A stretch of 64,000 bases of DNA from Peribolospora baueri (lineage: Eukaryota), in NCBI GenBank assembly GCA_029717555.1, contig JAMDHS010000001.1:620001-684000 (forward strand), written 5' to 3'. The notes under the pieces were generated by a model. That model saw only the letters and a list, made by a program, of their open reading frames with translations. It had not been told where the DNA came from and made no database searches. Each line of letters opens with the position of its first letter. Positions within the stretch are counted from its first letter, which is position 1. Shown in pieces: positions 1 through 64,000 of the stretch. Both the position numbers and the translations under genes were made by a program.

Positions 1-5
1 TCCAG

Positions 6-516
6 TGAGCTATCTGTTCCGCTCGACGGGTCAGGTCCTCGGCGTGGCCGTGTCCGGCACTCTCCTGCAGAGCCTGCTAACCTCGCAGCTCAAGGAACGC
101 ATCACTGGCGAAGGTAGTAATGAGGTGCGTGACAGACCGGCTTTCTCCGCGATCCTACACTTTCGGTTTCCAGAGGGGATCGGATTAAATGGCCGTTGTT
201 CCCCATTTTGTTGCACCACGCTGAATTCACTTGTTCACTGCCGCGCTTGCAGATCATCTCCGCGATACGACACAACGCTTCTATCGTGCCCACCCTTCCA
301 TTGGAGCTTCGCAACGCTGCAGTGGAGTCGTACCGGCATGCGCTGCGCGCCGTGTTCATCTTCATCACCGCTGTCTACATTGTCACCTTCTTGCTCTGCC
401 TTCCCATCGGCGAACACGATCTCGGCGGACTAGGGGACGAGAAGAAGGGCTGTGGAACGACGCGCGAGGAGGGTGAGCGGCCGGCTGAAGAAGGGGGGGG
501 CGAGAGGGAGGCTTGA
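6..516 (+). CDS. MFS transporter (DHA2/Vba-like), 3' end only; gene starts before the window
   Basis: Exon 6-124 reads SYLFRSTGQVLGVAVSGTLLQ, typical of a late MFS helix. Intron 125-252 (GTGCGT..CAG). Last exon IISAIRHNASIV...YRHALRAVFIFITAVYIVTFLLCLPI ends at TGA 514-516. Confidence 0.75.
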
Positions 517-551
517 ATAGACGAAGGTTTCACGTTTAGACGGACATCATG

Positions 552-553
<2 letters not shown>

Positions 554-594
<41 letters not shown>
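554..594. repeat. (TA)n microsatellite, about 20 units, between convergent genes
   Basis: Directly visible perfect TA run. Confidence 0.95.
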
Positions 595-597
<3 letters not shown>

Positions 598-923
598 GAC
601 TTTGTCGTCCGTACTGGAAGGGCTCGGACGGGATGACGGAGGTTGAGGGCGACCAGCTCCCCACTTTGCTCCCTCTCCTTTAGTCCGTTTGGCCATCCAG
701 CCCTTTTCTACTTGGATTCCGCATAGCTCTAAACCATCTCCCGGAAGGAACGAATGTAACGAGACGAGCAAGAGAAACGCGAGCGACTACGTTGTGTTTC
801 CTTTCCATTCGGGCTCGGCCGGCCACGTCAACGGATCGTCTAAGGTCTATCCGAGAACCATGCCGAGAACCATGCAGACGGCAGTATGACACGCACGTTT
901 GCGCCTATCAGAGCCGCTGCCAC

Positions 924-3807
924 TCAAACCGGATGGGCCTTTCCCTCCGGCGTGCGCGCGACCCAAGCTCCACCGCTCGTCACCTGCGCAATGATTTCCT
1001 CCACCCTCTCCTTCACGACCCTCTCGCATTCGTCCACCATCCCTCTCAGTACTTTCTCCTCGCCAAGGCTATCCTCCCCCTCCTCGTGGCCCACCAACAA
1101 ACCCTCCCACACCCTCTTCCTCCCCAAAATGGCCCAATTCTTGGTGCTCGGTATCCTCAGTGCTTCCTTCTCTGGCACATAGCCACATCGGAGGTGAAGG
1201 TTGGAGATGTAGGAGAGGTATGCGACGTTGCCTGACTGTACGGTCGTGGAGAGGAGGGTTGATGCTGGGCCACGAGAGAGGTGTTGGATGATCTCTGCTT
1301 CTCTCCTTTTCCTCCTTTCTTCCCACCCCGGGCGCCCTTCAAGTCCAGAGGGCACCACCATCAGCTGTGCCACCTCTGCATCGACGGCGCTCTGTTTCTT
1401 GGTCCTCCTGAACTTTCCATCTAGTTGCCACAGGCAACAGGGGATGTTGATAAATGATGCCCCAGGGATCTGGGCAGCCAATAGGGGGATCCAGGGCGTC
1501 AGTTCGTCTGCATGGTTGCCTATTAAGAAGGAGTTTGGTCGGAAAATGGGATCCCCGTCTGCCTGAGCGTTGCCATCATGGGAGCGTGCGGTGGGGTCAG
1601 AAGCGAGATTCGATGCTGAACGAGGACGTTGAGAGATGACCGGAGCCCTAGTGGGATCGAGGGAGCAGACCCTCAGATCTGCGACCGGCTGGAAGTTGGC
1701 CCAGCTCTTGCGCCCACGGAGGTCAAAGCCGTAGCCTTCATAGCCCTGTGGGGGCCAAAGATATGATCGCGTGCCAAACGAGACCATCAGTTGGGATATA
1801 CGCATAAGATCTTTCAAAAAACAAACTTAAGTGTGGACGGCTCCTTGTGATTCTATAATTCCGCCCGCTAGAAGCCAAGCTCACCTCGTTGTTGAGGATA
1901 TACACCAGCAGCCCGTTCCCACATCCGACGTCCACAAACCCACCCGGCGGTCTCGGCCAATCATTCCACTCTCCCGTTCCTTCTTCCCTTCCATCCTCGT
2001 TCTCTCGGACACCTCCTTCTCGACCACGTCTCGCATGACCGCCCATTGAATGGTCAGCATACATGTCCTTCCAAAGCAGCATCAACCAAGCAGCGATGCC
2101 CACATCCTCGAACAGGTGCTTCTGAGGGTCCGTAGACTCCGCCCAGATGGAGAAGAGGTGGAGGTAGCGAGCTTTCAGACGAAGATAGAGGTCTTGGTAT
2201 GGATCGCGAGGAACGATGACCTGCGTGGTGCAGAATAAATGAGGGGATCAGGACGGGTTTCCTGGGTAGGTAGAGTGAGATAGTTCACCAAATCTGTGGT
2301 GACCTGACAAGGTGCAGCCACAAATAACCAACCTACTCACATCATGCTCAACTCTCTTCCGATACCCTGTCGCTCTTCCCCACCCAAACCTGTGCAGCGT
2401 CTGTACCAATGCATTGGCCGTCCTGTACAGCCGATGGTCCGTCGGGATGGAGAGAGGGCCTTGCACGCCTTCTGCGCCGGCAGGCGTCGAGCTCGCCTCG
2501 AGCCGGTCCACATCCAGACCAGGGTAGAGCGAGCGGAGAGTCTCCGGAAAAAGCACAAACTCTATGCGCAACGTCCCGCAGACCTTTTCGCTTGTCTCCT
2601 CCTTGCCGTCTTCCACATGTGTCGAAAGCGACGCTGATGCGTCGTTCGGAATGAAGCGAAAAGCCACCGCGCGTACTTTTGGGTGATAGAACGGCACCTC
2701 GTCCGGAGACTGCGGGAGGCGGCTGACAGCGGTCGACGTCGAGGCCGAGCGGTCTGCAGTGTTTTGAGGTGGGGAGGAGGGTCCGTGAGAGGTATCCACG
2801 GGCGGTCCTCCGCAACGGTTTGGGTCCCGCTCCGGAATATAGACGACAAGTCCTTCCACCGCTGACGAGTTTTGCGACTTGTCCTCTGCCTCTGCCTCTT
2901 CGTCGTGCTTGTGATCCATTTGCTCATCTAAGCATCCGTCAAGGTCCCGAGCCCGGCCAGCATTTCTTTGAGGTTGCGAAAGAGAGCAACGACGTCGATA
3001 GAACAAGCAGCTCTGCTCAATGCTCCAGTCAATGTATGGCCTCCGAGGCAAGATTCTTCTTCTGATGCTCCTGAAAAGCTCGTAAAGCTCGTCCACTCCT
3101 TGATCGAAAGCGCTGCCGTCATTCGCCATACATCGTGGGTGGTCATCGCCGTTGCCGCGACTCGAGCCAACGCTGAGGTTGGGACCATTCGTTCTCCGGC
3201 TAACGTCCCTGTCCTCGAGGATATCAGCCCGAAGGATCGATCCAGAGTTTCGCTCTGGCTCGCGAACGAGAGTTTCCATCACGTCGAAAAAGACGGAGAC
3301 GGGAAAGTAGGCCTTGTGCGAGACGACGGGAACCCAATGCGCATCATGTAGATCGATCTGGCCCTCCTGACCCGGATTCAAAGCTTTGATGTGCCCCTGT
3401 TCGTGCTTCGAAGGATTATCGGATTCGGCGTGTTGTTTTTCATCTCGTAGGAGCAGTTGAAGCAGCTCAGTCGGGAGTATTGGTGGCGAATCTCGAGCGA
3501 GGGGACTGGGGTTGAATTTAGGTCGAGCCGGCGGCACCTGTTCCTTTGGACGTTGGTCTTTGACCTTGCCCTTGCCAGAGGGCGGCCTTCGGCCAGCTAT
3601 GTCCTCCCCTTCTGGGTTGGAAACGTGTCGTGCCGAGGAAAGAGTGACCATGGAGAACGTCCTGTGGATAGAAGGAGTCCTGTTTGCGTTCGTCTCTGCT
3701 AATGCCACCTGTGCCGCAGCGGTGGACATATGTGTCTCGTTCGCATCTCCCCCGTGTGCTCCTCTCCGTTGAGTTTGTGCCTCTACAGATGCGAAGAACA
3801 ACCTCAT
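924..3807 (-). CDS. TRM44: tRNA:Um44 2'-O-methyltransferase; 3 exons; start could be ATG 3807, 3729 or 3651
   Basis: Motifs [103 protein letters not shown]. Introns at about 2221-2340 and 1748-1885 have GT..AG ends. Confidence 0.92.
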
Positions 3808-4100
3808 GGCCGCCTTCGACGTCTGACGAAAGCTTTCGCTTTTGCTTTCCAGCTCGCTTCCTCCAGCAACCGCATAGTGGAAGATGGAGGCAGCTTGTCA
3901 GATAAGGCGGCACGTCGCGCCCCGCTCAGTCAGCCGCTGTTCGATCGGGGCGTCATTTCTGCCGTGCATGAAATGACGCACTGTCGTGCAACCGTCGCAC
4001 AACCCCACCCGCTTCCTATCCCGACTCTCACCCCGTCTCCTCCATCGCAGCTATTCTTAACTCATCTCCTCGTCTACCTTATCTCTGATCTGTTCACGAC

Positions 4101-6353
4101 ATGGGTGGGCGCATGAGCCGACGCGCAAGAGACAATGGCAACGACTCCACGGAACCTTCCCATGCCGAAGCCCCCTCTCCTTCTAACCACGAGCCTCCCT
4201 CGGGATACGGCGCCATCTCGGCCGGCCCCAGCGTCAGCGGCTCTCAACGCGATGGATCACAGTCTTCCTCTAACACACCGTTCCATCGAAGATGGGGAGG
4301 ACGAGAAGGGTCGAGTACCTCCTCGCCTCACCCGGAATCCGAACCGCTCCTGGCAGAAGCGCACACAGCTGGCAGAGCCGGAGGCAGAGGAGCTCGCAAC
4401 GCATACATGTCACTGGGTGTCAGGATCAGCTATGGGATCACCGCACTACTGTTTGCGCTCTCCTTAATCTCCCTCGTCCTGCTCATCCTCTCCCTTTTCC
4501 TCGACATGTCTCCCTTCCTGCCTCCATCTCGCTCACCGGGCCTTCTACCCTTGTGGTACGCCTTGCTCAGCTCGCTGATGGCGTTGGAGAATAACCTGCT
4601 GTTCGAGACGACTTCGACGGTCACTCGGGGCGCCCTCTCTGTGGCGTGCGCGTTCATAATCCTCCAGGGCGTTTTTCTCTTCTCCGTCAGCGAACTCCGC
4701 ACCACCGAGTCGTGGCTGGGTCTAGGCACGTGCGTTCTCGCTTTCGTCACCGCCGCATGGTACCTCGTCTCAGAATGCTTCCTTGCCAGAAAACGCCTCC
4801 TCTACCGCCTGCCTACTTCTGGTCGCCTTGCCGCCGTCCCGCTGCCGGAAACGCAGCCAAAGTGGGAGCGGAGGTGCAAGACGACGCTCTCCGTATTGTT
4901 CATGACCGTCGTCAACCTCGTATTGGTTGGCATGACGTTTGATATCGCCTTGCGGGCGTTTGATCTTGCGGAGGAGCCGAGGGGGGAGAGGGTATGGGTG
5001 AGATTAAAGGGAGAGGAGGTGGGGAGATGGGTACAAGGGAGACGGGAGTGGGTGGATCTTGACATGGAACACTTCAACAATTCGACCGTCAATCCGGACC
5101 TGGACACTCTAGGAGGAAACCTAGCCGATTTCATTGGCCCTATCGAAGCCGTATACCCGCCTCTTCCGCCCTTCCGCATCCACCTCTCTTGTCATGGCCC
5201 TACCAAACTCCCGAAACCAGGCGCGCAAGGGGTAAAGGATGTAGAGGTTCCTACTGTGCTCGTGGAAACGGAGCAGGGCGTACCTGGACAGGTGGGCGCT
5301 GAGTGGGTAGAGGAACTGAGGGAGGAAGGAAAGATCGGAAAGGTGTGCTGGTGGGATAGACCCGGGTGAGTGTTTCGTTGTCTACGCTTTCTCTGCAACA
5401 ATGTTATAGACTCACTTGTGCCCATTTTTGCTTCGATTCGGTGGATCTCTTCTTTTCCCAAACTTACTCGCCCATCCAGCTATGCTCATTCCGACCCCAC
5501 CCACAGTGCCTCCCTTCCCTTCCTTCACCTCACCCTCCTGCATGCACTGTCGGCCCATCCAAATGGAACCGTCACCGGCCCTTTTGTGCACGTCTCACAC
5601 GGTTTTGGTTATTTGCTCTCCTTCCTCCATGCGTCACTCCTTCGTCCCTCACCTTCATCCTTCCCAGCCGAGACATTCCACGCTGCCCTCTTGGTTGATC
5701 CAGACACCCCAGGAACGTGGTACGCTGACCCTCGAGCGAAGCGTTCCCTTCTTGGACTGTTTCTCAAGGACGTCCTACCACCGGTCCTGGAACCGCTTGG
5801 ACTGATACGGGCCATTGGCGTGGCGCTAGGCTACGGTCGGAGGGAGCGCATCTTGGGAAAGGGGGCTTGGCAATGGGCACGCGTGCGAGGCCGTGGGGAA
5901 CGTGATGGCAGGTTGATCCGCCGACATCTGCTCGACGCAGGAGGATCTACGCCATCCCACCTGCGCGCAGCTCTCTGGGAGCGCCTTGATCGTCAACAGC
6001 CCGCGGACGTTTCGGACCCTCGTGCGCAGTCGTTTCGCGCTCTAGAGGCCACTCGCCCTCTCTATCCCGCATCTCGACCTCACATTGTCATGTCATCCCA
6101 GGAGCGGTTAAGGAAGGATGAGGTGAGGAGGAAGGAACAGCGCTGGCTAGCGAAGGAATTTCTAGGAAAGAATGGCGGGCTGAGAAAGTGGGACGTCATT
6201 GGCCGGGGAGGCGGAGGGGGTGAGGAAGAAGGCGAAGATGGCTGGGGTGACGGCCCCATGGGGATTTGCGAGAAAGGTGAGGGGAGAAAGAAGTGTCAGG
6301 ATGCTCTTGTTGAGCTCGTTTGGAGTCGCTCTGGGGACGCTGGACAAGTTTGA
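4101..6353 (+). CDS. Multi-pass membrane protein with a C-terminal alpha/beta-hydrolase-like domain (fungal conserved hypothetical)
   Basis: About 5 hydrophobic helices in exon 1, then IHLSCHG, PTVLVE and VCWWDRPG|YAHSD (hydrolase 'DRPGYGxSD' motif) joined across intron 5366-5479 (GTGAGT..CAG). Start is ATG 4101 or 4113. Confidence 0.7.
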
Positions 6354-6778
6354 ATAAGTGGGCGAGCGCGCGTGTGGTTCGGAAGAGACTACCATCGGGT
6401 CGTGCCTCGCCTTCCAGCTTTGTCCGTCCCGTGTCATTGCGACAGCAACCTGTCACTTTAATTTTTCTGTCTCCTATAATTTGTCTGTGTTGATGGTTTC
6501 TGTATTTATAACCTGCCTCTTCTCCAATGATTCGGAATGAACACGGCTGTTTTCCTTTGACTGCGTCGTTGTGCAAGTCATGCGTGCAAAGGCAATCGCG
6601 CACGGTTCACCTCCCGCGGCCGAACAGCGCCGACGACCCCACTTCGGCTTGCCAACAGCAATCATCCATCGCCTCGCACCCAGCCAAAACTTCCTAGTCC
6701 GGATATCGTACGTTAACAGTACCGCTCTTTATCGTACCTTACCTTACCTTACCTTGATCCAGTTCCAAGACGCCAGCC

Positions 6779-8935
6779 ATGTCCACCACCACCGTCGCAA
6801 CCCCGCCCGAGTCCGTGCTGCCATCCCTCCCACGCACGTCGACGCCGCGCGACTACTTCCGGCCCGCCGCTTCTCTCTCCGCGCAAGTGGCAGGGAATGC
6901 AATGCCCGTGGGCCTTCTGGCTTGTCAGAGGGACCCGCTTCTCAGTGAGCTCGATACAGTTGTCGTTTCTGTGAAGAAAGACGGCGTCGATGCCGCAAAG
7001 GTCGAGGGTAAGGCGAATGGGGAGGCCGCGAGTGGCGGGAAGAAGAAGAAGAACGGCGGAGCAAAGGGTGGGGAAGAAAATTGGAAAAAGACGGCCGAGG
7101 TTTGGCAGGTTCAGTTGAGCGATACCGGTGAGTTTCTGAAATTCTTTTAGGTGGCCGCCGAGGATGGGATAAGGGTTTGACGGTTCACGTATGATTTTGC
7201 GGTCGCCGCCGTTCTCCTCGTCTGCTCAGCTCTCTTTCCTGAAGGTCGGTAAGAACCGTGATAAGAAAGTCGTTGGTCTATTGCACAATTATAGTTGGGG
7301 ACCGGTACGATAGGGAGCTAAAAGTGCTTTGCTCTGCCTCTGACGGTTCATGTGCAGGTGGTGGCCAGCCCTCCGACATGGGCACTCTTCAAGTCCTGAC
7401 TTCGAACCTCCCGCCGCTGGAAGTAGAATCCGTCTTGCGACGCAACCTCGACGCAGTGCACTACGTCCGGGTTCCCAACGAACTTGTTCAGGAGGCAGGC
7501 GAGGCACTTGTCAAGGGCGCGAAGGTGAAGGTGGTCGTGGAGTGGTCGAGGAGGAGGGACCATGTAAGTACCCGTGGAGCAAGACCTTCCTTCCTCTTTC
7601 CTATCGAGCGCTGATTCGAACACCGTGGCATACATGTCGCTTTTTGTTTCGCTTCTTCGTCTTTTGTTCTCTCTCTGTTTATCTCCCCCTTGATTATAAC
7701 TAATGGAGATGGAACAACACACAGGCCAGCACCTTCTTTCGGCCCTCCTCGAAGCCCTTCCCTCCTCGCTGTCCTCGCCGATCGCTCCCAACACCGCTTC
7801 TCCGTCTCCGCGCTCCATCCCAACCCTCGCTTGGGCCCTCACCGTATACCCATCTCCTTGTTACATAGAACTCCCTCGCGCTCCGACCTCAGAGGAGCTC
7901 GCATGGGTGGAGGAAAGGATGGCAGAGCTGATCGCAGAAGGTAAGAAGGTATGGGTGGAAGCGAAGAGCGGGCAGGAGAAGTTGGAAAGCATGCCCAAGG
8001 ATTATGGGATGGGTGAGGGCGGTGGCGTCGTGAGGACGGTGGAGATCGATGGCTTGGATCGCAATCCGTGAGTCCCTTCGCCCTTCATTATGCGAAAGGA
8101 GTTTTCGTGGTGCAACGGTCCCGCACCTTCGTTTGCGTATGACCGTCGTGCTGATGGCCATCTCACCTTCGTTATTACCTTGTGAAGCTGCTGCGGGACC
8201 CATTTCCCTTCCCTCTCCTTTCTCTCCATCATTTTCGTCCTCCCCGAGACCACCTCTGTCCGCGGCACCAACGTCCGGCTCTACTTCCTCGCTGGTGGCC
8301 GAGCCTCCCACCGTCTTCGCACCTTACACTCTGCCGTCCGTCGTACCGCTGCCGCCGCTGGTGGTTGCTTGACGGAGGAGTTGGGGGAGCGCGTGGAAAG
8401 CCTGGCACAGAAGGAAAGAGAGGGAAAGAGAAGGGAGAAGGCTTTGAGGGAAGAGATTGCGGCTGTCGTTGCTCAGCAGCTTGTGGATGAGGTGGAGAAG
8501 AGGTGGCGAGAGATCAAGGAGGAGACGAAAGGTGGTGGCCCTTGTGGGACTCCCACCGTGGTACTTCATCGCGAACAGGAGGCGACCTCGGATCTCGAGT
8601 TTCTTACCCTCGTCTCCAGGTTCTTCGCTTCTCCTGAACCTCCCGCCTCGGGGACGACGGCTCCTCATCTCGTCCTCCTCCTCACCGGGCCCTCCGCCCC
8701 CCTCTCAGCCCCTTCTTCCTCTGCACCCTCGCTGCTTCTCTTCGGCTCAGACCCTACGACGGTGGCAGAGGCAGGCAAAGCCCTTGTCCAGGCTGTCGGG
8801 AAAGAGAGGGTCAAGGGCGGTGGGAAAGGCAGGTGGCAGGGGAAGCTCGTTGGTGAGGCTAGATGGGCGGTCGGTGAGGTTGAGAAGATCAGGGAGGCGG
8901 CCGTCGGGGCGGGCGAGGCAAGGGCGACCGCATGA
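6779..8935 (+). CDS. AlaX/AARSD1-like alanyl-tRNA editing protein (ThrRS/AlaRS editing domain)
   Basis: Spliced motifs DTALFPEGGGQPSD, WSRRRDH|MEQHTGQHLLSA (HxxxH), IDGLDRNP|CCGTH (CxxxH) and C-terminal KGGGKGRWQGK. Introns 7128-7229, 7245-7357, 7564-7708 and 8068-8187. Confidence 0.88.
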
Positions 8936-9249
8936 GTGATGGTTCGAGCAAGGGAAGAAGGAAAGAGGGTGGATATTAGTTAGGTTGCCGATCAGACATG
9001 TCCCATTCCTGCATGCGCTTGGACTCTCCCTCCGGACCGAGAACTCGGTCATACATCAGCTACATTAGAAGCCTTCCGTGCGGAATTAGGAACACTTCAG
9101 GAAGTTGGATGGCTGCGTCAGAGCGTGTGAGCCCGTATGTCCCGGGTAGAGCGAGGAGGATGCGGCGACAAGGTCGTCGTCCCTTTGGTAGGATGCGGGC
9201 GGCGAAGTGTGTGCTTTGCTAAAACCACCACTCCAAACATTAGCGCACC

Positions 9250-10446
9250 ATGGCTCAAAACTCACCCAGCTCGGTTGACCAGGCTTGCGAAACGTTTCTG
9301 AGCGAGGTCTTCCCATCTGGTTTTGGATGCCTCCTCAGCACATCCCAGGGCGATCATAGCGACGTTCAAGACCATGCCCGCGCGCGCCCGTTCGTCACGC
9401 TCACGTATGCGCAGAGCTTGGACGCCAAGATCGCTGGTCGAGGAGGGAAGCAGTTACGGATCAGTGGGGAGGAGAGCATGAGGATGACCCACCAGTAAGT
9501 TCATAGAGAGAAAGAAAGGGGAAGACGAGCGTCCTGACCGTCTTTGAATTTGTACCATCGCCGTGAGGTTGAGGAGACTGCACGATGGCATTCTTGTTGG
9601 TGTGGGCACTGTGCTCAATGACAATCCTCAGCTCAATGGTGAGTCTACTAGGACGACCAGACATTCATATAGAATCGGAATCGCCTATCCTCCTTCACAC
9701 TCTTCTTTATATCTCGCCCCTTCTCTGCTTCATATGCCTCCCTTCTTCACCTCCCAGTCCGCATCCCGGAACCCCTCCCACCATACCTGTCCCCTCGACC
9801 GATCGTCCTTGACACCTCCTTCCGGACGCCAGTCACTTGCAAGCTCATCACTAACCACAAGCAGGGAAAAGGCAGGCAGCCGTGGGTTGTAGGAGGTCCC
9901 GGTAATGCCGAGCGCAGGGATGCGCTCCGTGCGGCAGGCGCAAGAACGTTCGAGGTGGAAAGAGACGTGGACGGTGGGAACTCGTTTCTCTACAGCCACA
10001 TCGATCGACGCGTTCAGATCACATTTGACCTTCCTTCCTCCTCGCGTACATTTCCAGGTAAACTAAGTCTCCCCTCCGTCCTCCGTCTCCTCACCTCTCC
10101 ACCATCTGCTGATGATGAAGACGACGCCGATGATGAAGGACGGCCGATCATCCGCCTGATGGTCGAAGGTGGAGCGTCGATCATATCCGCCTTCCTCTCG
10201 TCAGCAACTACGACCTCCCCTTCTACCGCAAATAGGAAGCCGACCACCACGCTCGTAGACCGACTGATCGTGACAGTTGCTCCGACACTTGTCGGTCGTG
10301 ATGGGATCGCCGTTCTGCCTGGGACGGCGCCAGCCTCCTACACCAGTGATAGCGAGGATGGTCAGGCACCCAGGTTGAAGCACATCGCTTCGCGGGCTTT
10401 TGGGAACGACACCGTCATGGCTTGCAAAGTCAACTCGGATGATTAA
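9250..10446 (+). CDS. RIB7: 2,5-diamino-6-ribosylamino-4(3H)-pyrimidinone 5'-phosphate reductase (riboflavin biosynthesis)
   Basis: RPFVTLTYAQSLDAKIAG, MTHQ|LRRLHDGILVGVGTVLNDNPQLN, PRPIVLDTSFRTP, LMVEGGASII, LIVTVAPTLVG; three GT-AG introns. Confidence 0.92.
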
Positions 10447-10622
10447 AGGACCGGATGGACGAGCCGAGCCGTCTCGAGGAAGATAGAGATTGTACGGAAA
10501 TCCATCGGCGGTCCTAGACATCGCGCGTTTTTTTTTCGTGTGCGAGACGACAACCCGCACAACGTCTGTTGGACAGATTTCTTTTATTGCAACGCTTGCG
10601 TTCCAGCCATCGTGCACTCCGT

Positions 10623-12327
<1,705 letters not shown>

Positions 12328-13077
12328 GCTCGTAGATGTGCTGAGCAATGCAATTCTAGTGGCGGAAGCTGAGGCGATACGGGAGATGGGAGAGCGTCCA
12401 AGCGAAGATGTTATCCTCAATTGAGAGACAAGAGGGCGGAGGGGCGACTGGACGAAGGAGGTCAGTGCGTTGTTGTTCTCAGCGGGAAGGCACCATCGTC
12501 GTGTTCGCCGCAGTCGCGTCCGCCGGACGTCCCCAAATTGAAGAGTAATGCCACAGGTCACTCCAAGGCCCCGCCCGTACTAGCAGCGCCCACCCGCCTC
12601 ATCCTCGAGCACGGCCAACCGCCCCTCCAGAACCGGTCGCGAACGTACGAACGCGCCGCGCTCGTCGCGGTATGGTGTCGTATTGGTATGACGGTTGATT
12701 GCAAAGAGAAGCGACGGGGGGAAGGGGGAAATGGATAGGGAAAAGAAGGGAGGATACCGTGTTCCGATCCGAAGGAAGGGCACGCTAACGAAACGGAGGG
12801 GTTAAAGGGGGGCAAGAGAAGCGGCCTACCATCCAGCATTTGGGGGGGTAGCACGGAGGACGACGGGTAGCGTGCACGCGTGGTGGATGAGTGGGTCGGT
12901 GGAGTGGATGGGTAGGAGGGGCCACGACGCTGTCGTGACCAAGGACCCCAGGGACGAGAGGAAAGAAAGGCGGGACAAGAGACTGTACCGATCCGTACCG
13001 ATCCGCACCTCGGGCGGACAAGCGAGAGAGACGAGGGCGAGAGGAAAAGAGAGAGACAGAGAGTGAGAAAGGGAACT

Positions 13078-13138
13078 AGAGAGAGAGAGAGAGAGAGAGA
13101 AAAAGAGAGAAAGAGAGAGAAAGAGAGAGAAAGAGAGA
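13078..13138. repeat. Imperfect (GA)n/(GAAA) purine tract
   Basis: Directly visible, downstream of the G-beta gene. Confidence 0.85.
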
Positions 13139-13351
13139 CTGGAAAATGTAGAGGCCAAAGAAGAGGGACGGGCCGGTGGACGGGGATAAAATCGAGGCGC
13201 GAAGGAAAGCGAACGGATCGCAGGTAAGACGTCGGAATGGTTGTGTGGGTGGATCGAGTCGGGAGGATGTGACGAAACGGGAAATAGCGGCGAGGCGACA
13301 TAGGTATCATTCGAGTCGAATCAAGAGGAAGAACCGGGAGGAGAAAGTGGC

Positions 13352-14928
13352 TCATGCCCAGACCTGTCGGTGAAAAAGAGAAAGGATGAGAAGAGGACAC
13401 GAGGTGGAAGGCGTGAGTCGGGTCGACTCCAATACCGCCATCGACCGGATACGAGAGGTTCGCTCGACGATCCCCCCCACTTGAACACGCATACTCACGA
13501 GCAATCTCGCGTCCCAGCTACCCGTGCAAAGCGCCATGCCGTCGACGCTGACGCCCAAGCACGAGACCCTGTTCTCGTGCGCCGCGAGGACGCCGACGCG
13601 CTCTCCCTTGAGCGTGTCCCAGACGTTGCAGTTGTAGTCGTCGTAGCCGGCGAAGAGGATGCGTCCGGAGACGGAGAAACCGACGGAGGTGATGCCGCAA
13701 AGGATGTTGTCGTGCGTGTATTGGTTCAGCTCCCTGTCTGCGCGGAGGTCGAACAGTCGGCACGAGGCGTCGTCTGAGCCAGTCGCGAAAGCGTCGCCGT
13801 TGGGGAAGAATCTGTGCGGTAAAAGGGGGGAGGGCAACATGAGTCCGACTTCCCGCTCGCATCCGCTAGAATATAGCATGTGGGCCGCAAGCCAGACAAA
13901 GTGACAAAGGCAAGTGGACGCACTGGACAGCGTTGATGTCGCTCTCGTGACCGGCGAACGTCTGGACGGCCTTGCCGGTGCGGATGTCCCAAATTTTGGC
14001 CATGGCGTCGCAGGCACCGGAGACGAAGATGTTTTGGTTCGGGGAGAGGGAGAGACTACGTGACGGAAGGAGGGCAAGAAAGATGGGAAGAAGGGTTCGG
14101 GGGATGAGGGAATTTGGCCGGTTAATCAATGGGACGTGTCCCCATGACGATTCCCTCCCGGCTAGTAGTGCGCTCACCTCATCACGTCACCGGTGTGGTC
14201 GGTGAACTCCATGACCCTGACGCCGGCGTCGATGTCCCAGAGCATGCACGTCATGTCGCCAGACGAAGTGAGGATCTGACGATCGTTGATGAAACGACAG
14301 CAGGAGAGGTAACCAGTGTGGGCGGAGAGCTCGCGGGCGACCTTGACGTTGCCATCCTTGGAGCGGAGGTTGTAGATGGAGCAGATGTTGTCAAGACCAC
14401 CGCAGGCGACGTAGTTGCCGCTGGCGGCGTAGGCGCACGTCATGACCCAGGAGGAGCGGAGGGGGATGGCGTGGACCTTGTTGGTGGTGTAAGCGTCCCA
14501 GACGATCAGCTTTCCGTCCTGGGAGGCGGAAACAAGATGTCGCTTGTCGGCGGACCAGTGCATGGCGTAAATCTTGGCCAGGTGGCCTTTGAGAGTCCGG
14601 CGGGGCTTCATCACGATGCGCGGAAGAGGCTCGATCTCGGCGGCCATGGCTCGGACTGAGTGGGTGTGAGCGGGCGGTGAAGGAGGGAAAGGCGAGGGGT
14701 GAGCATGCGAGCAGAGATAGAGACGGTGCGACACATAAACGAACGGACGAAGATGAGGAGCAGGGGGAGGGCGGTGGTCGAGGTGGGAATGAGGGAGAAG
14801 GACGACGACGACGACTACTCACGGCTGGTGTCAGCCATCTGATCTCTTCTGGACCGAATCTTCTCCTTGAGGCTCTCGGCCTCGCGACGAGCAGCGGCGA
14901 TCTTTTCTTGGATATCGGCGGCGGACAT
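13352..14928 (-). CDS. GPB1: Heterotrimeric G-protein beta subunit (WD40)
   Basis: [24 protein letters not shown] coiled coil, [81 protein letters not shown]..|VWA*; 4 introns. Confidence 0.97.
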
Positions 14929-16031
14929 GGTGGGCGGGTGGGATAGATTGGCGGGTGAGGGGGGGGAAGGATAGGAGGGGAGGGAGGGGAAGGGGATGGA
15001 AGGAGAGTGAGGGGTTAACGAGGCGAGGTGAAGGAGGTGGGTGAGCCTCGCGGGGTGCGAGCGAGGAGGGCGGCGGCGATGGCAATGACGACGACGACGG
15101 GCGATGGCGAGGGCGGTGAGGACGAGGGCGACGGGAATGGAGATGGTGATGGGGAGGGAGAGAGAAGAGGTGTTCGATGTTCGGAAGCGGGTAGACGACG
15201 GACGGAGGGACGATGGACAATGAAGGCGGGCGGGTCGGCGGATGGGCGGACAGGCGGCGCACATGAACCAGGCGAGATTCCCACGCACTTTACCGCGGCC
15301 CGCCCGTTTTGTCCAACCACAACCGCCCAACCTTCTTCCTTCCTTCCTTCCTTCCTTCCACCGTGCCTTTTTCCAAGAACACGACCCAATGCAGGCAGGG
15401 CGCTTTGTACCTACAGTGTCTACGTATACACTCGCAATTCGCCGGACACGGATCGTTCCGACGCCCTCTGCCCTTGCTCTCATCCGTCACGCAGACGCAG
15501 AAGGGTGCGTAGACAGATGGCGTCGTCCGCCCGCTTGCGCTCGCCAGCCCTCCGTCCCCGAGTGCACATCCAAGGCCAAGACGAGACGAGAACCGCATCT
15601 TCCTTTCTGCATCCATACACGAAACACAAAGCGGCAGAAAGGGGGCGAGACGAGACGAGGCGAGGCGAGGCGAAGCGAAGCGAGGCGAGGTGGTACGGCA
15701 GCGGCGAAGGAAGGAAGGGAAAGAACCGAAACAGTGCATGACGGCGAACGGCCGAGGATTCCTATTCCTATTACTGAACGAAGACGAAAACAAAGCGGGC
15801 TATATATGTCTGTATGTGTGCGTACTCGTAAGGACGGCGCTTGTCTGGCTCGTGTCGTGGGGCAAGGGAGCGAGCAGAGGGTATCGGACATGGCGGGATA
15901 TCGCGTGGAGCCGTAGATATTGGACATGGACGCATGTGGATGCAAGACCCGCGAATGGGTTCTGGTGTGTGGGCATGGACAACGAATGAAGGGGAGCCAA
16001 GCTGATCTATGGACCCGACCCGTCGAGCGGG

Positions 16032-19000
16032 TCAAGCGTATCCCTGCTGCCACCGCCTGGCGCGTCTGTTTCCTGTCCAAAACCCAGCCAGCCAGTCCCC
16101 AAAGATGGGCGACACGAGTGGCAGCGGGGTCTGGACGACGCCGTGCTGTGTTGCATGATCAGGACGGGGTGAAGGACGAGGGACAAAAAAAAGGGTCGAA
16201 CGCAGAGGTGAGTGAGTGCGCGCCAGCCTTCTCGCGACGACACGACCGGCCCGCCTCCGGTTCAGTCACAAAATCCGCCCACTCACGTCTCTCCCCAGCA
16301 CGACGACCCTCCAAGGCCGCGTCATCGGCTTGTGCTTCTTCAACGCGCTCCTCGTGCTCTCGTCGTCGCCCTTCGCGAGCAGCGTCAGGATGTTCGCCGC
16401 TACGACGGGCCCGTGCGCCGCCGCCGTCTGCGCCATTTTCGGCTCCGGGCGCTGCGAGGGAGCGAGCGCGATCGAGAAGAGCGGGACCGAGAAAACGGGT
16501 GAGAATGAATAATGCAAAAAGAGGACGGAGGAAGCGTGGGCGGCATCGAAGAAGGTTCGTATCGGCATCTATCAAAACCGACGAGGAAGGAGGGGACGTA
16601 GACTCACGTCGCAACAGTCGCCGACGGCAAACCACCTCCCGCCGAGGACATCGCTGTCGATCTCGAACGTGGGCTTGACAAGGATCTGCTCGGTGTAGGG
16701 GTCGACAGCGAAGGGGTCTGCGTCAGAGACGAGCGATGAGCGCGGACGGGGCGGGAGGGCGAGGATGACGAGGTCCGCTGACGGGGACCAAGGGGTGAGT
16801 ATAGGAGTAAGGGAGAGGTGAGTATAGCAGTAAGGGAAGGGTAAGCGTCAACGAGGTTTGCAAAGCGAGACGCTCTCGCGGAACCGGCCGAAAACAAATA
16901 GAAAAAACACGCACGTTTGAAAGTCTTCCCGTTCCGCGTCTTCAACTCCCTCACGCCACTCTCCTCATCTCTCCTCAGCTTCCCACTGTCCTCCCAATCC
17001 ACCCCGCTCGCCTCCAAGTCCACCTGGTCGCCCAGGCAAAGCTCAACGCCCATCTCGGTGAGTCTCTTGAACAGCGCGTCGTGCATCTTCCGCGCTCCGC
17101 CGTCGAGCATCTCCCCCCATCGCTCCACGTCCGTCGTGCCGTGGAGTTTCCCTTCCTTACTCTTGCCGCGTCCGAGTGCAAGCAGTGATGGCCGGGCCTT
17201 TAGCCTTTCCTCCTGACTTTTCCCGTCCGCCGTGGCCGGGGCGGCGGCGGCGGACGCCTCCTGTCGCTGGTGAGGAGGAGGCGCCGCCTCTCGCATCTCG
17301 AGGGCGGCGGTGGAAGCGCTCCTGTCCCTCCTCATCCTCGTTCTCTCCTCCTCCGTCCGTCCCCAACCCGGCCAACTATACAGGCCCTGTGCGAGCATCT
17401 TTCCCTGCTCAACGAGCACGACACGACGGTTCGGAAAGGCCGACTTGATCTCCGCCACCGTCTCGCACCCGGTGCAGCCTCCACCGACGACAAGGACGCA
17501 CGTTGCGGCGAGCACGGCCGTATTGGCTTGCCGCAGTCCATTACGGATGGAGAGGGCCGAGAGGGGACGGGGAATGTCATGCGCATGGGAGGAGGAAACG
17601 TCGGCTGGGCCGTCGCCGCCGCCTCCGCCATTGCCAACGGGCAAGCCAGAACGCAGTTCGGCTACGGCGCTGGGTCGGGACACGCTGGCAGGAGGAGCGC
17701 CGGCGAGGGACGAACGGTCGGGCTCGCGCTCGGCGGCGGTCATCTCTCTCTTCTGCTCATCGCCGCGTGTCATCCCTCTCGGGCTGAACGGAAAGAGCTG
17801 GGCAGAGCCGACGGCGAGGATGGCGTAATCGAAATCGATCCTGCTCCTTCCAAGACCTCTCTCGGCCATCACCTCGGTCGTCCTGGCATTGGAAACGTCG
17901 ACGACGAGCGAGCGAGGGGAGAGGGACTCGACGCGGGTATGGGCGAGGACAAAGTGTCTGGATTGGGGAGGGAAGAGCTTCGAGAGCGTGTTGGTATGAG
18001 AGTGGGAGAGAGAATGGGTGAGGTAGGATCCGATGCGCGACGAGTCGTGTAAGGAACGAGGTACTGCGGTTGGGCTGTCGAATAGAAAGAAGAGAACACA
18101 AGAGACAAGTCAACGGAGAGACAAACGAAACCCGGGGGGGGGGGGACCAAAGACGCACAAGAACGCGGCGTCGGCGGCGTCGATGAGGACGAGTCGATGT
18201 GTGGGCGGCAACTTTTTGACGAGCGCACGCGCCGCCGAAAGGCCTGGATGGACACGGACGGACGACACGTCGTCAGGGCATGCTTCCAAAGAATCTCGCA
18301 GATCTCGTCCCACCTCCTTTCTCCAACTCACCAGCGACGCTAGCGCCGACGACGACGACGTTCCTATAGCTCTTCTCCAACCCAGCCAACACGCCCGAGG
18401 CAGCGGGGCCGTCGGCGATCCTCAAAGACGATCCGCGGTTCAATGTCGTCGCCGACTTGCCCACGCCCGCCCCTGGGCCGGCGCCGGCGCCAGCACCGAC
18501 GTAGGGCCGGCGTCCAGACGGGACGCGGACTACATCGCCCGCACCGTCCACGCGTAGGTGGGAGGTCATCGCAGCGCCATTGCGACGGCGCGCCGTTCGA
18601 CCGTCGCCGGTGCCGCCGCTGTGGGCGTAAGAAACGCCACGTCCGTCGGCTCCGGCGACTGCAGAGGTGGGGCCGGGCGTGGAGGCGGTAGCCAAGGCGG
18701 AGGTGGACATGCTCCTCACCGTTATTCTCTTGTTCTCCGCGCGGGTCAGAGAGAGAAGCGAAGACGTGGCTCCTCTGAGGGCTGAGACAGGAGTGCGGTT
18801 ACCACTGCTACCACCTCCGCTGCCACCGCTCGTGCCGGTCACAGTCCTTATTCTGCGCAGTGCCGAGAAAGGGCCTGAAGGTTCGCGCACGCGTACGGCC
18901 AGACTTGGGTGGCGTGTCACCGTCGCCGTGCTGTGTGAGGGCGAGAGGGCTGAGGAGGAGGAGAGAAAGGATGAGGAAGACGCTAGGAAGCTTTGAGACA

Positions 19001-19583
19001 GGTGGTTGTGGCCGGAATGGAGGACGTTCACGTGAAGCGCCGAGGCGGAAGAGGGCGAGAGGGGAGGGTGATGGTGAGATTGGTGGGAGGTTTCGGAGCG
19101 AGAGGGAGGGCGGGAGTGAGAATGGCCGGAGGTGGTGTGAGAGAGCTGAGAGGAGGAGCGAACGAGCGAGTTGGACGAGGTGTTGTTAGGGCTCTGGTTT
19201 GGGGGAGCAAGCGACCCAGAGGATAGCTCGAGGCTCGTCGCGCTCGTCTCCGGAGGCGGTTGGAGCGTCGGGGTGATGGGCCTGGAGGGGGCGAGGGAGC
19301 GAGAGGGGTGCTGGCGGTGGTGAGGGTGAGGCAAGTAGATCTTGTCCTGGGCGACGTACGGCTGAGCGTCGACGGGTCCGCTGGGAGAAGAGAGGTCGTG
19401 GTCGAAGATATGAACCACACGAACACACCCTCGGTCGGCGTCGGCTGCCAGGCCGGGCGGGCTGGCGGAACGTGGTCGGAGGTCGCGACTGGCTCGCCTG
19501 TACTGATGCGAGGCTGAGTGTTGTTGGTAGAGCGGGGTGAGGGGGATGGAGGAGGGCAAAGTGGGGGAAGTGGCGAGGTGCAT
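16032..19583 (-). CDS. AIF/AMID-like FAD/NAD(P)H oxidoreductase with a long Ser/Pro-rich N-terminus
   Basis: YRNVVVVGASVAG|LSAARAL..HRLVLID, IDFDYAILAVGS, VLVVGGGCTGCETVAEI, ILVKPTFEI..WFAVGDCCD, PKMAQTAAAHGPVVAANI; last exon HGVVQTP...QQGYA* (TGA 16032-16034). Start ATG 19583 is provisional. Confidence 0.78.
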
Positions 19584-20643
19584 GGAGTGCGGGTGGTGGG
19601 GGGCACAAAGGAGAGACGAGGTGAGAAAAGAGCGTGAGGGAGCGAGAGTAGGGTAAGATAAAGGGAGAAGGGGAAGGAAGATTGGAGAAGGGGGAAGAAA
19701 GGAGTAGGGAGGAGAATTAAATTCAGAAGAGGGTTATTAGGCCTCGTATGGCCCAAGTCGCCGTACGAGCGACGTCGAGGAGGAAGAGAAAGAAGGGCAA
19801 GCCGGCCGACGGCGAGGTCTAGCAAGTGCCTCCGACGACGACGGGCAGATCGAACTGCGTGGGACCGGCAGCGGGGACGTAGAGTGGAGGCAAGAGGGCG
19901 ATGGTGCGCCAAGCCGTCGGACGATGATCGTCTGTATCCGCGGCATGGACAGCGCAAAGAAGAGGAGTGGGGGGCGGCGACGTTAACGTTCTCGTTCTCA
20001 CCTCTGTCTTGTCTGTGTCTCTCGCCTCGGGGGTTCGTCCGACTTGACGCGGCCGATCACTGTCACGTTACGTCAATGCCACGCTTGCGATGATCGACCG
20101 GCAACTCGCTCAGCTGTTGCTTGGAGGCCGGGAGGGGAAAGAGAGGGAGCGACAAGGCGAGGAGACGGAAGTAGAGAGACGAGACCGAGAAAGAAGGAAG
20201 TAGAGCGACGAGCGTGTCCGAGCTCGACTGGACGGCCAGCAAGCCCAGACGGACGGACAGCTGAGCTCGACGGTGGGCGGCGAGGCGGAGAGCTAGTCGC
20301 TAGAAGATTACGCCCGCTGCCGCAGCTGACGGTGGAAAAAGACGGAAAGCAATCGATTGAAACTGAATTCAAACGCCAGCTGCAAGTGCCCCTCCCGTCC
20401 CCCGTGCCCCGTCCCCGCCTACGCCCGCCCAACTCCGTGCCGACGCGTAATCGACGCTTGCTCGTCGTCGATCACCCAAGGTCGGAAGGTAGAACGAAGA
20501 CAAGGACAAGACAAGGACGGACGATAACCGCGAGCCTTGCATTCTTTCCCCTTCGTCCATCCCACCAGCGCCCTTCTTTTCTTTTCTAGCAAACGCCCAT
20601 ACCCCCCCGTCCTCCTCGCTTCCGTCCACTGCCGCCGCTCATC

Positions 20644-22881
20644 ATGTCTTCTGGCGCGCCGGAGAAGAAGCAGGAGCGTGACTACACTCCAGACGTCCAG
20701 AAAATCGTCCCTGAGGCCGAGGCGCTCGCAAAAGTGGGTCCAAGGGGGCGTGGAAGCAGAGATGGGAGTGGGGAGGGGGAGAAGTGGAGCGAGGAGCTTG
20801 GAAGAGGGAAAGAGGGCCTTGGGGCGCACTTGTCGCCGTCGCTATCGTCGTCGCCGCCACTGACCCTTTCGTTTCACCACCCATTCCTCCCCATAAGAGC
20901 GGCAAGCTCCAAGATGCCCTCGACAAACTGCTTGCCCTGGAGAAGCAGACTCGAAATGTGGGTCTCAGCGCCATTCATCCTCATTTTCCGCCTCGCCTTC
21001 TATGAGCATGACCTCGGTCGCTGACGCCCACGCGCACGCTCCCTCCTGCTCTCGCCCGCGTGTCCGCAACCCCCTACCCCCTCTGCCAGGCAGCCGACCT
21101 CTCCTCAACCACGACCCTTCTCCTTACCCTTCTCCGCCTTATTCGCACCACCCCTTCACCCTCCCAATGCGACTGGACCCAGCTCAACGCACACATCGTC
21201 ACCCTCTCCAAAAAGCACGGCCAGCTCAAGCAGGCCATCACGCGTATGGTCCAGGAGGCGATGAAGTACCTCGACGAGCTCGACGATGCCGACCCGCGCA
21301 AGGTGCAGCTCATTGAAACGCTAAGGACCGTCACCGAGGGCAAGGTGAGCGAACGGTCGGCGCGCCCAGGGAGATGGACCCTTCTGACATTGCCATCCTC
21401 GTCCTCCTTCTCTTTTTTTCCGTCTCCCAGATCTTTGTCGAAGTCGAACGCGCTCGCGTGACCCGCCTTTACTCCCGTCTGCTCGAGTCCTCCGGGGACG
21501 AGTCCAAGGCGGCGGACGTGCTGCAGGAGCTCCAAGTGGAGACGTTTGGGAGCATGGACAGGAAGGAGAAGACTGAGTTCATCCTCGAACAGATGCGCCT
21601 CACCTTCCAGAAGGGTGACTACAACCGGACGGCCATCATCTCGAGGAAGATCAACACCAAATGGCTCAAGGACGCGGAGAACGAGGTGAGCCGACGGGCG
21701 GGTCGATCGCGACGTGTGGGGCGAGCCATGGTCTTGCTGGGACCATTTCTGCGTTTCTCACCTCCCACTTCTCACTCCTCGCCCTCTCCACCGTCCCTTC
21801 GCCTTCAGGAACTTAAACATCGTTTCTACGACCTCATGATCCGCTACGCTCTCCGCGAGGCCAAGCATCTCGACGTCTGCCGCTACTACTGGGAGGTATA
21901 CGACACTCCTTCCGTCAAGAGCGACACCACGCGCGCCAAGGACGTCTTGCAAAACATCGTCACCTTTATCGTGCTCAGCCCGTACGATAACGAGCAGAGC
22001 GACCTCATGGCCAGGATCAAGGCGATGACGGACTTGGATCAGGTGCCTGAGTATAGGTGAGCGCGCCGTGGCGGACGGTGAACGAGTAGGCGCGTCGTTC
22101 GCTCGCCGTCGTCATCGTGTTTTGCAAGTTTTCCTTACCGACTTTGTGCTCCTTCAGCAACCTCCTCAAGTGCTTCACGACCCCAGAACTGATGCGATGG
22201 CCCGGTATCGAGAGCCTTTACGGCGCCACCCTCCGATCAACGCCCACCTTTGCGCCCGGCGCCGACGAGGGAAGGGGCGATAAGCGATGGGAGGAGCTGC
22301 ACAAGCGCGTCATCGAGCATGTGAGTCGGTGTCCGTTTCTTCGGCCCACGCCGCCTTACGCTCCCCTCTCCTAACTCGTTCCTTCCCTGTCTTCTTTTTT
22401 TCCCTCCTCTCTGCGGCCTTCCCAGAACATTCGCGTCATCTCCAAGTACTACACCCGCATCTCCCTCTCCCGCCTTACAGAGCTCCTCGACCTCAGCCCA
22501 GACCGCACAGAATCCCACCTTTCCTCCCTCGTCTCCTCCGGCACCGTGCGCGCAAAGATCGACAGGCCCGCCGGGCTCGTGTCCTTTGCGCGCAATAGGA
22601 ACACCGACGAGGTTTTGAACGATTGGAGCTCGGACGTGGAAAAGCTGTTGGGGTTGGTGGAGAAGACGAGTCATCTGATCAGCAAGGAGTATGCGCTGCA
22701 GTGAGTCTTCGTTTTTCCCTTTTCCTTCTTCTCCCGCCGCCGCCTCGCCTATCGCTCCCGGACGGGCCCTCCTTTCTCGCAGACCGAGATCGTCGTTCCG
22801 TCGCTCATTTTCCGTCTTCGCCTCCTTTTCTTTTTCCTCTCCCTTTCCAGCTCGGCCGGGATAGCAGTGAAGGACAAGTGA
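20644..22881 (+). CDS. RPN5: 26S proteasome lid subunit Rpn5 (PCI domain)
   Basis: LLALEKQTRN, LSKKHGQLKQAI, VTEGK|IFVEVERARVT, LQELQVETFGSM, EFILEQMRL, RVIEH|NIRVISKYYTRI, AKIDRPAG, LNDWS. Probable last intron 22701-22850; if unspliced, the stop is at 22704. Confidence 0.96.
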
Positions 22882-24101
22882 AGACGTCCCTCTCTGCCCG
22901 TTCGTCGTGCCCTCCCCTCGTTCTCCTCACCTACCACCGACGACCCCTTGTAATCTACTCGAGCACGGTAGACCGATGTAGACAAACCCGCCCGCCTGCA
23001 CATGAGAAAACGGAAACCCTTGTCCGCGCCGGCCCGCCCAGCCAAGGGCGAGTCTGACTGAGCCTAGTTCAAAAGACCGTCGTCGCGTCGCCTCGCGCTA
23101 GGGCCATTCCTTCTCCCATTCACTCCACTCCATGACTGCGCTTGCGAAACACGAACCGGGTGAGAGGGAACGCCCACGCGCACGCCCTCTCCTCTGCACG
23201 GGAAAAAAATATAACGGAGCATGCGATTTTGCCCATCCACCGCACGATGGTCCACTCGCATTCCGGATCCCGTCCATGCGCCCCGCCCCGCCGCCACAGG
23301 ACCTCACGAGCGGCTGGCCACGAGGTGTACGTGCAAATCCTATTCTTTCCTATCCGCGGATGAAGCTGCCAGGTGGGGGGCCCCCCCTCTCGCCTCGCCT
23401 CGAAGTCGCCTCGAGGTCGCCGTTGCGGTTCCTGCGATCGTTCCCGTCGATAGCGCGAGTAGACTATAGCTTACAAGAGGCACAGAGAAGGGACGGAACG
23501 AGCAGCACAGGACCCGAAACACAGAAAAGAAGCAAAAGGAAAGAAGGAGGGCGAGGAAAGTCGCGTACAAAGACAAGCGACCTCCTCGGAAGAGTTGACG
23601 TTGACGTTTACGGGCACGTCGTTCGTGGAAGCAAAAAGGGGGGTATGTTATACACGACCGATGACAGCGAAAAGTATACAGATGCGGGGGTGGGTAGGCT
23701 AATCCGAGAGAGAAAGGGAGAGTGGGAATTGGAATGCAAGCGAGCGAGCGAGCGAGCGAGCGAGCCATGAATGGGCGGAGGGACGGAGGGAAAGAGACGT
23801 ACTCTATGTCGATAGAGAAGGAAGGCCGAGCACGTTCACGGCGAACGCTGCAAGGAAAGACGGACGCGCGCCTCTCTTCGTTCGTTCGCCAGCAGCCAAT
23901 CCAGTCCGAGAGTACGCGGTTCAGAATCCGAGGGGAGCCGGCTGCAGGTGCGTTGAGGACGGCAAAGACGGTGGGTGGGATGAGATGTCTAGCTTGGCGA
24001 GATGGGAAAGCGAACAGGCACGGCAGCGGAGGCAATAAAGCAGGAGGGAATCGGAGAAAGAAAAGACGGCGATGGGAGGGCGGGCAGGGCAGGACGTGTG
24101 C

Positions 24102-27100
24102 TCAGGCGAGCCTCCACCACGAGGCTTCGTACCACTTTTCCGGCTCTTCCTGATCCTCGTCCGTGTCCTCAAAATCGTGCACGTGGGTGAGGAAATCCTA
24201 GCACGGAAGGATGAGCGCAAGACAAAGGGAAGGAAAGAACGGCATGCAGATGGTCAGTCCTTGCGGCAGTTCCGTGAAAGTACACGCGAAGCCCACGAAA
24301 GCCCCCGCCATCCAGCCGCTCACCATCTCCTTAGCCCTGACAACTTTGCTGCCGAGCCACCACTTTGCTCCAAAGTACATTATCGCGAAGAAGGGGATGG
24401 GGAGGTAAGAGGTGATAAAGTCGACCCAAACGAACGGCTTTCGGAGGAAGACGGCGAATCCGTTTGTGATGACCTAAAGGTCCCAACGAGTCGACAGAGG
24501 GTCAACCAGAGCAGAGCTACGACACCACGCAGGAGGACGAGGGTAGCCAACTCACGACAATCGCCGTCGAGAAGACACCGTACCAGGCGAGATAGGGCTG
24601 TCCCCAGCCTCGGTACGGCAGCGTGCGTCGATCGATGCCTTGAGCTTTGATGCCCGCGTAGAAGCGAAGGAAGGTGATGCAGATGCTCATCCAAGTAAGC
24701 AAGCCAGCGACTGTGAAGTGCGTCATCAAGCGGGACGAGAAGCGGGGCGTGATGAGAGTGGACAAGGGTGTGAGCGGAAGGCAAGTAATGCAGCAAGGAT
24801 GGCCGGGGATGGAGGCCCAGACGCTCACGAGAGGTCATGGTATAGAACCTGGAAAGAGAGCAGCAACACGAGCGAGCGCGACCGTGAGCGTGGAGAACAT
24901 CGTAAAGATGATCTATCGTACGTACCACTGGAAAACCCGGTTCGAGGTTGCGGAAATCCCCACGTAACTGGACGCGACGAATGACACAAGGAGGAGGAAA
25001 TGATCGACGTCGTCCATATTCCTCGAGCAGACGCTCGTGACGAGTGCCTACGACTACCCAGCCCATTGATAAGAACGTAAACCAAGGGGAGCAAACTCAC
25101 GCGAGACACGAAAGGGAGATGGAGACGAGCAAAGCATTGAAAGGCAGCCTCTTCCTCGTCGTCTTTGCAAACACGGGTGGCGCCAACTCCATGAGCGCCA
25201 GGGCGTGAAGGATGCGAGAGGAAGTGTAGAGGGCCGAGCTCGCCGCGGAGGTGGCAGATACGATCTACGTTTGAGTTGACAAAAACATGTTGTCAGCCGC
25301 CGAAGCGACACATGCAAAGAGACAAGGACGACTGGGATGACTGACTAAGATGCCGTTGATGATGCTCGACAAGGTCTTGATGCCCGCCTTGCGGATGGCG
25401 ATCACGAAAGGCGAGCCCTCAGGCGAGACGACTTCTGCATGCGGCGACACTTTCACGAGGCCTGGCGCGTTGGAGCTGCAAATCAAGCCGATGACTGTGG
25501 TTGACGGCGACGGCGACGGCATGAAGGCAGGAGGGGTCAGAGAAACGCTAGCTCAAGCGAAGAAAGGAAGAGACAAAAAGGAAACACAACCGAACGAACT
25601 CACTGATGACGCTGCAAAAGTAAGCGACGATGATGCGGAAGTAGCAGGTCTTGATGGCAGCGGGGATGGACCGCCTCGGGTTGCTCGTTTCTCCCGCCGC
25701 GATGGCCACGATCTCCGTTCCTTGGAAGGCGAAGGCTGCTGGGATCTGTGGGGGAGAAAAGGAGGATGAGCGCGAAAGGACGGCAGCGAAGAGCGGAGGA
25801 AGAGAAAAACTGAATACGGAGGACGGAGGAGCTTACCAGGGCCGACCACACGGCAAGGAAGCGGCCCGTCGCGCCGCTGATGTCGAGATACTGCTTGAAA
25901 GGGCCGGGGTCCTGACACGCGGAAAGGCGGGAAGAGGGAGTAGTCAGTCGGTCGAGAGAAGTCATCAGGGCCAAAGCCTTTTTTTAAGGCATCCGGGAAC
26001 GAGGAGGAGGACGGGTCAACACACGAGCCAGTATCGGAAGCCTAGTCGGTCGTGACTGGGTCCACCACCGAGGTCTATTATGACGCCGAGGATGATGAGG
26101 CCGATGATGGACAGGATCCTGAGAGCGCAAGAGACAGGTCAGGAATGGACGGGGCAGGAAAAGACGAGAAGAGAAGGCGTGCTCACTTTACCGAACCGAT
26201 CAAAAACTCAGCCTTGATGGAAAGGACGGGGAAAGGGAGGAAGGACGAAATGGGAACCGATGGTGAGTCTCCGAGCCGCGCACTCCCTCCAAGGCCGCTG
26301 GCTCGCGGCCCCGGGCGGAGGCTCACCTCTCCATAAGCACCAGAGCCGAGCAAGTTGATGGCGGTGATGGCGACCAAGCCGACGGTGACCCATACGGCAT
26401 CGCTTACGGGCGGGTTCCAATAGCCAACGAGGACAGCTGCAGCGGAGAGCTCGGCGGCTGGTGTGAGGATCCTGGAGGGAAGCGTAAACGACGGCGGGCG
26501 GGGCGGCGGTACGAGTGTCAGGTCTAGGGTGCGAGGCCGATCCACCTGATCAATCGCAGAAGAAGCAAACCCACCACCCATAACAACAAGCCCAGCCGAC
26601 GGCGAACCCGAACGCTGGGTCAACGAAACGATGGGCCAAGGTGATGTGCCCACCGGGCAGGGGAAGGTAGGTGACGATCTCGCCGAGGGAAACCATGACG
26701 GCGTAGACGGTGAAGCCTGCGGGGGAAGGGGGGAGAAGATAAACATAAATCGACATCGTCGTCCATCCATGCAACCATCTATCCGCCCGGGTCGCCCCTC
26801 CTGCATGCGAGCACGTACGCATACATGCATCGAGCCACCCGCACGCTTTCGCGCCTGGTCACCAGCGCCTTGTTCAGCCTCCCAGGAAAAGGGCAAGGCA
26901 CCAAGGAATGCGATGCGATGACGTGGGGGTGCGACCCGAAACGATCGCCTCACTCACCCATTAGGACATAGCCGAGCAAGAGCGCGGCGGGGCCTCCGTT
27001 GGCGAGAGAGGAGCCTGTGCCGAGAAAGAGGCTGTGGGAAAGAAGGAAGAAGCGGGAAGGAGGAGGGCAGCGGACAGACAAGGACAAGAGCGACGTGAGG

Positions 27101-27450
27101 TTCTTCTCATCCTTCCCAGGCAGAGAGTCCATTTTCTTTTTTCCCTTCTCGTCCTCCTGCTCCCTCCATCGCCTGTCCTGCTCACCCAGTCCCGACAACG
27201 CCAGTAAGCGAGATCATGAGCACATGTCGCTGTCGAAGGCCCCTGTGAAGGCGGTGAGAGCCGTCCGAACATGTGTCCGCCGGGAGGGTCTGCATGAAGG
27301 GGGCGAAAGATGCGAGCGTGAGAAGGGTGCCCACCGCGGCGAGTCGCCTTCGCCAGCTTGGACGGCCGATGATCGACGATCTTCTTCTTCTCCCCGTCCG
27401 CTGGCACAAGCCAGCTCGAGCGGACTCACCCGGATGCCCTGATAGGGCAT
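24102..27450 (-). CDS. APC-superfamily YAT-type amino acid permease (Dip5/Gap1-like), many introns
   Basis: [129 protein letters not shown]; last exon DFLTHV...WWRLA*. Confidence 0.9.
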
Positions 27451-28073
27451 GACCTTGGGTTATGTGCCAATCCGTCGACTAGAGTGGTCGGAAGAGAAGG
27501 GGAGGAGGGGAGGTGGGGGAATCGGAGGTGGGGGATCGATCGAGGGCGAGGGCGAGGGCGAAGGTGGAAGGGGAGACGGTGTATGTATGATGTAGTCGAC
27601 TGGCAGTTGCTATGCTGTGGCGTGCAAGTGCGAGAGCGGGATCGGGATGAGAACGTCGGGTTATCCACTGGTGTGCGGTGGTGTCGACGAGCGGGGTAGG
27701 GCGATGTCGATATCTGCTCACTCGATAACCGACCGAGTGGAGTGGAGTCGACGCGGGAAAGGGAAAGGGAGTCGTGGCTAGGAAAAGCAAGCGAAGGCCG
27801 GGTAGGGCTGGACGTCTAGTCTGGTGGTCGTCGTTGAGGAAGAGATGGGAGGTCGGTCATGAGGAGGAGGAGGAGGTGCTGGTGGTGAGTGGTGGAAGTG
27901 GGAGACGAGACGAGTTCTTTCTCTTCATCCACTCCAACCCCACGGCTCGGCCTTTCCAAGATCGGCAGTGAGCGCCGTTCTGTCCTTTCTGTCCTTTCTG
28001 TCCATGCTTCAGCGCCGGTCATAACTACGTCGGAACTGCCTCGCTCGATCGACGTCGAGGGCAGTCGGCCAAG

Positions 28074-28074
28074 C

Positions 28075-28110
<36 letters not shown>
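28074..28110. repeat. (CTGT)n microsatellite
   Basis: About 9 perfect units, in the long upstream region of the permease. Confidence 0.9.
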
Positions 28111-29501
28111 GTTCGACGTACGACGTCCCGTCTCCACCTGACCCGGCCGGGAGGACCTTGGTGTCATCATCAGCAGCCAGCAGTGTCTTGTGTTCTATCT
28201 CTCCGTCCAGCGACGACGATTGAAGAACTGACGGGCGTCACCCCGCTTTCCGAATCAGACGAGACGAGACGAGACGAGATAGATAAGCGGGAATACCGAG
28301 CCGGGGGCGCTTTGCTTCCCTTCCTTCTCTCCTCTCTCTGCCTCTTGTTTAGCAGCTACGCCATCCTATCCTGTCGGCGTCGATCCGACGGCGACCGGAA
28401 CGAGTTGCCGCCTACGCCTAGCACGCCCCGCATCACCGCCAGCGGCAGAAAAGAAACGCACGTTGACATCGACAGAAGGAAACATGCACTCAAGGGACGA
28501 TACTCGCACACACACACACGCCTCGGCCGTTCGCGTTCGTCGATAGTTTTCATTTCTTTCAAATAGAAACAGACGAGACGTCTGCCGCGAGCGGGGAGAG
28601 AGAGAGAGGAGCGAAGGAGGGAGGGAGGAGGGCAAGGAAACAGAACGGAAAGGAAAGACGGACAGACAAACAGACAGACAGACAGACGGGCAGTCGAGTG
28701 ACAGGCACACACGCACGCACGAACGACGATGACGAACGGACGAACGAACAACGGACGACAGACCAAACGATCGAGACGCGAGACGGAAAGGAAACGGAAG
28801 GAAGGAAGGTAGGGAGGAGGGAGGGAACTGGAGAGGAGACGACGAGCCGGACCGAAAGCGAGGGCTAACTATGTATGTACCACACCACACCGACTCGCCC
28901 CATCGATGACAACGCAGCCCTCGTTCGACAGCCAAGCGGCAGGGAAGGAAGGAAGGGGCAGATGGGTGAAGAAGTGAACATGGGCAAAGAGTCGAGTCGA
29001 CCCGAGTTCATCATGTAGAAAATGGATGGAGGTGGGCTAGCTAGATCATGAAAGCGACAGACAGCACGACGACGGCGACGGGGCAGCCGGCTGCTTGGGG
29101 TGATCAGCGGACAACGTTAAGCTAAGGTAAGGTAGGACAGAGAGAGGGGGAGAGAGAGAGCAATCGTCAAGGAGAGGAAGGGAGCGGGAAGGGGAAAGGC
29201 GGACCAGGGCAAAGAAGATGCTTTTTGAGCGGACAGGCCAGGTTGGCCGCAAAAAGATAAAACGGCGGGCATCGGAAGACCACAAACCGACGTCCATAAA
29301 AGAAAAAAAGAAAGAAAGAAAAGAAAAGAAAAGAAAAGATCGAATCGACGACGGGAGAGCTGCAAGGACGGATGCGGAGACCGGGGACGTTGGAGCAGGT
29401 AGAGGTACGAGGCAGGTAGGGAGGGAAAGGACGGAGCAGCGCGAACAGCAGCAGACGAACTGACATGCCCCTCCGAGCGAGTCGCTCGTCTAGCGATGAC
29501 A

Positions 29502-32500
29502 TCACGCCTTGGACGCCGACACTCCTTCACCACCGCCGCCCTCGGTGCCCGCCGCCAAGCCCTCTGCTGCCGCGCCCCCTGTGCGGAGGGCAGGCACGTT
29601 CCAACCCTCGTTCTGGACGTGGCTGTACTCGCTCCCGCTTCCATCCCCCTCACCTCCAGGCCCCGTGCTGCCCCCCCCGAGACCATACGCGTCCGTTTCG
29701 CCCGCCAGTCGGTCTCGCTCCCACTTGTCGAGCTCCGAAGTCTGCGAAGGGAACGGAGTGTTCGGCATCCGTCAGAAGACTGCAACAAAAGGAACACGCC
29801 AACGCGACGACGTCCGACCCGAGGCAAAACTTACGATGGATCCGTAAGCCATAGAGTCTCGCGCAACTTCGTGGCCCTCGGAGACGCCGCCGCCGTGAGA
29901 GGTTTCCATCTTTCCCAGCAGCAGATGGAACTGAGAGGAGCAGAGATGAGCGCGATCAAAAACATCAAGACATCGAAACGAGTCAGCCCTTCCGCTCAGC
30001 GCCGTCGCCGTCGCCGTCGCCCGGACTCACTTTCTCTTCCAGCTCGTTGATGCGCTGAGACAAGGTCGCGTTCTCCGACTTGAGCTGCTCGTTGTTGTTT
30101 TGAGCAAGGATGAGCTCCCTCTCCACGCCGTCCTGACCGGTGCGCGGGTTCTTGACGCGACCGGAGCCGCCGGTGCCGCGGAGGGCGGTGCTAAGCTCGG
30201 TGTTGAGGTGCTCGTTGAGCACGAGCGTCTCCTGCAGCTCCTGGCGCGAGTTGGCCAAGCCGGACGTGAGCCGTTTGACCTCTGCCTCGAGGTCGCCGAC
30301 GCGACGCGACGAGCTGGACCGCTCGTCGTCCAGATCCGCATGGGCGTCCTGCAGCGCCCGGCGCTCGCTCATCAGCGTCTGCACTCGCTTCTCCATTTCC
30401 CGGTTCTCCACCGTCAGCTCGTCGTTCTGAGCAGAGATCTCCGTGAGACGGGTCCGCAAGGCCTCAATGTCCCTCGCCGCTTCGCTCGCCGCCTCGGCGC
30501 CCGTCAACGTCCGGTCCCGATTCTGGTGCGCCGCCGTGACCTCGGCCTGCAGATTGGCGTTTTCTTTCTTGTACTTTGTCAGCTCGTCCTTCATCCTTCG
30601 AAGCATCTTCTCCGTACCCTTGACAAACTGTACCGCCGTCTGGTAGTCGTTCTCCAGCTGCGCCAGGCGCTCCTTGTAACTCGCCGTGCTCTCGTTGAGC
30701 TGCTGCTCAGCCGCCTCGGCGCGAGCCTCGGCGGAGCGAACGGCCTCCGCATCGACGGAAGCGCGGTTGGAGCGCGAGGAGCGCTTGGAACGGAGGTGGT
30801 CGAGCTCGCGGCCCATCTCGTCCACCCGACTCTCCGCGTCCTGGAGGTCCTTGGCGCGCTGGTCCAGCTCGTTTTCGAGCTCGCGGATGCGCTTGTCGGC
30901 GTAACCGGACTTTGCGCTCAGTTGCTCGTCGTCCGGGATGGTGATCCCGCGGTCGGCCATAAAGTTCCTGAGCAAGCTCGATTTGACCTCGGCGGCTTCG
31001 ACGGCGCGGCTCTTCTCCTTGGCCTCCTTGTCGGCATGTGCCTGGGCCTCCTTGAGCCGGCCCACCTCCTGGAGCGAGATGGCAAGCTGAGAGCGCATGG
31101 CCGCGAGCTCGGATCGCAAACCGGCCTGCTGCTTCTCGAGATCCGCGTTCTTGACTTTGAGGTCGGCCAGCGACTGGTGCGCCTCATCCGCAGCGGAGCG
31201 CGCTTGGGCGTGGAGGTCACGAAGCGAGCTCGACTCGTCCTCGAGGGCTCGCAGCTTCTCAACGACGTGCGGCGCGTCCGCAGGATCGCCCCGATTGGCA
31301 TCGCTCTCCCTCTTGGCGGCCAAGATGTCGGCCAAACCGCCCATGGCGGCCGTGCGCATCGACTCGGTCTCCTTCCTGTGCTCCTCGTAGAGCGACTCCA
31401 GGTCCACGATCCTGTGCTGAGCCGACGTGGCGGTGCGTTTGACGCTCTCAATCTCGATGGTGAGCTGGACGTTGGCGTCCTCCACCTCGGCCAGCCTCTC
31501 CTTGGTGCGCTGGTACAACCGCTCCGTCTCCGACGCTCGACTGTTGGCAGCCAGTAACGCGGACTGGACCTGCTCGAGGGTGACGAGATGCTGGTCGAGG
31601 CTCTTCTTGGTCTCCTCGAGCTGCGACTTTGCGTGCCCGTGCTCCGCCCGTGCCTGTTGGTTCACGCTCGTGAGCTGTGTGATCTGCGCTGCGTGCTCGC
31701 GAAGCTTGCTCTCGTTGCCCAGATGGTGGGAGTACAACTCGGCGTACTCCCCCGAAGCCTTGAGCTGGGCCTCCTCGGCCATCCTGACTCGCTTCGTCGT
31801 CTCCGCAAGGCGTTCTTCGGCCGATTTGCGGAGCTCGCGCTCGGTGTGCGTCTGGCCGCGCAGCTCGGCGACCTTGCGCTCAAGGAAGGACACCTCGTTC
31901 AGAGCGTCGGTCAAGCGGCCCTCAATCATCGACGAGCGCTCGCGCTCCAGACGAGAGACGTCCGCCGATGACCCCGCCTCGAGCGCGGCCACCTTGGCGC
32001 GGTAGAAGGCCGCCTCCTGCAATGCGACGGTCCGAGCCTTTTCGGCATCGGCGACGCGATCGGACTCGCCTTTGGCCTGTCGTGCGATGACCGCCTGGGA
32101 CCAGGTAATAAAAGTGAGGGAGGAATCACACGCGAGGCGGGCGAGGGAGAAATCGCCATCAGCGTACAGACCGATAGCCACGTCAAAGGAGAACGGAGAC
32201 GGAGTGAGGAGACGAGACGAGACGAGAGAACGAAAGCAAGCCTGCAACGCACCTTGGCCTGCCCCAACTGTCCCTTGAGCATCATGAGCGCCTCCACCAC
32301 CTTTCTCTTCTCCCCGCCACTCTCGGTACCAACGTCTCTGACCGCCTCCATCGGATCCTCCGCCTGGTTTGTGTTCGAGCCCGCGCGGTCGGCCAACAAC
32401 TCTGCAGCGCTGAGACCGCTGAAATGGTGGAGGCCGTCGGGCGCGTTCGATGGCGGCACGAAACCCTTCATGGCGGCCACCGCCAGCGCGGCCTTGAGCC

Positions 32501-35210
32501 AGGCCTCTCGCTTGCGGAGAGCCTCGACGTCCGCAGGGCCGCTTCCAGCTCCGGCAACGACACCGTTGGCGGTCGAGGCCATGGATGAGAAACCGTTTTG
32601 TGTTGCAGTGGGGCTCCGAGCGCCGTAGTAGAAGCCGTCGGCGGGTGCAGCAGCACCGACGATGTCGTTGGGTGACGCACTTCGTCCATTCGCACGACCC
32701 AGTTGCTGCGACGAACTGGCATTAGACGTCGGCGAGAACTGTGACGGCGACACCCCACCCGCTCCGTTGGCGCCGCGCTGCATCGCCTCGATAGACCGCT
32801 GAGAACGAAGACTGGGCTGACCGGGCCCGGCTATCGGTGGAGACATGGCTCGCATAGGCAGGCCCGACGGGACCACGCCAGCTCCCTGGCTGAGCTGTTG
32901 CTGTAGACCCTGAGCGGCGGCGCGCTGTGCCTGGATATGGCCCTGCGTCGGGCTCATGCTCCTCTCTGGGCCAAGCACTGACTGCGACTCGGCTTCGCCG
33001 ACGGTCTGCCTAAAGCGAGGGTCGGCGGTCTCGAAAGCGGCGTCACCCTCGCGGCGAGGCCGCTGCGGCGGTCCACCAACGGTGCCGCGCTTGGCCTTGC
33101 CATCCTGCTGACCGACGACCTGCTGCTGCTGTTGCTGCTGTTGAGGATTCCAGCCCGGTTGTCCCGGGGGACTGCCAGGGCCTTGCAAGACCTGGCTCAT
33201 CAAGCCGTTCACAGGCTGGCCGGCTTGACGATGCGTCGGAGAGGCTGCGCGCTGGTTGGCCATCTCATCGCCCACGGGAGACGTTGCGCGCTGAATGGCC
33301 GGCGGGGACACGTTGGGTGGAGAGCCGGCGCTGCCGACGGGAGGAGACGAGGCGCCAGCACCAGGGACGGAGGACTGCCGGGCCCTATTGGCGCTTCTGT
33401 TATCCGCAGGATACTTGATCTTGGCTGAAAGGAGCGATCATCGCCGCGAGTCAGTCATCGTCGCCAACGCACCCGCCGCCCCTTAAATCTCAAGCACGAC
33501 GCACCAGTGTCGAGGACATGCACGAGCGTAGGATCGTCCGGCTTGGCGCCGGTGTACGACTCTCCGCCGAGGACGACGACCTTGCCGTTGATGGCGGCCA
33601 ACGAATGTCCAGAGCGACCGGAAGGGGAAGGGCCCATGTTGGCGAACATGTACCAACGTTGGTCTGCGGCGCGAGTGGAAAGGAGGGACGCCAAAGACGT
33701 TCAGTCGTTCGTTCACATGGCTTTAGTATGCGCAGAAAGCGGAAACAAGAAGAGCCGAGCGACGCGACGCGACGTGGCCGCACACTCACTGGAGATTTTG
33801 AAACTCGCCAAATCACCCAAGTCCTTGCCGTCGACACCTCTGCCACCGAAGACGTACATGACGTCGTCGACGAGGCAAGCCGAGTGACCCTCTCTGGGAA
33901 CGGGGATGTACCCGATGCAAGAGAGCTCCTTCCACTGATTGGTGGGCACGTCGAAGCACCACGTGTCATTGTAGTGGTACTGCCCGTCGGTGCCGCCAAA
34001 GATGAGGATCTTGTCCTTGTACGTCACGCTGGCGTGTCCCGTTCGCTTGGGAGGAACGTCGCTGCTGGCCGGCTTGACGAGCTCCCAGGTGGGCTTGCCT
34101 TTCACTGGTCGCGAGCGAACCCGGTCCACCGCAGCACATGCACGAAAGGCGAGCATGATCAGCATGCGTGACCACCACCAAGACGGGCCAACGATCACAG
34201 TGGCTATGCCGTCGCGACTCACGAGTGTTCAGGTCGAAACTCCACAGGTCGTCGAGGAAAGTACCGTTGACCTGTCCACCGAAGACGTAGAACCGGCTGC
34301 CGACGATGCTGACCGTGTGACCGTATCGGCCGACAGGAGCAAGGCCACCAGCGGACGGGGTCGATTCCATAGAGCCGCCGGGGACACGCACTCGAGTCCA
34401 TTCTCGCGTGCTGAGATTCAAAAGGTACAGCCCCTCATCCTGCGGGTCCTCCGGTCTGACAGTGGTGTCGCCGCCCCACAAGATGAGCACGTTGCTCACG
34501 AGCACCGTCTTGTGTCCGACACGCGGCGGCGGGATGTCGCCGGTGGTTTGCAAAAGCGTCGCGTTGAGGCCATTGGGGGCAGAGACGGGCATGCCTCCGG
34601 GACCCTGCACGGGGTTGGGGTTATTGATGCCGATGGTATCCAGAACGTAGATGTCGTTCTTGACGCTCTCCCGGACGAGACCGCCGAAGAGGTAGACTTC
34701 GCCGCTGGCTGACGCCATGGCGTTGACAGCGTGGCCGTATCGGGGGAAGGGGTTTGGCGAGAGAGGCACGTTGGGATTGCGGTTCGCCGGCGCGGTGAGC
34801 AAGGACGGCGGGTTCATGGAGATCCGACGCTGAGACCACGGATAGACGATATTTGTTGAGACGGTATTTGGTGGCCGACTGGCTGGCGGCTGATCGTTCA
34901 CTCCAGGGGGGATGCCGCCTAGCTGCGGGATTCGCGCGGCGTCGACGCTTGGACCGGGCGGCCCCGGCGGTCCGGCGTACTGTAGCTGCTGTCCTATCTG
35001 CGACGGCGGCGAGGACACCCCGCCGGGCGGCCCTCGAAGCATGCCGGAGCCGGCGGGTGCGGGCCCTCCGGGGGAACCAGGTCCAGTGGTGGAGGCGACG
35101 CTACCGGTCGTCGAGTGTGCGCTTCCGGCACCGGTCGAGGAGCCGGAAGCGGCAGCAGCAGCGGCCTTTTCAGCGGCCCTGTCGGCCTTGGACCGACCGA
35201 AGATGGCCAT
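29502..35210 (-). CDS. KEL1: Cell-polarity kelch-repeat + coiled-coil protein (Tea1/Kel1/Kel2 family)
   Basis: YPWSQRR, then kelch repeats (PFPRYGHA..YLFGGL, PPPRVGH..ILWGGD, VGRYGH..YVFGGQ, PKRTGH..IFGGTD, PREGH..YVFGGR, SGRSGH..VLGGES), a Gln/Pro-rich linker and ~750 aa of coiled coil including QLENDYQTAVQFVKGTEKMLRRMKDEL. Confidence 0.88.
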
Positions 35211-35617
35211 GGTGGGAGGAGGGAAGGAGGAAGGAGAAGGACGCCCGGGAAAGACAAGGGCGTCTGTGTGCGGGTGGAGTAGAGAGCGAGTCGCGCACGG
35301 GCGAAGGAAGGACGCGGAAAGGAGAAGAGAGAGAAGAGCGTGAAGGGGTTCGTGACGGAAGGCGAAGGAAGGGAGGAAGAGGGAGAAGAAGAAGAAGGGG
35401 CGAGGAGGATGGGCGGAGATGCGTGAAGACAAGGCCAGCACAGCAAGCAAGAGTCGGCCTGACGCGTTGAGTGGAGCGCAGCCAAGTGCCGCCAAGTGCC
35501 GCCGGTGGTGAGCGGAAACGGAAGAGAGAGAGGGGGGGAGAGGGAGGCTGTTGAAGGAGAGGTGCGGGGGAAAGGAGAGTGGAGAGGGAGGGGTATGTCG
35601 ACGGTGGACGCCTGGGG

Positions 35618-35650
35618 GGTGGTGGTGGTGGTGGTGGTGGTGGTGGTGGT
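35618..35650. repeat. (GGT)11 trinucleotide repeat upstream of the kelch gene
   Basis: Directly visible. Confidence 0.9.
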
Positions 35651-36317
35651 GTTGGTGGCCGTGGCCGTCGTCGACGGTGGTGAGTGAGCCAGTGAGTGAC
35701 TGCACAGACAGACGCCCGGCGGGCTTTCGCTCGGCTGGCTTAGCGCGGGTGGGGGTGTTGGATGAGAACTCCCGCGAGGCGTACTCTAGCTAGCGCGCGA
35801 CAACCCTATTTTCCTCGTCCGCCTTCCCTGCGCGTGGCCCACGTGGCGAGCTAGAGGGCCACAAGACGAGCGACGTCCTGGCGCCGCCCTTCGGTGGAGC
35901 AGGCGGGCGCTCACTCGCTTCTCGATCCATGCCCACCTGTGCATACGCGTTGAGAGCCAGAGAAGTGTGGAGCACGTGACCCATCTTGTCTCGTTGTCCT
36001 CGCGCTCGCATTTCGCACCCAAATGAACGCCTGCCTTCTCGCTCGCAACCACGGAGAACGGACGGAACGTGTGCGAGCGCCGCTCGACAGGTTCAAGCTC
36101 TCTTCCTTCGCCCTTGCGTCGCCGAGTGACGGACCGCCCAGGTCAGGCCGATCAAGCGCGGCGATAGGCAAGGCAGGCAGGCAGGCAGGTAGGCTCTCTG
36201 CGTACGTCACAGTCTGACTAGTCAGTCCGTACGACGCCCGAAACGCATTCGTCCACACTCGCAACGGCGTCTGTCTGCCCTGCCCTTAGATGGGAGAGCG
36301 GTCGCCACTCTTCTTCC

Positions 36318-36351
36318 CTTGTCTTGTCTTGTCTTGTCTTGTCTTGTCTTG
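36318..36351. repeat. (GTCTT)n pentanucleotide repeat
   Basis: 6+ perfect units. Confidence 0.9.
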
Positions 36352-36488
36352 CGCCACGTCAAAAGCGCACGAATGCGGCTCTCGAACGCCACGCCACGCG
36401 CGGCAGACGGACAGGACAGGACAGGCAGGCTTGGCGGGAAGCAAAGAGCAGGAAAGGAAGAGCAAGTTTTCCTATTCCTATTCCTATC

Positions 36489-36680
36489 TTGCCGAAAAAA
36501 CGAAGGGCTTCTTCCGTCATTTGCACTGGCTGGCTGGCTGGCTGACTGGACGAGCGGCCGTGTCCTATATGTCTATCACTCACTCACTGCGAGACGACGA
36601 ATCGGAGTGAAATACCAGTCGGGAACGATGATGTGCAAAGCCCAACCAAAGGCCAAAGGCCAAAAGAAAACTGGCTGGCG
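36489..36680 (+). repeat. Diverged ~200 bp direct repeat, copy 1
   Basis: Colinear blocks shared with 37471-37686: ccgaaaaaacgaagggctt, tttgcactggctggctgg, ggacgag, tctatcactc, gagacgacgaatcg, agtgaaatacc, agtcgggaacga, gatgatgtgcaaa, caaaagaaaa. Confidence 0.9.
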
Positions 36681-37412
36681 GCGTACGAGCACTACATCGC
36701 GCGGGTTATTATTATGCTCCAGGGGTGGACCTGTCTGTCTGTCTGCCTGTCTGTCTGTCTGTATGTATATGGATGGACCCGGGAGGGAAGGCCACGGCAC
36801 GCCACACCACACCCTACGAAACGACACGAAACGGAACGGACCGGCTACTCTGCTCATATCGTATCATATCATACCATATGCCGGCGGCGTCAAGAGAGGG
36901 AAGGCCCGCCGATGAGCCTGCGTGCGTGCCTACCGACCTGCCTAGCTGCGTGCCTGCCTTTCTTCCTTCGTTCACCACATCTTCACTCCTCCTCCCAAGC
37001 CCCGGCACCTCACCTCGCAAACTCACTACTGGCCTGGCCTGGCCTCCTCCTCCTGTAATAGACGTCCCGTGCCGAAGCGAGTTTTCATCGCTGCCTTGCG
37101 GAAGAGGAGAAGTTGACCTCGCTTTGCCCGAGACGATACGACCAAAGAAGGAAGGAAGGAAGAAAGAAAGAAGGAAGAGGTCCAGAACAGCCGCCGGGCC
37201 GATACATTCGGATTACGGAAAATACAATTGAGAGAAGCACGAGAGAGAGAGCGAGAGCGAGGTTGGAATAGAGACAAGACGAGGAAACGCGAGAGAAAGA
37301 GATGGACTGGGAAAGGGAGCGTGCGAGAACGAGAGATGACGAGAAGGGAAGGAAAGGAAAGGAAAGGGTAGGTGTGGTGCGGAGGTACAAAAAGGGTATG
37401 CAAGAGGTAGAT

Positions 37413-37440
37413 AAAAAAAAAAAAAAAAAAAAAAAAAAAA
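37413..37440 (+). repeat. A28 homopolymer
   Basis: Directly visible, about 30 bp before repeat copy 2. Confidence 0.95.
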
Positions 37441-37470
37441 CGTCCTAGCTGGCATTCGCGCCAAACGAAT

Positions 37471-37686
37471 TTGCCCGAAAAAAACGAAGGGCTTCCTTCC
37501 GTCGTTTGCACTGGCTGGCTGGTTGGCTGGACGAGTGGCCGGTGTCCAATCTATCTATCTATCACTCGCTCACTTGCTCGGGAGAGACGACGAATCGCAG
37601 TGAAATACCCAGTCGGGAACGAACGATGATGTGCAAAAGCCAAACCAAAGTCCAAATCCAAAGCCCCAAAAGAAAAACGGGCGGCT
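37471..37686 (+). repeat. Diverged ~200 bp direct repeat, copy 2
   Basis: See copy 1. Ends about 55 bp from the stop codon of the NRPS-like gene, in its likely 3' UTR. Confidence 0.9.
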
Positions 37687-37742
37687 AGAGAAGTAAACGA
37701 ACAGGCGGAATGAGAGAGACAAGAAGCGGCGCCGGCGCCGGC

Positions 37743-40700
37743 TCAGGAGTACGTCGTCTGCCGGGTCATCGGGTAGCCTGTCGGCTTTCTTCGCTGTCGG
37801 AGCTGACGCGCGGGCCTGTCAAAGGGGAAGACGGTTCGATTCAGTCATCCGTCTGTCCATCAGTCAACCATCAATCAGGCAGACAGGCAAATAGGCAGGC
37901 ACCCTCCGCCCACTCACCATCCAACATACGTCGCGCCTTCCTCTGCAATCTCTCCAGACGCGACAAGGGTATGCTCAAGGAGCATCGAATCCGGCTCCAT
38001 CGACGCTCCCGACAACAGACGCGACCCGGACCGAAGAGCGCAACCGTCCCCGATGCGAAGCTTGTTCAGGCTAAACTTGCCTCTCGAGTTGATGTGGGCT
38101 ACGACAGAGCAATCGTCGATCGATACTCGGTCGCCCAGCTCGACTAGCTCCGGTTCGGTGAAGTAGAGCGACGGCTTGCCGCTCGCCCACAACGCGCAAT
38201 CTTTGCCAATCTTGGCGCCCATCAGGCGGAAGAACCAGACGATATAGGCCGAGCCGGTCATCGCGCCGAGCGTACCCCCATTTCCGTGGCCCTTCATGAG
38301 GATGGTGGAGAGGACGAGGTGGAGTTGCCATCGCTGGCAGTACGAGCTCCTGTCCCAGTCGTACCGACCCTCCTGTCTTCGACCGATGACGATCCACTTC
38401 GTCACCACGACCCAGGCCATGGCGACGAGCGACTGGACGGACATGACGACGACAAAGGAGCCAAAGATGATGCCGTACAAAATGCCAAACCGATACCAGC
38501 GAGGCCCAAAGACAAAGGCGAACCATGGGTGTCGCATGCCGGACGCGCGGACGTTCTCGAGCACCTGCACGGCGCACACGCCGGCGGAGGACCAGAAGAG
38601 GGACGAGAAGGCGCCCATGAGCACGTTGATCAAGACGATGATGGCGTAAGGGATGACGAAAAAATTCGCCTGACGACGGTAAAAGGCGCGACCGAACGGG
38701 GTGATCGTCTCGTCCTCTCCGCCGCCGTAGCTGTAGGCGTCCTTGTTCACCGGCGTCTTGCCAAACGACACCGCCTCGCCGTTCTTGCTGCCCATCCACA
38801 CGCTCCCATCCTCGTAGTACCCGTTCCGCCTCGACAGCGCCCCGGATCCCATGACGGCCTGACGACCGACGGTCGTGCCGGGCATGAGCACCACCCGGTC
38901 CGCGATCATGGCCCCGCGCCCGATCTTGACTTTGGCGCTGCCGATGCTGTCCGTGGTGAACACCTCGGACCGGGACCCAAACACCACGTCATCTCCCACC
39001 TCCAACAGCTCCGGATCCGGGCAGTAGATCCCGCTTCCGGGCCAGTAGACGCGCTTGCCCACTTTGGCTCCCAGGGCGCGGTAGACGACCGAGGTCATCT
39101 CGTAGTGCGTGCCGAGGATCTTGAACGCCCGCTTGAGCTCGGCCTGACCGGTGAGCTGGGCGTTGATCCAGCGTCGGAGGAGGGACCACTGGCCCTGGTT
39201 GCGCATCGAGGCCTCGGTGTTGAGGCCCATTAAACGCTTGACGATCACGCCTAGCACGAGTTGCAAAAGCGGCGGACCGAGCGAGCGCGAGACTCTGGCG
39301 ATGTAATGCCACATGATACGCTTCGGGTAGGCGAACCATTCGATGATTTGCTGCACCGGGTCGATGCGGCCGATGTGGAAGGGCGTGGAGAGGAGGCCGA
39401 ACAGGGCGGCGTACCAAGGCAAGTAGCTGATGAATTTGATGAGCGTGACGATGGGAAAGCCGATGAACGCGACCATGGCCGGGTGCGGGCCGGGCACGTT
39501 GCCGCGGTTACAGGCCGCGAAGCCGTCCGGCAAGGGGCGGTCGTACGAGCTGGCTTGGGGACCGTAGACGGCGCCGTCGTCGAGAACGGCGCCGGGTGCG
39601 ATCTGGGTGTACGTGTTGACGACGCAGTCGCGACCGATGACGATGGGCTCGAGGCGGAAGTAGCCGTCTCGTTCGACGCAGAAGCCACGGACGAGGGCCT
39701 TGTCGATCCGGCAGCCGTCGTGGAGGGTGAGCAGGTCGTACTCGCCGAGCCGTGCCTGCTTGTCGATCTTGACGTCCTTGCCGACGTTGGCGCCGAGCAT
39801 GCGGATGTAGAGCTTTTCGAGAGCGGGGTGCATGGAGAAGATGCCTCGGCCGGCGGTGCGGAGGGACTGGTTAACGATCCACCACCGGAGGTGGTAGCCG
39901 GACCACATCCGGTACTTGCCCGGCCTCGTCTTTCCCAGAACGATCCACTTGAACACGATGGCGGTTAGCGGACTGATGACGCGGGACGTGACGCGGGCGA
40001 TGATCATGGAGGCCAGCAGGCACCCAACGCGCTCCCAGAAGACGTCGTGGATGAGGAGGGAAAACTGGGAGAGGGCGTGGAGGAGGATATTCCACGTCCA
40101 GGCCGCCTTGGCGGGGTAGAAGAGGAGCAAGGGGAGGATCTGGACGAAGAGGGCGAGAAAGCGAGTCTGACTCGGCCGTCGTCCCGAGCGGTCCTCGTCG
40201 ACGAGCGTCTCCGAGTCGTCCTCGATGACGTACTCGTTGTCGCGGCCCATCAGGCCTCTGCCGCCGCTGCCGGAGCCCTTTTCGTCGGCGCCGGCCATCA
40301 AGAGGCCCATGTCGAGGCCCTCTTCGGCCTCGATGAGGCGGGCGATGCCTTCGATGGTGCTGTTGTTGAACAGGGTGGCCACCTCTAGCGTCACGCCGGT
40401 CTCCTTGCGGATAAAGTGGACGAGGCGACCGAGGAGGAGCGAGTTGCCTCCGAGGAGGAAAAAGTCGCTTTCGCTCGTGATCGTGCCGGCGTCCATGTCG
40501 AGGACGTTGGCCACAATGTCGCGCACGACCAGGCTCTTGGAGCTCATCGCGGCCGTGTTCTTCTTGCGCATGTCCTCCTCCATGGCGTCAAAGTCGTAGG
40601 AGCCGTCGGCCTTGCGGAGCAGGTCCGAGGTAAAGACGTGGAGCGGGGAAGGGACGACGTAGCCGTGGAGACGGCGGCTGAGCGCCTCGTCGATCTCGGC

Positions 40701-42814
40701 GGCCATGACGTCGCAGTCGACGTTGTCGTCGACGCGGATGAACGCTTCCGGCGTGCCGTCCTTTCGTTTCCGGATCGCCGCCTCTCGCACGCCAGGGATT
40801 CGGAGGGTGGCGCGCTCGACGGCGCGCACGTCGACGCTGACCCGCTTGCTCGGGATCGGCTGGGTCAAGGGGGCGTTCTTGTTGGGCGCTTTGGCCTCAA
40901 AGTGTCGAAGGAGCGGAGGTACATCGTCGCTGAGGCAACCTATGCCGAGACGTTGCCCGAGCTTGATGCGCAACGGCTTGCCCGCGTTGTTCTTGGGAAG
41001 GTCGTCCATGTAGACGATGGCGAAGGGCCATTTGGACGGGTGGAGGTGGGCGCGAAGCGAGTTGTGGAGCTCGTTGAGACCGATCCGGGGTTGGTTGGGG
41101 ACGGGGACGACGACGATGCCGATGGTCTCCTGGAGGACGTTGTGCTCGATGGCGAAGGCGAGGGTCTGCTTGATGCGGGCGCCGGCGGCGGTCATGACGG
41201 CCTCCTCGACGTCGAAGGGCGAGATGACCTCGCCGCCCTTGTTGATGATCTCCTTGCTCCGTCCGGTGATGAACAGGTAGCCGTCGGCGTCCATGTATCC
41301 CAAGTCGCCCGAGTCGAACCAACCGTCGCGGGAGAACTCGTCGGTGTTGAGGGGAACGGACGGGTCAGGGCTCACCTCGTAGCCGTCAAACGTCGGCAGA
41401 CCGCGGACGGAGACGGCGCCGATGGAGCCCCGGGGCAGCTCGCGTTCCTTGTTGAAGGGATCGCGAATGGAGAGTTCGGGGCCGCAGGCGAGGCCGGAGC
41501 AGCCGGGCCGGTCGAGTTGGTAGTCGGTCGGAGGGGAGGCGATGGGCATGCACTCGGTCATGCCGTACGACGGCAGGACAGCGGTGCCGACGAAGGTGTC
41601 CTTGAGCTGCTGCGCGAGAGTCGGCAGGAGACCTCCTGCGGCGTTTGCGATCATTCGAACGCTGGAGAGGGACGGAAGGGAGGTGAGCGACGTCAGCGAG
41701 CGCACGGTTGGTTGCCCGGGGCGGCTCTTGAGATGAATATGATCGCTCTCGCGGCGGCACTCACGCCGTGTCTCTGGACGGCACGACATCGTCGGGCCGG
41801 GCGGCCAAGATGGCGTGGTGCATGGTGGGCGCGGCGTAATACCATGTGGCCTTGAGTTCGACGGCGACGTGCCACCAGTTTTGTGCGTCGAAACCTGGGC
41901 ACATGATGGCGGAGGAGCCGGAGAGAACGGGAGAGAGAAGGTTTCGGACGATGCCGCCGACGTGGAAGAGGGGCATCATGTTGACTGGAAAGAACACGGG
42001 AAGCGATTGAGCGAAGGAAGAGCCATGATCGCCTGCCTTGCCTGGCTCACTCACGGTTGACGTCGGTGGGAACGAGCTCCCAGGAGTGAATGACACACGC
42101 GGTGCCGACGATGAGGGTGCGGAGCGTGTAGGGGACGACCTTTTTCTTTCCGGACGTGCCAGAGGTGTGGAGGACGAGGCTTTGGTCGGAGAGCTGATGC
42201 AAGCGGTCAAGGGGTGGGACGGCGTGGAGGGGGTCGGTGACGGGGGGACGCGCGCCGGTGGAGGAGGGGAGACAGTCCATGTCGAAGAGGCCGGCGGGGC
42301 CGTCGTCTCTGGCGTCGACGAAGATGATCTCGATGCCGAGGTCATCGTGGAGCTGCTGGAGCTCGAGGCGTTCGACGGCGTCTCGGGTGGTGACGACGGC
42401 CTTTGCGCTGAGCCTCTCGACGTCCTCCCTGAGCTCGGGTGCGGTGGCGCTGGCGTTGATGGGTGCGCAGGTGTGGTAAGCGGCACAGCAGATGAGCATG
42501 ACGGCGAGCTCTGGGCCGGTGGGGAGCATGAGAGCGACGCGGTCATTGCGGAGGAGGTTGGGGGTGAAGGAGGTGGGAAGGGAAAAGGCGGCTACAAAGT
42601 CCTTGAGGGTGCGGTGGTCGAGGGGCGGCCGGGAGGTGTCTGGGGACCATATGGCGGGGCGAGAGGTGGAAGGGAGGCAGTGGTAAAGAGAGTGGATGCC
42701 GGGGTTGTCGACGACGTTGTCGGCGAGAAAGTCGCCGAGCGGTCGGTCATGGCAGCGAGGAAAGGAGAGTAAGTGAGCGAGGGGGAGTTGGTGGGAGGGA
42801 GGGGCGAAGGCCAT
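37743..42814 (-). CDS. Membrane-bound NRPS-like enzyme: CoA-ligase-type A domain, carrier (T) domain, three TM + left-handed beta-helix units (Pls / polymalate-synthetase-like), about 1,598 aa
   Basis: A domain: LHTSGTSGKKK, NMMPLFHVGG, SYGMTECMPI, WFDSGDLG, GRSKEIINKGGE, LPKNNAGK. T domain: DFFLLGGNSL (Ser codon 40440-40442). Three hexapeptide units starting LGANVG, LGAKVG and MGAKIG, separated by hydrophobic segments; two are preceded by KW..G....G.Y.W motifs. The last unit ends YVGW|PA. Introns 41985-42054, 41662-41764 and 37816-37917 restore the frame (4797 nt). Confidence 0.9.
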
Positions 42815-44232
42815 GTCTTGGGCGCGAAGGCGCGTCAGGGGGGTGGACGACGGGGCGGAGGCGCTTCACCGGGGGGAAGGGGGGAGTGGTGGTAGGGAGT
42901 TTGGTGGAAGAAAGGTGAAAGAAAGGGAAGGAATGTGGTGATAGAGAATGTCGAGGCCAAGGTGAGCGAAGCGTAAGGAATGTCGGTTGTTCGGTCGCCG
43001 AACGCGCCGTGGCGGCCGCGCAAAAGAGAGATGGATCGATGTGATCGGCGCGGGCGAGGGCGGGCGGGCGGTCAACGAGGGGAATGGCGGGCTGGCGGTG
43101 GGTGCGCTGGCCAGGCGGCGGGGTGGGTGGTGGTGGTGGGAGTGGGAGTGGTGGTGGTGGTGGGAGTGAAAGTGGAAGTGGGAGTGGGAGCGAGAAGGAG
43201 CGTGCGATGACGACGAGGGCGAGGCGAAGGAGTAACTGAGTGGGAGGAGTCGAGGCTGCGCACGCGCTAGACGACGAGCCGGAGGAAGGAAGAATGAGTG
43301 TCGGCGCCAAAGGCTCAAAGGAGTGAGCGAGCGAGCGAGGGGGCGATCAGGCGACGACGAGCGACGAGCGACAGCGACAAGCAACGGGCGGATGAAGGTA
43401 TGTATGATGTATCTATCGAGCGGACGCTTCTAAGCGCTGGCGTTGGCGTGGCTGGCGGTTGCTTGGCTGAAAGGACAAAAAAAACGCCGAGCGAGAAGAA
43501 AAAGTCTTGGGCCGCTGTTCCCGGTCAGGTGCGTAAATGACGTCGAAATGCCACGCGGGCTGAACGGGGGACACACACACACACACACAGCCAGCCACGA
43601 CGAGACGAGACGAGACGAGACGAGACGAAAAGGCCATTCGAAGGCAAGACAGGTTGGATTGGAAAATGGTAACACCGCATTCTGGGCGACGCGCGACGAG
43701 GCGAGACGAGGCACGACGGGATGGGATGGGATGCGATGGATGGAAGCAACGCAACGACAAAGACGTCGTCGGTCATCTTCTGTTCCTCCAAATGTCCCGC
43801 CGTGTCCTTTTCTTTTCTTTCCTTTTCTTTTCTTGTCCTATCCTGTCTTTGTCTAGTGACCCCCGTCCTCTCGAGGGGTTCGCCCCTTCGTCACCGCCTA
43901 GCTTAGTTACGTTCCACCGCTAGAACCCAACAACCCACGAAAGCGAAAATGGACCCGACAAAGGCCGAGCCGTGCATGGAATGAACGGCGACTGGCCCAA
44001 TCAACAAAAGGCACGTCCTCACCCTTACCCTCACCATTACTCGTACCCTTACCCCTCATGTCCGGGTTTGTACCGGTGGCATGTCTGCACCTGCGTCGAG
44101 TAGAGTCGAGTCGAGTAACCCCTTCCTTCCTTCCCCCTCACTCGTCCAGTCCACCTCCACCCACCCACGGCAAAGAAAATCTCCGCAAGGAGACTCGCTT
44201 GCTCCCGTCGCATCGCACAACAGTAAGCACAC

Positions 44233-44233
<1 letters not shown>

Positions 44234-44266
<33 letters not shown>
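44234..44266. repeat. (CAGA)n microsatellite
   Basis: About 8 perfect units, downstream of IMA1. Confidence 0.9.
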
Positions 44267-44410
44267 GTAGACGAGAGCGATAGATAGCCATGATATTTTC
44301 ATACGGTTTTGCGCGTGGCCTGCGCCGACGAGATCGTGCAGCAGACATAATAAGAAAACACAACTAGGCAAGCAGGCGTCTCATACACACCCACGTCACC
44401 TCACTTCACG

Positions 44411-47101
44411 TCACGTCACCGCCGCAAAGCCAGCTAAGCAGAACACGTCCGCCGCCACCTCCAAGCCATCGTTCCACCTCGGCGCCCGACCCGCTCTCGC
44501 CGCCCATTCGCCCACATGGTCAGATGGCAAGAGACGATTCAAAAACGTGCTCCGTCGCGTCGATAGACCGCCGCGGCATACGAGCAGGGCTGCGAAGGCG
44601 GAGCGGAGCAATGGTGGTGCATTGGACGACGCTGCGGACGAGGACGAGGATGACGAGGATAAGGCGGACACGAGCAAGGTCAACAGCGAAAGAAGGCATG
44701 CGCAAAGCGTCAGGCCCGCCACCGTATCTTTTTCCACCGCCGCCGACGACGACGCCGTCAAGACGGCTACCACCCAAAAGCTCATGGCGGCCGTGCGCAG
44801 AGCGGCGTACACCCCCGTACATCCGACGGCAGTCCTCCCTCCTCCAGCGCCGGCGGCCGACGAGGACGTCTGCAACGACCGGTCGCCCAAACTCAGGCTT
44901 CCCTCAAACAAGCTCTCCAAGCCCGTCGGTTGTTCCGGCGGGAAAAACCGTTGCGGAGCCAGCTCTACGTTCCTCCCCCACGACGACGACCCGCCGCCGT
45001 CCTTTGTTTGACGAGACCCCGTCGGCGGCAGGGCTTCCCACTCCATCACGTCCTCCTCCCGTATCCCCTCCCTCTGCCATCTCCGCTCACCAGAAGGAGA
45101 AGGCGGATCTGCCGCTGCCGGAGAGGACGCGTGCGACAGCAGGGCGTCCAGGGGCGAGAAGGACTGGCTTGCGAGGCCAAACGTCACGTTCGCCTCCGTC
45201 GTGCCACCACCACCACCACCTCCTCCTCCTCCTCCCGGACCCGCAAGCTCGCTCGTGACTCCAAACGTCGGATGGACTCGCGCCGGAGCCCGCGCCGGAC
45301 GTGGCGATCTCGACGGCGGGTTCGTCGACAGCGATAACGATGCAAACGGGTCTGAGCCACCGCTCGCCTCGACCCTGCTCAAAGTCGAAGTCGACTTTGG
45401 CGATCCTTTGTTGTTCTCACTATCCCTCTCCGTTCCCTCTCCAAGCCTGCCCCCCGCGTCCTTCGTCACCTTGCGCGATACGAGCCTCACTCGGACGGGC
45501 CCTTGAAGTTTCAGGCTCGTGAGCGACGTGTAAAGAGCCTGTGAAAGAAGAAAGTGGAATATCCAGGAGCAAGTGAGCTGGTCGTCTGCCCAAGGGCGGC
45601 ACACGTCCGGTACTCACCACACTCTGAAACAAGGCCAGCGCTGCGCTCAATCCCGCGACGAGGCTTTCACCCGGAAAGGGTATCAGGTCGCCCAAGAAAG
45701 GCGGCGGAACGAGGAGAAGAACGAGAATCGCACGAGAAACGAACAGGATCCCTTGCGCTTGCTGTCAAGGCCACGATGGCGTTATCGTCAATACCACTTA
45801 TTCGTTCCGGCACGCGGAAAGGAAAGGAAACGACACAACTGAGCTCACCCGCCAGGCAGCCTTTCCCTGTACCCGTAGCCCCCTCGCTCCGAAACCTCGC
45901 TTCTGATGATCCCTCTGCACTTGCAGCCACGTCGGGTCCCAGAAACTCCAGAGAATGCTCGAGAGCGCCACCGAGTACGTTCGCAAAGGTTTCCCAGAGA
46001 TGAGACCTAGACTGGGGACGAGGCTGAAGGTCGTCGACTCGAGGCTCGGCGACAGGGCCGCATACGCGGACGCGCTGAGGCCAGCGAATGTGGTCATGAC
46101 CCACAAAAGCCCTCGAAGGCGCCACACGTACTCCATCCCCGTCGAGTGCGCCTTCCAGGGTTGTCCCTCCGAGTCCCGCTCCCCCGCCTCGCCTCCACCG
46201 ACAGCCAACGCTCGCGAGCTTCGTTGTCTCTCACTCTCGGCCAGCCAGCCGGCGAGGACGTTTCCGCGGACGCGCCTATTCCGTGTGTCCAGCTCCTCCT
46301 CCACCCGTGGCAGACACTTGGAGCACAAGAGCGGGTACCGTTCCGCCAAGCTCTCCTGGTACACAGGTAGGGCGGCAAGCAGGTCCGGGTAAGACGGGTC
46401 GTCTTCGTCTGGGAGGTATTGCGACAGGAGATCCGTCACCAATCGTTGGTTGGTCAGACACGAGTGACAAAACATCGACTTGAAGCCCGGGGCCGGACCG
46501 GTTTGTTCGCGGAAGGGGGATGAGGAGGAAAGAGAGGAACGGCGAGCGGCGGTCCAGGACGCCGTGAACGAGTGAGACGATGGCGCGCCTGACGGAGACG
46601 TACGTCCACGTCAGTACACACGAGACATCGTCACGCTCCCGCCCGTCAACGAGATCTGCTTGCTCACCTCGCTTTGCAAACGTCTCCTCGTTCAGAGCCG
46701 GATCGTGCATGGCCGGCTCATCCGAGAGGATTTGGCCGTTCTACATGAATGCAGGACAGAAACGAGTGAGCATCGCTTGGCTGTGAGCGACAAGCGATGC
46801 CGCTGGACGACGACGACGGACGTACCTCGTCCGTTCGGTTCCAGCAACCGCACGCACCGCAATACCAACTTCTGGGAGTCCCGACAGCGGTCTGCGCCTC
46901 ATCGATCTCCGCTTCTTTGCCCTTGCCCTTCACATCCGAGCTGCCCCTAGAGCGCCCAAAGTCTGGATCGTACGTGGCGGAACTTGAGGGAGAACGCGAG
47001 CGGTCCGAAGGCGGTAGCGGCGGCACGAGCACGGCGGGGGTGAGGCAGAAAAAGCAGGTCACGCGCGGGAAAGGGCTCCGACGGCGAAGGAGGAAGGACA
47101 T
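44411..47101 (-). CDS. IMA1: Integral inner nuclear membrane protein Ima1 (Samp1/TMEM201 family)
   Basis: Four CxxC pairs (VTCFFC, WYCGACGCWN, FCHSCLTNQRLV..LSQYLPDEDDP, RYPLLCSKC), TM helices, WSFWDPTW, and LAPQRFFPPEQPTGLESLF. Confidence 0.87.
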
Positions 47102-47437
47102 GTCGGTCGGTCGGAGCTGGAGCGAGCGTCGCCCATGCAACGCCGTCTCGTATAGGACGAGGGAAGGACGCGTGAAGGCGTTGTATTGAACGAGGGCGAG
47201 AGCGAAGGTGGTGGTGGTAACGCTGCCGGTGGTCGCCGGCTAAGGCAGGGAAAGCACAAGCGTTGCTGCGGCCGATCGTTTGGCGTACCTTGAATGGTCG
47301 TTATTTGATTGTCAACCTTTGAAAGACGCATGCGGACGAAATCAACGCGGCTCTGATCCAATTACTCTCAACCCAGGTAGCCCGCCCGCCCTTCGTGCGA
47401 GTGACTGACTGACTTGCGTGCTACGAACAAATGCAGT

Positions 47438-48340
47438 ATGCCCCTCACACCAGTGCCTTTTTCGCTCCCCACCGCCGCGCGTCGTTCGATCTACACCGTG
47501 TCCGCAGACTCGCCCTCGGTGCTCGCCTCCGATCCCCACGCTACCAACGGACACGTAGTGGACAGAAGGACGACCATCGTCTTCCAGGACGTGTGCGGCT
47601 CCGCGACTCCGTCTGCTCCTTCTGACGGGCAAGATGCCGGGCGCAAGCGATGGAGCATCCAAGGCCCTGGGCCTGTCAGCAAGCTGACGATCTGTGAGCC
47701 TTCGGCGTTGCCTTTGTCCGCGTCGAAGGCCATGAGCCGACGGACGGCGGACATGGCGATCGTCGTTCTTTTTCCTCTGACCGCATATCGCTAATGATTG
47801 GCGTGGGTCGAGCGGTCGACGTTCACCGTTCACCGTGCTCTCTTCTCCTTTCCATCCCCGCCCGCCCGGCCCTGACAGACCGCTCGCATGACCTCCACGT
47901 CCATCTTTCCACACGCCTGCTGACATCGACGCTGGAGCTCTTCGACTCGAGCAGACTCATGCTCGTCATCGACCTACCTCCCGACCCGGCAGAGACGACG
48001 GGGCCTCGGCACGAACGCCAACGCCAAGGCGAGCCATCTTCCCCGGGCGCGACTACGACGTACTCCAAATTAGGCACGCTTCAGCTTGACCCGCCGCTGC
48101 GCGACGTCACGATCCGGTTCGCGAGACCAGAGGTGGTGGGCGCTCTCGTGTTTGCACCGAAGCGAGGACGGAGAAGGGGAGAAGCGCTCCGCGAAGACGG
48201 GGATGGGCGGGCGATCTCGAGTTTGACCACGGGCGGCAGCAGCTTGACGGTGGAAGAAGCGGGAAGGAGAACGTATTTCGCGCAAGACGGGGGCCGGGCC
48301 TCTGTGCGTGGGTTCAGGAACGTGTGCATAGAGGTGGAGC

Positions 48341-48371
<31 letters not shown>

Positions 48372-48846
48372 AGATGACGACGAAGGAGGCCTCAGGCATG
48401 CGCGTTCGCTATTGCGCTTCTATTTGGACGAGCCAAGCTACGACCAAGCCAGCTTGGAGGGCACGGAGGAGGAGGAGGAGGACGACGACGACGACGGTGC
48501 GTGGCGGAACCGAAGCGAGCCAGAACAGTTCGTCTTGCGCCTCGCCCCTCCTTCTTCTCCTTCAACCGCCGCTCTCGCCGTCGCCGCCGCCGATCCTCTC
48601 GTCGACCCGAACGGCGAGACGGTCACCGTCGTCTCCCCCGTACGGTGGCGGTGGGTGTGCGAGCCGCTGACGAGGAGGGAGGGGTCCGGGTACCCGGTGT
48701 TGCCGTCTTCCCCGGCCGCCGCTTCCGGTGTCCAAGCTGGTGGTGGGACGGTGGTCGGAGCGAACGGTGGAGGTGGGGAAGGGGGTGGTAATGGCGGAGA
48801 GAAAGGGCGTGCACCAAAGAGGATGATGGGCAATGTAGGACGCTGA
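47438..48846 (+). CDS. Hypothetical protein, possibly C-CAP/cofactor-C-like beta-helix
   Basis: ATG 47438; intron 47694-47878 (GTGAGC..CAG) joins the two ORFs in frame. Short beta-strand-like motifs TIVFQD, SKLTIY, LLTSTLELFDS, LGTLQLD, EQFVLR, CEPLTRREGSGYP, plus acidic tracts. Confidence 0.55.
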
Positions 48847-49241
48847 GTCGCCACTTGGCTGCCCCCCCCCCCATTCTTTGCGACGTGAACCCGGCAGCAG
48901 GGCCCGCTGGCTGACGCTCTGAGACTCAGCTACTTGGACTTCTTCCTTTCCATCGATTCTAGAGGTATATACGAAAGGGCCTCGCGAGACAACCCTTTGC
49001 CAGAACGCACAGCGAGTTTTTTTTTCTTCTTCTCCTTTTATCGGTCAGTGGTATAGAAAAGTAATGGGGGTTCCGAGAGCACGGAAGAAGGGATGTAAAA
49101 AATGCCGAGGGGGGGTCCAAGCGCTCGAGCTGGCGCTTTGGCCGCATTCGAGCAGGGAAAGAAAACGTCAAAGGGGACGGAACGGAGCAGAACGGTGTCG
49201 AAAGTCGTACGAAAAGGGCAGGAGCTGATCGGGGGAAGACT

Positions 49242-51694
49242 TCAATGAGCCTCACTCTTACTCTTTCCCTCGACCTTCTCCGTCGCCGCCGCCACCGAAG
49301 TGCGGCTGACGACGGGCGCGACGCCGTCGGCGAGGCGATCCGCCACGCCCAGCCGCTTGATCGTGTCCTCGTCAATGTTGCTTCGCGGACCAGTGTACCA
49401 CCGATGGGCGAAGAAGAAGTACCAGAGTCCGGTGATGATGAGCACGCCTCCCGTGATGACGATGGCACTGGTGAACGAAGCGAAGCAGTATTGTCAGCGA
49501 CGATTTGAAAAAGGGTCGTGCGGAAAACTGAAAGGAAGACGCGCAATGCAGCAGACTCACTAGTTCATGTTGCTCTTGTCGACCGGGAGAGTGGTGGGCA
49601 GGATGAGAATGATGCATTCAAAGGCAGTCCACAGCGCGGCGGTGATGTTGACGAACCGAGACAGCTTCCCGCGTCCAAGAGTGAACGGACCGGGCTCGAA
49701 CTGAACGTCCGGGTGGTCTTGCCAGATCTCTGCGACACGGGGAGCGGCGAAGAGAAATCTTCGATGAGTTCTCCACTCGAGCAGGCTCACAGTATGGAGC
49801 AAGAGCACTCACGACGGCATACGATGGGAATGAGGTAGCTGCTGTCCATGCCGACGGCGGCGAGAGCACTACAAGCACGAACACAAGCACGCACAACCCA
49901 ACTCCGATCAGCGTTTTTTCCCTCTCTTATTGAAAAACGTCGGATGAGCGACTCACAAGATAGCTTCCACGGCGATGTAGGACGCAAAGTCAAGGCAACC
50001 CATGGCGATGCAGCCGAGGACGACGAGCCAGACGGCGTTGACGGGCGTCTGGGTGAACCGGTTCATCTTTGCGAAGAAGCCGCGGTCGGGCATTCCGCCG
50101 TCACGAGAGAAGGCATAGAAGGAACGCGCGTTGGCTTGGAGGGCGGTGGTGACGACGCTAGGGGAGGGGAAGGCGGAGAAGGCGCAAGAGAGTCTCATCA
50201 GGGTCGGCAGCTCGATACGGAAGGACGGCGCACGGGGACACAACGACCCACAAGAAAGCGACGGCGCAGATGAAAGGCCAGATGACGAGGAAGCCGACTT
50301 GGCCAGTGCGTTCGTACAGGATCTCGGCGAACGCGAGTCCGCCCTGCCAGGTGTCAATGCTGCCGTTCTGAGCATCATCGAATGAGAGAACAGAGGCGAA
50401 GAGAGGGCGACGTCAGCACGGGGAAAACGGGAATGGATGCTGGTCGGCTTTGAAGACTCACAATGACGTCGCCGGAGCAAATAATGACGACGATGTTAAG
50501 GATAAAACCGGCCAAACCGGTGCCGGCGACGGCCACGAAAATGGCCACGGGGGCAGCGACAGCGGCGCGCTTGACCTCCTCGGAGATGTGAGCGGTAGCG
50601 TCGTAATCAGTCATGACGAACTGGACGCAGTAGAGTCCGAACAGGAAGGCCAGGCCATTGCTCGACCAGCCGCTGCCGTTCTGGATGTTTCCGAAGGTGT
50701 ATGCGGCGCTGTGCATCTCGTTACGTGGGGTCATGGCGAGGAGGGTAATGATCGTCACGAGGGTGATGCCAAGGTTGACGAACACCTGCAGGAAGGGCGG
50801 GAAAGAGCATGACGTCGGCGGTAAGCGAAGGAAGGACGTCAAGGTGGGGGATCAAGATGAAAATCTCGATCACAAACAGGCCTTCGTCGTCCGACGTCGA
50901 CACACTCATCCATCGTTCGGTCACTCACATATCCGCTGGTCATGCGCGCAAGGAACTTGGTGCCGAAGCAGTTGAGCAAGCCGTGGATGACGAGCAGACC
51001 GATGTACACGCCAACCAACTCGCCCGAAGAGACGTTGTAGCCGCCCTTGGCCACAGAGACGTAGGCCCAGATCATTTGACTTGTTTAGATGGGAAGGAGG
51101 CGGAGGGAAGAGGGGGAGGACAGCCGGAATGGCTCGTCAACGTGCTTGGCCGATATATGCGCAAGCTCGCGCGCCAACTCACCTGAGACCGAACTCTGTG
51201 CCGGCGATGCCGGCGATCTGACCCGTGAGGTTGAGCCATCCGGTGACCCATGCGACGCGAGCCCTGTACTTGCGAGGTACGACGCGGGCGCTGGCGGTGT
51301 AGAGACCGCCGTTGGAAGGATAGGCGGAGACGAGCTCGGCGATGGCGGTACCGAGGCAGAGGTTCATGATGCTGCCGATGAGCCACGTCCACACGACGGA
51401 GGCGGGACCGCCGAGGCTGAAGGGCGAGTTGAAAGTGGTAGCGACGGAGGAGATGAGGCCCATGATAGAGAAGGCGAAGGAGATGGTGGAAAGGCTCTTG
51501 AACTCGCGCTTGAAGTCGGACTTGTAGCCCAGGGCGGCCAGGCGGGCCTCATCGTCATCGAAAGAGTCACCGCGGCGGGAGCCGGTCTCGAGGTGCGAGT
51601 CGCCGAGGCGGAGGGAGCGCACGGAGCCTTCGTGCGAGGGTCGCACGGCGGCGCTGGAACCGTCGTCCTTCTTGGGAGAGGTGGTGGAAGACAT
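49242..51694 (-). CDS. APC-superfamily ACT-type permease (GABA/polyamine/choline; Uga4/Tpo5-like)
   Basis: ARLAALGYKSDFKREF, FAFSIMG, GGPASVVWTW, AELVSAYPSNGGLY, WVTGWLNLTGQ, MTDYDATAHISEEV, RSFYAFSRDGGMP, TPVNAVW, PGPFTLG, WYTGP; about 7 introns. Confidence 0.92.
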
Positions 51695-51982
51695 GGCGGA
51701 GGAAGGATAAAGGACTGGAGACAGGGGCAGAAGAGAGGGGGGGAGGTGGTTCGGCCGAGGGATTGAAGGAGGGGGAAGGGAGATGGAAAGGACAGAAATG
51801 AAGAAAGCGGAGCCGATGGTGAAGACGGTGAGGAGGCGTCGACCTAGCGAGCGAGGCGGACGGCGGAGGATAGATAAGCCACGAGACACGGTGCGCGGTC
51901 GAGGGTAAGAGAGAAAGGAGACTCTAGGCGTCCCGTGCGGAGGCAGGGACCAGGATGAGCAAGCGATCAAGGAACCAGGCTG

Positions 51983-52003
51983 TATATATATATATATATA
52001 TAT
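51983..52003. repeat. (TA)n tract about 290 bp upstream of the ACT permease start; may double as a TATA element
   Basis: Directly visible; the promoter role is inferred from position only. Confidence 0.8.
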
Positions 52004-53656
52004 GGGGCTGGCTTGGGGGGGTCGAGTGAAGAGAAGGAAGTGGACAGCTGGGGTCAGCGGCGGGCAGAAGAAAAGAGAGCGCGACACGATACGGCGACCG
52101 ACCGACCTCGGAGCATGCCGTCGGCCGGCGGGCGATAGACGAGCGCGACGTCGAGCATCGAGCTTCACAACCTTCCATTCCAGTCCAGCGCCGTCCATTC
52201 CAGTCCACTCCGTCCAGGCCGTCAACGCAAAGGTAGAGGACGGCAGGTTGGCAGGACGCAGCTCATGACGGGCGAGAGGGGTGGACGGACGGGACGGGAG
52301 GAGCGGTGGCGACGCGACACGGACGGCAACGGTTCATGCTGGATGCGACATTGTACTCACCTCGAGGGCAATCGACGGGGTCAGACGTGCGTGACGCCGG
52401 CGTATCGTATAGGACAGCGGCGGTGGCGGTGGAAGGTGGTGGTGGCGGGGTCGTCGTTAGGCGAGGTGGTGTTGGATGAAGTCAGCCTGGTTAAGTATGG
52501 GGAAGGCACAGGCGGAGGAAAGGAAAAGGCGGTGGACCATCATCTGTTGCGTGCAAGTGACATGCGGCTCTATTTTTTCCTCTCCTCTCCTCTCACCGTG
52601 CGTTCGTTGCTCCTCTGCGCTCGCCGCCTGCCTCTCTGCCCTCTCTCTTCGGCGCTCGCTGCTCGTTGCTAGTTGCTCTCTTCTTTTTTTTCCTACCCAC
52701 CTGCACCCGCCTGTCCTGCGTCCGAGGGCGGATGGGGGAAGCGAGAGCGAGCCGGGGCGGCGGGCGGGAAAAAGAATCCGGCGGTCTGCGACTTGGCCGT
52801 CGCAAGTTATTGCGCGCGCGGTCGTGGTGGTCTCAAGCGGAATGAGATATCCTTCCGGTTTGGGTCAAGGCTCGCACGGCAATGTGACGTTATAGTGCTT
52901 CTCACAAAGTTCCATAGTCAACTCACTCAAAGCACTCGGGAAATGGGCTTTTCTACGCAGGGAGCAGGAACGAGCCGACGAGTTCTTTGCAGATATTGAT
53001 TGATGCCGCGATGTCATCGGGTACAGTTGAAACGCCATCCGCCGTCCCCACCGTACACACTCGCCCTTTCTATCACGTACCTCCGCCTCTGCCCTTAGCC
53101 CCCCCGCCTTCCGTCGCTTAGCTGTTAGGAACCGACGCGTGCTTTCATCATCGAAGGCGAGAGGGGAAGTAGAAAACAGCCAGGATTCGTTCGAAAGCGG
53201 GGAGAGAGCCAAAACGAGGGAGGGATACAGTGGTCGGCGGGGTTACAAGCTCGGGTCGTCGCGAGGGAACACGCAAGGGCGAAAAAAAAGACAGTCGGCA
53301 ATGATGGACGGAATCGAGGGCATACAAATGGGAGGAACGACGGATTTGAGCACAGACAAAGGAGAGCGCTCGGTGAGGCCCACTGTCGGCGGGCACGAGC
53401 GCCCGCCAGCTCGGCGCCCTTGCAGAGCACCATCGGAAAACGAAAACGGGACGAGGGATGATGCGGACCGAGAAGGAAAAGATAGACAACACAACCACAA
53501 ACAAGTACAGAACATGACCGACCGATGACAGACCGCCGGTACCCACCCAGCGGATCGAAGGCGAATGCAATCGCCTCCCACGCCACGCCGAGTCTACCCA
53601 GGCGGCCTGGCCATCTCATGACACACAAACGAACCGTCAAAACTTGAACATGGCGA

Positions 53657-56600
53657 TCAAGCGATGAGGCAACTCCTACCGTCGTACTCGTCCAAATCAG
53701 GCGGGCTCTCACTCCCTCTTGGCGTCGAAGCGCCCTCGCCCGCATCGCCGCCCGCATCGCCGCCCGCCTCGCGCCCCGCGCGGCTGGGATTACCACCGCC
53801 CGACCCGCCCGCCCTGGAGCCAGAACCCGAGGCCGAGTCCGAGCCAGAGGCAGAGGCAGAGCCCAAGCCAGAGCCCAAGCCAGAGCCCAAGCCAGAACCA
53901 GAGCCGGATGTTGCACTGACTCCACCGCTGGGCGAGGAACTGGGCGACAAAGGCATGCCGAGCGAGGCAAGCGTGCGCACCCAACTCCTTCTCGCTGCCG
54001 CCCCTCCTCCACTGGGATCAGAAGATGCATTGGGGGAAGAAGAAGAGGGGGGGGACGTGTTCCCACTTCGCCTGGCTCGGCCCAGCATCCAGCCTCCACT
54101 CGCGCGGTGGGAGGTGGAATTGCCGGCGGGAGTGGTGCGCAGGGCGCGTGCTCGGAGGCGGGCGAGAGCGTGGTTGCGGGAGTCGACGGACTGCCAGGAC
54201 CAGAAGGAATGGAGTACCACCTGCATTTGGTGTGCGGATCAAAACGCGTCGCGAAGAGGAGCCTGTCAGCGAACCTGATACGATGGCGATCGTCAACGAA
54301 ATACGATCGTTGCGTGCAATCCCACCTTATCCTCGTCGCATTCCCCCAGCTCCTTCCCAGCTTGCCCCTCCTCCTCTTCCATGTACCCCGCCCAAGCCCA
54401 TTCCCATCCCCTCCTCCCCGCTCGCGGTCTCGTCTGCCCTCCTCCGCTGCTGCCGCCGGCCAGTTCGTTCACGACCCCTCGGCCGATGGAGCGGCAGTCG
54501 ACGACGGAGAGGAGCATCGTATCTAGTTCTCTCTTCTGCGCCCGCAACGTCGCCAACGCCGACGAGGGTGATGAAGGCGGCGAAGGGGAAGCCGGCCGGT
54601 TGTTGCCGCCTGAGAACGACTGTCCAGCTGCGGAAGCGGCAGCAGCGGCGGTCAGGGCATCGAACCGCCTGCGCCGACTAAGCTTGACAAACTCTTGCAC
54701 CACTGCGTCCGTAGCTTTCGTCCCATCGATTTCAAGGTGAACCAGCCTGTGACACGAACGGATGAGGCTCAGCATCGCCGCGGCGCTGGGGCCCGTGCAA
54801 GACGAGATGAGCAGGTGCGTCAGGTATTCGCCCGCGTGCGGCGGTTCCTCCCGCCGCATGCGCACTATCCTGCGGACCGCCGGTGGCCTTGGTGACGCCC
54901 TTCCTGGCGGCCGTGCGAGGTGGGAACGTGCGTTACTGCTGCTGCTGCCGCCGCTATCAGAGGTGCCGCCGCGCGCGGAGAAAGCCGCGGAAGAGGTAGA
55001 GGCTGAAGGCCCCGCGACGGAATGGGCGGCGGCGGCGGCGTGAGCGGCCGCGCTCACAGCTGCTCCTACCGTTCGCCCTATGCCCAGGGTCCTATGACGA
55101 TCCGGATTGACATCATCCGACGTCGAAGGGGGTGTCAACGCGCTGAGCGTGCGATCGCCAATCTCGGCGTCCTCAAGGTCGACCTTGCGAATGTACGGCG
55201 TCGTACCGAACAGCCTGACCAGCCCTGCCTGCTTGACTGCCGCGCCAATGCCCGCCAGCTCAAACGTCTCGAGCTTGGGCACGGCGTGGGCGAGGTAGCT
55301 GGCCGCTTTGTCGGTAAGACGCATGCAGTTCGAGAGGCAGACGTTTCGCAGCTTCGTGACCCGACGCGCGTACTTTGTCGGCGAAGCGGGGTCGAGGCCT
55401 ACCTGCTGAGAAGTCAGAACCACGACGTCCGTCTCGTGCTCAGCGGATGAAGCCGACAACGGCACGTCGACAAAGGCCGCTATCGAATCATCGGTGAGTC
55501 CAAAGGCCGCCGAGAGGTCGAGGCTTATCAACTCTGGGCATCTTTGACCCAGCAGGGACAGGAATGGAATCCACTCTGACTCGTGACTCATCATCAAACG
55601 AGATGCGAGTAGAGACTTGAGGTTAGTGAGCCTTAGCGGCTTCCACCTCCCATCCATCACCGTCTTACCGTCGTCTTCTCTCAAAGCACGCCAAAGCCCA
55701 TCAGCGTCGACGGAGCTATGGGAAACGTCGAGCCTCTCCAAGGCCAGAGCGGTCGCGGCCAAAAGACTTACGGCCTCGTTACCGAAGCACTTGAGTCCCT
55801 TGAAGGACGCGTTGACGAGCTGAGGCGAGCGAGTGATGAGGAATTTCAAAGAGGAGGCGGTGAGAGAGTGCGTGCCTTCGAGGTCGATAGTCCTCAGCGA
55901 GGTGAACGGCTGGCGCAGTGGAGTAGAGACCGGAGGACTCTCGCGGGTAGAGGATTCGGCCTGAGGCTCGTCGGGTTCGGAAACCGTCTCCTGGCCGGCA
56001 CACTCTTGAACCAGCAATTCGAGTTCTTTCCCGGTCAAGTTGCACATCCCTCTCAGATCGAGCGTCCGGATGAACGGTCCGGCATGAGACGCCACGCGGA
56101 GCAACAACGACTTTGGTATCGATGCGTGGTCCTCGCTGGGGAAGGCGAAGGGCGAGGCATCGAGCGAAATCCAGAGCTGGCCGTCCAGGCACAGAGACAG
56201 GAAGGAGGTCGAAACCTACAATGAAAGTAAAGAACGACGTGGCAGGACATATCTGTCGAAAGTCAGAAATCGGGGAGAGAATCCTCAACCTTTCAACCGT
56301 TCATGCCTTGCCCAGCGTCGAAATTCAAACTTACCCGGCTTAGCCTTACGAGCTCCTTGACAGCTGCCTCCTTACCACGCCACCTCGCCTTCTTGGTTAT
56401 TGCACCCTTCCACTTCCCGGTGGCGACAGCTTCGTCATGTTCCTCCTCGTGGAGACACACGAGCCATTTCAGGATGTAAAGGCGCACCTCGCGCGGGAGC
56501 ATGTTAGTGAACAGGTCCGGTTTTGTCTCCTCTTCGACCTGAGGAATAGCCTCCAACCCCTCCTTGACCCCGGCTTCGACGGGGCCATAGTTGAGGGGCA

Positions 56601-58710
56601 CGCTAGAGGTCGAGGCAGACGCAGGGTCAGAGGCGCTAGATACCGCCGCCACTGGCGCCGACATGGCGGTGCGCAACAGAGAAGGACGGACGGGGACCGT
56701 GTCGTCGGCAAAGTCGAACGCCCGGCCTTTGCCCTTGCGGTCGATAGAAGCAGGGCTAGGGAAGGCCGGAGGTGGTGTGAACGGCTCTGCCTTTGAGGTG
56801 CCTTGCTTCATCGCTGGCTCCTTCGACCTCTTCTCCTCTGAGGCGCTTGACGAATCCGCCCTGACATCAGCCTGTGCCGGACTACCATCGCCGCCGCTAG
56901 CCTCTTGCATCGGAGCGCCGCTCTTCCTTCGCAACAGCTTGTATGCGATCTTTGAGCTCGCGCTCATGCCCACACCAGCCCCCGAATCAGAGTCGCCGTC
57001 GCCAGCTCCACGGGTTAAGAAGCTGAGAGGACGAGACGCCGATGAGGCTCTGCTGCTGCGCTGTCCCGACGAAGGAAGCGCGCCCGAGCTGCTGGCCATC
57101 GTAGCGCTCGTGCTCGCCGTATAGTCCGAGTCGGATCTTCCCCTACTGTCCGGCGCCGGCGCTTCTCCGCCAGTATTCCGTACACTGCTGTTCGTGCGGG
57201 AACTCGATCTGCTGCCCATGCCGAGCCGACCGCGCAAAGCTCTGGCGAAGCTCCGGCACTCGTCGTCGGCGCTTCGAGCGCTGACAACGCTAGGCGCAGG
57301 GGAGATGGAAAAGTTGAGAGCGGAGCCCGAGTTGGAGGCTCGTACAAAGAGGGGGGAGCGGGATGTGGGCGAGGAAAGCTGTGAGGAAGTGCCAGAGCGA
57401 GGCCGGAAGATAAACGAGCGCGGACGAGAGCTCGAACTATCGGCATCAGAAGACAGACCACCGGGAAAGGCGAAAAGGGTACTGTGCTGCCGCGAGGAAG
57501 AGCCACCTTCTTGGGCAGATAGAGTGTCCTGTCCAGCGTCAGTCACCGTCGTGCTGGGGGTCAATCCGAAAGCGGCCGAGTTCGCTGGAGAGTTCTGGCC
57601 GACCGGAAGCGAAGGCAAGCGGAGAGGGAAAGCGCCCCTCGTTGCTTTAGCGTGCCGACGCTGCTGGTTCGGGGACAAGGGCTCGTCTGCTTCCTGAGGA
57701 GTCCGAGCAGAGGTTTTGGCGGCTCTGCGCAAAGGCTCGAGAGGCTGAACGACTCTGTTCAGCGAGGGGGTAGAAAGGTATCTCGCGCGGTCTCGAGCCG
57801 CGCGAAGGATCCAGCGGTGGCTCCGATGGGGACCTTGTCGGGCAGACGCCCCAGGATCAGGAACGCCTGGGAGCGTCTGGGTCTGTCCGGAGGGCCCTTC
57901 CGACGAGGGAGCGGCTGCCGCGTTGACATGGGCACCTGCACCTCTCTGCATCAAGGGAGCGCCTCTTTCAGCCGCCTCGCAATTCTCCGCAGCGTCGCCC
58001 GAGGAATGGGGTGAAGGGGGTGAAGCGGTTTCGCCTTCTTCGCAGTTCGCTTTCTGCGACGTCGCAGCCGACTCTGACACCTCCTCCTCGGCGCGCCCCG
58101 TTTCGTCGTCGATGCCGGGCGTATTGTCGCCGGCCATGGTGATCATGCCCGCTGCCTCGAAGCTCAAACTGCGCGTGTGCTCCCTGGCCTTTCCCTTCCC
58201 CTTGCCCTTGCCGTTTTCCACCTGTACCGCCTCAGCGCGACTCCTGGACGACTTGAAAGAGGTGGGAGACATGGAGAATTCGTTATCGGCTCCGCCCAAG
58301 ATGCTGGCGCTCGTTCCCGCCGTCTCCGCGCTTCGCGCGCTGCCGATGCTGCCGACGGAAAAGGGAGCGCCGTAGCTCGTTGCTGCAGAGTATCTGCGGC
58401 GGCGAAACGCACCGCGATCCGCTGTGTCATCCTCCTCCTCGTCCGTTGACGACGCCGCTGAGGAGACAGCGCCGAGGCTGCCGAGGCTGGCCCACGTGTT
58501 CTTGCGCGACCTGGGAGCGGCTTTGGCGTCCGCGTGCGCATCGGATCGCGACGAGGAAGGATTGTCTTTCCGAGAGCCGTTCAGCTCGGACGATGGGGAG
58601 GCGAGCGGAGAAACGGGGGACGTAGGGGAAGATGGCGTCGAGGAGAACATAAGGCCCATGTCGAGGGACGTGTCCTCCTGTGCAGACACGGTGGGTTGGC
58701 GGGGAGCCAT
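53657..58710 (-). CDS. F-box/leucine-rich-repeat protein (FBXL2/20-like) with a long disordered N-terminus and C-terminal CAAX
   Basis: F-box DLFTNMLPREVRLYIL...LVRLSR|VS..LCLDGQLW; LRRs IRTLDLRG, LRTIDLEG, LERLDVS, LISLDLS, LRNVCLSNCMRLTD; CDEDK|VVLHSFWSWQSVD; ends RSCLIA*. Confidence 0.85.
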
Positions 58711-60575
58711 GGCTGTCTACGTAGAGGGAGGGTACAGAAAAGTTCCCAACCGCGACCGGCTGAGAGGATGACAGGTATTGGGGCGGTGGTGGTGGTGCCT
58801 AAGACGGGGTGTGGTGAAAGAGGGTGGCCGCTCGAGGTGTGATCGACGGCCTCACCGGCCGCGGCTCCGAGCGCCCATAGATCGATGGTGGTGTGGCTAC
58901 GGAGGGTGGGTTGAGACTTATTTCAATGATCCGGATCGAGGGGGCGTGGTGGGTGGATGAGTGATGGCGCCCCTGAGCGGTGGCGAGTAGATCAGTCAGT
59001 GAGAGAGGGAGAGCGCGGGGGCGTGATAAATACTCCGTCGCGCGCTTATCGCTGCCCGTCCTCCACACGGATGCAACGGCCAACGGGGGTCGCTGGACCG
59101 CCAAGAGACCGCAAGGGGAGGCGTGATACGGAGAGCACGCGTGACCGTGCTGGGCGGGAGGAGGAGGAGGGGTGGAGAGAGAGAGGCGAGGCGGTGGAGA
59201 GGGAGAGAGAAAATGGCGGGTGGGGGATATGATATGATATGGGACCTCGATCGAGATTGATCGTCATCGTGTGTGAGCTGCGATGGACGCGGATCCGGAC
59301 GAGTCGAGTCGAGCCGAGTCGTCTGCGCGCGCGCACGTCGCTCGTCGCTCGCTCCTTCTCGAAGCTGTGTCGACACGACAGCAATCTCTTGTGCGCTGAC
59401 AGAGACCGAGCTGCTCACGAGAGCCGTACAGACGTAACAACCATTCAAGCAGGTCCACTTCAGATGTACAAGGGCCAACGGCGTGGATGGAAACCGGTCC
59501 CCCCTTCCTTCGTTCTTTCGCCCGCTGCTTCTTGGGGCCGCACGAGGACGGGAACAAGGACAGCACCGCGACTCTATGAGTCTCCCAATCACGAATGGGG
59601 CACCACGGAGCGGCACGGGAGGCGGGGAGGTCACCGACGAGCGCAACAGCGAACAATCATATAAGCAACTCCTTTCCCGCTCCGGCTCGCTCTGCAGTGT
59701 GCCGCAGCGTCTCATCGTGCCTCCTTTCAGACTCCCAGCGCGGTCCCGACTGTAACTGCTTGACACCGCCCGCAGTTCGTTCAAAAGCTTGTGACCATAG
59801 GAACCCACCGCCGGACGAAAGCGAAACCATACCGCAGTGGCAAGGAGCCGGGTGAGGTCGGTGTACGGGTCAATGTCTTGTCGTCGTAGCGGGGCCGAGT
59901 CGCGAGTATGGCACCGCCGTCGGGTCGGCTGGGTAGACTATTGGCTCGTCGCAGACAGACAAAAAGGAGGAAATAGAAGTAGACTGCGAGAGCCTGCGTT
60001 AGGGAGATCGAGAGAGCGCAGGGTAGGCGACAAACAATAAGCAGAGCACAGGTCGTCACTAGTCCATCGCTTTCGTCCATCCACCGAACTCTTTTGAGGC
60101 GCCCTCCTCTGTCAACGAGATCGAGGGCGACCTTACAATATTGTCGGGCTCATTGCCTCAGCCATGGACACGTTTGTGAAAAAGGCAGCCAGATGCTGGT
60201 AAAGAGGACCGGAGAGGGGTTAAGTTCCATCCGTTCGGCGCGTTCGAGAAGACGTTTCGAACGTTTTCCAACGTTGGGGTGCAGCATCCTTTGAAAGCGT
60301 CTTGTACCTGCGGACGCTGAACACTCCAAGACGGAAGCTCGCCGTATTCCCTGGAGCGTACAAGTGCGAGACATAGAATCGGTCCAATACGGCACCGCTG
60401 CCCCTTTCAAAACGTCGAGGGAGTCGTCGGTGGAGCGAAAGAAAGCGACGCGCGCGGATCGGATGGGATGGGCTCTTTGACGCGTGTTGCCGCAATCATC
60501 GCGTGGTCTTCGAGCTTGCTCAATCGTCGAGCACCTCTTTCTTACTCCCGGACGACGAGATAGGTACCACCCGCA

Positions 60576-62125
60576 TCAAGTCGCCGCCCGTATCCGTCTC
60601 CAGTCTCGCTTTGGGCTTGCAGGCGCCGTCTTGGGGTATATCCGTCGAGCCGCCAGATAATGCCACCCGGAGAGGTGAGCTGGACGGCGGTCCGTCTCCT
60701 CCCTACCAGCCGCAATGCAGAGGACACACGCGGTCCGGATGTGGGTGCACTCCTTCGGCGAGCATCCGTGGTTGTCGGGGCAGGTACACTGGCGGAGGGA
60801 GTGGGAGGAGGAAGCGCATCTAGCGCATCACGGGGTGGCCGTGCAGTGGACGGCCGTGTGGTCTAATGAGCATCATCGATAACATTGGCGGACCGACTGC
60901 CTCGCCTTCTCGGCCAGTTTGAACTCGCTGGCGATGGCTACTCCGCGTTGTATCGCTCGGTTAGCAGACTCTTTGCTGCTGAAGGGGACTATCAGGCTCG
61001 ACTTGGGGTGGGGATTGGGGCCAGTGGCGCGAGTCGGCACTGCCCACCGCGCTTTGACGATATCGCTGCGGGGGTAACCGTTGTCCGCAGCCACGTCACC
61101 CAGGCATTCCTCACTGTCGGGCACAAACGTCGTCGGCGTGGACGATTACCGGGTACAGGCGGGCCTTCAGACGGAGGTCGTCGCTGAGGGAGCTAACCCA
61201 GGCCTGGTCTGACGACAGCCGAGCAGCATCCTCTGCCTTGAGCAGGTGCACGACTATTTCCTTCGAGCGGGGGCGGACCGCAACTGCCGAGACAAGGATG
61301 TCCTCCCCGACCTTGGACTTGATCGCCACCTGGATGCGATGGCGGAGAACGGTGGGGGCAGTGTCGACGAGGACGGGTTTGCCTGGATGACGTTGCGCGA
61401 AGACGATCGCGGTGGACGGGGCGCCAGGAGTCGAAGTCGCAGTTGTGGACGCATAGTAGGAGAGCCCACCCCTGTCGGCGTCGGCGTATGATCTCCCGCT
61501 GGTTTGGGATGTGGTGGGGACACCAGAACCGTCTGGCGGGGTCGCCCGCCTCCTGAACGCGCGCTTCCCTGGCGTCGATGGTGTGCTGCAGGTGAGTCAC
61601 CTGCGTCCCGAATTAGTTTAACTTAAGAAGTGAGGCTTTCACGTCGGTTTGGAGGACCTCCGTCCGGGCGGCAGTGGCAACATAAGCGGCAGCCACACTG
61701 GAGATCTGGCAGAGGAGGAGGTTGAGGGCGGTGAGGTCATCGACGTCGGCTTCTTGGACCTCGCCAGTATCGGCTGAAGGATCTTAACAGCTGAGAGGGC
61801 AAGTAAGCCAATGTCGTCGGGATTCGGTACGAGCTGGCGCACCCTAGTGTTGGGGGTCGGAGGCGGTAGAGCCGGCGTGCGGTCAGGAGTGGGGGTGGGG
61901 GTCACATCGCGTGCGGCGCGCGCTCGCGTGGTGGTCGTGGTTGTAGGCGGCGCGCCGGGCAGAGACCCAGGACGCTGTGCCGGGGTGGCTCAGGGGGGGG
62001 TCCGGAGGGTAAAGGAGCACAGGAGAGGGGGCTGGGAGAGCAAAAGACGACTTGAGCTTATGGTGAGGTTCTAGCTGATGGTGGTCGTCTCGATAGCGTT
62101 GACCCTCGTTCTTAATGAAAGGCAC
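60576..62125 (-). mobile_element. Decayed non-LTR retrotransposon (LINE) ORF1/gag relic; no ORF2 seen
   Basis: Fragments EIVVHL, RLYPVIVH, KSSLIVPFSSKESANRAIQRGV, then knuckles QCYR*CSLDHTAVHC and *CARCASSSHSLRQC, then CPDNHGC..ECTH..CVLC. In-frame stops at 60873-60875 and 60828-60830 and several frameshifts. Boundaries are approximate. Confidence 0.8.
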
Positions 62126-62432
62126 AGCCGCAGCCGCGTCAGGTTGATGATGATAGTCGGCTCCCGATCACCACCCGCTGTGTCGCAGCAGGCGGCATCC
62201 GCTTCAGGATGCGCAACGCGATCGGCTTTCGGCGTCTGCATGCGTACCCCCCTTCCCGTCTCACCTCCACCATCATCGTCACCATCATCCTCGATCTCTC
62301 TCGCTTCTCTTCCGCTCTCCTTTATCTCGAATCCTCAATTTCTCCTTATAGACCGTGAATGATTTGCCGCCCGTAATGAAGTGGGCCCGTCGTCACCGCC
62401 CCGCTCGTCGCTCCTGTCGGCGGCAGCAACTG

Positions 62433-64000
62433 ATGACGCCACTGCTACTGGTAGGTCTCCTCAGCACCTGCTTATCCGCCGCCTTCCTCTCCGCCGCCAT
62501 CGACCCCAAAGCGGATTTGCAAGCGTCTTCATTATCGGAAGATGTACCAGTGCACCACCAGTTTGTCTTTCAACTCGACAGTCTCCCCTCCGCTTCGGCG
62601 ACTTCGCCCGTCGCCGACGACCTGGTCGGGTCATCACCGCCCGTGGACGACGATCCCCCATACATGACCTTGATCGATGTCCTTTCCGGGTCCAAGGAGC
62701 ACTCGTTACTCGTGCGACTGTTACAGCGCACCCGTCTTGTGCCGACTATTAACAAGCTCGAGCAAGCTACTTTTTTCGCACCTACCGACAAAGCCATTCG
62801 TCGCGCTGCTGATCGGGAAAGGGAGAGCGTTCGAACCCGGAGCCAAGGTCAAGAGGGTTTGTGGGTTCAAGCGATAAACTGGGCGGATGAGTCTTCGGAA
62901 ATCTCTTATTGGGATGACCATGACAACATCGCAGAGCGCCTGCGCCAGACGCTTCTCTACCACATCCTCAACTACACCCTTCCGTACTCGCCGCTCAACT
63001 CTTCGTCCTCATCTGTCCTAGTGGACAAGCCTCGGCCTCCGCTTGCTCCCGCTGCGGACATGCATACTACTCTACACCTGCCATTCCTCTCCGATTCCCC
63101 TTCTCGACCCGGCCCCATTCCCTCGCCGCCTCCAGGCCACCGCATTCCCTCACCGGGAGATTTAGGAGGCCTACTTGCGGGCGACGGCCAGAAGGTACGC
63201 CTTTCTGGGCGACCAAAGTCGAGTGCAGTGGAGCAGGAGAAGCATAGGATGGGCGGAGACAAAGGCGGGGGCAAGATGGAGTGGTTCGTGGGTACGGATT
63301 GGAAGGGAGAGGAAGGCAGTCGTATTGCTTGGGAGGACTGGCAGGCGTTGTGGGGTAAAGGAGTAGTCGTTGCTGTGGACGATGTGCTCACCCTACCGGT
63401 CGATTTGGGTGAGTCGAGATATATTCAACTAGTAGTCTCTCTCTCTTTGGCGCTGACTACACGACCGCGGGACGTCGGCACCCTCCTATCTTTCAGCCAA
63501 GACGATATCTTCTCATCCTAACCTGGCCTTCATCAACTCACTCCTTCCCAACCATACCATCGCGACGCTCGCCACATCTCCACACCTCACGCTCTTCTTC
63601 CCATCAACGGATGCCTTCAACGCCCTCTCCTCCCTGGAGCGGAAGTATCTCGCTTTGGCTGGCGAGAACGAGATGGTAATGCAGGACGTCGTCAGGCTCG
63701 CTGCCATGCATGCCAGTGGATCGGGTGTAGATCAACGTGGTCAAGTCGGCTACACTGAGAGATTGACTGACAAGGATGGAAAGGGACGACGTGAGTGCTG
63801 GGCCTAGCTGTTGTACGAGAAAACATAATTGACCCTTCTGTCGGCTTGATCTCATCCGCTCTTCTTGAATGTTAGTGACCACGATTCTCGGTGGAGATAT
63901 AGAAATCGAGGAACGGGATGGATCCTTCATCATCGACGGGGAGACCACGTTGGTGGAAGGTGATGTATTTGCGGAGAACGGTGAGTCTTTAGCGCTGACT
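62433..64000 (+). CDS. Secreted/membrane fasciclin (FAS1) domain protein, 5' part; continues beyond the window
   Basis: Signal-peptide-like MTPLLLVGLLSTCLSAAFL (alternative ATG 62376), TLIDVLS, LLQRTRLVPTINKL, TFFAPTDKAI (FAS1 H1), LRQTLLYHILN, GVVVAVDDVL (H2), second repeat HLTLFFPSTDAF and DVFAENG|. Confidence 0.85.

Follow-up and report, generated by a model that had tools for sequence, protein, structure and literature searches.

A member of the polymalate-synthetase family in the basidiomycete Peribolospora baueri

A minus-strand gene in Peribolospora baueri couples an adenylation (A) domain of the acyl-CoA-ligase type to a carrier domain and a long terminal region of helices and beta-helices, which raises the question of what acid such an enzyme activates and what it does with it. 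We addressed this question in the window, i.e., the 64,000-nucleotide stretch analyzed as a whole; gene model, domain order, fold, family membership, and pocket identity were computed here. Our answer, which we consider probable, is that the gene encodes a membrane-bound, single-module polyester synthetase making poly(beta-L-malate).

Gene model and domain architecture

The gene is real and intact. Its ATG (42814) and stop (37743) are both exact, splicing out three GT-AG introns leaves 1598 codons with zero internal stops, and the alignment with the Aureobasidium homologue crosses all three exon junctions (Table 1). A single copy is present in the source genome. All motifs quoted in a preliminary description of this DNA were found in the spliced protein, the final one, YVGWPA at the end of the last repeat, straddling intron 3. 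Upstream, we observe two copies of the reported Crz1/calcium heptamer (0.25 expected; shuffle P = 0.03, for a region picked post hoc), and the second reported motif is absent.

With respect to the neighborhood, a scan of 56 selected open frames of the window, short exons excluded, showed no biosynthetic cluster. Kelch, Ima1, amino-acid permease, G-beta, proteasome, RibD, DUF2417, and fasciclin families are found among these frames, most of which are without a match. It had been expected that cluster mining could miss such a stand-alone gene, but antiSMASH flags the Aureobasidium copy as an NRPS-like cluster. What really hinders mining is that family members carry the wrong name, acetyl-CoA ligase or oxalate-CoA ligase.

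Table 1. Features of the gene, in window coordinates
Feature	Position	Strand	Remarks
Whole gene, four exons	37743..42814	(-)	1598 aa; polymalate-synthetase family
Exons 1-4	42814-42055, 41984-41765, 41661-37918, 37815-37743	(-)	
Intron 1	41985..42054	(-)	70 nt, GT-AG; homologue alignment unbroken over junction
Intron 2	41662..41764	(-)	103 nt, GT-AG; homologue alignment unbroken over junction
Intron 3	37816..37917	(-)	102 nt, GT-AG; homologue alignment unbroken over junction
Adenylation core, acyl-CoA-ligase type	41262..42676	(-)	about aa 47-460; split by introns 1 and 2
Adenylation pocket residues			His261, Val262, Gly263, Arg267, Ala335, Pro366
First A-subdomain	40932..41261	(-)	aa 461-570; catalytic Lys555, kept in 47/47 family rows
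Second, degenerate A-subdomain	40551..40841	(-)	aa 601-697; without catalytic lysine
Thiolation (carrier) domain	40332..40526	(-)	aa 706-770; phosphopantetheine site Ser734 at 40442-40440
Helix hairpin 1	39939..40160	(-)	aa 828-901; predicted membrane helices 1-2
Left-handed beta-helix 1	39546..39794	(-)	aa 950-1032
Helix hairpin 2	39228..39482	(-)	aa 1054-1138; predicted membrane helices 3-4, helix 4 weakly hydrophobic
Left-handed beta-helix 2	38790..39074	(-)	aa 1190-1284
Helix hairpin 3	38385..38648	(-)	aa 1332-1419; predicted membrane helices 5-6
Left-handed beta-helix 3	37806..38222	(-)	aa 1474-1577; holds His1516 (38096-38094)

Pfam matched PF00501 in exons 1-3, as well as PF13193, the carrier family PF00550 (E = 3.5e-13), and PF00132 (E = 8.5e-14), and it listed, up to an E of 0.1, none of the C, TE, or R families, in line with the earlier claim that canonical versions of these domains are absent. 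The second A-subdomain, at about 40841-40551, is missing from the preliminary description. It is of the NRPS type and, in profile and fold tests, nearer to the Pls/PosA subdomain than to the first A-subdomain, and a single-sequence search of it against solved structures gave chance matches only (best E = 0.63). The presence of a lysine-less, NRPS-type subdomain before the carrier suggests a chimeric origin of the enzyme. Phosphopantetheinyl transferase matches number three in the genome.

An AlphaFold2 model of aa 818-1574 (pLDDT 94.5, pTM 0.92) shows six long helices arranged as three pairs, with a beta-helix after each pair, and puts the beta-helices where three repeats of a hydrophobic segment and a beta-helix had already been placed in the preliminary description. 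All helices but the fourth pass a simple hydropathy threshold of 1.5, and on this hydropathy we infer that the terminal domain is inserted in the membrane. The closest folds are beta-helix acyltransferases (Z about 12), with the best compact matches reaching Z = 12.6 at an rmsd of about 3 Å over about 145 residues; no solved structure among the matches listed spans the whole terminal domain. His1516 of beta-helix 3 is common to Pls/PosA proteins and is a candidate catalytic base, the third-repeat His motif being present in 285 of 301 sequences. In a 20%-identity alignment, nine Arg and two His positions are conserved in the family's terminal domain and non-basic in three Pls/PosA proteins, versus six acidic positions, an excess that would fit a polyanion product.

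The Aureobasidium enzyme and its family

The window protein is 40% identical to Aureobasidium pullulans THW02430.1 over aa 47-1585 (about 1540 aa; E = 0). Translation of all four knockout primers for the polymalate synthetase PMAs (MN551082) gives peptides that follow one another, at aa 300, 481, 635, and 820, in P0367 and P0371, which represent Aureobasidium clusters; the fourth peptide was trimmed of a restriction-site letter. Three of the four were matched in P0409 (A. melanogenum), and QHD40385.1 was absent among the 30 cluster members listed (80 read, of 178 in two clusters). Given this ordered match, the Aureobasidium homologue is, as identified through its primers, the published PMAs (MN551082 / QHD40385.1). 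The similarity to this enzyme put forward in the preliminary description holds from end to end, and the two are also of similar size (1598 aa versus about 1688 aa).

PMAs (Wang et al. 2020) is described in later articles (PMC11286673, PMC9210645, PMC11905612, and PMC9909216), in which the knockout strain is reported to be without polymalate and to have pullulan of altered molecular weight. According to a 2022 review, the assignment consists of gene deletion and partial complementation (one-third of production restored), and the enzyme had not been isolated.

Trees of 50 hand-picked rows, with SH-aLRT and FastTree support, recover a Basidiomycota clade (SH-aLRT 100) as sister to an ascomycete clade (100) that holds the Aureobasidium enzyme (union 99), and the A-region tree has the same shape. 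The trees follow fungal phyla, and the window gene appears to be orthologous or co-orthologous to PMAs; hidden paralogy is possible, with at least two copies found in several fungi. Some chytrid copies sit inside Ascomycota. A family search gave 514 matches, reaching chytrids, Mucoromycota, and protists, with powdery mildew and Malassezia also represented, and leads in the ESM Atlas comprised bacterial Pls-like proteins and one ascomycete cluster only. The gene is not unusual: with hundreds of public family members it is an ordinary member of the polymalate-synthetase family, a known but little-studied kind. Our literature search, confined to non-subscription papers and including a term search of PMC8403587, returned nothing relevant on a PMAs-Pls link or on the family in basidiomycetes, and no product or activity data for P. 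baueri or any basidiomycete.

Candidate products

The poly(beta-L-malate) reading draws on the full-length homology, the primer link, the trees, the identical pocket, the conserved residues, the folds, the basic positions of the terminal domain, and, in the genome, the transferase matches and the single gene copy. The A domains of the window and Aureobasidium proteins are 50% identical, with identity at all nine positions that correspond to the pocket of oxalyl-CoA synthetase and at 30 of 33 hand-picked motif positions, and Arg267 and His1516 are each kept, like Lys555, in 47 of 47 family rows. Following the steps proposed in reviews for the never-purified Aureobasidium enzyme, the A domain would form malyl-AMP, malate would be loaded onto the phosphopantetheine arm at Ser734, and the terminal domain would make the ester bonds. 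Arg267 may hold the free carboxylate of malate, and the three beta-helices may work together as a single pseudo-trimeric acyltransferase, with the acceptor 2-hydroxyl activated by His1516; the chain would then grow against or through the six-helix bundle and be released without a thioesterase. The second A-subdomain could have been inherited from a Pls-type ancestor and now act as a spacer without catalytic function. The reading is weakened by the modest identity to the sole studied member, both overall and in the A domain, by the genetic nature of the Aureobasidium assignment, by the multiple copies mentioned above, and by the occurrence of the family in many fungi that the literature examined does not list among the producers of polymalate. 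Furthermore, identity of the A pocket does not fix the acceptor of the terminal domain.

It is this acceptor that separates poly(beta-L-malate) synthesis from its strongest competitor, a rather unlikely one in our estimate, in which malate or a similar small hydroxy/dicarboxylic acid is activated and transferred to a fixed membrane acceptor (a polysaccharide of the wall, a lipid, or a short oligomer), which would make bulk polymalate an Aureobasidium speciality. The closest folds belong to enzymes that acylate sugars and polysaccharides on O or N, and the 2022 review describes fungal polymalate as membrane-embedded, slowly released, and probably polysaccharide-bound. The pullulan phenotype of the PMAs deletion, the wide retention of the family, powdery mildew, Malassezia, and protists included, and a terminal domain just 40% identical to its Aureobasidium counterpart point in the same direction. 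However, the sole studied member is tied to polymalate, its key residues are common to the window protein, and the terminal domain shows homology over its full extent to the domain with which Pls/PosA proteins form homopolymers.

Database names of the kind 'oxalate-CoA ligase' suggest that the enzyme activates oxalate or malonate to make acyl-CoA or acyl-carrier. Among solved structures, the A domain is indeed nearest to oxalyl-CoA synthetases (E = 1e-48 to 1e-40) and malonyl-CoA synthetases, as its CoA-ligase signatures had indicated from the start. Despite these matches, we regard this reading as very improbable. Ser289 and His319, which confer oxalate specificity on AtAAE3, map to Ala335 and Pro366, and His216 maps to Gly263 (via the close homologue P0002, whose motifs match those of the window protein); the carrier serine and the entire terminal domain are conserved; and a separate ligase match, 35% identical, lies on another contig of the same genome. 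Oxalate also has neither a hydroxyl nor an amine for polymerization and would be an unlikely substrate.

Poorer still are the prospects of a Pls-type synthetase of a cationic homopoly(amino acid). TIGR02353 matches in three stretches (E = 1.5e-47), the terminal domain is 22-24% identical to Pls/PosA proteins, and His1516 is shared, so that the Pls-like layout proposed earlier stands; TIGR02353 membership does not, the score being 162.4 bits against a curated cut-off of 423.1. Between the A domain and PosA, identity is 19%. The amine-binding Asp217 of PosA aligns to Val262, confirming that the amino-binding Asp is missing, and the side-chain-binding Glu221 region of PosA is replaced by Val-Arg. 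Epls, the fungal Pls, is reported to be 51% identical to Streptomyces Pls and to occur in few Ascomycota, chiefly Clavicipitaceae. By these sequence comparisons, the window protein is not a Pls/PosA member. Equally implausible is a pseudogene, or A and membrane parts belonging to separate genes, for which no supporting point was found: a 1247-codon exon carries A-subdomain, carrier, and all three repeats, 119 of 120 homologues among the matches listed cover at least 97% of it as one protein, and every key residue is intact.

A possible origin of the family and comparison with known systems

Taken singly, this gene is an ordinary member of its family, and the value is in reading the family as a whole. 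We put forward tentatively, as a possibility that we would not call probable, an ancient eukaryotic polyester synthetase family that arose when an adenylation domain of the CoA-ligase type was joined to the stretch of a Pls-type NRPS running from subdomain through carrier to terminal domain, turning amide into ester formation. The near-invariant pocket would then imply that smuts, Malassezia, mushrooms, Fusarium, Trichoderma, powdery mildew, chytrids, Mucoromycota, a diplonemid, and other protists make an unnoticed polymalate or malate-ester surface coat, and a family member might be the long-sought polymalate synthetase of Physarum, not yet identified as of the 2022 review, for which the family gives a search probe. 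Polymalate is a biomedical and industrial polymer, and its synthetase is described only in Aureobasidium in the literature examined. Tying the Aureobasidium gene to hundreds of mis-named proteins provides test subjects in tractable basidiomycetes, together with a structural model of the polymerizing domain and the candidate catalytic residues Arg267, Ser734, and His1516.

Compared with canonical NRPSs, the window protein has no listed Pfam match to condensation, thioesterase, or reductase families, and its post-carrier region is modeled as a helix bundle with beta-helices. Its A domain shares the His-Val A4 motif and the catalytic Lys with its nearest solved relatives, AAE3, LsOCS, Pcs60, and MatB, but these stand alone, whereas it continues into a carrier and then a membrane domain, and the oxalate-specific Ser and His of AAE3, LsOCS, and Pcs60 are replaced. 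The A-T-terminal layout is common to Pls, PosA, and Epls, as is the conserved His of the third repeat to Pls/PosA, and PosA has likewise been modeled with six helices in three pairs and three beta-helices (PMC10522769). In contrast to Pls/PosA, with their amine-binding Asp, the window A domain is of the CoA-ligase type, an extra A-subdomain and more conserved terminal-domain arginines are present, and the chemistry would be that of esters instead of amides. Each repeat has the fold of the trimeric left-handed beta-helix acyltransferases (maltose/serine acetyltransferases, GlmU, NeuO, and LpxD), but here a single chain carries all three, mounted on a membrane bundle. Aureobasidium PMAs has the same domain order, second A-subdomain included, the same mapped pocket residues, and no thioesterase. 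Reviews of PMAs place six membrane helices 'in the N-terminus' and name a 'C-like domain', whereas by alignment and model the helices belong to the C-terminal half, and the fold is a triple beta-helix, not that of a condensation domain. PMAs is an ascomycete enzyme; the window protein is its basidiomycete counterpart, with a predicted product.

Gene model and genomic setting

The window gene, modelled from sequence and homology, is real, with an alignment to the Aureobasidium protein that runs unbroken over all three splice junctions (introns of 70, 103, and 102 nt, all GT-AG). Pfam matches comprise AMP-binding (exons 1 to 3), AMP-binding_C, PP-binding, and Hexapep, with no condensation, thioesterase, or reductase families among those listed. 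TIGR02353, the NCBIfam model of homopoly(amino acid) synthetases, aligns over three segments (E = 1.5e-47; 162.4 bits versus a cut-off of 423.1), and the A region scores highest with acyl-CoA ligase models. The three repeats of the terminal domain, the stretch that follows the carrier, match one another (E = 4e-4 to 3e-11). A predicted model of aa 818-1574, built on an 82-row alignment, shows helices in three pairs, with a left-handed beta-helix after each pair (pLDDT 94.5, pTM 0.92), with 5/6 long helices exceeding a Kyte-Doolittle threshold of 1.5. The preliminary description of an A domain, a carrier, and three hydrophobic-plus-hexapeptide repeats, without C, TE, or R domains, was accurate, with PF00501, PF00550, TIGR02353, and hexapeptide matches all obtained.

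The 56 frames scanned show no sign of a biosynthetic cluster around the gene; among its neighbors, Pfam families identify a kelch-repeat gene on the downstream side and, on the upstream side, an Ima1-domain gene and an amino-acid permease. In the assembly (22.7 Mb, 668 contigs), the terminal domain matches one locus, and the phosphopantetheinyl transferase family has three matches elsewhere. Two occurrences of the Crz1 heptamer described for the promoter of the Aureobasidium polymalate synthetase (PMAs) gene precede the ATG (0.25 expected, shuffle P = 0.03, in a region picked post hoc) and are a lead only.

Features of the window around the synthetase gene
Feature	Position	Strand	Remarks
Window gene	42814 (ATG) to 37743 (stop)	minus	1598 codons, no stop inside, three GT-AG introns excised
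Kelch-repeat gene, long coiled-coil-like tail	29983-35789	minus	downstream; Pfam
Ima1-domain gene	44411-47239	minus	upstream; Pfam
Crz1 heptamers	43448-43454, 43592-43598		630-780 bp upstream of ATG
Diverged direct duplication	36430-36680, 37340-37685		~250-350 bp, just past the stop; copies ~1 kb apart, pieces 71-96% alike

Relation to polymalate synthetase and substrate

The likeness to the Aureobasidium enzyme, suggested earlier, is borne out by A. pullulans THW02430.1 (1690 aa), which shares 40% identity with the window protein across aa 47-1585. In the literature, the polymalate synthetase carries the accession QHD40385.1 (PMC11905612) or MN551082 (PMC9909216); it is described as a membrane NRPS whose gene spans 5049 bp and which has A, T, and "C-like" domains but lacks a thioesterase (PMC9210645, PMC11286673, PMC10751350). 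Four PMAs knockout primers from a supplement table of PMC9909216, when translated, give peptides at aa 300, 481, 635, and 820 in both Aureobasidium cluster representatives, and the knockout is reported to lack polymalate, which together identify the Aureobasidium homologue, by way of the primer sequences, as the published enzyme. With the first 500 residues of the Aureobasidium protein as query, the named Aureobasidium entries among the 120 matches listed are all the same gene (at least 88%). According to PMC9210645, complementation regained one third of production, the enzyme has yet to be isolated, and the mechanism is a proposal.

Fold searches with the terminal domain return trimeric beta-helix acyltransferases, with each match covering a single repeat. 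The catalytic His of such acyltransferases sits between neighboring beta-helices. His1516, in repeat 3, is invariant across 47/47 family rows and the three Pls/PosA proteins. Family-specific conserved residues in the terminal domain include nine Arg and two His versus six acidic residues (in an alignment at 20% identity), an excess that fits an anionic product. Overall, the window enzyme probably makes polymalate; that its terminal domain instead moves malate or a similar acid onto another, fixed acceptor is less likely.

For the A domain, the closest solved structures are oxalyl-CoA synthetases, followed by malonyl-CoA synthetases, in agreement with the CoA-ligase resemblance noted earlier. 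Ser289 and His319 of AtAAE3 are specific to oxalyl-CoA synthetases in the published pocket description (PMC8905533); these residues and His216 are replaced by Ala335, Pro366, and Gly263 in the window protein (mapped through a close homologue), substitutions that speak against oxalate and favor a roomier pocket. Val262 takes the place of PosA Asp217, the amine-binding Asp that had been noted as missing. Arg267 is conserved in all 47 aligned family rows, and the motif that terminates in this residue occurs in 287/301 fetched proteins of at least 1450 aa, a set that includes near-duplicates. This position presumably lines the pocket floor, as in aryl-acid A domains, and Arg267 may bind a second carboxylate. 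The window and Aureobasidium enzymes are identical at 9/9 mapped pocket positions and at 30/33 hand-picked motif positions. A separate ligase on another contig (C329:133018-133617), 35% identical to the A region, is perhaps the true oxalyl-CoA synthetase.

Distribution and descent of the family

A search with exon 3 gave 514 proteins at E values up to 1e-10 (8000 candidates scored), with at least 97% query coverage in 119 of the best 120 and both AMP-binding and PP-binding in 114. Named proteins among the matches listed belong to smuts, Malassezia, and mushrooms (55-67% identity to exon 3). One homologue (62% identical) is filed under the fern Adiantum nelumboides, whose assembly probably includes this sequence as stray fungal DNA. 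A 50%-cluster search (20 of 150 listed representatives looked up, 7 of them without a name) widens the family to Dothideomycetes, Erysiphe, Pezizomycetes, Sordariomycetes, chytrids, and Halteromyces, as well as the diplonemid Artemidia and a marine protist transcriptome record, and further searches added many more ascomycete members. Usual database names are acetyl-CoA synthetase-like, oxalate-CoA ligase, and peroxisomal-coenzyme A synthetase. Many Agaricomycete homologues bear precomputed RING-finger matches (PF00097, PF13923, PF13639) that are absent from the window protein and smut copies; these could mark a small domain fusion or a motif arising by chance.

Trees were built from 50 rows: the window protein, 46 hand-picked from ~450 fetched proteins, and three bacterial Pls/PosA proteins, with the Acinetobacter row agreeing with published PosA numbering at 8/8 residues. 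In the terminal-domain IQ-TREE, Basidiomycota and the ascomycete clade with the Aureobasidium enzyme each receive an SH-aLRT of 100 and their join 99; the terminal-domain and A-region FastTree trees share this topology (join 0.96). Support consists of SH-aLRT and FastTree values, the trees are rooted on a long branch, and multiple copies occur in some species. The tree shape fits descent from the common ancestor of Dikarya. The window protein falls within the basidiomycete clade, outside the sampled Ustilaginomycotina and Agaricomycetes, with weak placement; by this grouping, the host is a basidiomycete. Two chytrid rows, from Geranomyces and Thoreauomyces, are embedded in the ascomycete clade, while the remaining chytrid copies and those of Mucoromycota branch outside Dikarya; horizontal transfer may account for this. 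The copy from Dactylellina clusters with those of Hortaea and Fulvia instead of branching off early among ascomycetes, which may reflect transfer or contamination.

A second A-subdomain and comparison with Pls-type synthetases

Residues 601-697 form a second A-subdomain. In a model of aa 455-790 (pLDDT 93.9), 461-570 and 601-697 each superpose on adenylating-enzyme C-terminal subdomains (Z = 13.5 and 12.4, rmsd ~2 Å), with the carrier fold coming next. The second copy lacks the catalytic lysine in nine displayed rows. Against its profile (47 family rows), the three Pls/PosA proteins give E values of 1e-8 to 8e-8, whereas the family's own first subdomain matches more weakly (best 1e-4, 50 targets); the profile columns come from an alignment including Pls rows and may slightly favor the former. 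In the simplest reading, the core of a Pls-type A domain would have given way to a CoA-ligase A domain, with the Pls-type subdomain staying in place. No description of this subdomain or its origin came up in the literature searched; Wang 2020 and Qi 2021 may already have noted a likeness to Pls or a broader distribution.

The family is common, and its tested link to polymalate synthetase, its breadth, and its chimeric architecture make questions on polymalate testable. The window protein would work like Pls and belongs with polymalate synthetase. Its terminal domain shares 22-24% identity with bacterial Pls/PosA proteins from 15 plasmid records covering at least 80% of that domain, and its helix-pair/beta-helix arrangement matches that modelled for PosA in PMC10522769. 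Epls, the fungal Pls, is a separate, lysine-pocket enzyme according to PMC7179176.
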